From NCBI GenBank assembly GCA_965202785.1, contig OZ241855.1, positions 1,408,001-1,472,000 on the forward strand: a stretch of DNA of 64,000 nucleotides, written 5' to 3'. The translations under genes and the position numbers were made by a program. This document shows, piece by piece, positions 1 through 64,000 of this stretch. Position 1 is the first letter of the stretch; each line of letters begins with the position of its first letter. The notes beneath the pieces are model-generated. The model ran no database searches, was not told where the DNA came from, and saw only the letters and a list, made by a program, of their open reading frames with translations. The DNA comes from Thermodesulfobacteriota bacterium (GTDB lineage Bacteria; Desulfobacterota_D; UBA1144; Nemesobacterales; Nemesobacteraceae).

Positions 1-783
1 CGCTCAATGATGGAGCGCGGAGCATTCGGCGAGGCAGGGACAAAAGTCGTGATAGAGGAATTTCTTACGGGCGAGGAGGCTTCCTTTTTTGCCTTTACCG
101 ACGGGGAAGCCGTACTTCCTCTCGAGCCTTCCCAGGACCATAAGCCAATCTTTGACGGAGACAGGGGACCGAACACAGGAGGCATGGGGGCTTACACTCC
201 CGCCCCCGTGGTTACCGACCAGCTTAGGCAGAGAATAATTGACGAAGTCATGGTTCCAACCGTGCGGGCGATGAAATCCGAGGGGAGAACTTACAGGGGA
301 ATTCTCTACGCCGGACTGATGATAAAGGACAATGAACTCAAGGTGCTTGAATTTAACTGCCGCTTCGGCGACCCCGAAGCTCAGCCTCTTCTTATGAGAA
401 TGGAATCGGACATCGTTCCTATTCTTTATTCAATAGCTAAGGGGGAGGTAAAGTGTGATCCGATAGAGTGGAAGGACAGTTTCTGCGTCTGCGTCGTCAT
501 GGCTTCCAGGGGTTACCCGGGAAGCTATGACAAGGGTGTGGAACTTAAAAGGCTCGGGGACTTCACTGACACTTCGGAGACGGTGGTTTTTCACGCGGGA
601 ACCGCTTTTTCCGAGGGAAAACTTGTTACAAGCGGCGGCAGGGTCTTGGGAGTTACCTCCCTTGGAGATACCATAGAGGAATCCATACGGAGCGCATATA
701 AGGCCGTCGATTCCATTTCCGATGAAAATCTGATCTACAGGACGGATATAGGAAAGAAGGCGCTTTTGCGGATCGGTCGCTGA
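1..783 (+). CDS. purD: Phosphoribosylamine-glycine ligase, 3' part (5'-truncated by the window)
   Basis: Motifs IEEFLTGEEAS, QDHK..DGDRGPNTGGMGAY, LEFNCRFGDPEAQ, TSGGRVL; frame is open to base 1. Confidence 0.97.
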   Translation, partial: RSMMERGAFGEAGTKVVIEEFLTGEEASFFAFTDGEAVLPLEPSQDHKPIFDGDRGPNTGGMGAYTPAPVVTDQLRQRIIDEVMVPTVRAMKSEGRTYRGILYAGLMIKDNELKVLEFNCRFGDPEAQPLLMRMESDIVPILYSIAKGEVKCDPIEWKDSFCVCVVMASRGYPGSYDKGVELKRLGDFTDTSETVVFHAGTAFSEGKLVTSGGRVLGVTSLGDTIEESIRSAYKAVDSISDENLIYRTDIGKKALLRIGR

Positions 784-989
784 TGCGTCTTGAACATGTC
801 CGTCTTAGGAAACCCGGATCCATGAATTAATGACTTTTAGGGCTCTTTGGGGGCAGCTGCAACCATTTTTAGACAGCGTTTAATAAAGTTTATCTAGCCC
901 CAAAAATTTTTTGTTGAAAACCTGTTTTCTTTCTGTAATATAGTCCTTCCCTTGATTTGGGGTTTAGCGGTTTTTTTCCGTTTTCTCAT

Positions 990-1019
990 TTGACATCCGT
1001 CCGTTATTAAGCTTATAAT
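990..1019 (+). promoter_or_regulatory. sigma70 promoter of the ribosomal superoperon
   Basis: TTGACA (990-995), 18-nt spacer, TATAAT (1014-1019) upstream of rpsL. Confidence 0.8.
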
Positions 1020-1055
1020 GATCGGATTACCCAAATTTTGGGAGAGGATGATTTT

Positions 1056-1915
<860 letters not shown>

Positions 1916-1932
1916 TTCCCCGGAGGATCAAG

Positions 1933-4017
1933 GTGTCAGAACAGATATTCCCCATAGACAGGGTGAGAAACATCGGAATTGTTGCTCACATAGACGCTGG
2001 AAAGACCACTACTACTGAAAGAATACTTTTCTATACTGGCATAACCTACAAAATCGGCGAGGTGCACGAAGGCGCGGCAACCATGGACTGGATGGAGCAG
2101 GAGCGGGAAAGAGGCATCACCATTACTTCCGCTACCACTACGTGTTTCTGGAAAGACTGCAGGATAAACATCATAGATACTCCCGGCCACGTTGATTTCA
2201 CCATAGAGGTTGAAAGATCACTCAAGGTGCTTGACGGAGCAGTGGTTGTGTTTGACTGTGTCGGAGGAGTCGAACCTCAGACTGAGACGGTTTGGGGACA
2301 GGCCGACCGGTATTCAGTTCCAAGAATGTGTTTTGTGAACAAGATGGACAGGGTCGGGGCGGATTTCTACAAGGTCGTGGACCAGATAGTTGAGAGACTC
2401 AGCGCGAATCCCGTGTGTCTTCAGATTCCTTGGTTTGACGGCGACGACTTCACAGGAATAGTTGACCTGATAAGGATGAAAATGGCGGTCTGGGACGGGG
2501 AAAGCCTCGGGGCCAAGTTTGAATTCATTGATATTCCCGAGGATACGAAGGAGCGAGCGGCCGAATACAGGGAGAAACTTATAGAAGCTCTTTCGGATGA
2601 CGACGAGGAGATAATGGAGCTTTATCTCGACGGAGAAGATGTCCCCGAAGAGATGATCCGGAAATCCATAAGACGACAGACAATCAATGCGACCATAGTC
2701 CCGGTTATGCTGGGATCGGCTTTTAAGAACAAGGGAGTGCAGCTCCTGCTTGACGCCGTTGTGGAATACATGCCTGCTCCCGTGGATCTGCCACCGGTAA
2801 AAGGCATTCATCCCAAAACCGATGAGGAAACCGAGAGAAAACCCGACAAAGAAGAACCATTCTCCGCGCTTGCGTTTAAGATCATGTCGGACCCGTTCGT
2901 TGGCCAGCTTACCTACCTTCGGGTTTATTCAGGAAAACTTAAATCAGGCACTACCGTCTACAATTCATCCAATCTTAAGAATGAGAAAATCGGAAGACTT
3001 CTTCGCATGCACGCGGAAAAACGCGAGGATATAAAAGAGGTTGAGGCCGGTGGTATAGCGGCCGCGGTCGGGCTTAAGAACACTCTTACGGGCGATACTC
3101 TGTGCTCGGATTCAAAACCCGTCATACTTGAGAGTCTTCATATCTCGGACCCGGTAATTTCAATTGCAATAGAGCCTAAGTCAAACGCCGACCAGGAGAG
3201 ACTCGGCCTCTCGCTTAGCAAGCTTGCCATGGAGGATCCTTCCTTCAAGGTGAAAACCGATGAGGAGACCCGCCAGACGGTGATTTCTGGCATGGGGGAG
3301 CTTCACCTTGAGATAATCGTCGACAGGCTTAAAAGGGAATTCAAGGTCGATGCGAACGTAGGAAAGCCTCAGGTTGCTTACAGAGAGACGATAACCGCCA
3401 CTTCTCAAACCGAAGGGAAGTACATAAGGCAGACCGGTGGGCGCGGTCAGTACGGCCATGTGAAGATAAGGGTGGAGCCTCTTGAGAGGGGCGAAGGATT
3501 TGAGTTCCGCGATCAGATAAAGGGAGGGGTGATTCCCAAGGAGTTTATTCCCGCGGTGGAGAAGGGGATAGTCGAGGCCATGGATACTGGAGTTGTCTCC
3601 GGGTATCCGGTCGTTGACGTGGCGGTCACTCTTTACGACGGTTCTTTTCACGATGTCGATTCCTCAGAGATCGCCTTTAAGATCGCCGGCTCCATGGCAT
3701 TTAAGGAGGCGATTCATAAATCTTCTCCGGTTGTGCTTGAGCCCGTAATGAAGCTTGAGGTAGTTGTTCCGGAAGCTCACATGGGAAATGTCATAGGTGA
3801 TCTGAGTTCAAGGCGCGGAAGAGTAAGCAGTACGGAAATGAGAGGTGCTATGCAGGCGGTAAAGGCGGAAGTTCCGCTTGGCGAAATGTTCGGTTACGCG
3901 ACCCACTTGAGGTCAATGACCGAAGGTAGGGGGCTGTTCACTATGGAGTTCTCCCACTACTTCGCCTTGCCTGCCAACATAGCCGAAGAATTAAAACAGG
4001 CAGCCAATGTCAGCTGA
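1933..4017 (+). CDS. fusA: Elongation factor G
   Basis: [37 protein letters not shown]; GTG start at 1933 after SD GGAGG (1922-1926). Confidence 0.99.
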
Positions 4018-4055
4018 TATTTTTATGTTCTTTTTAACAAGGAGGTCAACGAGAA

Positions 4056-5240
4056 ATGTCTAAGGCGAAGTTTGAGAGGGGGAAGCCTCATTTAAACATA
4101 GGGACGATAGGGCATGTGGATCATGGGAAGACTACGTTAACTGCGGCGATAACGAGCATATTGTCGAAGCGAGGTCAGGCGGAGTACGTTGAGTTTGACA
4201 ACATAGACAAGGCGCCAGAAGAGAGGGAGAGGGGGATAACGATAAACATAGCGCATGTGGAGTATGAGACGGACATAAGGCATTACGCTCACGTTGACTG
4301 TCCCGGGCACGCCGACTACGTGAAGAACATGATAACGGGTGCGGCGCAGATGGACGGAGCCGTGTTGGTGGTGAGCGCGCCTGACGGGCCGATGCCTCAG
4401 ACAAGGGAGCACATACTGCTTGCGAGGCAGGTAGGGGTGCCGTACATAGTGGTAGCGCTTAACAAGGTGGACATGCTTGATGACGAGGAGTTGCTGGAGC
4501 TGGTGGAGCTTGAGATAAGGGAGTTGCTTAGCGAGTACGGGTTTCCCGGGGACGACATACCGATTGTGAAGGTAAGCGCGCTTAAGGCGATAGAAGGGGA
4601 CGAGGGGGCAGCGGAGCAGGTAGTGGAGTTAATGGACCAGATAGACAGTTATGTGCCTGAGCCGGAGAGGGACATGGACAAGCCGTTTTTGATGGCGATA
4701 GAGGACGTGTTCACGATATCTGGAAGGGGCACGGTGGTAACAGGGAGAGTGGAGAGGGGAAGGATAGTGGCGGGGAACGAGATAGAGATAGTAGGGTTTA
4801 AAGATACAACAAAGACCGTAGCCACGAGTTTGGAGATGTTCCGCAAGATACTTGACGATGCTCAGGCGGGGGACAACGTGGGAGTATTGCTCAGGGGAAT
4901 AGGGAAGGAAGAGGTAGAGAGGGGTCAGGTGTTGAGTGCTCCTGGGAGCATAAAGCCACACAGGAAGTTCAAGGCGGAGGTGTATGTGTTAAAGAAGGAG
5001 GAGGGGGGAAGGCACACGCCGTTTTTCCCTGGGTACCGGCCGCAGTTTTATTTAAGGACGACGGATGTGACTGGGGCGGTGATATTGCCAGAGGGGGTGG
5101 AGATGGTGATGCCTGGGGACAATGTGAGCATGGACGTTGAGTTGATAGCGCCTGTGGCTATGGAGGAGCAGTTGCGTTTTGCGATAAGAGAGGGTGGAAG
5201 AACAGTTGGGGCAGGTGTAGTAACAGAGATCATTGAGTGA
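4056..5240 (+). CDS. tuf: Elongation factor Tu
   Basis: [37 protein letters not shown]; SD AAGGAGG. Confidence 0.99.
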
Positions 5241-5560
5241 TGAGCAAGGCTTCGAAAATAAGAATAAAGCTTAAGTCTTTTGATTACAGGCTTCTTGATA
5301 ATTCAACGGAGGAAATTGTTGATACTGCCAAGAGAACGGGCGCGAGAATAGCGGGTCCGGTTCCGCTTCCTACCAGTATAAACAGGTACTGCGTGCTGCG
5401 CGGTCCTCACGTGAACAAGAATTCAAGAGAGCATTTCGAAATAAGAACGCACAAAAGGCTTGTAGATATACTTGAACCTACCCAGCAGACGATAGATGAA
5501 CTTATGAAACTGAATCTTGCTTCGGGTGTGGAAGTGGAGATAAAACTGACGGGTTCGTAA
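5240..5560 (+). CDS. rpsJ: 30S ribosomal protein S10
   Basis: [26 protein letters not shown]; TGATG overlap with tuf. Confidence 0.99.
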
Positions 5561-5563
5561 AAA

Positions 5564-6208
5564 ATGATTCAGGGAATTATAGGAAGAAAAAGAGGGATGA
5601 CCGAGTTTTTCAACGACGACATGGTGAAAGTTGTCACTACCGTGGTTGAAGCGGGCCCGTGCTTCGTGGTTTCGAAAAAAACCAAGGACTCAGACGGTTA
5701 CGACGCCGTTCAGCTCGGCTTTGGGGATGTAAAACCCCAGCGGCTCACGCGCCCCATGAAGGGACATTTCACAAAAGCCGGAGTGAACCCTACCGCGAAG
5801 CTTAAAGAATTCTCCGCCACAGTTGATGATTACGAGGTTGGGGACGTGGTAAAAGTTGACATTTTCGAGGTTGGAGATGTTCTAGACGTCACAGCTAAAA
5901 GCAAGGGAAAGGGATTCGCCGGCACCATAAAACGTTACAATTTCTCAAGGCAGCCAATGTCCCACGGCGGCATGGCCCACAGAAGGCCCGGCTCCATAGG
6001 ACAGGCGTCATCTCCGGCCAAGGTGTGGAAAGGGTTGAAAATGCCGGGGCGAATGGGTGGAAAGAATGTAACGGTTCAGGGCGTCAAGGTGGTTGATATA
6101 GATGTTGAGAAAAATCTTCTTTTCGTAAAGGGGTCCGTTCCGGGCCCGGTGGGAGGGACGGTTTTTCTCCAGCACACCTCAAAGGGGGCGAAAGATGCTT
6201 CAAGTTGA
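5564..6208 (+). CDS. rplC: 50S ribosomal protein L3
   Basis: DGYDAVQLG, SKGKGFAGTIKRY, RRPGSIG; S10 operon order. Confidence 0.98.
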   Translation: MIQGIIGRKRGMTEFFNDDMVKVVTTVVEAGPCFVVSKKTKDSDGYDAVQLGFGDVKPQRLTRPMKGHFTKAGVNPTAKLKEFSATVDDYEVGDVVKVDIFEVGDVLDVTAKSKGKGFAGTIKRYNFSRQPMSHGGMAHRRPGSIGQASSPAKVWKGLKMPGRMGGKNVTVQGVKVVDIDVEKNLLFVKGSVPGPVGGTVFLQHTSKGAKDASS

Positions 6209-6815
6209 CGTCTACGACATTGCCAGGAAAAAGGTGGGGACCATGGAGCTTCGCTCCGAAATATTTGAAGCTCCGGTCAGAAAGCATTTGCTCCATGAGG
6301 TGATTAACTGGCAGCTTGCCAAAAAAAGGGCCGGAACCTCCTCCACCAAGACAAGAAGCGAAGTACGAGGCGGCGGAGCAAAGCCATGGAAACAGAAACA
6401 CACAGGTCGTGCAAGGGCGGGGTCCAGGCGTTCCCCGATCTGGCGCAAGGGTGGAGTGGTTTTTGGACCGAAGCCGAAAGACTGGTCTTACTCGATTCCG
6501 AAAAAGGTAAGGAAAGGGGCGCTTCTTTCCGCTCTCTCAAGCCGTTTCGGCGAGGGTGCAATAGTTGTGCTCGACAGTTTTGAGCTTCCGGAGATAAAGA
6601 CTAGGCAAGTGGCGAAATTCATGAAGGATTTTGACTTTTCCCAAGCTCTTGTGATTGTCAGTTCGGATAACGAGAATCTCCGTAAGTCGGCAAGGAACAT
6701 ACCTGATGTAAAGGTGCTCAGGGATGATGGACTTAACGTATACGATCTTCTCAGGCACAAGAACATAGTCATGGTGCGGGATTCGGTTGAAAAAATCCAG
6801 GAGAGACTGTCATGA
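6195..6815 (+). CDS. rplD: 50S ribosomal protein L4
   Basis: TKTRSEVRGGGAKPWKQKHTGRARAGS. Confidence 0.99.
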   Translation: MLQVDVYDIARKKVGTMELRSEIFEAPVRKHLLHEVINWQLAKKRAGTSSTKTRSEVRGGGAKPWKQKHTGRARAGSRRSPIWRKGGVVFGPKPKDWSYSIPKKVRKGALLSALSSRFGEGAIVVLDSFELPEIKTRQVAKFMKDFDFSQALVIVSSDNENLRKSARNIPDVKVLRDDGLNVYDLLRHKNIVMVRDSVEKIQERLS

Positions 6816-7099
6816 AAGATCCCCGCTCGATCATAAAACTTCCTGTGATTACCGAGAAAAGCACAGAGGCCAGGGAAGACGGCTGGTATGTTTTTTCCGT
6901 CGACAGAAGATGCAACAAAAAGGAGATACAGGATTCCGTCGAGAAGATTTTCGGCGTCAAGGTGGACAAGGTGAGAACTCTTGTGCTTCCTGGAAAAAGG
7001 GTGAAAAGATTCGGCAGGGTCGTAGGAAAGAGGTCAGCGGTTAAAAAGGCTTACGTTAAGCTCAGGGAAGGAGAAATCAACCTGTTTGAGGGAGTTTGA
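6812..7099 (+). CDS. rplW: 50S ribosomal protein L23
   Basis: PVITEKS, KKAYVKL; operon order. Confidence 0.97.
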
Positions 7100-7101
7100 T
7101 C

Positions 7102-7944
7102 ATGGGAGTAAAGAAATACAACCCCACGTCTCCGGGAAGAAGGTTCATGTCCGGGTTTGATTTTGAGGAAATAACCTCAAAAAAGCCCCACAAGTCCCTT
7201 ACGGTTTCTCTTAAAAAGAACTCAGGACGCAACTCGAATGGAAGGATTACCAGCTTCAGAAAAGGCGGTGGTCACAAGAGACGCTACAGAATAATAGATT
7301 TCAAAAGGGACAAGCACGGCATACCCGCCAGAGTTATCTCACTGGAGTATGATCCGTATCGCTCGGCGAGGATTGCTCTTCTATCCTATGCTGACGGTGA
7401 GAAAAGATATATCATAGCTCCTGCAGGCCTTAAAGTGGGTGATGAATTAAATTCCGGACCCGGAGTGGAAGTTTCAAACGGAAATGCTCTTCCCATAGAG
7501 AATATTCCCGTGGGTACGGTTATTCACAACATAGAAATGAGGCCCGGAGGCGGAGGAAAACTGGTTCGTTCCGCAGGTTCGGCAGCGCAGATTGTCGCAA
7601 GGGACGGTAACTACGCCCAGATAAAACTCGCCTCTGGCGAGATAAGGCTGATTCATATTCGGTGCATGGCTACTGTGGGAAGGATCGGAAACGCCGAGAA
7701 CGAGCTTATAGTCTGGGGGAAGGCGGGGAGGTCCCGTCACAAGGGCGTAAGACCCACGGTTCGCGGGGTGGCGATGAATCCAGTTGATCATCCCCATGGC
7801 GGAGGAGAAGGCAAGGCAACCAAGGGAAACCCTCATCCTGTTTCCCCCTGGGGATGGATTACGATAGGAAAGAAGACGAGAAACAACAAGAGAATGGACA
7901 AATATATAGTTAAGCCGAGAAGGGTTGGCTACGGAATGGATTAA
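7102..7944 (+). CDS. rplB: 50S ribosomal protein L2
   Basis: [32 protein letters not shown]. Confidence 0.99.
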
Positions 7945-7959
7945 TCGCGGGAGCTTCAG

Positions 7960-8238
7960 ATGGCAAGATCAAGTAAAAAGGGACTGTATGTGCACGAAAA
8001 GCTTATGAAGAAAGTTGAGCAGGCGCAGAGTTCCGGGAGTCAGAGAATCATCAGGACCTGGTCGAGAGCCTCAATGATAATACCTGAGATGATAGGAATG
8101 ACTTTCGCGGTTCACAACGGAACGAGGTTTATTCCCGTGTTCGTGTCCGAACAGATGGTTGGACATAAGCTGGGCGAGTTTTCTCCCACAAGGACCTACC
8201 ATGGTCATGCGGGTGATAGAAAAGCTAGGAAAAGATAG
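7960..8238 (+). CDS. rpsS: 30S ribosomal protein S19
   Basis: [20 protein letters not shown]. Confidence 0.99.
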
Positions 8239-8258
8239 CAACGACTGAGAGATAGCAG

Positions 8259-8597
8259 ATGGTTTCTAAAGCAGTACATAAGTATGCCAGAGTGTCGCCT
8301 AAGAAGGCCAGGGTGGTCCTTGACCTCATAAGGGGGAAAAGCGTGGAGGAAGCTTCCTCGATTCTGCTTTCCGCCCGCAGGAGGGTCTCCCCACTGCTCT
8401 CTAAGCTGCTTAAATCGGCTGTGGCCAACGCCTCTGAGAAAGGATACAGCGACATTGATTCCCTTTACGTAAAGGAAGTCTATGCAACACAGGGTCCGAC
8501 ACTTAAGCGTTTTAGGGCCAGGGCGATGGGAAGGGCCTTTGCCCGTAAAACCAAGATGAGTCATATAACGATAGTACTTGAACAGAGGGGATTCTGA
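8259..8597 (+). CDS. rplV: 50S ribosomal protein L22
   Basis: [34 protein letters not shown]. Confidence 0.98.
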
Positions 8598-8598
8598 A

Positions 8599-9291
8599 TT
8601 GGGACAGAAAATTAATCCTATAGGACTTCGTATTGGAATAACCAAATCGTGGGATTCCAAGTGGTTTGCCGAGAAACATATGTACAGGTCCCTGCTCAAA
8701 GAGGATATAGACATCCGCAACTACGTGAAGAAGACCTTTTATCAGGCGGCCATCTCGAACATAGAGATTGAAAGGGCCGCGGCGGACAAGGTGAGAATTC
8801 TAGTGTATGCGGCAAGGCCCGGGATCATCATAGGAAGGAAGGGTCAGGAGATAGAGCAACTGAAGAAGAAACTTCAGAAGATGACCGGAAAAGGCATATT
8901 CCTTGACATAAGGGAAGTGAAGAGACCCGAAACCGATGCCCAGCTTGTTGCTGAGAACCTTGCTCTTCAGCTTGAAAGAAGAGTTGCATACAGAAGGGCC
9001 ATGAAAAGGGTGCTTTCATCTTCCATCCGAGCCGGGGTTCTAGGAATAAAAGTCATGGTTGCCGGGCGTCTCGGCGGAGCCGAAATAGCGAGAAGGGAGT
9101 GGTACAGGGAGGGAAGAGTACCCCTCGGTACGCTCCGTGCGGACCTTGACTACGGGGTTGCCGAAGCGTCAACTACCTACGGAGTGATAGGCGTAAAGGT
9201 CTGGATATTCAAAGGCGAGATAATACAGAAAAAGACTAAAGAGAGAGCAGGCGAAGTTCCTGAGAGAGTAGATACCGATGCTTCAGCCTAA
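8599..9291 (+). CDS. rpsC: 30S ribosomal protein S3
   Basis: (M)[33 protein letters not shown]; TTG start inferred. Confidence 0.98.
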
Positions 9292-9700
9292 GAAGACAAA
9301 GTACAGAAAGCAGTTCAAGGGAAGAAACAGAGGAGCAGCGACCCGGGGAACGACATTCGCCTTCGGCGACCTTGCGCTTCAGACATTGGAAAACGGGACG
9401 ATTACCTCAAGGCAGATAGAGGCCGCCCGTATTGCGATCACAAGACACGTGAAAAGGGGAGCAAATCTCTGGATAAGGATATTCCCCTATAAGCCCGTTA
9501 CCAAGAAGCCTGCAGAGACCAGGATGGGAAAGGGCAAGGGGGATGTGGACAAGTACGTGGCGCCAGTAAAAAGAGGACAGTTTCTTTACGAAATATCGGG
9601 AGTAAGCGAAGAACTTGCACGCTCAGCCTTAAGACTTGCTTCCTATAAGCTTCCTCTTAGAACTAGGATAGTGTCCAGAAGCGAGGAGGAGTTTGTCTGA
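9278..9700 (+). CDS. rplP: 50S ribosomal protein L16
   Basis: [20 protein letters not shown]. Confidence 0.99.
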
Positions 9701-9906
9701 TGGCAACGAATGCGGAAGAACTAAGAAACCTCACGCCCGAAGAACTGAACAAGCGCCATCGTGACGCGAATGAAGAGCTTTTCAATGTCAGAATACAGGT
9801 TGCCACTGGACAGAACCCCAACAATGCGAGGGTAAAGCAGCTGAGAAGGGAGATTGCGAGGATACTTACCATAAAAAAACAGCGGGATACGGCTTCGGAG
9901 AGTTAA
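9700..9906 (+). CDS. rpmC: 50S ribosomal protein L29
   Basis: ELFNVR..TGQ..RREIARILT; position in operon. Confidence 0.97.
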   Translation: MATNAEELRNLTPEELNKRHRDANEELFNVRIQVATGQNPNNARVKQLRREIARILTIKKQRDTASES

Positions 9907-9910
9907 TTCC

Positions 9911-10171
9911 ATGGAAAGAGGAAAGTTAAAGACCAGAACGGGGATTGTGGTGGGTAACAAGATGGACAAGACCGCGGTCGTGGAAGTACGGCGGATCAAA
10001 AGTCACGGTCGGTATAAAAAGCAAATAAGAATCAGCAAGCGATTTAAGGTCCATGATGAGCGCAACGAGTGCAACATAGGAGACAAGGTCACGATAATAG
10101 AGTCAAGGCCCCACAGCAAAACCAAGAGGTGGAGGCTGGGCAAAGTGGTCAGTCAGGCCGCAAGTGCGTAG
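9911..10171 (+). CDS. rpsQ: 30S ribosomal protein S17
   Basis: GIVVGNKMDKTAVV, HDERN, ESRPHSKTKRW. Confidence 0.98.
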   Translation: MERGKLKTRTGIVVGNKMDKTAVVEVRRIKSHGRYKKQIRISKRFKVHDERNECNIGDKVTIIESRPHSKTKRWRLGKVVSQAASA

Positions 10172-10209
10172 GGCATGGTTTTTGATTCTTCGGTCTACGG
10201 GAGAAAGAA

Positions 10210-10578
10210 ATGATTCAGTCAAGCACATATCTGGACTCGGCGGATAACACAGGAGCCAAAAGGCTTTTCTGCATAAAGGTCTTGGGAGGGTCCGGAAGAA
10301 AGTATGCGCGGCTGGGAGATGTTGTTGTGGTTTCGGTCAAGCAGGCCATTCCGAAGTCCAAGGTGGAGAAAGGTTCTGTGTACAAAGCCGTGATAGTCAG
10401 GGTGAGGAAGGAACAGAGAAGGCCGGATGGTACATACGTGCGCTTTGATAACAACGCCGCCGTTATAATAGACAAGGAAAACGAACCGATAGGTACGAGG
10501 GTTTTCGGACCAATCGCGCGTGAACTGAGGCTCAAGGGCTTTATGAAAATCATCTCGCTTGCTCCGGAGGTCGTTTGA
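10210..10578 (+). CDS. rplN: 50S ribosomal protein L14
   Basis: [24 protein letters not shown]. Confidence 0.99.
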
Positions 10579-10580
10579 AC

Positions 10581-10910
10581 ATGTCCGCTGGAAAGAGAAA
10601 GTTTCACATAAGGGCCGGGGATACGGTCTATGTGGTTGCGGGCAAGGAGAAAGGGAAGACCGGCAAGGTGCTGAGAATTGACAGAAATGTCGAGAAGGCC
10701 TTTGTGGAGAAGCTCAATATCATAAAGAGACACAGCCGTCCGACGCAGAAAAACCCCGCTGGTGGCATCATCGAGAAAGAGGCCGGGATACATGTCTCGA
10801 ATCTGATGCTGTACGATTCTGAGAGCAATCGGCCGGTAAAAGTTGGGTACAGGACCGGCGAAGACGGTAAGAAAGTAAGGTACAACAGAAGGACTGGAAA
10901 GGAAGTCTGA
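10581..10910 (+). CDS. rplX: 50S ribosomal protein L24
   Basis: KOW motif [30 protein letters not shown]. Confidence 0.98.
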
Positions 10911-10914
10911 GAAA

Positions 10915-11469
10915 ATGGTTCCGAGAATAAAGACCCTATATATGCACGAGGTCGTGCCTGCGCTGATTGAAAAATTTTCCTACGGAAACGCTATGCAGGT
11001 TCCGAAGCTTGAGAAAATCGTGGTGAACATGGGGCTTGGGAGGCTTAGTGAAGCCGGGAGACAGACAAAGGTAATAGATGAGGCTGTTTCGGAACTTTCA
11101 GACATAACAGGACAAAGGCCGGTGATTACTAAGGCCCGGAAGTCAGTTGCGGGTTTCAAACTCAGGGAAGGCCAGCCGATAGGCTGCATGGTTACGCTCC
11201 GGGGGGAGAGAATGTATGAGTTTTTCGACCGTTTAGTGAATCTCGCCCTTCCAAGAGTCAGAGATTTTAAAGGTCTGCCGCCGAGGGCTTTTGACGGTTC
11301 CGGCAACTATACTCTGGGAATAAGGGAACATCTGGTTTTTCCTGAAATAGATTACAGCAAGGTCCAGTACAACAAGGGAATGAATATTAGTCTGATTACC
11401 ACTTCAAAAACCGATGCTGAGGCCATGGAGCTTCTAGCCGGTCTCGGAGTGCCGTTTGCGAAGAACTAA
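10915..11469 (+). CDS. rplE: 50S ribosomal protein L5
   Basis: [31 protein letters not shown]. Confidence 0.99.
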
Positions 11470-11481
11470 AAGAGAGGAGCT

Positions 11482-11667
11482 ATGACCAGAAAAGCATTGC
11501 TTGAGAAATCGAAGAGAAAGCCGAAGTATCGTGTGCGTGCGGTTAACCGTTGCGTACTTTGCGGAAGGCCGAGAGGCTTCATGAGAAAATTTGGTCTCTG
11601 CAGGATCTGTTTTAGGGATCTTGCCAGCAAGGGACACCTTCCGGGCGTCAGAAAAGCGAGTTTTTAA
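11482..11667 (+). CDS. rpsZ: 30S ribosomal protein S14, Zn-binding short form
   Basis: 61 aa, CVLC..CRIC. Confidence 0.97.
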
Positions 11668-11686
11668 GAAACATGTTGGAGAAAAA

Positions 11687-12079
11687 ATGACGGATCCGAT
11701 TGCAGATATGTTAACTAGGATAAGGAACGCTTTTATGGCGGGTCACGGCCATGTCGAGATTCCCGGTTCGATTATAAAAGGCGAGATTGCCAAGGTTCTT
11801 ACCGAGGAAGGCTACGTGGAGAGTTATAAAATTACTGAAGAAGGGGTAAAGAAAACCATAAGCATCAAGCTGAAATACGGCCCTGACGGCAAAGGGGCCA
11901 TAGAGGAGATAAAGAGAATAAGCAAACCATCAAGAAGGGTTTACGTTGGCAAAGATGATATTCCAAGGGTCAGGGGCGGAATGGGAATTTCAATACTTTC
12001 TACTTCAAACGGAATAATGACGGGGGTTGCTGCAAGGAGCAAAGAGATAGGCGGGGAGATTCTCTGCACGGTGATCTAA
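11687..12079 (+). CDS. rpsH: 30S ribosomal protein S8
   Basis: MTDPIADMLTRIRN, ISKPSRRVY, GGEILC. Confidence 0.99.
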   Translation: MTDPIADMLTRIRNAFMAGHGHVEIPGSIIKGEIAKVLTEEGYVESYKITEEGVKKTISIKLKYGPDGKGAIEEIKRISKPSRRVYVGKDDIPRVRGGMGISILSTSNGIMTGVAARSKEIGGEILCTVI

Positions 12080-12089
12080 GGACAGACCA

Positions 12090-12638
12090 ATGTCAAGAAT
12101 AGGAACAAAACCAGTGGTTATTCCCGACGGGGTAACGGCGATGTCCAAACAGGGGACTATCGAAATCAAGGGGCCGAAGGGAAGCCTTAAGGTTACCGTA
12201 CCCGAAGGAATAAAAGCCGTACTTGAGAACGGAGCCGTGGTTGTTTCCAGGCAAAGCGAGGAGAAAAGGATAAAGTCTTTTCACGGTCTTACGCGAAGCC
12301 TTATTAACAATTCGGTAATAGGGGTGAGCGAAGGATTTACTAAGGTGCTCCGCATAACCGGTACGGGTTACAAGGCAGATCTCGTTGGGAAAGCGGGACT
12401 CAGGCTTTCACTCGGTTATTCACACCCGGTTGATTTTGCACTTCCACATGGCATAGAGGCAACTGTGGAAGAACGAGGCACTCTGCTCTCGGTTCATGGA
12501 ATTGACAAGCAGCTCGTGGGGGAGACTGCGGCACGCATAAGAAAGATAAGGCCACCCGATTCCTATAAGGGCAAGGGTGTTCGTTACGAAGGTGAGAAGT
12601 TGAAGCTTAAACCTGGAAAAGCTGGAGCGGCTAAGTAA
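12090..12638 (+). CDS. rplF: 50S ribosomal protein L6
   Basis: MSRIG, LGYSHP, PPDSYKGKGVRY. Confidence 0.99.
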   Translation: MSRIGTKPVVIPDGVTAMSKQGTIEIKGPKGSLKVTVPEGIKAVLENGAVVVSRQSEEKRIKSFHGLTRSLINNSVIGVSEGFTKVLRITGTGYKADLVGKAGLRLSLGYSHPVDFALPHGIEATVEERGTLLSVHGIDKQLVGETAARIRKIRPPDSYKGKGVRYEGEKLKLKPGKAGAAK

Positions 12639-13012
12639 TGGTAAAAAAGAAAAGCAGAAACCTGGCGCGTAAAAGAAGACATCTTGCTGTGAGGAAGAAG
12701 ATAAGCGGCACTGCGGAGATTCCCAGGGTTTCCGTTTTCCGTTCAGCAAGGCATATATACGCCCAGCTGATAGATGATACTGCAGAAGTCACCCTTCTTC
12801 AGGCCTCAACGATGTTTTCTGAGACGAAGAAGAGATTGTCTGCTGAGAGCATGAAGAAAACTGAGGTTGCCAAAGAGGTTGGAAAGCATCTCGGAGAAAT
12901 GGCTGTTCAGAAAGGTATAACCAAGGTGCGTTTCGACAGAGGGGGTTATGCCTACCATGGAAGGATAAAGTCGCTTGCCGACGGGATCCGCGAGGCGGGA
13001 GTGGAGTTTTAG
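12638..13012 (+). CDS. rplR: 50S ribosomal protein L18
   Basis: VFRSARHIYAQLIDD, FDRGGYAYHGR. Confidence 0.99.
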   Translation: MVKKKSRNLARKRRHLAVRKKISGTAEIPRVSVFRSARHIYAQLIDDTAEVTLLQASTMFSETKKRLSAESMKKTEVAKEVGKHLGEMAVQKGITKVRFDRGGYAYHGRIKSLADGIREAGVEF

Positions 13013-13038
13013 GAGAAAAATTAAAGGAGGCTTTGGTT

Positions 13039-13569
13039 TTGGCAGAGGAGAAAATAAATCCGGCGGAACTTGAGTTACAAGAAAAAGTGGTTCACATAAG
13101 GAGGGTCGCTAAGGTGACCAAGGGTGGGAAAAGGTTCCATTTCACCGTTCTTGCCGTGGTCGGAAACTCCGACGGAATTGTGGGGGCCGGACTGGGAAAA
13201 TCGAATGAGGTTCCTGATGCCGTAAGAAAGGCGGTTGAAAAAGCAAAGAAAACTCTAATAAGAGTGCCACGCAACGGCGCCACCATACCGCACGGAGTTC
13301 ACACGGAATATGTGTCAAGCAAGGTTATGCTCCTGCCTGCTGCCCCGGGTACGGGCGTTATAGCGGGTGGTGCGGTGCGCGCGGTGGTTGAACTTGCCGG
13401 CATACACGATGTTCTCTCCAAAGTTGTCGGATCAAGGAACCCGCTTAATGTTGTTATGGCGGTTATACAGGGGCTCTCGGAACTGCAGGTCCCCGAAGAA
13501 ATCGCGAAGACGAGGAACAAGGAGATAAAGGACCTCGATCTTCCTAATTACTATGGTGCGGTGCAGTAG
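13039..13569 (+). CDS. rpsE: 30S ribosomal protein S5
   Basis: RVAKVTKGGKRF, PGTGVIAGG; TTG at 13039 lies 8 nt after AAGGAGG. Confidence 0.98.
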   Translation: MAEEKINPAELELQEKVVHIRRVAKVTKGGKRFHFTVLAVVGNSDGIVGAGLGKSNEVPDAVRKAVEKAKKTLIRVPRNGATIPHGVHTEYVSSKVMLLPAAPGTGVIAGGAVRAVVELAGIHDVLSKVVGSRNPLNVVMAVIQGLSELQVPEEIAKTRNKEIKDLDLPNYYGAVQ

Positions 13570-13601
13570 GACGTGCGCTTAACAGTGGAGTGTAAAAGGA
13601 A

Positions 13602-14033
13602 ATGTTAAACGAACTTTCACCGGTTAAGGGATCTAAAACAAAAAGAAAAAGGGTAGGAAGAGGTGCGGGTTCCCAAGGGAAAACCAGCGGAAGAGGGCAC
13701 AAGGGCCAGGGCTCCCGTTCGGGGAAAGGGGTATCCAGATGGTTTGAAGGTGGTCAAACTCCACTGAAAATGAGAAGCCCGAAAAGGGGCTTTACAAACA
13801 TATTCAAAAAGCAGTACGACATAGTTAACTTGAAGGATCTTGAGCGTTTTGCGGATGCGGATTCGGTTACGATCCAGACGCTTGCCGAGGCGGGGATAGT
13901 AAGCGGCAAAAAACCCGTAAAACTCTTGGCTGCCGGCGAGATTGCTTCGGCGCTTTCCATAACGGTTAACGCCTGCAGTGAGGCGGCTGCGCGAAAGATA
14001 AACGACGCGGGAGGAAAAGTGGAGATAGTATGA
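13602..14033 (+). CDS. rplO: 50S ribosomal protein L15
   Basis: RVGRG..GKTSGRGHKGQ, FEGGQTPL. Confidence 0.99.
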   Translation: MLNELSPVKGSKTKRKRVGRGAGSQGKTSGRGHKGQGSRSGKGVSRWFEGGQTPLKMRSPKRGFTNIFKKQYDIVNLKDLERFADADSVTIQTLAEAGIVSGKKPVKLLAAGEIASALSITVNACSEAAARKINDAGGKVEIV

Positions 14034-15358
14034 GCAGTAATGTCGCGTCACTTCCCAGGATTCCGGAGCTTAACAGGAAGCTTCTTTTTACAGCCGCAAT
14101 GCTCATTGTTTACAGGGCAGGGGTTTTCGTCCCGATTCCGGGGATCGATCCGGACCAGATTGCCAAGATGTTCGAGCAGACCCGCGGCACGATATTCGAC
14201 ATACTTAACATGTTCTCCGGGGGAGCGCTTGAGCAGGCGTCGATTTTTGCCCTAGGGGTTATGCCCTACATTACTGCCTCAATCATCATGTCGCTTCTGG
14301 TAAAGGCATTTCCTTCACTTGAAGCAATGCAGAAAGAAGGCGAGGCCGGAAAGAGAAGAATAAATCAGTACACAAGGTACGGCACCGTTCTTATATGTCT
14401 CGTTCAGGGTTTTATGCTTGCGGTCACCCTTGAGCGCGGCGGAGTAGGAGCGGCCACTGTCGGAAGTGCCGTTACAGACCCCGGTCTGATGTTCAAGATT
14501 ACGGCAGTTCTCACACTCACCGCAGGCGGACTTTTTGTTATGTGGCTTGGAGAGCAGATAACAGAGAACGGAATCGGAAACGGGGTATCTCTCCTTATCG
14601 CCGCATCGATAATCGCCAGTATTCCCGGGGCGTTCTGGAACCTCTCAAGGCTCGTCGGCACGGGCGAGATTACCGTTTTGGGGGTTTTGCTTATTTTTAT
14701 TTTCCTAGGGTTTCTTATGGGCCTTATAGTTTACTTTGAGCGTTCCTACCGAAAAATACCGGTTCAGTACCCCAGAAGGGTCGTGGGGAGGAAGGTAATG
14801 GGAGGGCAGAGTTCCCATCTGCCTCTTAAAACCAATCCTTCAGGGGTCATTCCTCCGATCTTCGCTTCTTCGCTCCTTATTTTCCCCGCTACGATTGTTA
14901 CGTTTGCCGATTTTCCGGCTCTTCGCACATTCTCTGACCTTGTGTTTCAAAACGTGTTCGTATACAACCTGATCTTTGCCGTACTCATAATATTCTTCGC
15001 CTTCTTCTATACTTCAATAATATACGACCCGGACGATCTCTCGGATAACCTGAGGAAAAACGGCGGAAACATACCGGGAATAAGGCCGGGTAGAAAGACA
15101 TCGGAATACATAGGCAATGTGCTTGGAAAAATTACTTTTATAGGGGCTATATACGTGGCGGCGGTCTGCGTGTTGCCAGCTTTTCTTGAGAGAGAACCTT
15201 TTAATCTGCCGTTTTACTTCGGAGGCGTGTCACTTCTTATAGTAATAGGAGTAACGCTTGATTTCATGCAGCAGATCGAATCTTTTCTGATAACTCACAG
15301 TTATGAAGGGTTTATGAAGAAGAGGGGAATGAAAGAACCGCAGAGATACAGATTCTGA
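14030..15358 (+). CDS. secY: Preprotein translocase subunit SecY
   Basis: SIFALGVMPYITASII, WLGEQITENGIGNGVSL, IPGIRPG, GGVSLLIVIGV. Confidence 0.99.
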   Translation: MSSNVASLPRIPELNRKLLFTAAMLIVYRAGVFVPIPGIDPDQIAKMFEQTRGTIFDILNMFSGGALEQASIFALGVMPYITASIIMSLLVKAFPSLEAMQKEGEAGKRRINQYTRYGTVLICLVQGFMLAVTLERGGVGAATVGSAVTDPGLMFKITAVLTLTAGGLFVMWLGEQITENGIGNGVSLLIAASIIASIPGAFWNLSRLVGTGEITVLGVLLIFIFLGFLMGLIVYFERSYRKIPVQYPRRVVGRKVMGGQSSHLPLKTNPSGVIPPIFASSLLIFPATIVTFADFPALRTFSDLVFQNVFVYNLIFAVLIIFFAFFYTSIIYDPDDLSDNLRKNGGNIPGIRPGRKTSEYIGNVLGKITFIGAIYVAAVCVLPAFLEREPFNLPFYFGGVSLLIVIGVTLDFMQQIESFLITHSYEGFMKKRGMKEPQRYRF

Positions 15359-15383
15359 CGCAAGGGAGAACGCCAAAAGGGTT

Positions 15384-15950
15384 ATGAGATTGATACTGTT
15401 TGGACCGCCTGGTGCCGGAAAGGGGACGCAGGCTGATTTCATAAGGGAGAAATACGAGGTTGAGCATATATCGACTGGGGATGTGCTGCGTGAAGCCATG
15501 AAAAATGAGACTGAGGTCGGGCTTTACGCTAAATCGTTTATGGACAAGGGAGAGCTCGTACCTGATGAAGTCGTGACGGAAATAATAAGACAGAAAATTT
15601 CTGGGATTGGCGAGGGAGGCTTTATGCTTGACGGTTTTCCTAGAACTCTGGAGCAGGCAAGATCTCTTAACGGCATTCTCGCTGATGCTGGAATCGGTAT
15701 TGACGCAGTTATTTTTCTCGAGGTTCCCGACGAGGAGGTTGTGCAGCGAATAACCAAACGCCAAGAAATAGAAGGCAGGCGGGACGACACGGAGAGTGTG
15801 ATAAGGAACAGGCTTAGAGTTTACAAGGATCAGACGTCTCCTCTTAAGGATTTTTACGAAAAGACGGGTGTTCTGCGCGCAGTTGAAGGAGTAGGACAGG
15901 TATCGGATATCGCTGAGAGAATAGACGGTGTGCTGAAACGGTTGCAGTAA
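15384..15950 (+). CDS. adk: Adenylate kinase (short-LID type)
   Basis: GPPGAGKGT, HISTGD, LDGFPR. Confidence 0.98.
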   Translation: MRLILFGPPGAGKGTQADFIREKYEVEHISTGDVLREAMKNETEVGLYAKSFMDKGELVPDEVVTEIIRQKISGIGEGGFMLDGFPRTLEQARSLNGILADAGIGIDAVIFLEVPDEEVVQRITKRQEIEGRRDDTESVIRNRLRVYKDQTSPLKDFYEKTGVLRAVEGVGQVSDIAERIDGVLKRLQ

Positions 15951-16714
15951 TGATTCGCTTGAAGAACAGAGAAGAACTCAAACGCATGAGGGCTGCCGGC
16001 AAGGTGGTTTCCGAAGTGCTTATGAGGCTTGAGGAAGAGGCAAAGGAAGGAGTGACCACCTGGGAGCTTAACGAGATTGCGGAAAGAATATGCGCAACGG
16101 GAGGCTTTAAGCCTGCTTTTAAGGGTTACGCAAATTATCCAGCGTCGGTGTGCTTTGCCCTTAACGAAGAGATAGTCCACGGTATTCCCTCGAAGAAAAA
16201 GGTGCTTAAGGACGGGGACATAGTAGGAATAGATTTCGGAGTACTGCTAGACGGTTATTACGCCGACTCGGCAATAACGGTTGCGGTCGGTAAAATCCGG
16301 CCTGTTGCCGAGAGACTGCTCCGGGTTACCAGGGATTCCCTCTATAGGGGCATAGACATGGTGAAAAGTTCAAACAGAGTTCTGGATATATCAAAAGAGA
16401 TACAGACCTATGTTGAAAATGAGGGTTTTTCTATAGTAAGAGATTTTGTCGGTCACGGAATAGGCAGGGAACTTCATGAGGAACCGCAAGTGCCGAATTT
16501 TATTCCTCCGAATGGTAAGGGAGGAGGAATAAGGCTTCGTTCTGGAATGGTTATGGCCATAGAACCCATGGTGAACGAGGGGTCAGAGAAAACGAAGATA
16601 CTCGAAGACGGGTGGACGGCGGTTACTTATGATGGTAAACTTTCCGCTCATTTTGAGCATACTGTGGCTCTTACGGATAATGGTCCTGAAATTCTTACCG
16701 AAAGAATTCACTAG
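15950..16714 (+). CDS. map: Methionine aminopeptidase type I
   Basis: NEEIVHGIP, GHGIG..HEEP, AIEPM, SAHFEHT. Confidence 0.99.
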   Translation: MIRLKNREELKRMRAAGKVVSEVLMRLEEEAKEGVTTWELNEIAERICATGGFKPAFKGYANYPASVCFALNEEIVHGIPSKKKVLKDGDIVGIDFGVLLDGYYADSAITVAVGKIRPVAERLLRVTRDSLYRGIDMVKSSNRVLDISKEIQTYVENEGFSIVRDFVGHGIGRELHEEPQVPNFIPPNGKGGGIRLRSGMVMAIEPMVNEGSEKTKILEDGWTAVTYDGKLSAHFEHTVALTDNGPEILTERIH

Positions 16715-16723
16715 GAACGGGTG

Positions 16724-16945
16724 ATGGAGAAGGAAGAAAAAATAGAGTTTGAAGGAACTATAACGAAAGCTCTGCCCAATGCGATGTTCATGGTCGAGAT
16801 AGAGAACAATCACGAGGTGCTGGCTTATGTGTCCGGCAAGATGAGAACAAGGTTTATAAGGATACTTCCCGGAGACAGGGTAAAGCTTGAGATATCTCCC
16901 TACGATCTTACAAAGGGAAGAATCACCTACAGACTCAAGAAGTGA
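16724..16945 (+). CDS. infA: Translation initiation factor IF-1
   Basis: [28 protein letters not shown]. Confidence 0.99.
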
Positions 16946-16964
16946 AGACAGGGGCGAAAGCGAA

Positions 16965-17078
16965 GTGAAAACGAGGGCATCGGTAAAAAAAATATGCGAC
17001 AAGTGCAAGATCATCAGGCGCAAGGGAGTCGTGCGGGTGATCTGTGTTAACAAAAGGCACAAGCAGAGACAAGGATAG
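16965..17078 (+). CDS. rpmJ: 50S ribosomal protein L36 (Zn-binding)
   Basis: GTG start; [36 protein letters not shown]. Confidence 0.98.
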
Positions 17079-17099
17079 CGCTCAGGAGGATATGCCTTA

Positions 17100-17480
17100 A
17101 TGCCTAGAATAGCAGGTGTTGATATACCGCTTAATAAAAGAGTAGAGGTAGGTCTTACGTATATCTACGGTATAGGTAGGGCGACTTCAAACGTTATACT
17201 CGATAAGGCCGGTATAGATGTAAACAAAAAGTCAGGGGATCTTGACGATCAGGAAGTAACAAAACTGCGGACGATAATTGAAGGCGAGTACACCGTTGAG
17301 GGAGATCTGAGAAAGGAGGTTCAACTCAACATAAAGCGCCTAGTAGAGATAGGTTGCTACAGGGGTATTAGGCACAGGACGGGACTTCCGGTAAGGGGAC
17401 AGAAAACCAAGTCGAACGCAAGAACGAGAAAGGGTCGCAGGGGTACAGCGATAGCGAAGAAGAAAAAAGCTGGCAAATAA
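17100..17480 (+). CDS. rpsM: 30S ribosomal protein S13
   Basis: [21 protein letters not shown]. Confidence 0.99.
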
Positions 17481-17492
17481 GGGTTTTTCCAA

Positions 17493-17876
17493 ATGAGCAG
17501 AAAATTCACAAAGAAGAAAACAAAGAAATTCGTCGAACATGGAGTGGTCAACATACAGGCTACTTTTAACAACACTATAGTCACGATCAGCGATATGAAT
17601 GGAAACGTCATAGCTTGGTCAAGCGGCGGCAACAGGGGGTTTAAGGGCACTAGGAAGGGGACGCCGTTTGCGGCCCAAGTGGCGGCGGATGACGCATCGA
17701 AAAAGGCAAAGACCTTCGGGCTGAAGTCAGCTAATGTTTACGTGAGCGGTCCCGGTCCCGGAAGGGAGCCTGCCATAAGAGCCGTTCAGGCTGCCGGGGT
17801 GAAAGTGCTGATGATAAAGGATGTCACCCCGATTCCCCATAATGGTTGCAGACCACCTGGAAGAAGAAGGGTGTAG
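17493..17876 (+). CDS. rpsK: 30S ribosomal protein S11
   Basis: [27 protein letters not shown]. Confidence 0.99.
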
Positions 17877-17927
17877 GCATTGTGGGAGAGATTATGTTCA
17901 CGTTGTTTTCAAGGAGGAAGAAGGTAA

Positions 17928-18566
17928 TTGGCTAGATATAGAGGACCATCTTGTAAGCTTTGCAGGAGAGAGGGCGAACAGCTTTTTCTTAAGGGCGCTA
18001 GGTGTTATACGTCAAAATGTGCCATACAGAAAAGGCCTAATCGCGGACCTGGAGTTCACGGGGCCTCGATTGGCCGTTCCAAGTTCTCCGACTACGGAAT
18101 AAGGTTGAGGGAAAAACAAAAGGTTAAGCGTATTTACGGGTTGACCGAAAAGCAGTTCAGCCGTTATTTTGCCGAGGCCGCGAGGAGAAGCGGAGTGACT
18201 GGCGCAATGCTCATACTGCTTCTTGAGAGAAGGCTTGACAATGTGGTCTACCGGCTCGGGTTTGCCAGTTCTCGCAACGAAGCCAGACACTTAGTCTGGC
18301 TTGGACATGTTCTCGTGGACGGCAGGAGAGTCAATATTCCTTCTTTCAGCGTTGAGCAGGGAAACAAAATAGAAATCAAGACAAAAACCAGAAGTAACCC
18401 GCACGTTAACCAGTCTCTTGAAGGTCTTGAGAGAAGGGGTTTTCCCCAGTGGCTTGAGCTTGACAGGGACAATTACAGCGGAATTGTAACCAAGCTTCCC
18501 GAGAGAGAGGACGTCACGGTTCCTATAGATGAACAGTTGATCGTTGAGTTTTACTCAAGGGTCTAG
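17928..18566 (+). CDS. rpsD: 30S ribosomal protein S4
   Basis: MARYRGPSCKLCRREG, LREKQK, LERRLDNVVYR, LIVEFYSR; TTG start. Confidence 0.99.
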   Translation: MARYRGPSCKLCRREGEQLFLKGARCYTSKCAIQKRPNRGPGVHGASIGRSKFSDYGIRLREKQKVKRIYGLTEKQFSRYFAEAARRSGVTGAMLILLLERRLDNVVYRLGFASSRNEARHLVWLGHVLVDGRRVNIPSFSVEQGNKIEIKTKTRSNPHVNQSLEGLERRGFPQWLELDRDNYSGIVTKLPEREDVTVPIDEQLIVEFYSRV

Positions 18567-18596
18567 AAAAGCCTGGCACACACGGAGGTGCGAAAC

Positions 18597-19622
18597 TTGG
18601 AGAATTTTCAGAAAAACTGGAGAGATTTGCAATATCCCAAAGCGCTTGAAAAAGACGAGCAGGTATCAACTCCTTTCTACGGCAAATTTATCTGCGAACC
18701 TCTCGAACCGGGTTACGGTATTACTCTTGGTAACGCGCTTAGAAGGGTTCTTCTGTCCTCGATACAAGGTCCTGCTATTACCGCTGTCAAGATAGACAAG
18801 GTACGGCACGAATTTTCTACCATACCGGGAGTTATGGAAGATGTTACAGAGATCATACTGAACCTTAAAAACGTGGATCTCAAAATGCATACTTACGACC
18901 CCCAGGCAGTAGTTCTGAAAGCGGATGGCCCGGCAGAAGTCAAGGCGTCCGACATAGAAACGACTCACATGGTGGAAGTGGTTAACGGCGAACAGCATAT
19001 AGCGACCTTGGGAGATGACGCGAAGCTTGAAATGGAACTAACAGTGAAGATGGGGAGTGGTTACGAGCCGGTATCGAGAAGAGAGACTGAGAAGTCGATA
19101 GGCCTGATACATGTTGACGCGTTTTTCTCTCCCGTCAAAAAAGTTAATTACGCGGTTACCAACGCCAGAGTAGGGCAGAGAACCGATTATCAGAAACTGA
19201 CCGTTGAAATATGGACAAACGGTACGATTCTTCCCGAAGAAGCGCTTGCTTACAGTGCAAAAATTATTAAGCAGCAGCTAAATGTCTTCATCGATTTTGA
19301 TGAGGAACTCGCGGACAAGGTGGAAGAGGAAGAGTCCATGGGTATAAGTGGGACCGACGACAAGCTTTTTATTCCTATAGAGGATGTGGAACTTTCGGTG
19401 AGATCTATAAACTGTCTTAAAAAGGCGGAAATAAAATACATCGGAGAAGTGGTCCAGAAGACGGAACAACAGCTTCTTGATCTTGAGAATTTCGGAAAAA
19501 CTTCCCTTGAAGAGGTAACAGCCAGACTTAACGAAATGGGTCTGAGTCTTGGGATGACTATAGATACCGAGGTCTTTGAAGACGAAAAGGAGAGGCGGGA
19601 TTCTGAGATTTCCGGAGAGTGA
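18597..19622 (+). CDS. rpoA: RNA polymerase alpha subunit
   Basis: EPLEPGYGITLGNALRRVLLSS, HEFSTIPGV, LSVRSINCL; TTG at 18597 after GGAGG. Confidence 0.99.
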   Translation: MENFQKNWRDLQYPKALEKDEQVSTPFYGKFICEPLEPGYGITLGNALRRVLLSSIQGPAITAVKIDKVRHEFSTIPGVMEDVTEIILNLKNVDLKMHTYDPQAVVLKADGPAEVKASDIETTHMVEVVNGEQHIATLGDDAKLEMELTVKMGSGYEPVSRRETEKSIGLIHVDAFFSPVKKVNYAVTNARVGQRTDYQKLTVEIWTNGTILPEEALAYSAKIIKQQLNVFIDFDEELADKVEEEESMGISGTDDKLFIPIEDVELSVRSINCLKKAEIKYIGEVVQKTEQQLLDLENFGKTSLEEVTARLNEMGLSLGMTIDTEVFEDEKERRDSEISGE

Positions 19623-19652
19623 TCGGGGTTCGGGTCCGTATACGGTGGAAAG

Positions 19653-20348
19653 ATGAGACACAGAAAATCGGGAAGAAAGCTCGGGGTTACTACAAAACAC
19701 AGAAAAGCCATGTTTCGCAACATGGCTACAGACCTTTTGCGTAACGGCAAGATAAATACAACGGACACGAAGGCCAAAGAGATAAGAAGGGTTGTAGAGA
19801 AGCTCGTAACATTAGGCAAAAACGGAAGTCTTCACGCGAGAAGAAAGGCTCTGGGATATATAAGGGATCGTGCAGTTGTGGAAAAACTTTTCTCCGAACT
19901 TGCCCAGAGGTATATGGAGCGCCCCGGTGGCTATACGAGGATTGTGAAGCTTGGTTACAGAAGAGGGGATAATGCCCCCATTTCCCTTATTGAGCTTGTA
20001 ACCGAAGAGTACAAGGCCAAAAGAAAAAGGCGGAAGGCAAAACCCAAGACTGAAACCAAGAGTACGCCGAAGAAAAGTTCGAAGAAGAAATCCGCAGAAG
20101 AACTTGGTCTGGTCGAGCAAGAGGAGACTGCCGAGGGCCGGGTGGACGAACAGGGCGAGGCCGAGGTGACCGAGGTCAAGTCTACGAAGAAAAGTTCGAA
20201 GAAGAAATCTGCGAAAAAGGCTGATCCGGTTGAGCTGGAGGAAAACGCCGAAAGCCGGGTGGACGAACAGGGTGAACCCGAAAAGACAGAAGCGGACTCC
20301 CAGGAACCCAAAGAGCAGGGCAGCTCTGACGAAAAGACTAAGGATTAA
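19653..20348 (+). CDS. rplQ: 50S ribosomal protein L17 with a long charged C-terminal tail
   Basis: [25 protein letters not shown]; about 110-aa Lys/Glu-rich extension. Confidence 0.98.
20069..20302 (+). repeat. Two degenerate in-frame tandem copies of a 117-bp (39-aa) unit within rplQ
   Basis: GAAGAAAAGTTCGAAGAAGAAATC at 20069 and 20186; GCCGGGTGGACGAACAGGG in both copies. Confidence 0.9.
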
Positions 20349-20417
20349 GTCCTTCTTTTTTCCCCACGCATACCTAGCGGGTTTTTTCCCTCTTCCCTAT
20401 TATTTATAATAGACCTG

Positions 20418-21431
20418 ATGAAAAGAGTCGGGTTTATACTTGATGCGAGATCAATTGAAGAACTCAAGGACCTCGCTGTTGCTGCTGAGAAAGCGAATTT
20501 TCACTCCGTCTGGGCCACAGAACTTTACAGGACCCCTTTTCAGCAGCTCTCTGCAATTGCTCCAGTCACCTCTGAAATAAAACTCGGCACCGCAGTTGCT
20601 CTTGCCTTTGTAAGAAGCCCGCTGGTTACTTCCATTACTTCTCTTGATCTTGACGAAATAAGTTCAGGAAGGTTGATATTGGGTCTTGGTACCGGAGCAA
20701 AGAGAACAAACGAGGATTTCCACGGTATTCTCTATGGAGACAGGCCGGTTACGAGGATAAGGGAATGCGTTGGGCTAATAAGGGAGATTCTGTCCGGGGC
20801 TCATACAGGCAATGATATTGTTTTCGAAGGGCAGTTTTACCGCGTAAACACAAGGGGTTACAAAAGGGCTTTTGAACCTGTCAGACAAAATATACCTATA
20901 TTCGTGGCTGGTATAGGAAGCAACATGGTTGGTGCTGCTGCCGAGATCGCGGACGGTTACATAGGACATGTAGTCTGTTCGCTTGAATATATAAAAAAAG
21001 TAGTTTCACCTTCACTTGAAGAAAGACTTGAGAAACGTAGAAAAAACGGAGATTTCACGAAATGCTCAATTATTACCTGTGCCGTTTCGCATGACTGGGA
21101 AAGGGCGAGAGAAGCCGCTCGGGCGACCATAGCCTTTTACGCTACGGTAAAAGCCTATGATCCTCCTTTCAGGCTTCACGGCTTTGTGGATGAGGTAAAA
21201 GGGATAAGGGATGCTTTTCGTAGAAAAGATATCCGTGCGATGATAAAAAGTGTCAGTGATGAAATGGTTGATGCGTTTGCCGTTGTGGGGGATGAGGAAC
21301 ATTGCAGGGAGAGAGTGGAGGAGTACAGGAAATATATAGACCTTCCTGTGCTCAGCGCCCCTCATTATTTTCTTGATTTCAGGGAGGTAAGGGAGTACCA
21401 AGAGCGACTGATCGAAGCCTTTGCCTCGTGA
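20418..21431 (+). CDS. LLM-class (luciferase-like) flavin/F420-dependent oxidoreductase
   Basis: AEKANFHSVWATE, IKLGTAV..RSP, LDEISSGRLILGLGTG, AAEIADG. Confidence 0.85.
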   Translation: MKRVGFILDARSIEELKDLAVAAEKANFHSVWATELYRTPFQQLSAIAPVTSEIKLGTAVALAFVRSPLVTSITSLDLDEISSGRLILGLGTGAKRTNEDFHGILYGDRPVTRIRECVGLIREILSGAHTGNDIVFEGQFYRVNTRGYKRAFEPVRQNIPIFVAGIGSNMVGAAAEIADGYIGHVVCSLEYIKKVVSPSLEERLEKRRKNGDFTKCSIITCAVSHDWERAREAARATIAFYATVKAYDPPFRLHGFVDEVKGIRDAFRRKDIRAMIKSVSDEMVDAFAVVGDEEHCRERVEEYRKYIDLPVLSAPHYFLDFREVREYQERLIEAFAS

Positions 21432-21454
21432 GTTCAGGTTTCTCAGCTAGAAAA

Positions 21455-22351
21455 ATGAAAATACTTGTTTCAGGATCGACCGGAACCTTGGGAACCCATC
21501 TTCTTAATTCCATTCCCTCGGATTCCTATGAGATATGGCGTCTTGTAAGATCGCAGATCGAAGGAGAGAATCTGATTTTCTGGGACCCGGAGGGGGGCCA
21601 TGTCGACGATCCATCTTTACTTGAAGGCTTTGACGCCGCTATTCATCTCTCAGGGGAGAATATAGTCTGCAGATGGACTGAAAACAAAAAGAATTCGATA
21701 CGGCGGAGCAGGGTGCACAGTACCCGCTACCTGGTGAATCTTTTCTCTGGACTTCAACATCCTCCCAAAACCTTTATCTGTGCTTCGGCAATCGGTTACT
21801 ATGGGGACAGGGAGGAAGAAAGACTTACTGAGCGCTCCGTGGCTGGCTCTGGGTTTCTTCCCGATGTTTGCTGCGAGTGGGAGAATGAGGCCAACAGGGC
21901 CTCGGACCTTGGCGTAAGGGTCATAAACCTGCGCACAGGAGTTGTACTGAGCCCCGAAGGAGGCATACTGAATTCTTTGCTGCCTCTTTTTAAAATGGGT
22001 CTTGGGGGAGTTATTGGAAGTGGTGGTCAGTACCTAAGCTGGATATCGATAGAAGACCTTTCGCGGATAATTATTTATCTGCTGAAGCATGGAGAAATAA
22101 ACGGGCCCGTTAACGCGGTATCCCCAAATCCGGTGACTAACAGGCAGTTTACCGCCACGCTTGCGTCAGTTCTACAAAGACCTGCATGGTTTTCAATCCC
22201 CGCATTTGCCGTAAGGCTTTTCTTTGGAGAGATGGGTCGCTCCACGATGCTTGCCGGCAGCATGGTTTTCCCTGAGAAGCTCCTTTCCTCAGGTTACGAA
22301 TTCTTGCACGAAGACCTGGGTTGCGCACTTGAGAATGTTATTCTGAGATAA
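21455..22351 (+). CDS. TIGR01777/YfcH-family NAD-dependent epimerase
   Basis: MKILVSGSTGTLG, ASAIGYYG, WISIED, GPVNAVSPNPVTN. Confidence 0.9.
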   Translation: MKILVSGSTGTLGTHLLNSIPSDSYEIWRLVRSQIEGENLIFWDPEGGHVDDPSLLEGFDAAIHLSGENIVCRWTENKKNSIRRSRVHSTRYLVNLFSGLQHPPKTFICASAIGYYGDREEERLTERSVAGSGFLPDVCCEWENEANRASDLGVRVINLRTGVVLSPEGGILNSLLPLFKMGLGGVIGSGGQYLSWISIEDLSRIIIYLLKHGEINGPVNAVSPNPVTNRQFTATLASVLQRPAWFSIPAFAVRLFFGEMGRSTMLAGSMVFPEKLLSSGYEFLHEDLGCALENVILR

Positions 22352-22352
22352 A

Positions 22353-22997
22353 ATGTCAAAAAAAGATAATTTCCATTCACGCCAGTACCTGAAATTGAAA
22401 CTTGAAAGAAAAGATCTTGACGAAGACCCGTTTGTTCAGTTTGACCTCTGGTATGGCGAGGTTCTCAAAGCGGAAATCGATTTTCCAAATGCTTTTATTC
22501 TTTCTACGGTAGGAGCGGACCGCGTTCCGTCCTCAAGAGTGGTGCTTCTCAAGGGTTATGACGAAAGGGGCTTTTCCTTCTATTCGAATTCCTTTAGCCG
22601 CAAGGGCCGGGATATAGCTGAGAATCCGGTTGCTTCGCTTTGCTTCTGGTGGCCTGAATTTGAAAGGCAGGTGAAAATAGACGGTGAAGTCTCACTTCTG
22701 CCGGAACGGGAAGCCGATGAATACTTTAAGTCTAGACCTCGCCAAAGCCGCATAGGAGCATGTGTTTCGAGGCAGAGCGAAGTTCTTGCAAGCAGGCAGC
22801 TGCTTGAGAAGGAATACGAACAGTTCCGGTCTGAATGGAAGGGAAAGGGTATAGCGCGCCCTGAATTCTGGAAAGGATACGTAGTGGAACCTCTTCGCTT
22901 TGAGTTCTGGCAGGGAAGAAAAAACAGGCTTCACGACCGGTTCAGATACATTCCTTCCCCAGATGGCGGCTGGAGTATAGACAGACTTTACCCGTAA
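22353..22997 (+). CDS. pdxH: Pyridoxamine 5'-phosphate oxidase
   Basis: PSSRVVLLK, SRKG, YFKSRP, EFWQGRKNRLHDR. Confidence 0.96.
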   Translation: MSKKDNFHSRQYLKLKLERKDLDEDPFVQFDLWYGEVLKAEIDFPNAFILSTVGADRVPSSRVVLLKGYDERGFSFYSNSFSRKGRDIAENPVASLCFWWPEFERQVKIDGEVSLLPEREADEYFKSRPRQSRIGACVSRQSEVLASRQLLEKEYEQFRSEWKGKGIARPEFWKGYVVEPLRFEFWQGRKNRLHDRFRYIPSPDGGWSIDRLYP

Positions 22998-23026
22998 CCG
23001 TTGGGCCAAGGCCCCGAAGAGTCTGA

Positions 23027-23704
23027 TTATCTGGTTGCCTGATAAAGCGCTACCACTCCCATGGTGAGTTCTGAGTACTCACAGTCGCGAAACCCTGCGT
23101 TTTCAATATCTCGCATAAAATTTTCTCTCTGAGGAAACGCGGCGGCGGATTCAGCCAAATACTTGTACTCTTTGCCCCTGCCGTAAATGCTTCCGACAAA
23201 GGGCATCAAGACTTTGAAATAAACCATGTAAATGGGTTTGAAAACGGGATTTCTCGGGATCGCGAATTCAAGTATGAAAAGTTTCCCGTTTTCCCTTAAG
23301 ACCCTTCTTATTTCCCTCAGGGAAAGTTCGTAATCGACGGTGTTTCTTATGCCGAAGGCTATGGTGACGGAGTCGAACTGTTCTTCCGCAAAGGGAAGAT
23401 TTTCCGCAGCAGCTGACACAAGCGCTATTTTTTCCCTGAAATCAAGGTCTTCGATCTTTTTTTTCGCTATCCGCAGCATGTTCATGCTGGGATCGATACC
23501 AACAGTTCTGGTTGAGGGGTATTTTTTCGCAACCTCGATCGCGACTTCCGCCGTACCGGTTGCTATGTCCAGATTGTACTCGGCACCGCGCAACTCATCC
23601 GCCAGCTTTTTTCTCCAAAGTTTGTGAATTCCGAGGCTGAACAGAGTATTTAGCCAGTCGTAGTGACTTGCCACTTCGTCAAAAATCTTTTTCGTTTCAG
23701 GCAT
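23027..23704 (-). CDS. ubiE: UbiE/MenG demethylmenaquinone methyltransferase
   Basis: YDWLNTLFSLGIHKLWR, LDIATGT, IAFGIRN, YKYLAES. Confidence 0.92.
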   Translation of the reverse strand: MPETKKIFDEVASHYDWLNTLFSLGIHKLWRKKLADELRGAEYNLDIATGTAEVAIEVAKKYPSTRTVGIDPSMNMLRIAKKKIEDLDFREKIALVSAAAENLPFAEEQFDSVTIAFGIRNTVDYELSLREIRRVLRENGKLFILEFAIPRNPVFKPIYMVYFKVLMPFVGSIYGRGKEYKYLAESAAAFPQRENFMRDIENAGFRDCEYSELTMGVVALYQATR

Positions 23705-24582
23705 CAGACGGATTCCAGGATCTTTTCTATGTGAGAGGTTCTGTTAAGAACGTAGAAATGAATTCCCGGTACTCCTTTATCGATAAGTTCCCTTACCTGG
23801 TCTCTGCACTGGGCGATTCCCACTTCCACCGCCTTGCGGTTGTCGTCTCCTGCATCATCCAATTTCTTTTTCAGTGATGCGGGTATTTCCGTTCCGCAAA
23901 GCGAGGATATTCTTATTACCTGTTTTGATGAGAGTACGGGCATAAGGCCTGGGATAATGGGGAGGTCTATTCCGACTGCTCTTACCCTGTCAACGTAATC
24001 AAAATAGTAGCGGTTATCGAAAAAAAGCTGGGTGATTATGATGTCGGCCCCAGCGTCCACTTTCTTTTTCAGGTTCGCTATGTCTTCATCAAAGCTCGGG
24101 GATTCGATATGTTTTTCCGGGTAACCAGCGATTGCTATGGAAAACTGCTGCGGTTTTTCTTTTTCGTATTTTCTTATGTGTTCCACGAGTTGGTTTGCGT
24201 GCTGGAAAGCTCCCTCGGACAGAAGCTTCTCGCCATTTTCCTTCGGAATATCTCCCCTGAGGGCCACTATGTTGCGTATTTTCTCCTGTTCAATCTGTTC
24301 GAGCATCAGATCTATTTCCTTTTCGGAATATCCTATGCAGGTCAGATGGCAGGCGCTTTCCGTCCCGATAACATTTTTTATGTAGGAGGCAACTTCAGCT
24401 GTTCTTTTGCGCCCCTTTCCCATGGCACCGTGTGTTACCGTTATTATGGCGGGTGAAAGTTCAGCGAGTTTCGCAAGGGTGTCTTTGAGTTTTTCAAATT
24501 CAGGATCGTCTTTCGGAGGAAAGACCTCAAAGGATATAAGAGGAGTATCTTTTTTTTTGTTTTTGTATTCAGAAAAATTCAC
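23704..24582 (-). CDS. metF: 5,10-methylenetetrahydrofolate reductase
   Basis: SFEVFPPK, HLTC, ALRGD, AGYPEKH, ITQLFFD, GIHFYVLN; GTG start after GAGGA. Confidence 0.96.
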   Translation of the reverse strand: MNFSEYKNKKKDTPLISFEVFPPKDDPEFEKLKDTLAKLAELSPAIITVTHGAMGKGRKRTAEVASYIKNVIGTESACHLTCIGYSEKEIDLMLEQIEQEKIRNIVALRGDIPKENGEKLLSEGAFQHANQLVEHIRKYEKEKPQQFSIAIAGYPEKHIESPSFDEDIANLKKKVDAGADIIITQLFFDNRYYFDYVDRVRAVGIDLPIIPGLMPVLSSKQVIRISSLCGTEIPASLKKKLDDAGDDNRKAVEVGIAQCRDQVRELIDKGVPGIHFYVLNRTSHIEKILESV

Positions 24583-24593
24583 GGTTTTTCCTC

Positions 24594-24745
24594 GAGAGCC
24601 AGAGTTTGTAAGGTGGTCTTTGTTTCAATTTCCAACGGGGTTCCGAAGTCCAAAAGTGCCGTAATCAAAATAGCCGGATCAAACCCACGGAGATAATCTA
24701 CCTTGTGGAATTCCGTGTCCTCTTACATGTAAATATGGCTCGCTC
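24594..24745 (-). ncRNA. Putative structured RNA, a long irregular hairpin (6S-like or metF leader)
   Basis: Nested complementary arms GAGCCA/TGGCTC, TGTAAG/CTTACA, TTCCA/TGGAA, TCCG/CGGA, starting right after a sigma70 promoter. Confidence 0.55.
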
Positions 24746-24774
24746 AATATACCTTGCGTTATATTACACATCAA
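24746..24774 (-). promoter_or_regulatory. sigma70 promoter for the hairpin RNA / metF-ubiE
   Basis: Minus strand: TTGATG, 17 nt, TATATT. Confidence 0.65.
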
Positions 24775-24802
24775 GCTGATACTGTAGCGGGAAAAGTTTA
24801 GG

Positions 24803-25270
24803 CTATTCCTTTCGATTTCCAAACAATTTTCTAAGACATGAGCTTCTGTAATTGAATATGGAGTCCAGTTTCCTGCTTACCAGAAGCGAATTTGCCAATC
24901 TTCCGATCGGGTCAAACGGCAGGGAGTAGTGAACGAGGTCCCGGACCTGCGTTTGCTCCCCGACCTGTGCAAAGAAATGCTTGTGGTGCCAGAACTTGTA
25001 GGGTCCGAATCGCTGCTCGTCAACGAAATAGTGCGGCGGATCAACCTGAGTTATTTCCGTTGCCCAGGTGCTTGTGAAAAAGGGGATAGGCTTTACGGTG
25101 TAAGTGATTATCATGCCGGGATATATTTTTTCTTCTGCCTCAGATGTTATCCGCAGGTTGAGTTCCGAGGGAGTTATCCTGGGAAGATTGTTCGGATTGG
25201 AGAAAAAATCCCAGGCCGTTTCAAGAGAAACCTGCAAAAGCTCCGTTCTCTCAAGCGTGTATATCTTCAT
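24803..25270 (-). CDS. SRPBCC (START-like) family protein
   Basis: AWDFFSNPNNLPRITP, FVDEQRFGPYKFWHHKH, IFNYR. Confidence 0.88.
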   Translation of the reverse strand: MKIYTLERTELLQVSLETAWDFFSNPNNLPRITPSELNLRITSEAEEKIYPGMIITYTVKPIPFFTSTWATEITQVDPPHYFVDEQRFGPYKFWHHKHFFAQVGEQTQVRDLVHYSLPFDPIGRLANSLLVSRKLDSIFNYRSSCLRKLFGNRKE

Positions 25271-26433
25271 TTTTCTTCAGTCTGTTCCAAGGGCGGCCTG
25301 GGAAGCCCTACAAAGCTCCACAGTATTAAGAACAAAAGTCCGAGTATCAGGGGCAAGGACGGGTGTGTCTCATAAAGTATACCGGCGGACATTCCCCCCA
25401 CGCAGGCCCCCATAAAATTCGCCAGATTGAAAAAACCGGAGAGAAAACCCCTGTTCTCCGAGGAGACTCTCTGCGTAACAAACGCGGGGAGTATGGACTG
25501 AAATATGGTGTGCCCGAAAAAGAACACTCCTCCCGCGATGTAGAGGGTGGTGCTGTCGGATTCCCGAAGCAGATAGATTAAAAAGGCGGCCACTAAAAAG
25601 AAAAGCCCGAACTGAGCTGCCTGCCTGAGCGTTTTTCTCGTCTCGGAAATCCTGATGTAGAGGTTAACCAGAAGTGCGCTTGGGGCGAGTATTACCAAGT
25701 AGACGAACCACAGGTCTTGGGGGCCGGTACCGATATTTTTCCAGTCCAGGGGATAGATGAACAGAATAAGGTTAAGGGTGAGGGAGGTTATGAAGGTTGA
25801 AGAAAGAATTTTTCCAATTTCCGGTTCCCTGAGTTTGAGAAGAATTTCTTTTCTGTCCCTTGTTTTTTTCTTTGGAAGTTCTGGGAAGATGAAAAAAGCA
25901 ACCAGCATCGCCGCTAAACCTAGGGCCGCGAGTATGAAGAAAAGGCTCTCGAAACCGAATTTTGTCGCGAGTACCGGGCCGATTACAAGTGAAGTTATAA
26001 ATGCAATCCCGACTATTATCCCGGTCAGCATAAAAGACTGTGCCCTTACTTCGTTTCTTGTGGAATCTCCGAGGGTGGCCAGGGCGACCGCACCTATCGC
26101 GCCGCTTCCCTGAAGCGCCCTGGTTATTATGAGTTCCCAGATGTTGTCCGCGAAACCGCAGAGAACGCTTCCAATGCAAAAGATCAGAAGGCCCAACACT
26201 ATTACCGGTTTTCTTCCGAATCTGTCACTTGCCATGCCGAAAGGTATCTGCAGCAGACTCTGGGTAAGTGCGTATATTCCAAATGCAACTCCGGCGGATG
26301 AGAGAGTTGCTCCCTCGTAGTTTACGGCGTATATGCTGAAAACGGGAATTATCAGGAATATTCCTAGAAGCCTGAGTGCAATTATTGTTCCTATTACTAG
26401 AACGGAGCGAAGTTCATGTCTGTTCAGTTTCAT
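25267..26433 (-). CDS. MFS transporter (YajR-like)
   Basis: About 12 hydrophobic segments; MFS motif A GMASDRFGRKPVI; RALQGSGAI. Confidence 0.88.
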   Translation of the reverse strand: MKLNRHELRSVLVIGTIIALRLLGIFLIIPVFSIYAVNYEGATLSSAGVAFGIYALTQSLLQIPFGMASDRFGRKPVIVLGLLIFCIGSVLCGFADNIWELIITRALQGSGAIGAVALATLGDSTRNEVRAQSFMLTGIIVGIAFITSLVIGPVLATKFGFESLFFILAALGLAAMLVAFFIFPELPKKKTRDRKEILLKLREPEIGKILSSTFITSLTLNLILFIYPLDWKNIGTGPQDLWFVYLVILAPSALLVNLYIRISETRKTLRQAAQFGLFFLVAAFLIYLLRESDSTTLYIAGGVFFFGHTIFQSILPAFVTQRVSSENRGFLSGFFNLANFMGACVGGMSAGILYETHPSLPLILGLLFLILWSFVGLPRPPLEQTEEK

Positions 26434-26627
26434 GGCGTTTTCCCGGGATTTTCCGTTCCGGTTTTGCTTTTAACAAGGAAATTAAAAAACCGGTCCAATG
26501 AAAGATAGGGTATTTATCGCGTTTAACAATGGCAGAACCCTTTAAGATAATGAAAAAAACCGGAACTTAAAAGAAGTTTGTTAGAGAAAGACATTTGCGA
26601 TGTAGGCCTGAAACTTGATTCAGAGGC

Positions 26628-26636
26628 TGGTATAAT
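26628..26636 (+). promoter_or_regulatory. Extended -10 promoter upstream of alr
   Basis: TG-G-TATAAT. Confidence 0.55.
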
Positions 26637-26727
26637 TTCCATTCTAGCTGACCCGGGGAATACGGAACCGGCGAACAGGTAGTTCGAATGAACTTCCTCC
26701 CTCAGCTTTTGGAGAAATTTCCAGGCG

Positions 26728-27816
26728 ATGAGACCTACTTGGGCTGAAATCAGTCTCGATTCTTTTAAGTCAAATCTTGGCGAAGTAAGAAGAATTGTAG
26801 GGGAGAATGTCCGTATTATGGCAATTGTCAAAGCCGACGCTTACGGGCACGGTGCGGTAAGGTTAAGTGAAGTTGCCCTTAGTAATGGAGCGGATATTTT
26901 AGGGGTAGCCACCGTACCGGAGGCGATGGAACTCAGGGAAGCTGGAATAAAAAACGGAATATTTCTTCTTGGAGGGATTGATCCCCGGGAAGCCGGTGTA
27001 GTAGTGGAGAACACGCTTACTCCGGCGTGTTATTCTTTCGATGTGCTTCAAGCTCTCTCTCTAGCTGCCGTTGAGTGTGGAAAAACAGTCGGTTATCACC
27101 TGAAAGTCGATACGGGAATGACCAGGCTCGGGGTGGGAGTAGGCGACATAGAATCTTTTTTCGCTTCGGCCGCCAACCTTCCCGGAGTAACGCTTGAGGG
27201 TGTTTTCACGCATCTTGCTTCCTCTGAGATTCACCAAAGCGATTATACGGATTATCAGCTCGGGATTTTCCGCGAGGGCCTTTTTTTTCTTGACGAGCTA
27301 GGAATTAAATACCGCTACGTCCATTCCGCAAACAGCGCCTCCATTCAGAGATTTCCGGATTCTCACATGGATATCGTAAGACCCGGGATAATGCTTTACG
27401 GTTCAGGCGACATGGGGGAGGTTGGCCTAAGGCCCGTTATGGAACTCAAAACGAGGATAGTGCAGCTCAGAGAAGTTCCCCAGGACACTTCGGTCGGCTA
27501 CGGAGGAACTTTCGCTACCAGGAGAGAAACACTGATTGCAACCCTTCCGGTTGGATATGCCGATGGCTACCCAAGAGCTCTTTCAAACAGGGCGAAAGTC
27601 TCTCTCGGCGGGAGACTCGCTCCGCTTATAGGGTCCGTCTGCATGGATTTCATCATGGTCGATGTAACGGACATTCCGGGTGTCTGTGTTGGAGATGAAG
27701 CAGTGCTTTTCGGAGACGGACTCGTGAGCGTCGAGGATGTCTCCTCCTGGGCCCAGACCATACCCTACGAAGTCTTGTCACGGATTTCGCCGAGGGTCCC
27801 GAGGTGTTACGTATGA
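26728..27816 (+). CDS. alr: Alanine racemase
   Basis: MAIVKADAYGHG (PLP lysine), KVDTGMTRLG, PVGYADGY, CMD. Confidence 0.98.
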   Translation: MRPTWAEISLDSFKSNLGEVRRIVGENVRIMAIVKADAYGHGAVRLSEVALSNGADILGVATVPEAMELREAGIKNGIFLLGGIDPREAGVVVENTLTPACYSFDVLQALSLAAVECGKTVGYHLKVDTGMTRLGVGVGDIESFFASAANLPGVTLEGVFTHLASSEIHQSDYTDYQLGIFREGLFFLDELGIKYRYVHSANSASIQRFPDSHMDIVRPGIMLYGSGDMGEVGLRPVMELKTRIVQLREVPQDTSVGYGGTFATRRETLIATLPVGYADGYPRALSNRAKVSLGGRLAPLIGSVCMDFIMVDVTDIPGVCVGDEAVLFGDGLVSVEDVSSWAQTIPYEVLSRISPRVPRCYV

Positions 27817-27847
27817 TTTTTATTAGTTAGTCTGAGGAAAATCTGCA

Positions 27848-28297
27848 ATGAGAATTGTTATACAGAGGGTAATCAAAGCGTCAGTTAGCGTTGACGGAAA
27901 TGTGGTCGGCAGTATCGGCCCGGGAATGGTAGTTCTTATTGGAGTTGAGAAAGATGACTCGAAAAAAGAAATTGCTTATGTCGCGGAGAAGGTAGCTGGC
28001 CTAAGGATATTTGAGGACTCCTCAGGCAAAATGAACCTGAGTATCAAGGATACGGGAGGAGAGATCTTGGCTGTCTCCCAGTTTACCCTCTACGGTGATT
28101 GCAGAAAGGGCAGAAGACCTTCTTACACACGGGCCGCCGGTGGAGATTTTGCGAGGCGGTGCTACGAACTTTTCATTGCTGAGGTCGCGGAACGTGGAAT
28201 TCCGGTTAGAACCGGTGTTTTCGGGGCAGCAATGGATGTTCATATAGTGAACAGCGGTCCAGTCACGCTTCTTATTGACAGTTCCAGGGATTTCTGA
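27848..28297 (+). CDS. dtd: D-aminoacyl-tRNA deacylase
   Basis: MRIVIQRV, SQFTL, NSGPVT. Confidence 0.97.
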   Translation: MRIVIQRVIKASVSVDGNVVGSIGPGMVVLIGVEKDDSKKEIAYVAEKVAGLRIFEDSSGKMNLSIKDTGGEILAVSQFTLYGDCRKGRRPSYTRAAGGDFARRCYELFIAEVAERGIPVRTGVFGAAMDVHIVNSGPVTLLIDSSRDF

Positions 28298-28341
28298 GTT
28301 CATACTGGTTATTTTGTTGCGGCGGATTATTATTAGGGTAG

Positions 28342-28797
28342 ATGAAAACCGTATGCAATCACCCTACCGCTCACAGGGATTATGTGTTTGAGGAGAAGTA
28401 CGAAGCGGGTCTGATCCTCAAGGGTTCCGAGGTTAAATCCCTTAGAAACGGAAACGCCAGCGTCAAGGAAAGCTTTGCTCTGATAAGGGAGGGCGAAGCC
28501 AGGCTTGTTAACTGCTACATAGCCCCTTATGATGCCGCGAGCGGACTTAACCATGAGCCGACGAGGGAGAGAAAGCTTCTGCTGAACTCCCACGAGATAA
28601 GGAAGCTGATTGGAAAAACCAGCATTAGAGGTTACACTTTAATTCCTCTAAAAATTTATTTTAAAAACGGTATCGCAAAACTCGAACTGGCCCTTGCCAA
28701 AGGCAAGAAGACGAGAGATAAAAGAGAGGATATCAAGCGTCGCGAGGCCCAGAGGGATATGCAGAAAGCCGTTAGACGATCTTTGAAACGTTCATAA
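28342..28797 (+). CDS. smpB: SsrA-binding protein
   Basis: EAGLILKGSEVKSLR, RKLLL, LAKGKK..DKR. Confidence 0.98.
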   Translation: MKTVCNHPTAHRDYVFEEKYEAGLILKGSEVKSLRNGNASVKESFALIREGEARLVNCYIAPYDAASGLNHEPTRERKLLLNSHEIRKLIGKTSIRGYTLIPLKIYFKNGIAKLELALAKGKKTRDKREDIKRREAQRDMQKAVRRSLKRS

Positions 28798-28806
28798 CTT
28801 AGACAC

Positions 28807-29158
<352 letters not shown>

Positions 29159-29290
29159 CTTGTTTCTATAACTACATCAAAATAAAGAATTCTTGGGAAA
29201 TAAAGATTAACTTCCTTTATCTCTCACGCCCAAACAGGATATATGAGTCTAAACTCCGAGGATTTAGCAACTGCTTCTTCGTGATGCGTT

Positions 29291-29650
29291 TTAATCTGTT
29301 ATTGTGGCTATAGCGTCAGAGCGAGATTCGAACACTTCAATGACTTTGTCAAAACCTCCGATCTTGAAAATTTCTTTTACGGAATCAGACAAGGAACACA
29401 ATGCGAATCTCGTATTTCTACCTTGGAGTGTTTTTGCAACAATCAGAATTGAACGCAATCCCGCACTATTGATGTAGGACAGTTTCTCAAGATCCAGAAC
29501 TACAAGATCGCTAGGGGCGATAATTTCGTTGTACAGATTATCGTGGAATTGCCGCGCGTTCATACCATGAACTTGACCGGCTACACTTATCACCAAGACC
29601 CCTTTGATATGATCGGCCTGCAACCTAACTTGATTGTTTTGAATGACCAT
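29291..29650 (-). CDS. STAS-domain protein (anti-sigma-factor antagonist)
   Basis: VVLDLEKLSYINSAGLRSIL, VKEIFKIGGF. Confidence 0.88.
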   Translation of the reverse strand: MVIQNNQVRLQADHIKGVLVISVAGQVHGMNARQFHDNLYNEIIAPSDLVVLDLEKLSYINSAGLRSILIVAKTLQGRNTRFALCSLSDSVKEIFKIGGFDKVIEVFESRSDAIATITD

Positions 29651-29971
29651 TCTTCATTAACAGAATCTATCTGACTATAGCACTGCAATCAAGATGGGAG
29701 ATTCTATGTTTAATTGCCCGAAAGTTGATCATTGCTAATTATCACACGGAGTTACGTAGCAGTCTTCTGAGGCCCTAAAAGCAGCTGTTTTTTGAGGAAG
29801 ACTTCTGGAATCTATGGGGAGCGGGCCGCTGATCTGCCCCAATTTATGCGTCGAGTCACAGAATGTCCGGATGGCCTTTGATGTGATTCCCAGTTTTAGA
29901 AATTGCCGTCATGCTTATCTATAAGTATTATGTCTACCTTTTTGGGCGCAGTTTCTGTAAATTTGTGGATA

Positions 29972-30565
29972 ATGAAACGCAAAACTATAGTAATTGCCAC
30001 GAGAAACAAGGGGAAGCTCAGAGAATTCAGATCAATTCTTGCTGGCGGCTACGATGAGATCCTTTCTCTAGCGGACTTTGATGAGGTTCCCGAGATAAAG
30101 GAAACGGGCCTTTCTTTCAGAGAAAATGCCTTTATCAAGGCGAAAACAACCTCTGATTTTCTTGGGATGGATTCTATTGGGGATGATTCAGGCTTGGTTG
30201 TAAACGCTCTTGGGGGAGCTCCTGGGATTTATTCGGCAAGATATGCCGGGGAAGGGTCCTCGGATAATGAGAACAACGAAAAACTACTTTCTGAACTCAA
30301 AGGAGAGAAAAACAGGAATGCCAGATTTGTCTGCTGTATTGCTTTAGTGCTTGCGGATGGCTCACAGGAATTTTTTGAAGGCGAGTGCCACGGGCAGATT
30401 ATTCAGGAGAAAAAAGGCCGGAGTGGTTTTGGTTATGACCCGGTTTTCTATGTTCCTCAATACGGAAAGACCATGGCTGAACTCGGTCCCGACATAAAAA
30501 ACAGGATAAGTCACAGGGCTATTGCCTCAGAAAAGCTTCTGTCATATTTTTCGAATTTAAAATAG
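29972..30565 (+). CDS. rdgB: Non-canonical purine NTP pyrophosphatase RdgB/HAM1
   Basis: IATRNKGK, DDSGL, PGIYSARYAG, FGYDP, ISHR. Confidence 0.97.
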   Translation: MKRKTIVIATRNKGKLREFRSILAGGYDEILSLADFDEVPEIKETGLSFRENAFIKAKTTSDFLGMDSIGDDSGLVVNALGGAPGIYSARYAGEGSSDNENNEKLLSELKGEKNRNARFVCCIALVLADGSQEFFEGECHGQIIQEKKGRSGFGYDPVFYVPQYGKTMAELGPDIKNRISHRAIASEKLLSYFSNLK

Positions 30566-30776
30566 GTGTTTTGACAATCTGCTTTTGTTTTTTCGTATCT
30601 GTCTTTGCTTTCTGAAGGTCTAAGTGGTCTATGCAATATAAGAAATTTCCCGATTTTGTCTTGTCAGGTTATGTGAAATTTTTGTTTTTAATTGTAAGCT
30701 GCTTCCCAATTGAATATATTTAAATTCCGACCTTTGTTTATTGCGGCTGCTTTAATTTTATAAAGGGGTTTCCTGC

Positions 30777-32390
30777 GTGAAAAGCGCAAAGTTCATTTTT
30801 GTTACCGGCGGAGTTATGTCTTCTCTGGGGAAGGGTATCTCCGCTTCTTCAATAGGTTTCCTTCTTGAATGCTGTGGTCTTCGAGTCACTCTTCAGAAGC
30901 TCGATCCCTATATAAACGTTGATCCGGGCACGATGAATCCTTTCGAGCACGGGGAGGTGTTTGTCACCGATGACGGGGCGGAGACGGATCTCGATCTCGG
31001 TCATTATGAAAGGTTTACCAAAGCCCATCTCGGCAAGAAAAACAATCTCACAAGCGGCAAGGTCTATGATTCCGTTATTTCCAAGGAAAGGGAAGGTAAG
31101 TTCCTAGGCAAAACGGTCCAGGTAATCCCCCACATAACGGATGAAATAAAATCCCGCGTGCGAGCCCTTGAGGACGGCAATGATGTGATCATAGTCGAAA
31201 TCGGCGGCACCGTGGGAGACATAGAAAGCCTTCCTTTTCTAGAGGCGGTAAGGCAGCTGAGATCAGACCTCGGCAAGCAGAACACGCTTTTCATCCATCT
31301 CACGTACGTTCCCTATGTCGCCGCCGCGGGAGAACTGAAAACGAAGCCGACGCAGCACAGCGTGAAGGAGCTTCTCCAGATAGGGATTCAGCCCGACATA
31401 CTTCTGTGCCGAACTGAGGACAAGTTTCTTCCCGAAGACGTCAAGAGAAAGATAGCTCTTTTCTGCAACCTCGAGCAAAAAGCCGTGATTACGGCCAAGG
31501 ATGTTGAGCACATATATGAAGTTCCGCTTATGTACAAAAAAGAGGGACTGGCCGAGATAATCATTGAATATCTTGGCATGTGGACCAAGAAACCCGACAT
31601 GGGGGAGTGGGAAGAACTCGTTCGAAGAGTAAAGAATATGGAAAAAACCGTGCGCATAGCCGTTGTCGGAAAATATGTTTCACACGGAGACGCTTACAAG
31701 AGCCTCCATGAGGCTCTTTACCACGGTGGTTTAGCAAACAACTCAACCGTCGAGATAAAATACGTGGATTCAGAGGAAATGGACGGAACATGTCCCCAGA
31801 ACTACTTCTCCGATGTTCACGGCATACTCGTTCCCGGGGGATTCGGGGAGAGAGGGATTGACGGTAAAGTCGACGCCACGAAGTACGCGAGGGAGAACGG
31901 GATTCCCTTTTTCGGAATTTGCTACGGTATGCAGCTTGCCGTTATTGAGTTCTCAAGGAACGTGTGCGGCATAGATGACGCGGATACGACCGAGAACAAC
32001 GGCAATACGCAGAACCCGGTTATAGACATAATGGAATCCCAAAAGAACATAAGTGAAAAGGGCGGAACGATGAGACTCGGGGCCTATCCCTGCGTCATAA
32101 AGCCCGAGACCTTGGCTAGCAGCATCTACGAGACTCCTGAGATCTCCGAAAGACACCGCCACCGGTTTGAAGTGAACAACAGCTACAGGGAAGTTCTTGA
32201 GTCAAATGGAATGGTTCTTTGCGGTCTCTCACCGGATGGAAGTCTGGTTGAAATCATGGAACTTAAGGATCATCCCTGGTTTGTCGGTTGTCAGTTCCAT
32301 CCTGAATTCAAGTCAAAGCCCCTAAGCGCTCATCCCCTGTTCAGGGATTTCGTAAGAGGAGCGCTTTGGTACAAGGATTCTTCTAGCTGA
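30777..32390 (+). CDS. pyrG: CTP synthase
   Basis: [38 protein letters not shown]. Confidence 0.99.
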
Positions 32391-32407
32391 TCGAATTGCT
32401 CCATTCG

Positions 32408-34408
32408 ATGAATCTTCCCAGTATAAACGAACTTATTGCCTACAGGAAAAGAAGAGAGCCTGCCCTCGGAGTGGTCCTCTCTGCCCATCCCGACAAACTC
32501 TCCCTCTTCTCAGAAGATGGGAAGCGCTACTCGGTTGAACCGAAAAAAGTCGTACTGTTAACCGGAATAACCGTTTCTGAAACCCTTACTGACTCTGAGA
32601 AGAAACTCGAAATGAGGAAGTGGAGAAGAGAACTTGAGGAGAAAAAAGACTCCGTTGATGTGGAAACGCTGTGGCAGTGTGTTGTGGAGGAGCAGGAAAC
32701 CGTGAGCTTTGAGGAAATACTGGAGCTGTATTCGGGGGCGGAACAGATTTCTTCGGAGCAGAGGTTTTTGCTTTTCTGGGCCGTGGATAAAAACACGGTC
32801 TACCTTGCGAGAGGTGAAGATGGCTATCTCGTGCGCTCGCGGGAGGATGTCTCCAAGACACTTCGTACCCTTGAACTCAGAAAAGAAAGGGAACAAAAAG
32901 CGCAGGCCGCCGTAAGCTGGGTGCGTTCTGTTATAAGTGGCGAAGTTCCTCCGGTGGTCGATGAAAGCCACGGTGAGTTTCTTGAACTCATCGAGCGGTA
33001 CGTCATTGATCTTGACGGTTACGAGCGGGCTAAGGAAGCCAAGGGCTTTCTCTATGAAGCGGGACTTAAGGAAGTGGAATCGGCGGTTGAATTTCTTATA
33101 AAAACGGGCTTCTGGAAGAAAGACGATGACCCGGAATCAAAAAAAATCGCTTTTCATTTCAGACACTCCCAAAGAGCGCTTGAAGAGGTGGAAGCTATTT
33201 TGAGTGCTGGGGAAAACTTAGGAAACCTTACCGACAGGACGGATCTTGAAGCTTTTTCAGTTGATAGTGAGACAACGCAAGACATTGATGATGCCATTTC
33301 GTTTGAAACGCACGGGGATCAGATCACCCTGGGAGTCCACATTTCGAATGTCGCCCATGTTGTAACCAGGGGAAGTTTTATTGATCAGGGGGCCCTTGAG
33401 CGCGCTGAGACGGTTTATTTTCCTGAGGGACGCGTGGATATGTTTCCCCGGGATCTTGTGAATAAGAAACTCAGCCTTACTGCCGGCGACCTCCGACCTG
33501 CGTTTTCTCTTTTCGCCACTTTTAAAAGAGAGGACTTCACCTTGATCGATTATCGCTTTGAAGCGACGGTCATAAGGATTTCGAAGAATCTTACCTACGC
33601 CGAAACGACTGAAATGTTGCGCAACACACAATGGGGAGAATTCCTTGTGTCTCTCACTGATTCACTCAGAGAAGGGAGAATCAGCAAGGGAGCCCTTATA
33701 GTTCAGCTTCCGGAGCTCAAGATCAGGGTCGGAGACCAAGATGGAATTTCGGTCAGCAAAGATTACATGGATTCTCCCGCCCACAACGTCGTTTCCGAAT
33801 GCATGATACTCATGAACCGGCTTTCAGCAGATTTTTTCGATAAAAACGGAATTCCGGCACTCTTTCGTTCTCAGAGCCAAGATATTGAGCCTGAAGCCAG
33901 AGAACTTGACCCCGAAGACGTCCTTTTTCCGGTAAAGGTAGCAAAGCACTTAAAACCTTCTTTTGTTACCTATGTTCCAGAAACCCACAAGTCTCTGGGA
34001 GTCCCCTGCTACGTGCAGATGACTTCTCCGATAAGAAGGTATACGGATCTTCTTATGCAGCGCCAGCTTATATGTTGGCTTGAGGAACAGAGGATTTGCT
34101 ACTCGGAAAGCGAGCTTGAATCCACAAACACGCATGTGAGTCTTGCCACTAGGGAAATAAAAAACGCGCAGAGGGGCAGACACAGGTACTGGCTTATCCG
34201 TTATCTTCTGGAAAAGGATATAAAAGGGGCGGTAGGCTACGTAAGTTCCAGGGGATATAACGGGTTTAACGTTTATATTCCGGAGTTTCTGATCGAACTT
34301 GCGCTTTCTAACTCAGGCGGCAGGGTTTTTGACATAGGAAGTGAGCTTTCCCTCTCAATCTGGGGTGTCGACCCTCTCAGAAGAAGGATACGCGTAAGTC
34401 CGGCTTAG
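32408..34408 (+). CDS. RNB-domain exoribonuclease (RNase II/R family)
   Basis: DSETTQDIDDAIS, ECMILMN, TSPIRRYTDLLMQRQ. Confidence 0.88.
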   Translation: MNLPSINELIAYRKRREPALGVVLSAHPDKLSLFSEDGKRYSVEPKKVVLLTGITVSETLTDSEKKLEMRKWRRELEEKKDSVDVETLWQCVVEEQETVSFEEILELYSGAEQISSEQRFLLFWAVDKNTVYLARGEDGYLVRSREDVSKTLRTLELRKEREQKAQAAVSWVRSVISGEVPPVVDESHGEFLELIERYVIDLDGYERAKEAKGFLYEAGLKEVESAVEFLIKTGFWKKDDDPESKKIAFHFRHSQRALEEVEAILSAGENLGNLTDRTDLEAFSVDSETTQDIDDAISFETHGDQITLGVHISNVAHVVTRGSFIDQGALERAETVYFPEGRVDMFPRDLVNKKLSLTAGDLRPAFSLFATFKREDFTLIDYRFEATVIRISKNLTYAETTEMLRNTQWGEFLVSLTDSLREGRISKGALIVQLPELKIRVGDQDGISVSKDYMDSPAHNVVSECMILMNRLSADFFDKNGIPALFRSQSQDIEPEARELDPEDVLFPVKVAKHLKPSFVTYVPETHKSLGVPCYVQMTSPIRRYTDLLMQRQLICWLEEQRICYSESELESTNTHVSLATREIKNAQRGRHRYWLIRYLLEKDIKGAVGYVSSRGYNGFNVYIPEFLIELALSNSGGRVFDIGSELSLSIWGVDPLRRRIRVSPA

Positions 34409-34474
34409 TGTTCTGTGTGCCGGAACCCAAGTTCAAACAAGCATATGCTGTCGGAGTGGGAAAGACTGCTCTCT

Positions 34475-35854
34475 TCAGTGCTTTTCTTCAAGAATTTCGA
34501 GAATTTCTTCAAGCCTTGTGACCTTCACTCTCGGCCTTCCCTGTTTTTCGCCTTCTTTCTTTTCAAACCAGTCAACCCGCAGCCATTCATTGTAGGAAAT
34601 ATGTTTTTCTTCGAGCAGTTCCTTTGTGCTCTCGTCCGAAGTGAGTTCGGGACGCAGTGTGTTTCCCCTCTCGATGTCCTCGACCATGCAGCTTACGGTT
34701 TCGCCGGAGTCGGCCTTGTTCGTACCGATAACTCCGGTCGGTCCGCGTTTTATCCACCCTGTGGTGTAGAGTCCGGTAATCGGATTGCCGCCCGTTTTGT
34801 CAAGCACTCTTCCTTTTTCGCTGGGGATTACACCTGAACGGTCATCAAACGGTACGTCCCGAAGAGGTATTCCCCGGTACCCGACGGAGCGAAAAACCAG
34901 ATCGGCGGGAATCTCTTCGGTCTCGTCCGTGGGTTTGGGCCGAAGGGACCCGTCATCGGATTTGTAAAGCCTGTTTTTCACGACTTTCACGCTTTTTACC
35001 CTGTTGTTTTCTCCGGCAATTATTTCTATCGGAGAAACCAAGAATCTTATGACTATTTTCTTTGATTTGGAGGGGACCCTCTCGGAAGCTTTTTTTATAA
35101 GTTCTATTTTCGTCTGGGCTGTCCTGTCCGGTTTACGCTCAAGCTCCTCGAGCGTAAGGGAATCGGGCTCCGCTTCGTCCGCCAGGGTAAGGAGATCCGC
35201 GTCCTCAAGATTCTCAAGTTCCCGCAGTTCTGGGTTAGTGAAGGCCGCCTGCGCGGGGCCTCTTCTTCCAAGCATCTGTATTTCCCTTATTCCGCTTTTG
35301 GCCAGCTCCTCAAGCGCGTAGTCTGCGATATCCGTTTTTTCCATTTCGCTTCTTGTGAGGGAAAGAATTCTCGCAACATCCACCGCGACATTCCCGACTC
35401 CGACTATGACGACTCTTTTCCCCGAAAAGTCAAAACCAAGGCCCATGTGATCCGGGTGGGAGTTGTACCAGCCTACAAACTCCGTTGCCGTGTGGCTTCC
35501 GATTATACCCTCTCCCGGTATTCCCATTTTTCTGTCGGTCTGGGCCCCTGTTGCGAAAACTATCTGGTGGTAACGGCTGCGCAGGTCCTCAAGCGTTACG
35601 TGTTTTCCGAACTCTACAAGTCCAAAAAACCTGAATTGAGGGTTGGATGCGATTTTATCATAAACTCTGGCTACGCTCTTTATCTTCTGGTGGTCCGGAG
35701 CTACCCCGCTTCTCACGAGACCGTGGGGAGTCGCAAGTTTCTCGAACATGTCTATGAACACGCGGTCGCCAAGTTTTTTCTGCAGATGGTCGGCTGCGTA
35801 GAAAGCTGCGGGTCCCGATCCAACTATGGCAATTTTTATTTTTTCAAGACTCAT
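34475..35854 (-). CDS. Ferredoxin-NADP+ reductase, FprA/adrenodoxin-reductase type
   Basis: GSGPAAFYAA, GLVRSGVAPDHQKIK, GVGNVAVDVAR, GRRGPAQAAF, GWIKRGPTGVIGTN. Confidence 0.9.
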   Translation of the reverse strand: MSLEKIKIAIVGSGPAAFYAADHLQKKLGDRVFIDMFEKLATPHGLVRSGVAPDHQKIKSVARVYDKIASNPQFRFFGLVEFGKHVTLEDLRSRYHQIVFATGAQTDRKMGIPGEGIIGSHTATEFVGWYNSHPDHMGLGFDFSGKRVVIVGVGNVAVDVARILSLTRSEMEKTDIADYALEELAKSGIREIQMLGRRGPAQAAFTNPELRELENLEDADLLTLADEAEPDSLTLEELERKPDRTAQTKIELIKKASERVPSKSKKIVIRFLVSPIEIIAGENNRVKSVKVVKNRLYKSDDGSLRPKPTDETEEIPADLVFRSVGYRGIPLRDVPFDDRSGVIPSEKGRVLDKTGGNPITGLYTTGWIKRGPTGVIGTNKADSGETVSCMVEDIERGNTLRPELTSDESTKELLEEKHISYNEWLRVDWFEKKEGEKQGRPRVKVTRLEEILEILEEKH

Positions 35855-35979
35855 GCCGTGGGAAGTATATATGCAATATTCCATAAATCTATTGCCGAGA
35901 AAGCTTTTTCTTCTTTATCTTTTAGGTTTGTGTGGCGGAGTTCTTAAATCCTCCTTTTTCCGCTAACAGGGCCTGATGG

Positions 35980-35988
35980 TGGTATAAT
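35980..35988 (+). promoter_or_regulatory. Extended -10 promoter upstream of ptsP
   Basis: TG-G-TATAAT 32 nt before the ATG at 36021. Confidence 0.55.
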
Positions 35989-36020
35989 ACTAGTTTCTTT
36001 GTGTGTGGCGGAGTGACCCT

Positions 36021-38315
36021 ATGATTGTTAAAGAGCGTAGTGAACCGGAGCACTTTCATCTCAAGGTGGTTCATGAGATAAGCGACTTGATCAACAAGTC
36101 CGTGGGTCTTAACACCGTTTTGGGGAGGGTGGTCAGAAAAATTTCGTCCTCGCTTCACTACGATGTCGTCTCCATATACGTCTGGGATGATTCAAGAGAG
36201 GTTCTCAGGCTCATGGCTAACAGGGGTCTTCAGGTCAAACCGAAAAGCGATATCTTTCTGCGCTCGGATGAAGGTCTTACCGGGATGGTTCATAAAACGA
36301 AGGTTCCTTTGGTGGCCATGCCGGCTTCTAAGCATCCCAATTACAGATATTTTCCCGAAATAGGCGAAGAGGAATACGAAAGCTACATAGGCGTTCCCAT
36401 AATGCTTCACGATGTATGTGTCGGGGTGCTTGTCGGGCAGAACAAAACCCCCATGCAGATAACCCCGGCCGAGCAGACTCTTTTTCAGATAATAGCACTA
36501 CGACTTGCCGGGGTCCTTGAAGTCGCGAACACCCTGGACCGGCTGAAACCCCCGTCCATGGTGAAACACGAGACGAGGAGCTATCAAGGAAAAGGAGTTT
36601 CTGAAGGAGTGGCTGTGGGCAAAGCGGTTACATTCCGCGGGCTTTTCCGTCGGATGTCCACTATGGAGATGACGGCCCGTACTTCAGGAATCGAAAAGAG
36701 AAGAGTTAGAAACTCTATAAAGAATATATCGCAAGACCTTAAGAACACTATAAAAAAAATGGATTCTGAAGGGAAGCTCTCGAAAAACGAAGTGGATATC
36801 TTCCGTTCACATCTAATGATAGTAGATAGCCGCGACATGGAGAAAGGAACTGGCGAACTCATAGATGAAAAGAGGGTTTCGGCCGAGGCCGCGGTGGTTG
36901 AGTATCTCGAATCCCAGGCATCGCGCTTTGAATCCCTTCCGGATTCCTACATGAGGGAGAGGGCCTACGATTTCAGAGATATAGGTGAGAGGATGCTCCG
37001 GGATCTTACCCGTTCAAAGCACGAGAATATTTCGGCTTCCGACGACGGAGAGCCCTTAATACTTGTGGCAAGAGAGATAGGCGTTTCTTTTGTCACTGCT
37101 GTTGAGGGGGAAGTGGGGGGGATAGTCCTTGAAAAAGGCGGAGAGACTTCGCACGCGGTCATAATAGCGAAATCGCTCGGGATTCCGGTAGTCGTCGGCA
37201 TAGACAACATCGTGAATCTGGTACATCCCGGAGATGATATGATAGTTGACGGGAGAAGCGGTTTCATTTTCACAAACCCCGACCAGGTGCTTAAGGATGA
37301 GTATCTATCCATGCACCAAAAAGCCGTTGAACTCCGCAACTTCATAGAGACTGAAGCCGAAAAAAGTACCAGCACAGGTCTTAACGTCGAAATAACGGCG
37401 AATGTCGGAATTCCGGCCGATGCTGAGATGGCCAAGCGTTACGGCATTAAGAGAGCGGGACTTTTCAGAACGGAGTTTGCCTTCGCGCGGTTTAAGAAAT
37501 GGCCTAGTGTAAGGTCCCAGCTAAAAATATACAAGGAGATCTCAGCTAATTTTGAGGATGGGGTGACCATTAGGACTCTGGACGTGGGTTCTGACAAGAT
37601 ACTTTCCTATATCAACATGCCGAAAGAAGAGAATCCTCTTCTTGGTCTTCGCTCGATCCGCTTTTCAATGGAGTATCTTGATCTTTTCAGGGATCAGGTG
37701 AAATCCATTTTGCTTGCGGCGAAAAAGGGGGGGGATTTCAAGATTCTTCTGCCTATGGTATCAAATGTCTGGGAGGTTGAGACCGCGGCGCAGATAATTG
37801 ACGAACTGTCTGCCGAAGTCAGTCTTCACCGACATGATATGCCGCAGCTCGGAATAATGATGGAGGTTCCGGCACTTGTATATCAGTTCGGTGATTACGC
37901 GGACTTAATAGATTTTGTTTCCATTGGAACAAACGACCTCATACAATACCTGCTCGCGGTGGATAGAAATTCAAACGCAGTTGGACATCTCTATTCGGCT
38001 TTTCATCCTTCCGTGGTGAGAATGCTGGATTTTACAAGAGAGCAGGTTCTCTCAAGCGGAAAAGATCTCTCCATCTGCGGAGAAATAGCGGGAGTCCCTT
38101 CCGGTACACTCCTGATCTTGGCTCTTGGCTACCGTCATCTGAGCGTTTCCCCGCTTCGGTTCCCTTATGTGAAATTTCTTTCGGACAGGCTTTCTGAACG
38201 GATGCTTGAGGAAATCAGGTCCGACGTATTGCTACTCTCAAAGGAGTCTGACATAGAGAGGTACTTAAAGGATATCCTTAACTCCATAAACCCGATGTTG
38301 CTCGAAGTAGAGTAG
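36021..38315 (+). CDS. ptsP: GAF-domain PEP-protein phosphotransferase (enzyme I-Ntr type)
   Basis: N-terminal GAF domain (EGLTG, YIGVPI); GGETSH phospho-His; GLFRTEF; SIGTNDLIQY; CGE. Confidence 0.93.
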   Translation: MIVKERSEPEHFHLKVVHEISDLINKSVGLNTVLGRVVRKISSSLHYDVVSIYVWDDSREVLRLMANRGLQVKPKSDIFLRSDEGLTGMVHKTKVPLVAMPASKHPNYRYFPEIGEEEYESYIGVPIMLHDVCVGVLVGQNKTPMQITPAEQTLFQIIALRLAGVLEVANTLDRLKPPSMVKHETRSYQGKGVSEGVAVGKAVTFRGLFRRMSTMEMTARTSGIEKRRVRNSIKNISQDLKNTIKKMDSEGKLSKNEVDIFRSHLMIVDSRDMEKGTGELIDEKRVSAEAAVVEYLESQASRFESLPDSYMRERAYDFRDIGERMLRDLTRSKHENISASDDGEPLILVAREIGVSFVTAVEGEVGGIVLEKGGETSHAVIIAKSLGIPVVVGIDNIVNLVHPGDDMIVDGRSGFIFTNPDQVLKDEYLSMHQKAVELRNFIETEAEKSTSTGLNVEITANVGIPADAEMAKRYGIKRAGLFRTEFAFARFKKWPSVRSQLKIYKEISANFEDGVTIRTLDVGSDKILSYINMPKEENPLLGLRSIRFSMEYLDLFRDQVKSILLAAKKGGDFKILLPMVSNVWEVETAAQIIDELSAEVSLHRHDMPQLGIMMEVPALVYQFGDYADLIDFVSIGTNDLIQYLLAVDRNSNAVGHLYSAFHPSVVRMLDFTREQVLSSGKDLSICGEIAGVPSGTLLILALGYRHLSVSPLRFPYVKFLSDRLSERMLEEIRSDVLLLSKESDIERYLKDILNSINPMLLEVE

Positions 38316-38317
38316 CC

Positions 38318-39244
38318 ATGATCAAAAGATCTACCCTTATCCCGCTGGTGCTTTTTATCCTTACGGCGGCCACGACTTTTCTTTCCGGCTACATGATAAG
38401 CGGAACCTATACGGGAGGCGTTCTTTTCTCGATTTCTCTGGTCGCTATTCTCGGAGCCCATGAAATGGGCCATTACTTTTACGGTAGGAAATACGGCGTT
38501 TCCATAACTCTTCCCTGGTTTATTCCTGCTCCTCCCTTCCTCTCCCCGATAGGGACGTTCGGGGCGTTTATAAGGATAAAGTCCCGAATACGCGGCCGAA
38601 GGGAGCTTTTCGACATAGGGGTTGCTGGCCCCATAGCCGGAGTGGTGGTAGCTCTTCCGGTTCTGTTTGTCGGACTGCTTTTCTCAGACGTGGTCGCTTT
38701 GGATTCCGAGAGGCTCTCTGAGATGCAGACGGCCATGTCTCTCGGTAATTCTCTCGTGTTTTCCCTTTTCTCAAAAATGGCCATCGGGGATGTCGCCCAG
38801 GGGTACGAAATTTTGCTGCACCCAGTTGCGTTTGCGGGATGGATAGGTCTTTTCGTAACCGTTTTGAATCTCATGCCCGCGGGACAGCTTGACGGAGGAC
38901 ATCTTGTATACTGCATCTTCCCGGCGGAGTGGCATAAAGCTATATCGGCCGCTACGGTTATTTTTCTTGCAATAATGGGAGTGGGAACGGTGCCTCTGAT
39001 GGACTTTGCGGATTATCTGGGGTTGTGGGTGCTTGGCGTTCTTCCTGAGTGGCTTATGTTTGAGGGTTGGGTCGGCTGGCTTTTCTGGGCCATACTGCTT
39101 TTGGTTCTCGGGACATCCCATCCGCCGACCATATCAAGTGATACCGAGATCGGTGCCGGAAGAAAAGCGCTTGCTTTTGTCTCGCTGCTTATTTTCATTT
39201 CCTGTTTTACCCCTGTTCCCATCAGTATCGTGGAATTCGGTTAG
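38318..39244 (+). CDS. Site-2 protease (M50) family membrane metalloprotease
   Basis: HEMGH, AGPIAG, NLMPAGQLDGGH. Confidence 0.92.
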   Translation: MIKRSTLIPLVLFILTAATTFLSGYMISGTYTGGVLFSISLVAILGAHEMGHYFYGRKYGVSITLPWFIPAPPFLSPIGTFGAFIRIKSRIRGRRELFDIGVAGPIAGVVVALPVLFVGLLFSDVVALDSERLSEMQTAMSLGNSLVFSLFSKMAIGDVAQGYEILLHPVAFAGWIGLFVTVLNLMPAGQLDGGHLVYCIFPAEWHKAISAATVIFLAIMGVGTVPLMDFADYLGLWVLGVLPEWLMFEGWVGWLFWAILLLVLGTSHPPTISSDTEIGAGRKALAFVSLLIFISCFTPVPISIVEFG

Positions 39245-39250
39245 ATCGTT

Positions 39251-39279
39251 TTGCGTTTAGTTAAAAAATCTGTTACAAT
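39251..39279 (+). promoter_or_regulatory. sigma70 promoter of gltA
   Basis: TTGCGT, 17 nt (ending TGT, extended -10), TACAAT. Confidence 0.65.
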
Positions 39280-39404
39280 CACTCCGATCGGTTGGATTGA
39301 CTCCGAAGGGTGTTGGAGTGAAAAAGAGGGTGGTTCACATACGGGAATCCGATTCGACCGGTAACTTGATTTAAACAACTTCACTACTGCGAGGAGATTT
39401 ACAA

Positions 39405-40700
39405 ATGTCGAAGAACACTTTGTCTGTAACGGATAACAGGACAGGTAAAACATACGAACTTGCTATAGACAACGATACCATAAAAGCCACTGACCTTCGT
39501 CAGATAAGGGTTAAGGACGAAGATTTTGGCATGATGAGCTATGACCCCGCTTTCGGGAATACGGCTTCGTGCAAAAGCAAGGTTACTTTCATTGATGGAG
39601 AAAAGGGAATCCTGAGGTACAGGGGATACCCGATAGAAGAGCTGGCGAAAAAAAGCAACTTCCTCGAAGTCGCTTACCTGCTTATTCACGGTGAGTTGCC
39701 TAACAAATCGGAATACAACAGCTGGGTTCACGACATAACGCATCACACTTACGTGCATGAAAATATAAGGAAGCTCATGGATGGATTCCGCTACGACGCG
39801 CACCCGATGGGCATGTTGCTTGCTACTGTCGGAGCCCTCTCGACCTTCTATCCGGATGCAAAGGACATATTCGATACCGACGTGCAGAAACTCGAGATAA
39901 GAAGGCTCATAGCGAAGACGCCGACCATAGCCGGATTTTCCTACAGGCATATAATGGGTCTCCCATATGTATATCCTGACAACGAACTCAGCTACGCCGG
40001 AAATTTCCTTTCAATGATGTTCAAGATGACCGAGACCAAGTATGAGCCGAATCCGGCGATAGAGAAGGCTATAGATGTTCTTTTCATCCTTCACGCAGAC
40101 CACGAGCAGAACTGCAGCGCAAGCGCGATGAGAAACGTCGGAAGCTCCCATCCGGATCCGTACTCCGCGGCCGCCGCGGCGATTGCCGCCCTGTACGGCC
40201 CTCTTCACGGTGGAGCGAACGAGGCGGTGCTTGAAATGCTCGCCGACATAGGTTCGATTGACAGAATTCCGCAGTACATAGAAAGGGCCAAGAAAGGAGA
40301 ATTCAGGCTCATGGGCTTCGGACACAGGGTGTACAAGGCTTACGATCCGAGAGCGGCGATAATAAAGGACATAGCCCACGACGTGTTTGAAGTAACCGGG
40401 AAAAATCCTCTGCTTGACATAGCGCTTGAGCTTGAGAGAATAGCCCTTGAAGACGACTACTTCGTAAGAAGAAGGCTTTATCCGAACGTTGATTTCTACT
40501 CCGGACTCATATACCAGAGCATAGGTCTTCCCACGAGCATGTTTACCGTCCTTTTCGCGATAGCGAGGATGGCCGGATGGCTTGCCCAGTGGCTTGAGTT
40601 GATGAACGATCCCGAAACCAGAATCGCAAGGCCTAGACAGGTTTATCTGGGGGAAGATAATAGAAAATATGTGGCGATGAGCAGAAGGCGTAAGAAGTAA
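39405..40700 (+). CDS. gltA: Citrate synthase
   Basis: LHADHEQNCS, GPLHGGANE, GFGHRVYK, YPNVDFYSG, RPRQ; SD GAGGAG. Confidence 0.98.
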   Translation: MSKNTLSVTDNRTGKTYELAIDNDTIKATDLRQIRVKDEDFGMMSYDPAFGNTASCKSKVTFIDGEKGILRYRGYPIEELAKKSNFLEVAYLLIHGELPNKSEYNSWVHDITHHTYVHENIRKLMDGFRYDAHPMGMLLATVGALSTFYPDAKDIFDTDVQKLEIRRLIAKTPTIAGFSYRHIMGLPYVYPDNELSYAGNFLSMMFKMTETKYEPNPAIEKAIDVLFILHADHEQNCSASAMRNVGSSHPDPYSAAAAAIAALYGPLHGGANEAVLEMLADIGSIDRIPQYIERAKKGEFRLMGFGHRVYKAYDPRAAIIKDIAHDVFEVTGKNPLLDIALELERIALEDDYFVRRRLYPNVDFYSGLIYQSIGLPTSMFTVLFAIARMAGWLAQWLELMNDPETRIARPRQVYLGEDNRKYVAMSRRRKK

Positions 40701-40762
40701 CTCTGTAGACGCAAATCACGGCTGAGGAAAAAACGGGGAAAGGGGTGGAGAGACGCTCACGC

Positions 40763-41107
40763 TTAGCTTGCCGAGAAGTGTTTTCCTATTATCGTGTTGT
40801 AATAGTAGTCGATCGTGTGCTCAGTGTTGGCTATCAGAATTGAGATGGCTGCGTTGCGGCCTCTCTCCGATAGAATAAATGCTTTCCCACTGTTTTCACG
40901 CGCTGCTCTTTCCTCAAGCATTTCCAGAAAAGAGTCTTTGAAAGTGTCTCTGTCATCCCGAAGGGCCGTCTCAAGCAGGGCTTCGTCCTGAAGATCGTAT
41001 TTTTTCTTTTTTATCTCCTCGTGAAGCGCTAGAGAGAATTTCTCAAGATCAAGTTCGGGGAAATTTTCCCTGGCGATTTCCTCGAATACGCGGAACAGTT
41101 CTTCCAT
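40763..41107 (-). CDS. Hypothetical acidic protein (about 114 aa)
   Basis: ATG overlaps the stop of the upstream M42 gene (TAATG); no family recognised. Confidence 0.65.
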   Translation of the reverse strand: MEELFRVFEEIARENFPELDLEKFSLALHEEIKKKKYDLQDEALLETALRDDRDTFKDSFLEMLEERAARENSGKAFILSERGRNAAISILIANTEHTIDYYYNTIIGKHFSAS

Positions 41108-42165
41108 TATTGCTGGTGAGCACTCTGGCTCTGATTTGATAGACTGAATTCCCCTATATCCCTGAGCAGACATGACACCAGGTCTATCGTGTGAGCGATA
41201 TCGCTTTTATAGGCAAGGGAGCTCGGGCTGTGAAGATACCTTGTCGGAACCGACAGGACGGCCGCCCTGGTTCCCTTCCCGGTGACCTGCATGGCGGTTG
41301 CGTTTGTACTGCCCGCTTTTTTTACCGTTACCTGGCAGGGGATTTCGTTTTTCCCTGCAAGTTCCTTTATAAAAAAGCTAAACGGTCTGTGCGCCACCAA
41401 GAACCTGTCTGAAAGCCTGATCTCGGGTCCCTTGCCGATATTGGCAAAAGATTTGCTTTCCGAGACCCCCGGTATGTCCATTGCCACGGTGCCTTCAAGT
41501 GCGACGGCGAAGTCCGGTTCGTAAACCGGTGTTATTACCCTCGCCCCGCGAAGTCCGACTTCTTCCTGCACGGTAAAGGTAACTATGAGATTGCAGCCCG
41601 GATTAGGGGTCTTTTTAAGAGCTTCGATTATTACGAAAAGACCCATCCTGTCGTCAAGGGCCTTTGAAATTACGGAATCCTCGGTTTCATCAAGGGAAGT
41701 GTCAAATGAGACCATGTCCCCTACTTTTACTAGGTCGGCGACTTTTTCAGGACTGAGCCCGAGATCGACCGCGCAGTCCTCAATTTCCGGAACTTCCTTG
41801 GCGCCTCCGCTTGCCCTGGTCACGTGGGGCGGAACCGCTGCCACTACCCCTTTTAGGGGTTCTTTCCCCCACACCACGAGGCGCTGCCCGTAGAAAACCC
41901 TGGCGTCCATTCCTCCAAGCGGGGTTACCCTCAAAAACCCCCTGTTATCTATATGATGTACCATGAATCCTACTTCGTCCATGTGAGCGTCAAGAACAAA
42001 AGTGGGACCGTCTCCCGGGATACGGGCGATTATGTTTCCGAGAACATCTTCGGTGATATCTTCTGAAAATTTCTTTATTTCCTCAAGCAGAATCGCCTTA
42101 ACCAAGCCCTCATCACCGGGCATTCCTGGAGTGTCGCAGAGCTTCTTTAAGAGTTTTATATCCAT
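41107..42165 (-). CDS. M42-family metallo-aminopeptidase
   Basis: AHMDEVG, KALDDR, QEEVGLRGA, RYLHS. Confidence 0.93.
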   Translation of the reverse strand: MDIKLLKKLCDTPGMPGDEGLVKAILLEEIKKFSEDITEDVLGNIIARIPGDGPTFVLDAHMDEVGFMVHHIDNRGFLRVTPLGGMDARVFYGQRLVVWGKEPLKGVVAAVPPHVTRASGGAKEVPEIEDCAVDLGLSPEKVADLVKVGDMVSFDTSLDETEDSVISKALDDRMGLFVIIEALKKTPNPGCNLIVTFTVQEEVGLRGARVITPVYEPDFAVALEGTVAMDIPGVSESKSFANIGKGPEIRLSDRFLVAHRPFSFFIKELAGKNEIPCQVTVKKAGSTNATAMQVTGKGTRAAVLSVPTRYLHSPSSLAYKSDIAHTIDLVSCLLRDIGEFSLSNQSQSAHQQ

Positions 42166-42296
42166 GACGGGCTGATTATAACCAAACAGACCTCTTTTCC
42201 AAAACCGAGAAAAGAAGCGCGAGCTTTCCGAATTGATTTATAAGTCTCAGAGCTTAATCTTTATAACAAAGTGCGAACTGAAGACAGGAGACGGAC

Positions 42297-43607
42297 TTGA
42301 ACCCTGACAACCCCGGTCTTTTCAGACCTAAAAAAGAATCTCTTCCTCTTCCCGAGAGAATGAGACCCGAGAGTATACAAGAAATGGTAGGTCAGGAGCA
42401 TCTGATAGGACCTGAAGGGCTTGTTACGAAAACTCTTGAAGCCGGAGGAGTGCATTCCATGATATTCTGGGGTCCTCCTGGGACGGGTAAAACGACTCTT
42501 TCAAGGCTTATCGCGGGCAGGGCGGGCGCAAGATTCATACAGATAAATGCGATTTCCTCCGGAGTCAGGGAACTTAGGGATATCGTAGCGGACGCGAGGG
42601 ATGCCCTTTACTCCGGGCGCAAGACCGTGCTTTTCATTGACGAGATACACAGATTCAACAAGGCACAGCAGGCGGCGCTTCTAAAAAGCGTCGAAGAAGG
42701 GGTCTTGGTGCTTATAGGGGCTACCACTGAGAATCCTTCGTTTGAAGTCATAAGTCCTCTTCTTTCCCGCTGTCAGGTTTATGTTCTTGATCCGCTTTCG
42801 GCACAGGACCTTGAACACATACTCGAAAAAGCTTTCTCCGAGGAAAAACTTATCGGGGATACCAATATCTCGGTTGAGGCTCGTGGCGAACTCATCGCTC
42901 TTTGCGGTGGAGACGCCAGAGTCATGCTGAACGCTCTTGAAGTCGCCTCTTCCCTTGTTCGTTCAAAGGAACTTTCCGAGATTGATACCGATCTGGTAAA
43001 GGAAATTTTTCAGAAAACCGGCCTTCTCTACGACAGGGCTGGGGAGGAGCACTACAATACGATTTCCGCTTTCATAAAAAGCGTCAGGGGAAGCGACCCC
43101 GACGCGGCGGTCTATTATCTGGCCAGAATGCTTGAGGCGGGAGAGGATCCGAAGTTCATCGCCAGGCGTCTTGTGATACTTGCTTCAGAGGATATTGGAA
43201 ACGCCGAACCTTACGCGCTTACCCTTGCGACCGACTGCTTCACGGCGGTTAATTACGTGGGGATGCCTGAGAGCAGGATAATCCTCTCTCAGGTTACAAC
43301 CTATCTTGCAAGCTGTCCCAAGAGTAACGCTGCATACAGGGCGATAAAGAAGGCCGAAAACGATGTGAGAAAAAATCCGGGACTCCAGATTCCGCTTCAC
43401 CTGAGAAACGCCCCCACGAAACTCATGAAGGATCTCGGCTACAAAAAGGGCTACAAGTACGCCCACGACTACGAAGACCATTTTGTCGAAGACGATTTTC
43501 TTCCCGAGGAGATAAAAGACAGCGTTTACTACGAACCCACGGACAAGGGAAGGGAGGCGAATCTCAAGAAGTATCTGGATGCCAGGTGGAAAAAGAGAAA
43601 AAAGTGA
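42297..43607 (+). CDS. rarA: Replication-associated recombination protein A
   Basis: GPPGTGKT, FIDEIHRFNKAQQ, GATTENP, SAFIKSVRGSD, SEDIG. Confidence 0.97.
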   Translation: MNPDNPGLFRPKKESLPLPERMRPESIQEMVGQEHLIGPEGLVTKTLEAGGVHSMIFWGPPGTGKTTLSRLIAGRAGARFIQINAISSGVRELRDIVADARDALYSGRKTVLFIDEIHRFNKAQQAALLKSVEEGVLVLIGATTENPSFEVISPLLSRCQVYVLDPLSAQDLEHILEKAFSEEKLIGDTNISVEARGELIALCGGDARVMLNALEVASSLVRSKELSEIDTDLVKEIFQKTGLLYDRAGEEHYNTISAFIKSVRGSDPDAAVYYLARMLEAGEDPKFIARRLVILASEDIGNAEPYALTLATDCFTAVNYVGMPESRIILSQVTTYLASCPKSNAAYRAIKKAENDVRKNPGLQIPLHLRNAPTKLMKDLGYKKGYKYAHDYEDHFVEDDFLPEEIKDSVYYEPTDKGREANLKKYLDARWKKRKK

Positions 43608-43616
43608 CTGGGAAGA

Positions 43617-44021
43617 TCAGCCTTTTCTCTCTATAAGTTCGATTTTATAGGAATCGGGATCTTCGACGAAAGCTATCACTGTGGCTCCGTGTTTCATGGG
43701 CCCCGGAGCTCTGGTTACCCGCCCGCCAGCCTGTTCTATTTTCTCGCACGTCGCGTATATGTCCTCGACCCCGAACGCCATGTGTCCGTAGCCCTCTCCA
43801 AGTTCATAATGGGAGGTGCCCCAGTTATATGTAAGTTCAAGAAAAGGCTCCGTATCGCCGCCGTAACCCAGAAAGGCTAGTGTGAAGCGGCCTTCCGGAT
43901 AATCGGTTTTTCTGTGAAATTTAAGACCTATTACCTCAGTATAAAACGCGATTGACTTCTCAAGGTCGCCAACCCTTATCATTGTGTGAAGATATTGGGG
44001 AATTATATGCGATTCTACCAT
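43617..44021 (-). CDS. gloA: Lactoylglutathione lyase (glyoxalase I); first ~7 codons appear to come from the TnpB element
   Basis: [36 protein letters not shown]. Confidence 0.95.
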
Positions 44022-44110
44022 CAGACAGGGAGCCTCGCATCAATTTCACGGTTCACAGGGACTGTACTAATACCAGAACCCTCCCCATGCAGTCGCGCCA
44101 TTCCCAGACG
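44001..44110 (-). ncRNA. Putative omega/reRNA scaffold (3' part) overlapping the tnpB 3' end
   Basis: Established TnpB locus architecture; hairpins AGGG..CCCT and ATGCGA..TCGCAT visible; 5' boundary unknown. Confidence 0.5.
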
Positions 44111-45247
44111 CCGTATGTTCATTGCAGCGTTTGTGTCCGCATTGGAAGCAAACCCGCAATCAACACATAGGAACCGTGCTTGAGATTTACGGTTCTCTCT
44201 ATCTGTATGCCCGCATTCGGAGCATGTCTGACTCGTATATGCGGGATTTACTTTTATAATCCTCCCGCACTTGTATTCAAGATTCCTTTTGATTTCCCCG
44301 AATGCGGTATCAAGTATTACTCTGTTAAGACCCGCCTTCTTTCTCACGTTCTTCCCCGGATTCTCTACGGTTCCTTTGGCGGAAGCGGTCATGTTGTTTA
44401 CCTTCAGGTCCTCCACTATCGCTGTCCCGCATTTCTCCGCAATTTCCTTTGTGGTCTTGTGAATCCAGCTCTTGCGGATGTTCGCGATCTTCCTGCTTAC
44501 CTTTCGGAGCTTCTTCTTCGTATCCTTCCTTCTATTGGAACCCTTGACCTGCCGGGCCATCCTTCTCTGGTACCGCTTCCGCCTTCTCTCTTTTTTCTCT
44601 AGGTCAGGCAGGAAGTAGAAATGCCCGTCCGAGGTGGCGACCTGCCGTGCATTCATGTCAATGCCTAGGACCTCCCCCACATCGGGTTGTCTCTTTACTT
44701 CCACTTCATAGAAGACAAAGGCTCTCCACCGGTGTCCGTCGTGGCGGAGCACCACCTGCTTGGGCGTGCTATTCTCATAAGGGTTCCCGCCCCTTCGGGT
44801 GAGCTTCATCCAGCCGACCAAGGGAACGCGAAGCAGGGAGTACTTCCCGTCAAGTTTCCTTATCCTGAAATTGCCCGTGTCGGGGAGTGTGAAGCCGGGG
44901 AAGGTCTTTGCCCTGCTCTTGGGTTTCGGGAAGCCTTTGTTGCCCGCTGTCGCTTCTTTAAGTGCGTCCGCAAAATACTTGAGGGAGTATCTGACCGGAG
45001 CAAAGGGAAGTTCTTGAAGCCAGTCCGTCTCATTCCTCAGCTTGGTGAACTCCATGCTGAGACTGAAGAAGCTGATCCACGGTCTCCTCCCTTTGCTGTG
45101 CTTGAATGCTTGATAGTCGGCAAGGTTCTTGTTGCGGAAATGGTTCCAGACGTACCGACAGGCTCCCGCAATCTGGAACATCTTCCTTGCCTTCGCTTTC
45201 GTGGTAGGCAGGACGAGAAACTCCACTGTGCGTATTTCCTTAATCAT
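44021..45247 (-). CDS. tnpB: RNA-guided endonuclease TnpB (IS200/IS605/IS607 superfamily)
   Basis: N-terminal GACRYVWN; RuvC motifs GIDMN, IVEDL, NADTNAA; Zn finger CSEC..CVDC. Confidence 0.95.
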
Positions 45248-45342
45248 TACAGTGCATTATACCCGATCCCGGTAGGATTATATATAATTCTTATTATACT
45301 CTTGTGATCTCCTGAGCGATAAATAGACCAGAGGCGTGTGAG

Positions 45343-45483
45343 ATGACCGGAAAGAAAGTCAAAAAACCGAAAACCAGAAAGCCTGTAGCCAAGAAACCCG
45401 GCAAGGTTATCCCCTCGAGAAAAGATGTCGAGACCAAGAAAAGATTCAGGAAACCGGACTGGGAAAAGGAAATCAAGAAATAA
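45343..45483 (+). CDS. Small Lys-rich protein (46 aa), not in the ORF track
   Basis: MTGKKVKKPKTRKPVAKKPGKVIPSRKDVETKKRFRKPDWEKEIKK*; AGAGG 8 nt upstream; stops 4 nt before the next ATG. Confidence 0.6.
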   Translation: MTGKKVKKPKTRKPVAKKPGKVIPSRKDVETKKRFRKPDWEKEIKK

Positions 45484-45487
45484 GCTC

Positions 45488-46543
45488 ATGGGGACTTCCG
45501 AGAACTTAAAAGCGGGGATAACCGGGGCGACGGGTTTTATCGGCGGCAAGCTCGCTGAAAAACTCGCAGATGACGGCTTTTCAATAAAATGCCTCGTAAG
45601 GGAAACAAGCGATACCGAGAAGCTGCGTTCCCTGGGTGCGGAGCTTGTCCACGGAGACCTTTGCGACTCCAGTTCGCTTCAAGCTTTTCCGGAAGAGTGC
45701 GATTACGTTTTTCATCTTGCTTCCAAAGTTTCTGACTGGGGACCGAGGGATGATTTTTTCAGGCAGAACGTTGAGGCGACGGAAACTCTTCTTGACTCTT
45801 CACGCGAGGCTGGGGTGAAAAGGTTCGTCTACATGAGTTCCTCTACCGTGATCTGGAATGCTTCTTTTCTGGGGACTGTCAACCTCAAGGATATAGATGA
45901 GACTTATCCCTACCCAAAGAGCCACCATAATTTTTATAATGAAACCAAGGCCTTATCCGAAAAACTTGTGAGAGAATATAACGGACGGGGAGGTATGGAA
46001 ACGGTCATATTAAGACCGTCAAACGTCTGGGGAGCCGGCGACACGGTCATACTTCCCAGAATAGCCGATGCCTGCCTGAAGGGGCTTTTGGTTAACATGG
46101 GTTTCAACAAAAAAATCGTTTCTCCATGCCATGTACTTAATCTGGTTCACGCCGCGGTGCTCTCGGCTCTTTCTCCCGCCGGAGCGGGCAATATCTACTT
46201 TGTAAACGATGGGGCGCGGATTGATAACCGCCGTTTTGTCTCAGATCAACTCTCTTCAATAGGAATTAAGTGGGAGACGGGAATCACCATACCTTATACC
46301 CTCGGGTATGCGGTTGCCTTCATTCTTGAGAAAATCTTTGAATTCAGGAAATCAAAAACTCCTCCTGTGCTTACCCGCTTCGGCGTTTCCGCTCTTTCAA
46401 AAAGTAGAACCTACAGCATAGAGAAGGCTAGAGGGGATTTAGGGTATGAACCGGTGTGCGGTTATGAGGAGGGAATGAAAGGGCTTGGGAAGTGGATTTC
46501 AGAGATCGGCGGTTATGAAAAACTCTTGGGAAAAGGGGAATGA
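45488..46543 (+). CDS. NAD-dependent epimerase/dehydratase (3-beta-HSD-like extended SDR)
   Basis: ITGATGFIG, VFHLAS, YNETK (YxxxK), LRPSNVWG. Confidence 0.88.
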   Translation: MGTSENLKAGITGATGFIGGKLAEKLADDGFSIKCLVRETSDTEKLRSLGAELVHGDLCDSSSLQAFPEECDYVFHLASKVSDWGPRDDFFRQNVEATETLLDSSREAGVKRFVYMSSSTVIWNASFLGTVNLKDIDETYPYPKSHHNFYNETKALSEKLVREYNGRGGMETVILRPSNVWGAGDTVILPRIADACLKGLLVNMGFNKKIVSPCHVLNLVHAAVLSALSPAGAGNIYFVNDGARIDNRRFVSDQLSSIGIKWETGITIPYTLGYAVAFILEKIFEFRKSKTPPVLTRFGVSALSKSRTYSIEKARGDLGYEPVCGYEEGMKGLGKWISEIGGYEKLLGKGE

Positions 46544-46544
46544 T

Positions 46545-47267
46545 ATGCAGAGCGGCACCTTTGCGATAGAAACCAGAGGACTTGAAAAGCAGTTCGGGTT
46601 TTTCCCCGTGCTTATGGGAGTAGATCTTGCCGTCAAGCAGGGGGAGTTTCTCACAATCTTCGGTCCCAATGGCGCCGGAAAGTCCACCTTGCTTTCTATT
46701 CTTTCGACTTTTATAAAACCCGGAGGTGGAGAGGTCCTTATAGCGGGTTTTGACGTTTCGAGGGAAAAGCAGCGAATAAGGAAGCTGATAGGCTTCATCT
46801 CCCATAACACGATGCTTTATGAAAACCTTACCGCCTTGGAGAACCTCGAATTTATAGGTGCGTTCTATGACGTGACGGATCTTAAGGAGAAATGCTTAGA
46901 TATTCTTCAGAAAGTAGAACTGTATGCTAAAAAGGACGCGCTTGTAAGCACCCTTTCTTTCGGGACGCGCCAGCGTCTTGCTATTGCCAGGACGCTTCTT
47001 CACGACCCGCGGATACTTTTTCTGGATGAACCGTACAGCGGGCTTGATTACGGCGGAGCCGCCATTCTTACTTCGATTCTCGGTTCAATGAAAGCGGACA
47101 AAACCATAGTCATGACGACCCATAATGTCTACGAGGGGCTTTCCCTGTGCGACAAGGTTGCGATTCTTGATCATGGAGAGGTGGTCTATCGGTCTGCACA
47201 GAAACCCGCCCGCGATGAGTTTCAGGATATTTACATGTCTTGCGTCAGAAGCGGTGGCGGGCAGTGA
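46545..47267 (+). CDS. ccmA: Heme ABC exporter ATP-binding subunit
   Basis: GPNGAGKST, LTALENL, LDEP; first gene of the ccm cluster. Confidence 0.88.
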   Translation: MQSGTFAIETRGLEKQFGFFPVLMGVDLAVKQGEFLTIFGPNGAGKSTLLSILSTFIKPGGGEVLIAGFDVSREKQRIRKLIGFISHNTMLYENLTALENLEFIGAFYDVTDLKEKCLDILQKVELYAKKDALVSTLSFGTRQRLAIARTLLHDPRILFLDEPYSGLDYGGAAILTSILGSMKADKTIVMTTHNVYEGLSLCDKVAILDHGEVVYRSAQKPARDEFQDIYMSCVRSGGGQ

Positions 47268-47962
47268 AAAAGATACTTCTTATATTCAGAAAGGATTTCT
47301 TGGTGGAGTGGCGTTCAAAGCAGATATTCCCCACGATGTTCGTATTTTCGCTTCTGCTTCTTCTGGTATTCAATGTTGCTTTTGAGTTTCGCTCGGATAT
47401 TGATTTCCGGACTGTATCGGCCGTTATATGGATAACCTTTATTTTTTCGGGCTTGCTGGCTCTTGGAAGATCTTTTTCGCTTGAAAAGGAAAATAATGCC
47501 TTTGCGTTTCTTCTTCTGACTCCTGTAAGCAGAAGCTATATCTATCTTGGAAAACTGCTTTCAAACGTAGTTATGGTCCTTGTATCGGAGCTTTTCATAC
47601 TTCCGCTTTTCCTTCTGTTTTTTCTTTTTGACGCAAAAGGAATTCCACTTTCACTGACGAGTGTCATACTTCCTTTTCTCGGGGTTATGGTGCTTGGAAC
47701 GATAGGATTTGTCTCTCTTGGCACCTTCTTTTCTTCGATGGCTCTTAATACCAAGTTCCGTGATATGATGCTTCCCCTGCTGGTTTTTCCCCTCATCATA
47801 CCTGTTGTTATCACCTCAGTTGGAATATGCTCTTCAATACTGGAAGGAAGACCTCCAAGTTACTACGCTTTTTCTTTGCAGGTGCTGGTTTCCTTCGATA
47901 TAATCTTCATCCTTTTATGCTCTATTCTGTTTGAGTATCTTATTGAGGATAGCGGGGACTGA
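47264..47962 (+). CDS. ccmB: Heme exporter protein B
   Basis: F..EKEN, LLPLLVFPLIIPV-type motif, about 6 TM segments. Confidence 0.9.
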   Translation: MKKILLIFRKDFLVEWRSKQIFPTMFVFSLLLLLVFNVAFEFRSDIDFRTVSAVIWITFIFSGLLALGRSFSLEKENNAFAFLLLTPVSRSYIYLGKLLSNVVMVLVSELFILPLFLLFFLFDAKGIPLSLTSVILPFLGVMVLGTIGFVSLGTFFSSMALNTKFRDMMLPLLVFPLIIPVVITSVGICSSILEGRPPSYYAFSLQVLVSFDIIFILLCSILFEYLIEDSGD

Positions 47963-47982
47963 CCCGTTTCCTTTTAAAAAAA

Positions 47983-48642
47983 ATGCGAAACATACTGTTT
48001 TTCCTGACGTTTGCGCTGATGGTTCTTGCTACCTGGATGACGCTTTTTTACGCGCCTACAGAGGTAGTTATGGGTCATGTGCAGAGGATCTTCTATTTCC
48101 ATATGGGTACGGTCTGGGCCGCCACGGTTGCGTTTACGGTGGTTTTCGTGGCGAGCATCTACTACTTGGTAAAAGAGACGGCGAAATGGGATACGCTCGC
48201 CTACTGCTCGGCCGAGATAGGCATGCTGCTTCTTACCCTTACGATCATCACCGGGAGCATATGGGCAAAACCGGTCTGGGGAACCTGGTGGACGTGGGAT
48301 CCGCAGCTGACGACCACGTTTATCCTCTGGGTTCTCTACGCTGTTTATCTGATTTTGCGCTCCGGTGCCGGTGGAGGTGGGAAGAAGGCAAGATACTCGG
48401 CCATATTCGCCATAATAGCCTACGTGGACCTTCCCGTGGTCTATGTCTCGGCCCGTATAAAAAGGGGCATATCGCCCGTGGTCTTCGGACCTGGGGGAGG
48501 GGGCATAGATCCCGCCATGATGCACACCCTTTTGGTCACGCTGCTGGGATTCACGCTTCTTTTCGTTTTACTTCTTGGCGAAAGAACAAGGATAATGAAC
48601 ATGGAAAATTCTCTTTACGCCCGGGGCGGGCAAGGCGGGTAA
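47983..48642 (+). CDS. ccmC: Heme exporter protein C
   Basis: RIFYFH; WWD domain WAKPVWGTWWTWDP. Confidence 0.92.
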   Translation: MRNILFFLTFALMVLATWMTLFYAPTEVVMGHVQRIFYFHMGTVWAATVAFTVVFVASIYYLVKETAKWDTLAYCSAEIGMLLLTLTIITGSIWAKPVWGTWWTWDPQLTTTFILWVLYAVYLILRSGAGGGGKKARYSAIFAIIAYVDLPVVYVSARIKRGISPVVFGPGGGGIDPAMMHTLLVTLLGFTLLFVLLLGERTRIMNMENSLYARGGQGG

Positions 48643-48648
48643 TCTGAG

Positions 48649-48789
48649 ATGGAATATTTTCTCTGGTCAAGCATAGTGGTCTGGGGTTCGCTTATCGCTT
48701 ACGTGCTCTACCTGCGCGCGAAGTCAGATTCGGTAAGGAAAAAGCTGCTCTCAGGCGGGGACGGCCCCGGAAGCGGAGGTGAAGGTTGA
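48649..48789 (+). CDS. ccmD: CcmD-like small membrane protein (46 aa), not in the ORF track
   Basis: MEYFLWSSIVVWGSLIAYVLYLRAKSDSVRKKL..; single TM plus basic tail, between ccmC and ccmE. Confidence 0.78.
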   Translation: MEYFLWSSIVVWGSLIAYVLYLRAKSDSVRKKLLSGGDGPGSGGEG

Positions 48790-49196
48790 AGGGTAAGCTC
48801 AAATTCATTCTGCCTCTTTTGGTGATAGTTTCTTTGATTTCCTGGCTTGTCTTCGCGGGAGTCAAGGATTCCATGGTCTACTACATAACGGTTGACGAAC
48901 TGCTGGAGGACGTTCCGGACATCTACGGACAGAAGGTAAGGGTTTCTGGAACCGTGGTTCACGGTTCAATAAAGAATGAGCTAGATGATTCGCTTCGGTT
49001 TACCATAGCGGACGGGAAGGGTGAAATCGACGTCGAGTACGACGGCATAATTCCCGACATATTCACAGACGGGGTTGAGGCGGTCGTTGAGGGCAAGTTC
49101 TCAGCCGATAACGTCTTTGAGGCGGACCTGCTGCTTGCGAAGTGTCCCACCAAGTATGAATCAGAAGAAGCCCCCTACCAGAGAAAAGAAGGTTAA
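48786..49196 (+). CDS. ccmE: Heme chaperone CcmE, Cys type
   Basis: YYITVDE, PDIF, VVEG, LLAKCPTKY (CxxxY). Confidence 0.93.
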   Translation: MKGKLKFILPLLVIVSLISWLVFAGVKDSMVYYITVDELLEDVPDIYGQKVRVSGTVVHGSIKNELDDSLRFTIADGKGEIDVEYDGIIPDIFTDGVEAVVEGKFSADNVFEADLLLAKCPTKYESEEAPYQRKEG

Positions 49197-49198
49197 CA

Positions 49199-51157
49199 AT
49201 GTCTGATCTAGGAAGTATAGCCATACTTCTTTCCTTCTTTATCACCATTTACAGTCTTGCTGCCTGCGCTGTTGGTGCGAGAACGGAGAGCCGCGCGTTT
49301 GCTCAAAGCGGCGGAAACGGTATTGTCTCGGCTGCCTTTCTTCTTCTGGTAGCGGTGTGCTGTCTTGTCTATGAGCTTGTGACGCTTGATTTCTCGCTCA
49401 GGTACGTGGCGCTTAACACGAGCACCGACCTTCCCGTGATATACAGGGTGACGGCTCTTTGGGCCGGACAGGCGGGTTCTTTGCTTCTCTGGAGTTTTAT
49501 TCTCTCCCTGTATATGGCCTTCGTAGTCCTAAGGAGCAGAAAAAAGGGCGGGGACCCTTACGTAAACGCCGTTTTGTGCGCCGTTTCCGTTTTCTTCCTT
49601 TTTCTCATCGCCTATGTGGAAGACCCCTTCGAGAAGCTTGGCGTGGCGGTCGGGGAAGGTAGGGGGCTTAATCCGATTCTCCAAAACGGATACATGGCCA
49701 TCCACCCGATCACTTTGTATGTGGGATACGTGGGTATCACGGTGCCTTTTGCTTTCGGCATAGCAGCCCTGCTTAGCGGGCGCCTCGGGGACGAATGGAT
49801 AAGGAACTGCAGAAAATACGCCCTTTTTTCCTGGATGTTTCTCTCCGCGGGGCTTCTTCTCGGGGCGAGGTGGGCTTATCTTGAACTCGGCTGGGGAGGA
49901 TACTGGGCCTGGGACCCGGTTGAGAACGCCGCGTTTATGCCTTGGCTTGCGGGAACTGCGTTTCTTCACTCCGTCATGATTCAGGAGAGAAAGGCGATGC
50001 TTAAGAAATGGAACATGATTCTGCTTATAATCACCTTTTTTCTCTCAATATTCGGCACTTTCATAACCAGAAGCGGCATAGTGTCCTCGGTTCACTCCTT
50101 TGCCCGCTCAGACATAGGCCCGCTTTTTCTCGGCTTCATGGTCTTCATACTGCTTTTTTCCTTCGCTCTTCTCATCTACAGGTCAAAAGAGCTCGAAAGC
50201 GAGGAGAGGTTCGATTCCGTGCTCTCAAGAGAAAGCGCCTTTCTCTTTAACAACCTCCTTTTTCTCGCGGCGGCGTTCTCCGTGTTTCTGGGAACGATTT
50301 TCCCCGTACTCTCGGAGGCTTTCACCGGGAAGAAGATTCTCGTCGGTCCTCCTTATTTCAATGCGGTAGGAGTGCCCATAGGACTTGTTCTTATCCTGCT
50401 GATGGGAATAGGTCCGCTTATATCGTGGAAAAAGGCTTCGACGGCGAACCTCAAGAGAAATTTCGTTTTTCCCGCGGTGGTTTTTGTGGTGGTTCTCTTG
50501 GCACTTCTTGTATTCGGTCTTAGGGAACCCGTGGCGCTTTTAAGTTTCGCGCTCTGCGGATTTGTCGCTGCGACAGTGTTTCTGGAGTATTTCAGGGGCA
50601 TAAGGGTACGCAGCGGCAGGGGGGAGAACCCGGTTTCGGCATTTTTTAACCTCATCTCAAGGAACCGCAGGCGCTACGGAGGGTATATCGTTCATCTGGG
50701 AGTGGTGCTTTTGGTAATAGGAATCACGGCTTCTTCGCTGTTCGTTACTCAGAAAGAAGTTATTTTGGGAAAAGGGGATTCCTTTTCTCTTGGAAGGTAC
50801 GATCTGGTTTTCCATGGAGTGAATTTCATTTCAAACGACGCCAAGGACGGATTTTCGGCGAAACTTTCGATCGAGAACAACGGTAAAAGCGTTGCAACCA
50901 TGTATCCCGAAAAAAATATCTACAAATACGAGGGGAACAGGGAGATAAACCAGGAAACTGAGGTCGCTCTTCGTTCCACTTTCAGAGACGATCTTTATCT
51001 GATACTGTCCGAGGTCGGTGGAGGAGGAAAGGTAAACATAAGGGCTCTTCTTAACCCGATGGTTAACTGGATATGGGCAGGAGGCTTTGTTATCGTCCTT
51101 GGAGCGATTGTCACGATGTGGCCCGAGGGACGAAGAAAAAAGGAGTCTAGCGCGTGA
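49199..51157 (+). CDS. ccmF: Cytochrome c heme lyase CcmF
   Basis: GLNPILQ, IHP, WGGYWAWDPVEN, LHS, SVHSF, IVHLG. Confidence 0.96.
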   Translation: MSDLGSIAILLSFFITIYSLAACAVGARTESRAFAQSGGNGIVSAAFLLLVAVCCLVYELVTLDFSLRYVALNTSTDLPVIYRVTALWAGQAGSLLLWSFILSLYMAFVVLRSRKKGGDPYVNAVLCAVSVFFLFLIAYVEDPFEKLGVAVGEGRGLNPILQNGYMAIHPITLYVGYVGITVPFAFGIAALLSGRLGDEWIRNCRKYALFSWMFLSAGLLLGARWAYLELGWGGYWAWDPVENAAFMPWLAGTAFLHSVMIQERKAMLKKWNMILLIITFFLSIFGTFITRSGIVSSVHSFARSDIGPLFLGFMVFILLFSFALLIYRSKELESEERFDSVLSRESAFLFNNLLFLAAAFSVFLGTIFPVLSEAFTGKKILVGPPYFNAVGVPIGLVLILLMGIGPLISWKKASTANLKRNFVFPAVVFVVVLLALLVFGLREPVALLSFALCGFVAATVFLEYFRGIRVRSGRGENPVSAFFNLISRNRRRYGGYIVHLGVVLLVIGITASSLFVTQKEVILGKGDSFSLGRYDLVFHGVNFISNDAKDGFSAKLSIENNGKSVATMYPEKNIYKYEGNREINQETEVALRSTFRDDLYLILSEVGGGGKVNIRALLNPMVNWIWAGGFVIVLGAIVTMWPEGRRKKESSA

Positions 51158-51501
51158 GTGAATACGTAATTTCTCTTCTGCTTGTGGTGCTGGTCTCGGT
51201 TTTTACCCTTTACCCTCTTTTTCTGGGTCGCAGGAAGCCGGGCGTAACGGATAGTTCCGAGGTTAGCCGGCTTGAGCAGCTTTACGAGAGAAGAGACCTT
51301 TATTATTCCTCCATAAAGGACATAGAGCTTGACCGTGATATGGGCAAACTCAGCGAGCAGGACTACGCCGAGCTTATATCAAGGTACAAGGAGAAAGCGG
51401 CGAGTGTTACAAAGCTGATATCGGAACTTCAATCGACGGAGAAAAACGAAAAAACCGAAGAGGAAATGAAGACATCTCCTTTTGAGACTCCCGTTTCGTA
51501 A
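51154..51501 (+). CDS. Membrane-anchored protein resembling the CcmI N-terminal segment
   Basis: N-terminal TM, then IKDIELDRDMGKLSEQDY; GTGA overlap with ccmF. Confidence 0.6.
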   Translation: MSEYVISLLLVVLVSVFTLYPLFLGRRKPGVTDSSEVSRLEQLYERRDLYYSSIKDIELDRDMGKLSEQDYAELISRYKEKAASVTKLISELQSTEKNEKTEEEMKTSPFETPVS

Positions 51502-51513
51502 TCTGCTGGAACC

Positions 51514-52788
51514 ATGAGAAAAACGGCATTACATGCTTTTTTAATTTCTTTTTTCTTTTTTTCTTCAGTTGTGGGTTCCTCGGCTACGGCACAGGTGTCG
51601 GGAGAGTCGGTTTTTATCGAGGGCAAATGCGTAAGATGCCATACAATTGGAAAGGGAAGGTTCGTAGGTCCCGATCTTCTGGGTGTAGGGGAGAGGTACT
51701 CAAGAGATGATCTGATCAGATGGGCCAAGAATCCGGAAAGCCTCTATGCTGAAAGAAAGAAAAAACCGATAAACGAAGGCTATCCACCGATGCCTCCCAT
51801 GAATCTTTCAGAAAGCGATGCTCAGAGAGTTACTGACTACCTGCTGGAGTACACGCCTCCCCCAGGCCTTTCCGAAAGCGGGACGATAATGGGTCAGGTA
51901 AGGAACATCACGACAGGGAAGCCGCAGGAGGGCCAGGATGTCGTTTTGATCTCGTACATGGGAGACAGAAAGGAAGAACGGCATTTCGCCAAATCGGATT
52001 CGCTGGGTGTGTTTTCTTTTTCCTCTCTGCGGTGGGACAGAAGCTATGAGATCATGCTTTTTCACGAGGGAGTTCAGTATGTTTCGGGAAAGATGGTCTT
52101 TCTTCCAGGAAAGGACGAGATCACCCTTGATCTCCCGGTCTACGATACCACGAGTTTGGATGAAAACATCTCTTTGCGATCGCTGAACTTGATTGTCTAC
52201 CCGGATAACGGGGGTACCAGCGTGAATGTAACCTCACTTTATGTTTTTGAGAATTCGGGCGACACCGTTTTTACCGGAGAGCAGGCGGGCTCGGATACGA
52301 CGACCCTTGTTTTCTCGATTCCCGAGGAGACTGAGGATGTTACTTTTTCGGACAGTGTCAATCCAGAGGCGGCTGAGAGAAAGGGAGAGAAGCTTTACAG
52401 CAAACTTCCTTTTCTTCCGGGAATGAAAAGAATTGCTCTTGGTTATTCCCTCCCTCTTTCCCAGATCGGGGAGAAGTTCTCGATAGGCTTTGACTATGAA
52501 GTTGCCGATCTTGCGGTGTTTGTAAGGAAAACAGAGCTTGGAATCCGGGTCAAACAGCCCGGGGCGGTTGCAGAAGAGGTCATGATTCACGACGAGGCGT
52601 TTTTGAAATACGTGCTATCCGACTTAGAACCCGGAAGCGTAAAGGTAGTTGTTTCCAATATTTCCTTTCTTAAAAGCAACCTCGGCAAATATCTGCCCGT
52701 GATACTCTTTTTTCTCTTTGCGGTAGCGGGAGTGATGTATTTTTTCTACGGGAAAAACAGGTTTTCAAGTATGAACTCAGACAAATAA
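51514..52788 (+). CDS. Membrane-anchored monoheme c-type cytochrome with beta-rich (Ig/carboxypeptidase-like) domains
   Basis: Signal peptide, CVRCH, GPDL, distal Met in PPMPPM, C-terminal TM. Confidence 0.78.
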   Translation: MRKTALHAFLISFFFFSSVVGSSATAQVSGESVFIEGKCVRCHTIGKGRFVGPDLLGVGERYSRDDLIRWAKNPESLYAERKKKPINEGYPPMPPMNLSESDAQRVTDYLLEYTPPPGLSESGTIMGQVRNITTGKPQEGQDVVLISYMGDRKEERHFAKSDSLGVFSFSSLRWDRSYEIMLFHEGVQYVSGKMVFLPGKDEITLDLPVYDTTSLDENISLRSLNLIVYPDNGGTSVNVTSLYVFENSGDTVFTGEQAGSDTTTLVFSIPEETEDVTFSDSVNPEAAERKGEKLYSKLPFLPGMKRIALGYSLPLSQIGEKFSIGFDYEVADLAVFVRKTELGIRVKQPGAVAEEVMIHDEAFLKYVLSDLEPGSVKVVVSNISFLKSNLGKYLPVILFFLFAVAGVMYFFYGKNRFSSMNSDK

Positions 52789-52791
52789 GAA

Positions 52792-53967
52792 ATGAGCGAC
52801 GCGCAGAAAAATCCACCGCCTTTACTTAACAGGAGCTTTGTCCTTGTAACCTTTCTTGGGTGTCTTTACTTCTTTAACTTTCATTCGTTTCTCCTTCTGC
52901 CCATTAGAATTTCTGAGCTGGGAGGAACTGAAAAGATAGTTGGATTCGTGATGGGAATCGCAGGGCTGAGCACCCTTTTTCTTACTCCTTACGCGGGTCA
53001 CATAACCGACAAATATGGAAAAAAGCTGTTTGTGCTGCTCGGGTTTGCACTGCTTGCCGCTTCAACTTTCCCACTGGCCTTCTTAGATAGAGTCGATTAC
53101 CTCTACTACGTTATCAGAATAGTTCACGGCTGTTCCTTTTCCCTTTTCTTCGTAGCGGCTGGGGCGCTTACGGTTGATGTCTCAAGCGAGCAGAGAAGGG
53201 CACAGGCGCTCGGCATATACGGTGTTTTCACGATAATAAACTATGCGATTGCTCCTTACGTTGGCTCCATTCTGATAAAGAATTTCGGTTTTGATTTCTT
53301 TATTTTCTTCCTCACCGCTACGGCGCTTCTGGGTCTTGTAGTTTCCTTTATGATCGGGGATAGAAAAAAAACGCCGGCGCCGGAAGACGAGGGACGAAGC
53401 TATGCGGACTGTCTTCGCGACAAGGCTACCTTCGTGTCTTCCGCCACGCTCTTTATATGCGGGGCGGCGTTTATAACGACATTTAATTTCATCTCTATCT
53501 TTTCACTCTCCATAAACATAGAGAACTTTCACATGTATTTTCTTTCCTACACCGTTTCGGTGCTTGCAATCAGGTTGTTTCTCGGCTGGGTTCCCGACAG
53601 ATACGGAAAGTGGAGAGTCGCCTCCCCGTTTGTTTTCTTTCTGGGACTGAGTGTATTCATGCTGAGTTTTGTGTACGAGGTTAAACTTCTTGTTCTCTGC
53701 GGAATCATATTCGGCTGCGCGCACGGATTTGTGTATCCTTCGATATATTCAATCATAATAGAATCGAATCCTAAGGAGGCTAGGGCGAAGGCTTTTGCCA
53801 TAAGCAGCGTTTCGTTCACAGGCGGCGGAATGTTGGGGTCTTTTGTTTTCGGAGTGGTAGCCGAGCTTTTCGGATTCAGGACGATGTTTGTTTCAATAGC
53901 ACTTATGGTCTTCCTAGGTTTTCTGTTTTTCGCCAGAAGTTCAGCTTTAAAGGAACGCGGAGTATGA
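52792..53967 (+). CDS. MFS transporter
   Basis: GHITDKYGKK, GWVPDRYGK, about 12 TM segments. Confidence 0.88.
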   Translation: MSDAQKNPPPLLNRSFVLVTFLGCLYFFNFHSFLLLPIRISELGGTEKIVGFVMGIAGLSTLFLTPYAGHITDKYGKKLFVLLGFALLAASTFPLAFLDRVDYLYYVIRIVHGCSFSLFFVAAGALTVDVSSEQRRAQALGIYGVFTIINYAIAPYVGSILIKNFGFDFFIFFLTATALLGLVVSFMIGDRKKTPAPEDEGRSYADCLRDKATFVSSATLFICGAAFITTFNFISIFSLSINIENFHMYFLSYTVSVLAIRLFLGWVPDRYGKWRVASPFVFFLGLSVFMLSFVYEVKLLVLCGIIFGCAHGFVYPSIYSIIIESNPKEARAKAFAISSVSFTGGGMLGSFVFGVVAELFGFRTMFVSIALMVFLGFLFFARSSALKERGV

Positions 53968-54356
53968 GCAAAGAACCCATAAGACTTCCTTCCGGTCACC
54001 CGGAGATTTTCGACACGATGAAAATAGAGATCCAACGCATGGAGAACGGGGAGGCAGAGCTCTCCATGCCGTTTCTTGAAGAGTATACGCAGCACTACGG
54101 AATGCTCCACGGCGGCGCCATTTTCACCTTGGCGGATGCGGCCTGCGGAGTCGCGGTTGCCAGTGTCGCAAGAGAAGGGAAAAAGTTCCTTACGTCCGGA
54201 ATGAATATAAATTACCTGGAGCCCATTACAGAAGGTGTTACGGTTTGTCGCGCCAAAGTGCTTAGGCAAGGCAGAATAATGCCCGTTGAGAGCGAGGTTT
54301 GGAATTCGGGTGTTTGCGTGGCCAAGGCTAGTGCTATTTATACTTTAGTTGACTGA
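53964..54356 (+). CDS. PaaI-family (hotdog) thioesterase
   Basis: GMLHGGAIFTLADAACG, INYLEP. Confidence 0.9.
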   Translation: MSKEPIRLPSGHPEIFDTMKIEIQRMENGEAELSMPFLEEYTQHYGMLHGGAIFTLADAACGVAVASVAREGKKFLTSGMNINYLEPITEGVTVCRAKVLRQGRIMPVESEVWNSGVCVAKASAIYTLVD

Positions 54357-54362
54357 TCTTCA

Positions 54363-55097
54363 CTAAATATCTCCGAAGCGGGACTGAAAAAGCACTAAGC
54401 TTACCACTGAAGCCGTTTCCGCTCTCAGTATTCTTTTTCCAAGCCCGAGGGTTATGTAACCGTTTTCCTTTGCCAGGGTGATTTCTTCTTTCGAAAAACC
54501 CCCTTCGGGACCTATATAAACATTTATGCTGTCTACGGGTTTTGTGAGGGAATCCATGTAGTCCCCGAGCAGTTCACCCTGATTCTCATAAAGTATTATT
54601 TTCATCTCGCTTTGCTTTCTCACTCCAAAGGAATTCCGGAAATCAACCGGCTCGGAAACCAAAGGCGGTGTTGCTCTTCCGCACTGCTTTGTTGATTCCA
54701 GCGCTATCTTGTTCCATCTGTCTATCTTGGAAGTTGATCTTACTTGGGTTCTTTCCGAAATTACCGGAAAAATCTCTGATACGCCGAGCTGCGTTGCCTG
54801 ACTGATTACCCCGTCCATCCTGTTTCCCTTGAGAATCGCCTGGAAGAGATTCAGTTCCAGTTCCGGTTCAGTCTGCAGACGGCGGGTGCTGTGAACCCGG
54901 AGGGCGATGGCTCCAGAAGAGATGTCCGTCAGGATGCCCTCATACTCGGTGGATTCAGTGTCAAAAACGGTTATTCGATCCCCCGCTCCGAGCCTCAATA
55001 CTTTCGTTATATGCGTGTAATCGCTCTCGGATATTGTTCCGCGAAGCATCCCGTCGTCTTCTGTGGATGGTTCTTTTCTGATAGGAAATCTTGGCAT
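54363..55097 (-). CDS. rsmE: 16S rRNA m3U1498 methyltransferase
   Basis: HITKVLRL, QCGR, IGPEGGF, LGKRILRAETA. Confidence 0.96.
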   Translation of the reverse strand: MPRFPIRKEPSTEDDGMLRGTISESDYTHITKVLRLGAGDRITVFDTESTEYEGILTDISSGAIALRVHSTRRLQTEPELELNLFQAILKGNRMDGVISQATQLGVSEIFPVISERTQVRSTSKIDRWNKIALESTKQCGRATPPLVSEPVDFRNSFGVRKQSEMKIILYENQGELLGDYMDSLTKPVDSINVYIGPEGGFSKEEITLAKENGYITLGLGKRILRAETASVVSLVLFQSRFGDI

Positions 55098-55110
55098 TTC
55101 AAGTCGCCTT

Positions 55111-56622
55111 TTATGAGAGGTATAGGTCCAGGACTTTTTCCTTGAGACCACGGGTTGTGTGAATGTCGGCAGTTGCTACGGGGGTAAAACCGCAGCCAAG
55201 CAATGTTGCGGCCGTTATAGGTCCTATGCATGCAAATCCGGTCTTGGCGAAAAGTTTCGGGTCTTTTCCAAGAAGTGAGAAGAAATTCGTTACGGTCGAG
55301 GAGCTTGTGAACGTTACGAGGTCTATCTCTGCGTCGGAGAATCTCATCTTAATCAAGTCAAGTTCTTCCGTTGTATAGTCTGGAACAAGAGTCTCATAAA
55401 CGCAGAGCACTTCCACCATGGCTCCCATCGCCCGCAGGGTTTCAGGGAGAAATTCTCTTGCCACAAGTGCCCTTGGGATAAGTATTTTCTTGCCGTCGAG
55501 GTTTAGTTTCTCTGCAAGCGAAATTATTCCTTCGGCCGTATAGACCGCTGGCATGTAATCCGCCGTAAGATTGTACTTTAGCAATTCTTCCGACGTTTTC
55601 TCTCCTATGGCTATTATCATTTTGCCTTTTAGGTCGCGCGAGTCCTTTCCATGAGAGGTCAGCACCTCAAAATAGTTGCTGACTCCGTTTACGCTTGTGA
55701 ACACCAGAAAGTCGTAGTCTCCGAGGTTCCGTACCGAAAGTTGTTGTTCTCCCGTATCCCTTATGGGCTTTATTTCGATCGTGGGAAATTCGATGGTCTT
55801 TGCTCCGCAGGAGGCGAGGAGTTCTCCGAACTCGGATGAAGCTTCTTTTTCTCTTGTTACCATTATAGTTTTTCCGAAAAGAGGCTTTTTTTCATACCAT
55901 CCTATCGCTTCCGCAAGCGAGGCCACCTCTCCGACCACTATGGTTGCCGGGGTCTGGACGTCAAGAACTCTCGTTTTTTCCGCTATGTCGGAAATGGTTC
56001 CCACAACGGACGCCTGTTCGGGCAGCGTGCCGCAGGATATGATGGCCACGGGAGTAGACGGTTCCTTTCCGAGCTCAAGCAGTTTTTTCATTATGCTCTC
56101 GATGTTGCTTAGTCCCATGAGGAATACCAGTGTTTCTATCTGAGCCGGGTCGTAGTCAAAATCCTCTCCTTGATGATGTCCGGTAAAAACCGCGAAAGAA
56201 GAATTGTATTGTCTGTGAGTAATGGGAATTCCTCCGTAAGCCGGCACCGCGGTAACGGAGCTTACTCCCGGGACAATCTCGATATCGATGCCGTTCTGAA
56301 CTATCGCCTCGGCTTCCTCTCCGCCCCTTCCGAAAACAAAGGGATCGCCCCCTTTTAGTCTGGCTACCGTCTTGCCCTCTTTTGCCTTGCTTATAAGAAG
56401 CTCATTTATCTCTTCTTGGGATATATGGGCCCGCCCAATTGTCTTGCCTGCAAAGAGAAGTTCCGCGTCGGGGCGGCAGAACTTAAGAATCTGTGGATTT
56501 ACCAGAGAGTCATAGATTACCACTTGGGCTTCCCCGAGCAGTTTCTTTCCCTTTAGGGTAAGGAGCCCCGCATCGCCGGGACCCGCGCCGATCAGATAAA
56601 TCCTGCCTTTTTTTTCGCTCAT
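55111..56622 (-). CDS. cobA: Uroporphyrinogen-III C-methyltransferase / uroporphyrinogen-III synthase fusion (CobA-HemD)
   Basis: GAGPGD, RLKGGDPFVFGRGGEE; C-terminal FTSVNGV, FTSSSTV, CIGPIT. Confidence 0.93.
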   Translation of the reverse strand: MSEKKGRIYLIGAGPGDAGLLTLKGKKLLGEAQVVIYDSLVNPQILKFCRPDAELLFAGKTIGRAHISQEEINELLISKAKEGKTVARLKGGDPFVFGRGGEEAEAIVQNGIDIEIVPGVSSVTAVPAYGGIPITHRQYNSSFAVFTGHHQGEDFDYDPAQIETLVFLMGLSNIESIMKKLLELGKEPSTPVAIISCGTLPEQASVVGTISDIAEKTRVLDVQTPATIVVGEVASLAEAIGWYEKKPLFGKTIMVTREKEASSEFGELLASCGAKTIEFPTIEIKPIRDTGEQQLSVRNLGDYDFLVFTSVNGVSNYFEVLTSHGKDSRDLKGKMIIAIGEKTSEELLKYNLTADYMPAVYTAEGIISLAEKLNLDGKKILIPRALVAREFLPETLRAMGAMVEVLCVYETLVPDYTTEELDLIKMRFSDAEIDLVTFTSSSTVTNFFSLLGKDPKLFAKTGFACIGPITAATLLGCGFTPVATADIHTTRGLKEKVLDLYLS

Positions 56623-56860
56623 GGAACCGTGGATTGCTGGGGGGAGACCCCGGAGAAATTCACCTGTCTGTTTCTTTATACATTACACCTGAAGCGAAAA
56701 ACGGTGTCGCAACGCCGCTTTCCGCCTGTCCTCTGCTCCAAAATTATATTATTTCTCATGGGTCGCCTCCTGTAAAATCACTGAAAGGCTGTTTCTGGGA
56801 CTGCGGTTGAGTCTTTCTTTGTTTATGATGGCCGTACGGGTGGTTAGAATAATCCCCGAA

Positions 56861-58879
56861 ATGGATTCCGGGAAATCTCTGTTTAATCTCAAAAGCCCTT
56901 TTGAACCCAAGGGAGATCAGCCCCGTGCCATTTCCGCATTGGGCAAAGGGCTGAAACTAGGGTGCAAGGATCAGGTTCTCCTTGGAGTTACCGGAAGCGG
57001 CAAGACCTTTACCATAGCCCAGGTTATCCGTGACGCGGGACGTCCAACACTGATACTTGTTCACAACAAGACCTTAGCTGCGCAGATATACGCCGAGTTG
57101 CGCGATTTTTTCCCCGACAACGAAGTTCACTATTTCGTGAGCTACTATGACTACTACCAGCCCGAAGCCTATATCCCCGAGACCGACACGTACATAGAGA
57201 AAGACGCATCCATAAACGAATACATAGACCGCATGCGCCACGCCGCCACCAAGGCTCTTTTCAGACGAAGGGATGTGATAATCGTCTCAAGCGTTTCGGC
57301 TATCTACGGAATCGGAGCGCCCAAGGTTTATTACGGCATGCTTACCGAGATCGAAGTGGGAATGGAGATCTCAAGAAATGATTTCGCCCTCAGGCTTGAG
57401 GAGGTGCGTTACGAAAGGAAGATCGACGAACTTGACAGGGGCACCTACAGGGTTAGGGGGGACGTGGTGGACGTGTTTCCCTCGCATGAGGAATCGACTG
57501 CGCTCAGAGTCGAGTTTTTCGGAGACTCCATAGAGACGATACGCGCTATAGACCCCCTAAGCGGCAGGGTCGCCGGGGAAGTCCGGGAAGTTTCCATTTT
57601 CCCGGGTTCTCATTACGTGGCTCCCAAAAGCATCCTCGAAGAGGCAGTGGAGAGCATAGGCAGGGAGCTTGAGACGAGGCTCGCTGAACTCAAGGAGAGG
57701 GGTATGGGACTTGAGGCTGACCGTCTTGAGGAAAGGACCAAGTTTGATCTTGAGCTGCTAGGTACGATGGGTTTTTGTCCCGGTATCGAGAATTACTCAA
57801 GATACATTTCGGGGCGGCGTCCTGGAGAAGCCCCTTACACGCTTCTTGATTATTTTCCCGAAGATTTTCTATGCGTGATTGATGAAAGTCACCAGATGAT
57901 TCCGCAGCTTCGGGGCATGTACCTCGGTGACAGAAGCAGGAAGCTTTCTCTGGTTGAAAACGGTTTCCGGCTTCCTTCGGCGTTTGATAACCGCCCACTT
58001 AATTTTGAGGAGTTCGAAGCCAAGATCGGACAGGTGATATACGTTTCGGCTACCCCGGGGCCTTACGAATTCGCAGCGGCCCGCGGTAACGTCGTTGAGC
58101 AGATCATACGGCCGACGGGTCTTGCCGATCCCTTGATTGAAACCCGCACCGCCCAGAACCAGGTGGACGATCTGTTTGATGAACTAAGAAAAGTGGCTGC
58201 CGGAGGACAGAGGGCTCTTGTTACCACGCTTACAAAGAAGATGGCGGAAGACCTTACGGACTATTATCGGGAGCTCGGCCTACGGGTTGAATACCTGCAT
58301 TCGGAGATTGACACGCTCGAGAGAATAAAGATCGTAAGGGACTTAAGGGCCGCAAGATTTGACGTTCTGATCGGAATAAATCTTCTCCGGGAAGGACTCG
58401 ACATACCCGAGGTTTCCCTTGTCGCGGTGCTTGATGCCGACAAAGAAGGGTATCTTCGCTCAGAAACGTCGCTTGTTCAGGTTTTCGGCCGGGCAGCCAG
58501 AAATGTTTCGGGCAGGGTGATTCTCTACGCAGACACCATGACGGGGTCTATGCGCGCCGCCATGGCGGAAACCCGCAGAAGAAGAGATATTCAGATGGAG
58601 TACAACGCTAAAAACAATATAGTTCCGAGAAGCATCGAAAAGAACATAACCGACGTACTGGGTTCCATATACGAGTCTGACTACCTCGAGATTTCCGGTA
58701 CGGAGGAGGAAGATCTTCTCGATATCCCCCCGAACAAGATCCCGGGAGCTATAGCCAAGCTTTCAAGGGAGATGAAATCCGCCGCGAAGAAGCTTGAATT
58801 CGAGAAGGCGGCCGAATTCAGAAACAGGATAAAAAAACTGCAGGAACTGGAGCTTAAATACGCCGAAGGGGTCGCGTGA
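56861..58879 (+). CDS. uvrB: Excinuclease ABC subunit B
   Basis: GVTGSGKT, FVSYYDYYQPEAY, DESH, GINLLREGLD, GRAARN, C-terminal UVR domain. Confidence 0.99.
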   Translation: MDSGKSLFNLKSPFEPKGDQPRAISALGKGLKLGCKDQVLLGVTGSGKTFTIAQVIRDAGRPTLILVHNKTLAAQIYAELRDFFPDNEVHYFVSYYDYYQPEAYIPETDTYIEKDASINEYIDRMRHAATKALFRRRDVIIVSSVSAIYGIGAPKVYYGMLTEIEVGMEISRNDFALRLEEVRYERKIDELDRGTYRVRGDVVDVFPSHEESTALRVEFFGDSIETIRAIDPLSGRVAGEVREVSIFPGSHYVAPKSILEEAVESIGRELETRLAELKERGMGLEADRLEERTKFDLELLGTMGFCPGIENYSRYISGRRPGEAPYTLLDYFPEDFLCVIDESHQMIPQLRGMYLGDRSRKLSLVENGFRLPSAFDNRPLNFEEFEAKIGQVIYVSATPGPYEFAAARGNVVEQIIRPTGLADPLIETRTAQNQVDDLFDELRKVAAGGQRALVTTLTKKMAEDLTDYYRELGLRVEYLHSEIDTLERIKIVRDLRAARFDVLIGINLLREGLDIPEVSLVAVLDADKEGYLRSETSLVQVFGRAARNVSGRVILYADTMTGSMRAAMAETRRRRDIQMEYNAKNNIVPRSIEKNITDVLGSIYESDYLEISGTEEEDLLDIPPNKIPGAIAKLSREMKSAAKKLEFEKAAEFRNRIKKLQELELKYAEGVA

Positions 58880-58894
58880 CAATCGGGTATTTCC

Positions 58895-58922
58895 TTGCCG
58901 ATTTTTTTGTTTTATGTAGAAT
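58895..58922 (+). promoter_or_regulatory. sigma70 promoter of the rimP-nusA-infB operon
   Basis: TTGCCG, 16 nt, TAGAAT. Confidence 0.55.
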
Positions 58923-58936
58923 TTAAACCGCTTTGG

Positions 58937-58965
58937 AAAGAGTGGGTTTTTGCCCGCTCTTTTTT
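58937..58965 (+). terminator. rimP leader terminator/attenuator hairpin
   Basis: AAAGAGTGGG..CCCGCTCTTT plus T-run; resembles the widely conserved GAGTGGG..CCCACTC hairpin upstream of rimP. Confidence 0.8.
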
Positions 58966-58997
58966 GTTGAAGGGTTTGAAAGACACGGAGAATTTTT

Positions 58998-59486
58998 GTG
59001 GAAAAGGCTAACGACAAGCTTGAAAAAGCGGTTCTGGAGGTTCTTCACCCGATTGTGGAGGAGAATTCCTGCGAGCTTGTGGATATAAAGTATCTGAGGG
59101 AAAGAGGCGGCAGGATCCTGAGAATATACCTTGACAAGGAGGGCGGGGTCACCGTTGATGACTGCGCTAACGTGAGCAGGGAACTCGGCGTGGTTCTGGA
59201 TGCCTACGACATAATGCCGCAGCATTCTTACACGCTTGAGGTATCTTCTCCCGGTCTCAGGAGGCCCCTTAACAGGCAAAGCGACTACGAGAGGTTCAAG
59301 GGAAGGAAAGTAAAGATAAAGACCACGGATCCGGTCGATGACAGAAGGGTCTTTTCCGGAACGCTTCTCGGAATGGAAGGGGAAATGATTCTGTTGGAAG
59401 TTGATGGCCGTTCCTACAGCGTGCCTTTCGGCTCCGTCAGCAAGGCGAACTTGGAAATTGATTTTGGAAAAGGAGCGAGAAAATGA
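58998..59486 (+). CDS. rimP: Ribosome maturation factor RimP
   Basis: LRIYLD, GVTVDDC, YTLEVSSPGLRRPL. Confidence 0.97.
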   Translation: MEKANDKLEKAVLEVLHPIVEENSCELVDIKYLRERGGRILRIYLDKEGGVTVDDCANVSRELGVVLDAYDIMPQHSYTLEVSSPGLRRPLNRQSDYERFKGRKVKIKTTDPVDDRRVFSGTLLGMEGEMILLEVDGRSYSVPFGSVSKANLEIDFGKGARK

Positions 59487-60838
59487 TTACGGAGCTGACG
59501 AGAGTTATAGATTCCGTAGGGAAGGACAAGGGCATTGACAGGGAACGCATAATAAGCGCGGTTGAGGAAGCGGTTCTGTCCGCCGCCGAGAAGCTTCTCA
59601 AGTCGAAAAATCAGGACAAGGAACTCGACGTTTACTATAATCCCGATGAGGGAGAGGTGGAGCTTTTCGAGTACAAAGAGGTTGTGGAAACCGTAACCGA
59701 TCCCGAAATTGAGATTTCCCTCGCGGAAGCGTCCGAACTCGATCCCGAAACTGAACTTGGAGACATGATAGGCGTCAAGATAAGCCCCGAGTACACCAGG
59801 ATTGCCATTCACAACGCCAAGCAGAAAGTTCTCCAGAAACTCAAGGAGGCCGAAGGCAAGGTTATATATGAGGAATTTATCGGCAGGAAAGGAACCATAA
59901 TCGGCGGCATAGTGAGAAGGGTCGACAGAAGGCACATAATAGTTGATCTCGGAAGAGTTGAGGCCGTTCTGCCCCCGGAACAGCAGGTGCCGAGAGAGTA
60001 CTACAAGATGAAGGAAAGAATACGAGCGGTGCTTCTGGATATAAAGGAGTCCCCCAGGGGGGAACCGAGGCTTATCCTTTCAAGGGCTCACGTGAGTTTC
60101 GTGATGAGGCTTTTTGAATCGGAAGTCCCTGAAATCGCCGAGAATATAGTTGAGATAAAAGCTATCTCAAGAGACCCCGGCGGAAGAACGAAAATAGCCG
60201 TGGCGTCAAACGATTCGGATGTGGACGCGGTTGGTGCCTGCGTGGGAATGAGGGGCTCGAGGGTTCAGAGCATCATCCAGGAGCTCAGGGGCGAGAAGGT
60301 GGATATAGTTCCCTGGTCAGAAGACCCCGCCCGCTACGTCTGTAACGCCCTCTCTCCGGCTGTCGTGAACAAGGTCGTAATTGACGAGAACAGCCGCTCT
60401 ATGGAAGTCATAGTCGATGATGACCAGCTTTCTCTCGCTATCGGGAGAAAGGGACAGAACGTAAGGCTGGCATCGCAGCTTACCGAGTGGAAGATAGATA
60501 TAAAAACTGAGTCCAGAGTCAAGCAGGAACAGCAGGAAGTGCTCTCCCTTCTTACAAGCTTGCCGTCTGTAAGCGAGGTTACAGCAAGTCTTCTTTATAA
60601 TGACGGATTTTACTCTCTTGAACACATAGCTTTTTGCGAGCCGGATGTGCTCATGAAGGTTGGAAGTCTCAACGAAGACGAGGTCTCCACGCTTCAGAAA
60701 GCAGCCCGCGTGGCGCTTATGGAGAAACTTGAGGAAATGCCTGTTGAGACCGGAACGGAGGAGGTTCCGGATGCAGACGAGGTCAAGATATCATCGCCGA
60801 CCGGCGCAGAGGTACAGGATTCGCAAGAAGACAAGTAG
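59483..60838 (+). CDS. nusA: Transcription termination factor NusA
   Basis: RDPGGRTKIAV, GACVGMRGSRV, SLAIGRKGQNVRLA. Confidence 0.99.
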   Translation: MITELTRVIDSVGKDKGIDRERIISAVEEAVLSAAEKLLKSKNQDKELDVYYNPDEGEVELFEYKEVVETVTDPEIEISLAEASELDPETELGDMIGVKISPEYTRIAIHNAKQKVLQKLKEAEGKVIYEEFIGRKGTIIGGIVRRVDRRHIIVDLGRVEAVLPPEQQVPREYYKMKERIRAVLLDIKESPRGEPRLILSRAHVSFVMRLFESEVPEIAENIVEIKAISRDPGGRTKIAVASNDSDVDAVGACVGMRGSRVQSIIQELRGEKVDIVPWSEDPARYVCNALSPAVVNKVVIDENSRSMEVIVDDDQLSLAIGRKGQNVRLASQLTEWKIDIKTESRVKQEQQEVLSLLTSLPSVSEVTASLLYNDGFYSLEHIAFCEPDVLMKVGSLNEDEVSTLQKAARVALMEKLEEMPVETGTEEVPDADEVKISSPTGAEVQDSQEDK

Positions 60839-60851
60839 CAAAAACCACCGG

Positions 60852-60879
60852 CCTGTCTCCCCAGGAGAGCGGGTTTTTT
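60852..60879 (+). terminator. Intrinsic-terminator-like hairpin between nusA and infB
   Basis: CCTGTCTCC-cca-GGAGA(g)CGGG followed by T6. Confidence 0.5.
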
Positions 60880-60885
60880 GGGAAT

Positions 60886-63453
60886 ATGCCTAAAGTCAGA
60901 ATACATCAGATAGCCAAAGAGCTGGGAATAAGCAGCAAAGAGGTAATAGATCAGAGCGTAAAACTTGGAATGAAAGTTACAAGTCACCAAAACGTAGTCT
61001 CGGATGCGGATGCCGAGAGAATAAAAAAGGCGCTTATTAGCGTTCCGGAGGAGACTTCTTCAGAAACGGCGGAAGAGCAGAAGGAAACCGTAAAGGTTTT
61101 CAAGTCCGAAACCGGTCATGACCTCGTTGAAAGAAGAAAGGGGTCTAGGGTCATCAGAAGAAGGAAGAAGATCGTAAAGCCGGAGCCCGAGCCTGTGCCT
61201 GTTGAAGCAGAAGCCGCTTCGGCCGCCGAGGAACCTGCGGAAATCAAGCCGGGGCCCGAGATTCCTGTTCCGTCCGAGCCCGTGGCAGCTGAAGCGCCCC
61301 AAGTTCCAAGTGCCGAGAGCGAAGCGATGCCCGAGGAGGCGCTTGAAGCTGAGCAATTACCCCAAGCCGAGGTTCCGCAGGAAGATGGTATTGAACTGAG
61401 GTCCGAGCCATCCCCCGAACCTGAAAAGGTCATTGAGGAAGAGGCTGATAAGGAAAAGCCTAAGCAGAAGAAAAAAGCTAAGAAGAGCAAACCCCTTAAA
61501 GAGGAAATACATGATGAAGAGACCTTGGAGCAACTCAAAAGAGCGTTTCGAACCAAGGTTCCCAGCAGAAAGGAATATGTAATACAGAACAAAAAGCCCA
61601 AACTGAGGCAGAATTTTGACGGATCCGGGAAAAACAGGGGGATCTACCCGGCAGATGGCCAGGACGGGAGAGTTGTTCCGGTTTCTCCCACCCACACATC
61701 GAAAAGAAACATCAAGATCGGCGAAACGATAGTGGTTTCCGAACTTGCGAAGATAATGAGCGTAAAGGCGTCGGAAGTCGCTAAAAAACTCATGACCATG
61801 GGTACGGGCGCAACGATCAACCAGTCAATTGACAGCGATACCGCCGAGCTTGTCGCCGATGAATTCGGTTTTAACGTGACCGTTGAGAGGTTTGTTGAAG
61901 AGGACCTGCTTTTTGATCAGGATGAGTCGGGCGATGCGGAGAAAATACCGTGCCCGCCGGTCGTTACAGTAATGGGACATGTTGATCACGGCAAGACCAC
62001 ACTTCTTGACTCTATAAGGGAAACCAATGTTGTCGCGGGAGAGGCCGGTGGAATAACGCAGCACATAGGCGCCTACGCAGTGAACATAAAGGATTCAACC
62101 ATAGTTTTCGTGGATACGCCCGGGCACGAGGCGTTTACTTCAATGAGGGCCCGCGGCGCGAGTATAACGGATATAGTGATTCTGGTAGTGGCGGCGGATG
62201 ACGGAGTAATGCCCCAGACGGTCGAAGCGGTTAACCACGCCAAAGCGGCCGGAGTTCCGATTATAGTAGCTATAAACAAAGTCGACAAGGAAGGTGCCGA
62301 TGTCGAAAAAATCAGGAGGGAACTCTCCGAGATAGATCTCATATCGGAACAGTGGGGAGGAGACACTCTTTTTGCCGAGGTTTCAGCGAAAAAGAAAAAG
62401 GGCATAAGCGAACTCCTTGAACTTGTCCTGCTCCAGGCCGATATACTTGAACTCAAGGCGTCGCCCGATAAAAAAGCAAACGGCGTGGTGGTGGAAGCGG
62501 AGCTTGACAAGGGCAGGGGAGCGGTCTCCACGGTCATAGTCAAGGAGGGAACTCTTCGGGTCGGAGATTGCGTTGTATCAGGGGTTCACAGCGGAAAAAT
62601 AAGGGCCCTTACAGATGACAAGGGCAAAGCGGTAAAAAGCGTAGGTCCTTCAATGCCCGTTAAGATCATGGGTCTCTCGGGAGTTGCCGAAGCCGGGGAA
62701 AAATTCCATGTGGTGAAAGATGAGAAGACAGCCAAGGAGGTAATTTCTCACCGTCTGGATAAGATCAGGTCCCACAAGGTGATCACCACTCCGAAGCTTT
62801 CGCTCGAGGAGCTTTTCAGCTCTATTGAAAACGAGGAAGCCAAGGAGCTGTCCCTCATTATAAAGGCTGATACTCAGGGCTCGGTTGAGGCTCTCAGGGA
62901 ATCTTTGGAAAAGCTTTCTACCGAGAAGTGCAGGGTAAAGATCGTTCACTCAGGGGCCGGAGGCATAAACGAGACGGATGTGGTTCTTGCAAGTGCCTCA
63001 AACGCGGTGGTGATAGGGTTTAACGTTCGCCCGGATGCCAACGCGCTCAGGATTTCTGAGAAGGAAGGGGTCTCTCTTGAACTTCATTCAATAATTTACG
63101 ATGTTGTAAACCGGGTAAAAAGCGCGATGGAGGGGCTTCTCGAGCCCATTAGCAAGGAAGTCGTGGTGGCCCACATGGACGTAAAGGAGCTTTTCCACGT
63201 GTCAAGAGTAGGGACTATCGCCGGATGCATGGTTTCTGACGGCAAGGTAAGCAGGGACAACAGCATCAGAGTGGTTCGGGACGGCACGGTTGTCTTTGAC
63301 GGCAAGGTAAGTTCTCTTAGGCGTTTTAAAGAGGACGTGAAGGAGGTCCCCTCGGGCTACGAATGCGGTATAACGATAGAGAATTTCAACGACGTTAAGC
63401 AGGGAGATGTCTTCGAACTCTACAAGCTTGAGGAGATAAAGCAGGAGCTTTGA
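60886..63453 (+). CDS. infB: Translation initiation factor IF-2
   Basis: [33 protein letters not shown]. Confidence 0.99.
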   Translation: MPKVRIHQIAKELGISSKEVIDQSVKLGMKVTSHQNVVSDADAERIKKALISVPEETSSETAEEQKETVKVFKSETGHDLVERRKGSRVIRRRKKIVKPEPEPVPVEAEAASAAEEPAEIKPGPEIPVPSEPVAAEAPQVPSAESEAMPEEALEAEQLPQAEVPQEDGIELRSEPSPEPEKVIEEEADKEKPKQKKKAKKSKPLKEEIHDEETLEQLKRAFRTKVPSRKEYVIQNKKPKLRQNFDGSGKNRGIYPADGQDGRVVPVSPTHTSKRNIKIGETIVVSELAKIMSVKASEVAKKLMTMGTGATINQSIDSDTAELVADEFGFNVTVERFVEEDLLFDQDESGDAEKIPCPPVVTVMGHVDHGKTTLLDSIRETNVVAGEAGGITQHIGAYAVNIKDSTIVFVDTPGHEAFTSMRARGASITDIVILVVAADDGVMPQTVEAVNHAKAAGVPIIVAINKVDKEGADVEKIRRELSEIDLISEQWGGDTLFAEVSAKKKKGISELLELVLLQADILELKASPDKKANGVVVEAELDKGRGAVSTVIVKEGTLRVGDCVVSGVHSGKIRALTDDKGKAVKSVGPSMPVKIMGLSGVAEAGEKFHVVKDEKTAKEVISHRLDKIRSHKVITTPKLSLEELFSSIENEEAKELSLIIKADTQGSVEALRESLEKLSTEKCRVKIVHSGAGGINETDVVLASASNAVVIGFNVRPDANALRISEKEGVSLELHSIIYDVVNRVKSAMEGLLEPISKEVVVAHMDVKELFHVSRVGTIAGCMVSDGKVSRDNSIRVVRDGTVVFDGKVSSLRRFKEDVKEVPSGYECGITIENFNDVKQGDVFELYKLEEIKQEL

Positions 63454-63469
63454 TATCTGGATTTTTTAA

Positions 63470-63760
63470 ATGGTAGTGGGCATAGCCAGATTTGAACTCT
63501 ACATGTCGGGCAACAGGTCTTTGAAAGATAAAAGACGCCTGGTAAAAAGCCTTGTGGAAAGGGCGAGGTCAAAATTCCCGAGTCTCTCGCTGACTGAAGT
63601 TGATTCCCTGGACCTAAAAGACAAAGCCACCATAGGGCTTGGGTATGTTTCCAACGATGCTTCTCTTGTAAATTCCGTTCTCGACAAGGTGACTTCCTAT
63701 ATAGAAAGCACGGGAAATTTCCGCATGGGTAAAAAAGAGATGGAAATCATCCATTTCTAA
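63470..63760 (+). CDS. DUF503 (YlxP) family protein
   Basis: SLKDKR motif; canonical position between infB and rbfA. Confidence 0.88.
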   Translation: MVVGIARFELYMSGNRSLKDKRRLVKSLVERARSKFPSLSLTEVDSLDLKDKATIGLGYVSNDASLVNSVLDKVTSYIESTGNFRMGKKEMEIIHF

Positions 63761-63770
63761 GCGAGCAGAG

Positions 63771-64000
63771 ATGTCTCACAGTTACAAAAGATCCGCGAGG
63801 ATATCCGATCTTCTCATAAAGGAGATATCCGAAATGCTGATACGCGGCAAGATCAAGGACCCCAGAGTGTCATCGGTAAGCATAACTGCTGTGAGGGTTA
63901 CAGAAGACATGGGCTACGCGAAGGTCTTTTTTACTTCTTTTGATGAACGCTCCGATACCCAGGAGATGCTTGAGGGACTGAGGAACGCTACCGGCTACAT
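63771..64000 (+). CDS. rbfA: Ribosome-binding factor A, 5' part (runs off the window)
   Basis: MSHSYKRSARISDLLIKEISEML..IKDPRV..VSITAVRVTEDMGYAKVF. Confidence 0.95.
   Translation, partial: MSHSYKRSARISDLLIKEISEMLIRGKIKDPRVSSVSITAVRVTEDMGYAKVFFTSFDERSDTQEMLEGLRNATGY

Follow-up and report, generated by a model that had tools for sequence, protein, structure and literature searches.

The window (the entire 64,000-nucleotide stretch of DNA that was analyzed) carries, on its reverse strand, a tnpB gene followed directly by gloA, the gene for glyoxalase I. The 408-aa TnpB protein contains the OrfB_IS605 and Cas12f1-like_TNB domains (Pfam PF01385, E = 1.6e-20, and PF07282, E = 2.3e-18, respectively), with a match to PF12323 that falls just below the cut-off, and aligns with the ISDra2 TnpB structures 8bf8, 8exa and 8h1j (E = 3e-27). 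The first-pass annotation had described the nuclease as intact, and the alignments to solved TnpB-type nucleases bear this out: the motifs GIDMN, VEDL and NADTNAA align with the D, E and D of the RuvC triad in 9yyg_A, and both CxxC pairs of the Zn finger are kept. A nuclease-dead, domesticated TnpB of the TldR type was considered and excluded because all three acidic residues are retained. At the DNA level, there is no copy of the element in this genome besides the one in the window; at the protein level, one further TnpB, 28% identical, is encoded at G000:C1:764982-766178.

The GloA protein matches the Glyoxalase family (Pfam PF00903, E = 1.5e-27), E. coli GlxI (1f9z, E = 7e-48, query residues 10-133 against chain residues 3-127), and plant Glx I proteins, that of maize among them (E = 2e-72). 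The sequence contains H12 (LHTM), E62 (LELTYN), H80 (GYGH) and E128 (KIELIE), which we take to be the metal ligands by comparison with E. coli GlxI.

The two genes meet in the pentanucleotide TGATG (44023-44019), where the TGA stop codon of tnpB (44023-44021) overlaps the ATG at the head of the gloA reading frame; both this overlap and the position of the ATG inside the terminal hairpin of the element, as noticed previously, are evident in the sequence (Table 1). The ATG lies 24 nt inside the right end of the element, the tip of which is at 43998, and its frame stays open over all 24 nt to the tip, in frame with gloA, such that codons 1-8 of GloA as now read (MVESHIIP) are element sequence and codon 9 onward is native. 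The earlier claim that no other in-frame start precedes His12 holds for ATG, GTG and TTG; it does not hold for ATA and ATT, which are present and are permitted as rare start codons by genetic code table 11. On the far side, the divergent gene for a small basic protein borders what was ancestrally an intergenic region approximately 95 nt long.

Table 1. Features of the tnpB-gloA locus (positions in the window).
Feature	Positions	Strand	Basis
Terminator-like hairpin with T-run just past gloA	43606..43622	-	terminator scan
Present gloA reading frame (glyoxalase I), 134 aa	43617..44021	-	ORF, domain, relatives, structure match
Candidate guide, 20 nt past right end, if the IS605 rule applies	43978..43997	-	analogy only
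CAATATCT, native gloA codons 2-4, putative right copy of 8-bp target duplication	43990..43997	-	relatives, metagenome contigs
Whole element at present, 1293 bp, tnpB as sole gene	43998..45290	-	copy alignments; relatives' flanks
Right terminal inverted repeat GCATATAATTCCC (family consensus GTATATAATTCCC)	43998..44010	-	copy alignments
Candidate omega-RNA scaffold, last 200 nt of element	43998..44197	-	strong nucleotide conservation, predicted helices
Right-end terminal hairpin, 34 nt	44007..44040	-	outer stem ATGCGA/TCGCAT, inner CTcCC/GGtAG; -12.2 kcal/mol fold
Putative element-donated ATG	44019..44021	-	overlaps tnpB stop in TGATG
tnpB CDS	44021..45247	-	ORF, domains, catalytic D/E/D and zinc ribbon alignment, family dN/dS
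GAGG, Shine-Dalgarno-like, 11 nt before the ATG (putative function)	44033..44036	-	sequence
-10-like TATAAT within left end, 8 nt before tnpB ATG (putative)	45256..45261	-	left-end alignment
Left terminal inverted repeat, truncated, GAATTATATAT (consensus GGGAATTATATAC)	45280..45290	-	copy and relatives' alignments
Native gloA -10 box TATAAT (putative function), now 2 nt from left end	45293..45298	-	kept in relatives' empty intergenic region
Divergent small basic protein gene, 46 aa	45343..45483	+	ORF, kept in relatives

Because the window holds the only DNA copy in its genome, the ends of the element had to be defined from other species, by aligning 27 and later 56 related copies. The ends are 13-bp terminal inverted repeats (imperfect over approximately 24 nt), and the flanking DNA of relatives matches the window up to 45291 and again from 43997; the left tip of the window element lacks its first 2 nt, and the limit of 45290 given in the first-pass annotation coincides exactly with the start of this truncated end. 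Both ends could be located for 49 genus copies; 22 of these are flanked by a perfect 8-bp duplication and 8 more by one matching at 7 of 8 positions, with the duplicated 8-mer differing from copy to copy. In the window copy, the left duplication is gone (1 of 8 positions matches).

The same inverted repeats and 8-bp duplications enclose elements encoding transposases with the DDE_Tnp_IS1595 and Zn_ribbon_IS1595 domains (L069-L074 and L159-L173); the duplication is perfect in all 15 transposase-bearing relatives. The end motif occurs 9 to 25 times per strand in five genomes, compared to 0 or 1 for a reversed control. Members of the IS1595 family are described, in the accessible part of the source, as producing 8-bp duplications and encoding both of these domains (PMC8101967). 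By the ends and duplications of its family, then, the window element belongs to the IS1595 type, as a non-autonomous form whose cargo is tnpB. The shared ends, together with near-identical copies at different sites within one genome (dS of about 0.03), suggest that such elements are mobilized in trans by an IS1595 transposase. The source genome contains no intact IS1595 transposase, only two broken fragments, and the window copy is thus stranded in place. The association of IS1595 ends with TnpB is seen solely in this order, namely, in the genus, in genome G033 (11 copies, 32-39% identity) and in the second copy in G000; distant relatives of this TnpB in other phyla (L146, L147, L148 and L155; 26-37% identity) share no 10-nt inverted ends.

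The fusion to a host gene is not confined to gloA. The first-pass annotation had treated a lack of in-frame fusions in other copies as a sign of a one-off coincidence; 24 of the 52 distinct sites in the genus are fused in frame to a host gene, including queA, leuS, argC, argB, proC, smpB, ruvC, murJ and recJ. An ATG occupies the same right-end position in 51 of the 56 family copies, and the frame of the right-end ATG remains open for at least 100 codons past the end in 25 of 51 copies, compared to 5 and 6 copies for the other two frames. NCBIfam names 21 of 23 fused ORFs, and the match runs from approximately residue 9-12 of the fused protein at profile position 1-3. At about 15 of the 24 fused sites, the native start lies 0 nt (in the variant with 24 nt between ATG and tip) or 1 nt (in the 25-nt variant) before the duplication; at argC, 28 of 30 empty loci read ATGA and then AAAATCTT, which verifies the position of the native start. 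The surviving element sites cluster at gene starts, unlike those of the 15 transposase-bearing IS1595 relatives. At the 28 unfused sites, the ATG may persist for other reasons, such as the requirements of the hairpin or of the TnpB C-terminus. Given that the same arrangement recurs at 24 of the 52 sites, start-codon donation would be a property of the element family.

Comparison with empty alleles points to the history of the gloA insertion. In 23 genomes of the same genus that lack tnpB at this locus, the gloA ATG directly precedes the codon at 43997, and the relatives read ATG and then CAATATCT. Accordingly, GloA in element-free relatives and metagenome contigs starts with M-(Q/K/E/R)-YLHTM and not with MVESHII, in line with the earlier suspicion that the N-terminus in the window is not native. 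In three runs, metagenome contigs track gloA as far as 43997 and pass from there into the native leader, one of them with 3 differences in 132 nt, and a 1492-nt contig from another study covers both junctions of the window arrangement with 0 differences. Relative to the empty alleles, the window lacks about 51 bp, which comprised the native leader together with its ATG, the left duplication and the outermost 2 nt of the element on that side. Because the left duplication is missing, the point of insertion and the order of events, insertion and then deletion, are reconstructed from the intact right junction and the rule followed by the family.

The proposal that the element donates its promoter to gloA requires revision. 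The native -10 box survives next to the left end, contrary to that proposal, and the left end does contain a -10-like box of its own, kept as (C/T)ATAAT in the left-end alignment; the short distance from this box to the tnpB ATG suggests a leaderless or near-leaderless tnpB message. A promoter scan of 43500-45500 detected no full sigma-70-type promoter. Apart from the terminator-like site past gloA, no terminator-like sites were found on this strand from the left end to the end of gloA, including the tnpB-gloA interval. With respect to translation, the GAG of the GAGG motif is invariant or nearly so in the family alignment; the spacing between GAGG and ATG, which is 8-9 nt in most variants, is long in the window copy. 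In all variants, the ATG overlaps or abuts the tnpB stop codon. Folding of the hairpin occludes the G of the ATG as well as a portion of the GAGG; this and the long spacing count against the use of this start codon.

Both arms of the hairpin are present in the window (ATGCGA, 44040-44035; TCGCAT, 44012-44007). Of 43 distinct family variants, nearly all retain the two-tier structure, the inner stem varying in a compensatory manner; for the outer stem, the tally across 51 sequences is AU in 29, GU in 18, GC in 3 and AC in 1. In every variant, the ATG is found where the loop meets the 3' arm. The 3'-terminal 200 nt of the element, the candidate omega-RNA scaffold, contain long invariant runs across 51 copies and 35 predicted pairs, 8 of which show compensatory changes. 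An Rfam search of 43000-46000 (E up to 1) yielded no omega-RNA or intron family, with chance matches below threshold to ohsC_RNA (29.7 bits, cut-off 50) and sR60 (18.1 bits, cut-off 50). The putative guide would be the DNA immediately after the right end; as the element is not IS605-like, this rule is transferred from IS605 by analogy only. The guide string proposed in the first-pass annotation starts 3 nt too early: the CCC at 44000-43998 still belongs to the element, as its tip, and the flank begins at 43997. As that annotation proposed, a single transcript may serve as both mRNA and omega-RNA precursor, maturation of the latter may compete with gloA translation, and the arrangement may mark early domestication. 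There is no second genomic target for the candidate guide with at most 2 mismatches in the first 16 nt. In the inverted-end, duplication-flanked transposons that carry eukaryotic TnpB relatives, the RNA scaffold incorporates the duplication in its fold, according to the available portion of the source (PMC10711439). The sole RNA run (X20) contains two contigs with 90-95% likeness that derive from related copies rather than from the window locus; one covers 44034-44116, continues for over 255 nt beyond a right end and carries adapter sequence at the 44116 side. These contigs, which show neither ends nor strand and could derive from DNA, were left out of the evidence.

Both tnpB and gloA evolve under purifying selection. 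The median dN/dS is 0.13 for the tnpB family, and a pair of tnpB genes at an argC site shared by two species shows a value of 0.23. For gloA, the median is 0.05 between the window and its relatives and 0.034 for the other pairs; the insertion is undatable by dN/dS, so a loss of gloA function could be recent.

The scenario that we consider highly probable is that an IS1595-type insertion replaced the start of gloA, donated its hairpin ATG, coupled tnpB to gloA and was later trimmed by a deletion, and that the replacement of starts recurs in the family. A 1.3-kb tnpB-only IS1595 transposon would have inserted directly after the native gloA ATG, at the target CAATATCT and in the same orientation as gloA, severing the gene from its own start. 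The right end would then supply the Shine-Dalgarno-like GAGG and the hairpin ATG, yielding a GloA that consists of MVESHIIP followed by native residues 2 onward. Ribosomes terminating on tnpB would melt the hairpin and restart at gloA through the TGATG overlap, that is, we infer translational coupling, with gloA as the second gene of a tnpB-gloA operon transcribed from the native -10 box, the left-end -10 box or both, and terminated after gloA. The subsequent deletion of about 51 bp would have removed the native leader and ATG along with the left target duplication and the left tip. With no intact IS1595 transposase in the genome, the copy would be fixed, and its loss would kill gloA.

A more ambitious form of this scenario, plausible but somewhat short of probable in our estimate, holds that the right end is a portable translation-start module that replaces the starts of essential genes, with the dependence of the gene protecting tnpB and the guide allowing TnpB to destroy empty alleles. 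The host gene would rely on transcription and translation through tnpB, which would shield tnpB from inactivation and block imprecise deletion. The guide RNA would spell the first codons of the host gene, enabling TnpB to cut clean revertants and empty alleles. Such a combination of addiction and homing would represent an intron-free counterpart of IStrons.

The enrichment at start codons might have a different origin, with TnpB itself driving the placement, either through an ATG(A/G)-like flanking motif and guide-RNA homing or through a TnpB-RNA complex that steers the transposase. Many TnpB sites, among them 3 of 15 that are not fused, have a left flank ending in (A/T)TG or (A/T)TGR, compared to just 1 of 30 flank orientations of 15 IS1595 elements that have the same ends and lack TnpB. 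At fixed sites, purifying selection acts on TnpB, and three recent copies in one genome (dS of about 0.03) are all fused at start codons with similar 8-mers, an observation that also weakens survivorship as the sole cause of the enrichment. However, the motif in the 25-nt variant is offset by precisely 1 nt from that in the 24-nt variant, which fits selection for reading frame and not a fixed motif; a preference for A-rich targets combined with the loss of gene-killing insertions could look identical, and no flanking-motif requirement is known for the window TnpB. On balance, placement by TnpB appears unlikely, if by no means negligible. A merely coincidental fusion in the window, with a frame open by chance, a dying gloA and no GloA made, seems very unlikely. 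One frame in three is expected to be in frame by chance, and the element ATG is found in non-fused copies as well; yet the constraint on gloA is not relaxed, the motifs with the four presumed metal-binding residues are intact, in-frame fusions recur at leuS, murJ, smpB, argC and other sites, and an open frame 1 or 2 is confined to sites at which the host gene retains its own start.

The remaining two readings concern the start codon and the class of the element. GloA might start at ATA (44006-44004) or ATT (44003-44001), both internal to the element and upstream of His12, making the ATG irrelevant. Such starts are weak, and the retention of the ATG in nearly all copies, its contact with the tnpB stop in all variants and the GAGG upstream of it make this reading highly improbable; even then, the start would be supplied by the element. 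Alternatively, the locus could be a classical solo TnpB of the IS200/IS605 (IS1341) type, as the first-pass annotation implied, with a subterminal hairpin bound by a Y1 TnpA, a fixed motif of 4-5 nt and no duplication. The OrfB_IS605 domains, the hairpin near the right end and a Y1_Tnp-domain gene present in 35 of the 36 genus genomes are compatible with this assignment, which is nevertheless hardly credible: the two ends are inverted copies flanked by variable 8-bp duplications, and identical ends enclose IS1595 transposase genes. The accessible text of two sources describes IS200/IS605 elements as having neither inverted ends nor duplications (PMC7290912, PMC13565253). A Y1 transposase was also tried and rejected as a partner, the gene being a weak match of approximately 290 aa, single-copy in each genome and unlinked to the elements. 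The absence of tnpA noted earlier stands: none lies nearby, and about 500 kb separate the locus from this gene, the only Y1 match of the genome.

A gene into which a transposon inserts is normally destroyed, and the known ways around this outcome are self-splicing introns and inteins. Under the preferred scenario of start replacement, there appears to be a third way, whereby a transposon encoding an RNA-guided nuclease takes over the start codon of the host gene and supplies its own, in this case, for two dozen housekeeping genes of a single genus of marine, uncultured Dadabacteria. Such an element would be harmless to carry and hard to lose. Use of the donated start would explain the long retention of an intact TnpB without a linked transposase, and would place essential host genes under the translational control of a nuclease gene; it would also imply that gene callers blind to the ends of mobile elements misannotate both the element and the N-termini of host proteins. 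With these elements, IS1595 apparently joins the few prokaryotic DDE transposon families that have TnpB as cargo, and the family offers a compact nuclease whose putative natural guide lies within coding sequence.

Comparison with known systems brings out what is shared and what is distinct. With the TnpB/omega-RNA elements of the IS200/IS605 group (ISDra2, and the IS1341 group that lacks tnpA), the window family shares the protein family with an intact triad and zinc ribbon, and a conserved structured region from the 3' end of tnpB to the right end. The window family differs in having inverted repeats and 8-bp duplications with no fixed motif beside the left end, in its apparent partnership in trans with an IS1595 DDE transposase instead of a Y1 TnpA, and in a right end that seems to double as the translation start of the neighboring gene. 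IS1595 insertion sequences, with which Siguier et al. (2009) reportedly deal, likewise have 8-bp duplications, ends starting with GG and, in autonomous relatives, the two-domain transposase, and some members with the same ends were observed to carry cargo genes; the window element carries tnpB in place of a transposase of its own. Inverted ends, duplications and a nuclease cargo are also found in Fanzor1 and Fanzor2* and in prokaryotic TnpB elements with DDE transposases, which are rare and, in the accessible parts of these sources, reported for ISL2, IS630 and IS1031 (PMC10711439, PMC13565253). In the same parts, IS1595 is absent from the DDE families named with TnpB or Fanzor and start-codon donation is not mentioned (PMC10711439, PMC13565253). 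We found no paper that joins IS1595 and TnpB in one element; supplements of TnpB diversity papers could list such cases. IStrons combine a TnpB transposon with a group I intron that splices itself; in the available text, the TnpB element lowers the cost of insertion into genes and the guide RNA competes with host-gene expression for one transcript (bioRxiv 10.1101/2023.11.20.567912). The window element contains no intron by Rfam, and rescue would proceed via a translation start rather than RNA splicing and would be confined to the 5' ends of genes. Classical insertion sequences have outward promoters or open ends that can activate or fuse to adjacent genes. The family described here similarly would provide expression signals from its end, with the distinction that these comprise a motif resembling a ribosome-binding site along with a start codon substituting for that of the host, in frame at 24 sites and overlapping the stop codon of the cargo gene.

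The structure of the tnpB-gloA locus anticipated in the first-pass annotation is borne out: the tnpB stop codon overlaps the gloA start codon, the gloA ATG is located inside the element, 24 nt inward from the right end at 43998, and the palindrome ATGCGA...TCGCAT that surrounds it folds at -12.2 kcal/mol. The tnpB product contains the OrfB_IS605 and Cas12f1-like TNB zinc ribbon domains of Pfam and matches the solved ISDra2 TnpB structures (E 3e-27); aligned with 9yyg_A, a nuclease of the TnpB type, it retains the two CxxC pairs as well as the acidic residues within the motifs GIDMN, VEDL and NADTNAA. Among solved structures, the best match (PDB 9j09_A; E 1.5e-34, TnpB residues 217-382) is a 540-aa protein labeled 'Transposase', which shares with this TnpB a long, near-identical insertion in the RuvC domain; the insertion is missing from ISDra2 TnpB and would define a clade. 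The gloA product belongs to the Glyoxalase family of Pfam, and its residues 10-133 align with residues 3-127 of E. coli glyoxalase I (1f9z; E 7e-48), so that the LHTM histidine is located near the extreme N-terminus of the known enzyme. The plant Glx I structures possess approximately 25 additional residues ahead of the LHTM point; thus, an N-terminal extension is tolerated in homologs. Between the gloA ATG and His12, there are only ATA and ATT codons, and no ATG, GTG or TTG. An Rfam match to ohsC_RNA over the gloA stop codon and the terminator-like hairpin, scoring 29.7 bits against a cut-off of 50, most likely occurred by chance.

Features of the tnpB-gloA locus
Feature	Position	Strand	Description	Source
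tnpB ORF	44021-45247	-	408 aa	ORF reading
gloA ORF	43617-44021	-	134 aa, next after tnpB ORF	ORF reading
tnpB stop/gloA start overlap	44023-44019	-	TGATG	
Palindrome ATGCGA...TCGCAT	44040-44007	-		
Terminator-like site after gloA	43622-43606	-		sequence scan
ohsC_RNA match	43592-43667	-		Rfam

At the DNA level, the window genome (G000), a single 1.64-Mb contig, contains the element once; it also encodes a second, distant TnpB. When 101 genomes of the order were searched at the protein level, tnpB relatives of 74-83% identity were identified in 22 of the 35 genus genomes other than that of the window, at most 6 in any one. Alignment of the flanks of these copies delineates a right end, ...GTATATAATTCCC, beyond which the copies diverge, and a left end, GGGAATTATATAC..., that are inverted copies of one another (13 nt perfect, approximately 24 nt imperfect). 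Among the 49 genus copies with both ends found, the flanks form an 8-bp direct repeat that is perfect in 22 and matches at 7 of 8 positions in a further 8, its sequence varying between copies. Inverted ends with 8-bp duplications do not fit IS200/IS605 or IS607 elements as described in PMC7290912 and PMC13565253. In five relatives, the end motif occurs 9-25 times per strand, compared to 0-1 for the reversed control, and end pairs at other spacings bracket 2-6.5 kb elements; the proteins encoded there, 308-325 aa long, combine a Zn_ribbon_IS1595 with a DDE_Tnp_IS1595 domain. All these larger, transposase-bearing elements are flanked by perfect 8-bp duplications; such duplications and these two domains appear in the description of the IS1595 family (PMC8101967). 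Because its ends and duplications match those of the IS1595-transposase elements, the tnpB element is, by this sequence comparison, a non-autonomous member of the IS1595 type that carries tnpB as its cargo, and the classical IS605-like type implied earlier has to be abandoned. IS1595-type transposases are present in 33 of the 36 genus genomes, counting the window genome, where only two fragments with stops are found.

Several related elements were also detected. The second TnpB of the window genome (G000:C1:764982-766183, outside the window; 398 aa, 28% identical) likewise has an IS1595-like tip, ATACATAATTCCC; a co-oriented gene, whose product has a lipoprotein-like signal peptide, begins with an ATG 5 nt beyond this tip, and no matching duplication was found there. 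In G033, a genome from a different family of the order, TnpB proteins of a lineage with 32-39% identity (L057, L112-L119) have IS1595-like ends, GGGGACTATATAC, and perfect 8-bp duplications in both copies with both ends found, with no ATG at the corresponding place of the right end. Locus L077 (G070:C1:323734-326735) contains a second-type TnpB within IS1595-like ends, into which a transposase gene of the Mutator family (PF00872) has inserted, splitting the TnpB. The transposase-bearing IS1595 elements (L069-L074 and L159-L173, in G070, G011, G002, G003, G010, G022, G021, G069, G023 and G068) vary in their cargo, which in some of them includes an antitoxin-like SocA/Panacea pair, an N6/N4 methylase-HNH fusion or further ORFs; several are inserted in a repeated target adjoining CACGTG (AAACATTC, GAATGTTT or AAATGTTT). 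Genome G067 yields 36 matches to the IS1595 transposase, mostly adjacent pairs of pieces (residues 6-127 and 119-306), which suggests that the family has expanded there and that its transposase is frameshifted or encoded by two ORFs. Conserved in 35 of the 36 genus genomes is a single-copy ORF (G000:C1:939596-939856 and its counterparts in 34 others, including L063-L068); its product, about 290 aa long, has a weak Y1_Tnp (IS200-like) domain and resembles a tyrosine transposase that is domesticated or REP-associated more than it does an IS.

A gloA gene 79-94% identical to that of the window is present in 23 of the 24 other genus genomes searched, with tnpB at none of these loci. In these relatives, approximately 95 nt separate gloA from a divergent gene for a small basic protein, and this region contains a conserved TATAAT followed by a leader of about 38 nt; GloA begins with M-(Q/K/E/R)-YLHTM, not with MVESHII, so that the N-terminus has indeed changed as previously proposed. 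The window matches the ancestral arrangement as far as 45291, 2 nt beyond TATAAT, and the match resumes at 43997, where codon 2 of native gloA begins. Contigs from three public runs contain gloA to 43997 and then the native leader and ATG; one of these shows only 3 differences in 132 nt, and therefore near-identical strains have the empty allele. The insertion allele is itself represented in a different study by a 1492-nt contig that covers both junctions without differences, which rules out an assembly artefact. The right junction in the window is intact and agrees with the family rule on the native start position; at the left end, the first two bases are missing and there is no duplication (1 of 8 positions matching). 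The simplest history would involve insertion immediately after the native gloA ATG, duplicating CAATATCT, probably followed by a single deletion of approximately 51 bp that would have extended from the leader, through the native ATG and the left duplication, into the tip of the left end.

The central idea of the first-pass annotation, that the element donates a start codon, is supported well beyond the window. An ATG lies 24 or 25 nt before the right tip in 51 of 56 copies, and its frame is open to the tip in every variant; outward, 25 of the 51 copies keep this frame open over 100 or more codons, compared to 5 and 6 for the other two frames. With shared sites collapsed, 24 of 52 distinct sites are fused, i.e. 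the frame of a host gene is entered in frame from this ATG (one of these, L041, has only 28 codons to the contig end), so the fusion at gloA is not a one-off. NCBIfam names were obtained for 21 of the 23 submitted fused ORFs, the exceptions being the 28-aa L041 stub and one 276-aa protein. The fused genes encode QueA, LeuRS, ArgC, ArgB, ProC, RdgB, SmpB, RuvC, RecJ, MurJ, MscS, a GspN-like protein, GNAT, nitrilase, a threonine-dehydrogenase-like enzyme, a GalE-like epimerase, a BshB-like deacetylase, a GST-like protein, an MJ1255 glycosyltransferase, an ABC exporter and a TonB-dependent receptor. The NCBIfam match typically begins at fused residue 9-12, corresponding to profile position 1-3; therefore, the element replaces just the start codon. 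When empty sites are reconstructed by joining the two flanks, the native start directly adjoins the duplication at sites of the 24-nt variant (distance 0 nt; 3 sites, and the window via its relatives) and precedes it by 1 nt at sites of the 25-nt variant (9 sites by script, one with TTG, and 2 by hand), altogether at approximately 15 of the 24 fused sites. Real empty sites are available for argC: ATGA is followed by AAAATCTT at 28 of 30 genus loci, and at the two element-bearing loci the right tip is joined directly to AAAATCTT. Next to the non-fused copies, a co-oriented gene starts 0-177 nt past the tip in 25 of 31 rows, and three such genes retain their own ATG within or adjoining the right duplication.

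The element ATG is positioned at the junction of the loop and the 3'-arm of the terminal hairpin, whose inner stem covaries across variants and whose outer stem shows AU, GU and GC alternatives. It is preceded by GAG(G/A) at 8-9 nt in most variants and 11 nt in the window, and in every variant the tnpB stop either overlaps it or falls at most approximately 8 nt after it (TGATG, ATGGGTAA or ATGGTAGCTAA). This arrangement suggests classical translational coupling, in which the ribosome that terminates on tnpB would open the hairpin and reinitiate on the host gene. No terminator-like site was found on this strand between tnpB and gloA. The conserved (C/T)ATAAT of the left end, 8 nt ahead of the tnpB ATG, is compatible with the proposal that the element supplies a promoter, but the native TATAAT survives 2 nt outside the element; a scan for full promoters found none, and both motifs are putative promoter positions.

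Without a working element ATG, displacing the start codon of leuS, murJ or smpB would do harm whatever the frame of the insertion. Such insertions recur, always in the frame of the right-end ATG, and the 1-nt difference between the right-end variants is mirrored by a 1-nt shift of the insertion point, a combination that appears to be a signature of selection via translation from the element ATG. Comparison of dN/dS shows that the constraint on gloA in the window is not relaxed (median 0.05 against relatives, including one mis-anchored row, L011, versus 0.034 among the others, IQR 0.027-0.051).

The clustering of copies at start codons may reflect three factors acting together: the transposase would prefer A-rich targets (ATGA then AA), insertions that kill genes would be purged, and only the fused copies would be hard to lose. 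The 1-nt shift favors this reading over one in which TnpB itself plays a part, through a flanking motif resembling (A/T)TGR or by steering the transposase, and we consider the latter less likely. Nevertheless, something specific to tnpB elements is suggested by the contrast with the 15 transposase-bearing elements that have the same ends, which prefer AAA..TTT-like targets and show an (A/T)TGR flank in only 1 of 30 flank orientations, as well as by three recent copies in one genome (dS approximately 0.03), all of which are fused.

Full-length, intact tnpB ORFs are found in 53 copies and evolve with a median pairwise dN/dS of 0.13 (IQR 0.115-0.143; 1209 of 1378 pairs, dS 0.05-1.5). At sites common to different species, the values are 0.13-0.23; therefore, the TnpB protein, not merely an open frame, has been selected after fixation. 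Over the final 200 nt of the element, conservation is far above coding needs, with predicted helices in which 8 pairs show compensatory changes, a pattern that fits a candidate omega-RNA. A metatranscriptome contig of public run X20, from a related copy (window equivalent 44034-44116), starts with adapter sequence at the equivalent of 44116, approximately 118 nt before the right tip, and continues past the right end into its flank, over more than 255 nt; contigs being unreliable for ends, these are weak hints of a discrete RNA end and of read-through.

In the openly accessible literature searched, neither a transposon end that donates start codons nor a TnpB borne by an IS1595 element was found described, and IS1595 and TnpB appear together only in incidental co-mentions. 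Prokaryotic TnpB with DDE transposases (ISL2, IS630, IS1031) is reported as rare in a 2026 review, the available part of which does not name IS1595 among these families (PMC13565253). If the IS605 rule holds, the guide would be the 16-20 nt from 43997 downward, i.e. the first gloA codons, as proposed earlier, with the start corrected to 43997, the first base of the flank; this string occurs once in the genome, with the element's own tip just before it. In eukaryotic relatives within such transposons, according to PMC10711439, the duplication forms part of the folded scaffold, with the guide beginning downstream of it, so that here, too, the true guide may begin 8 nt further on.
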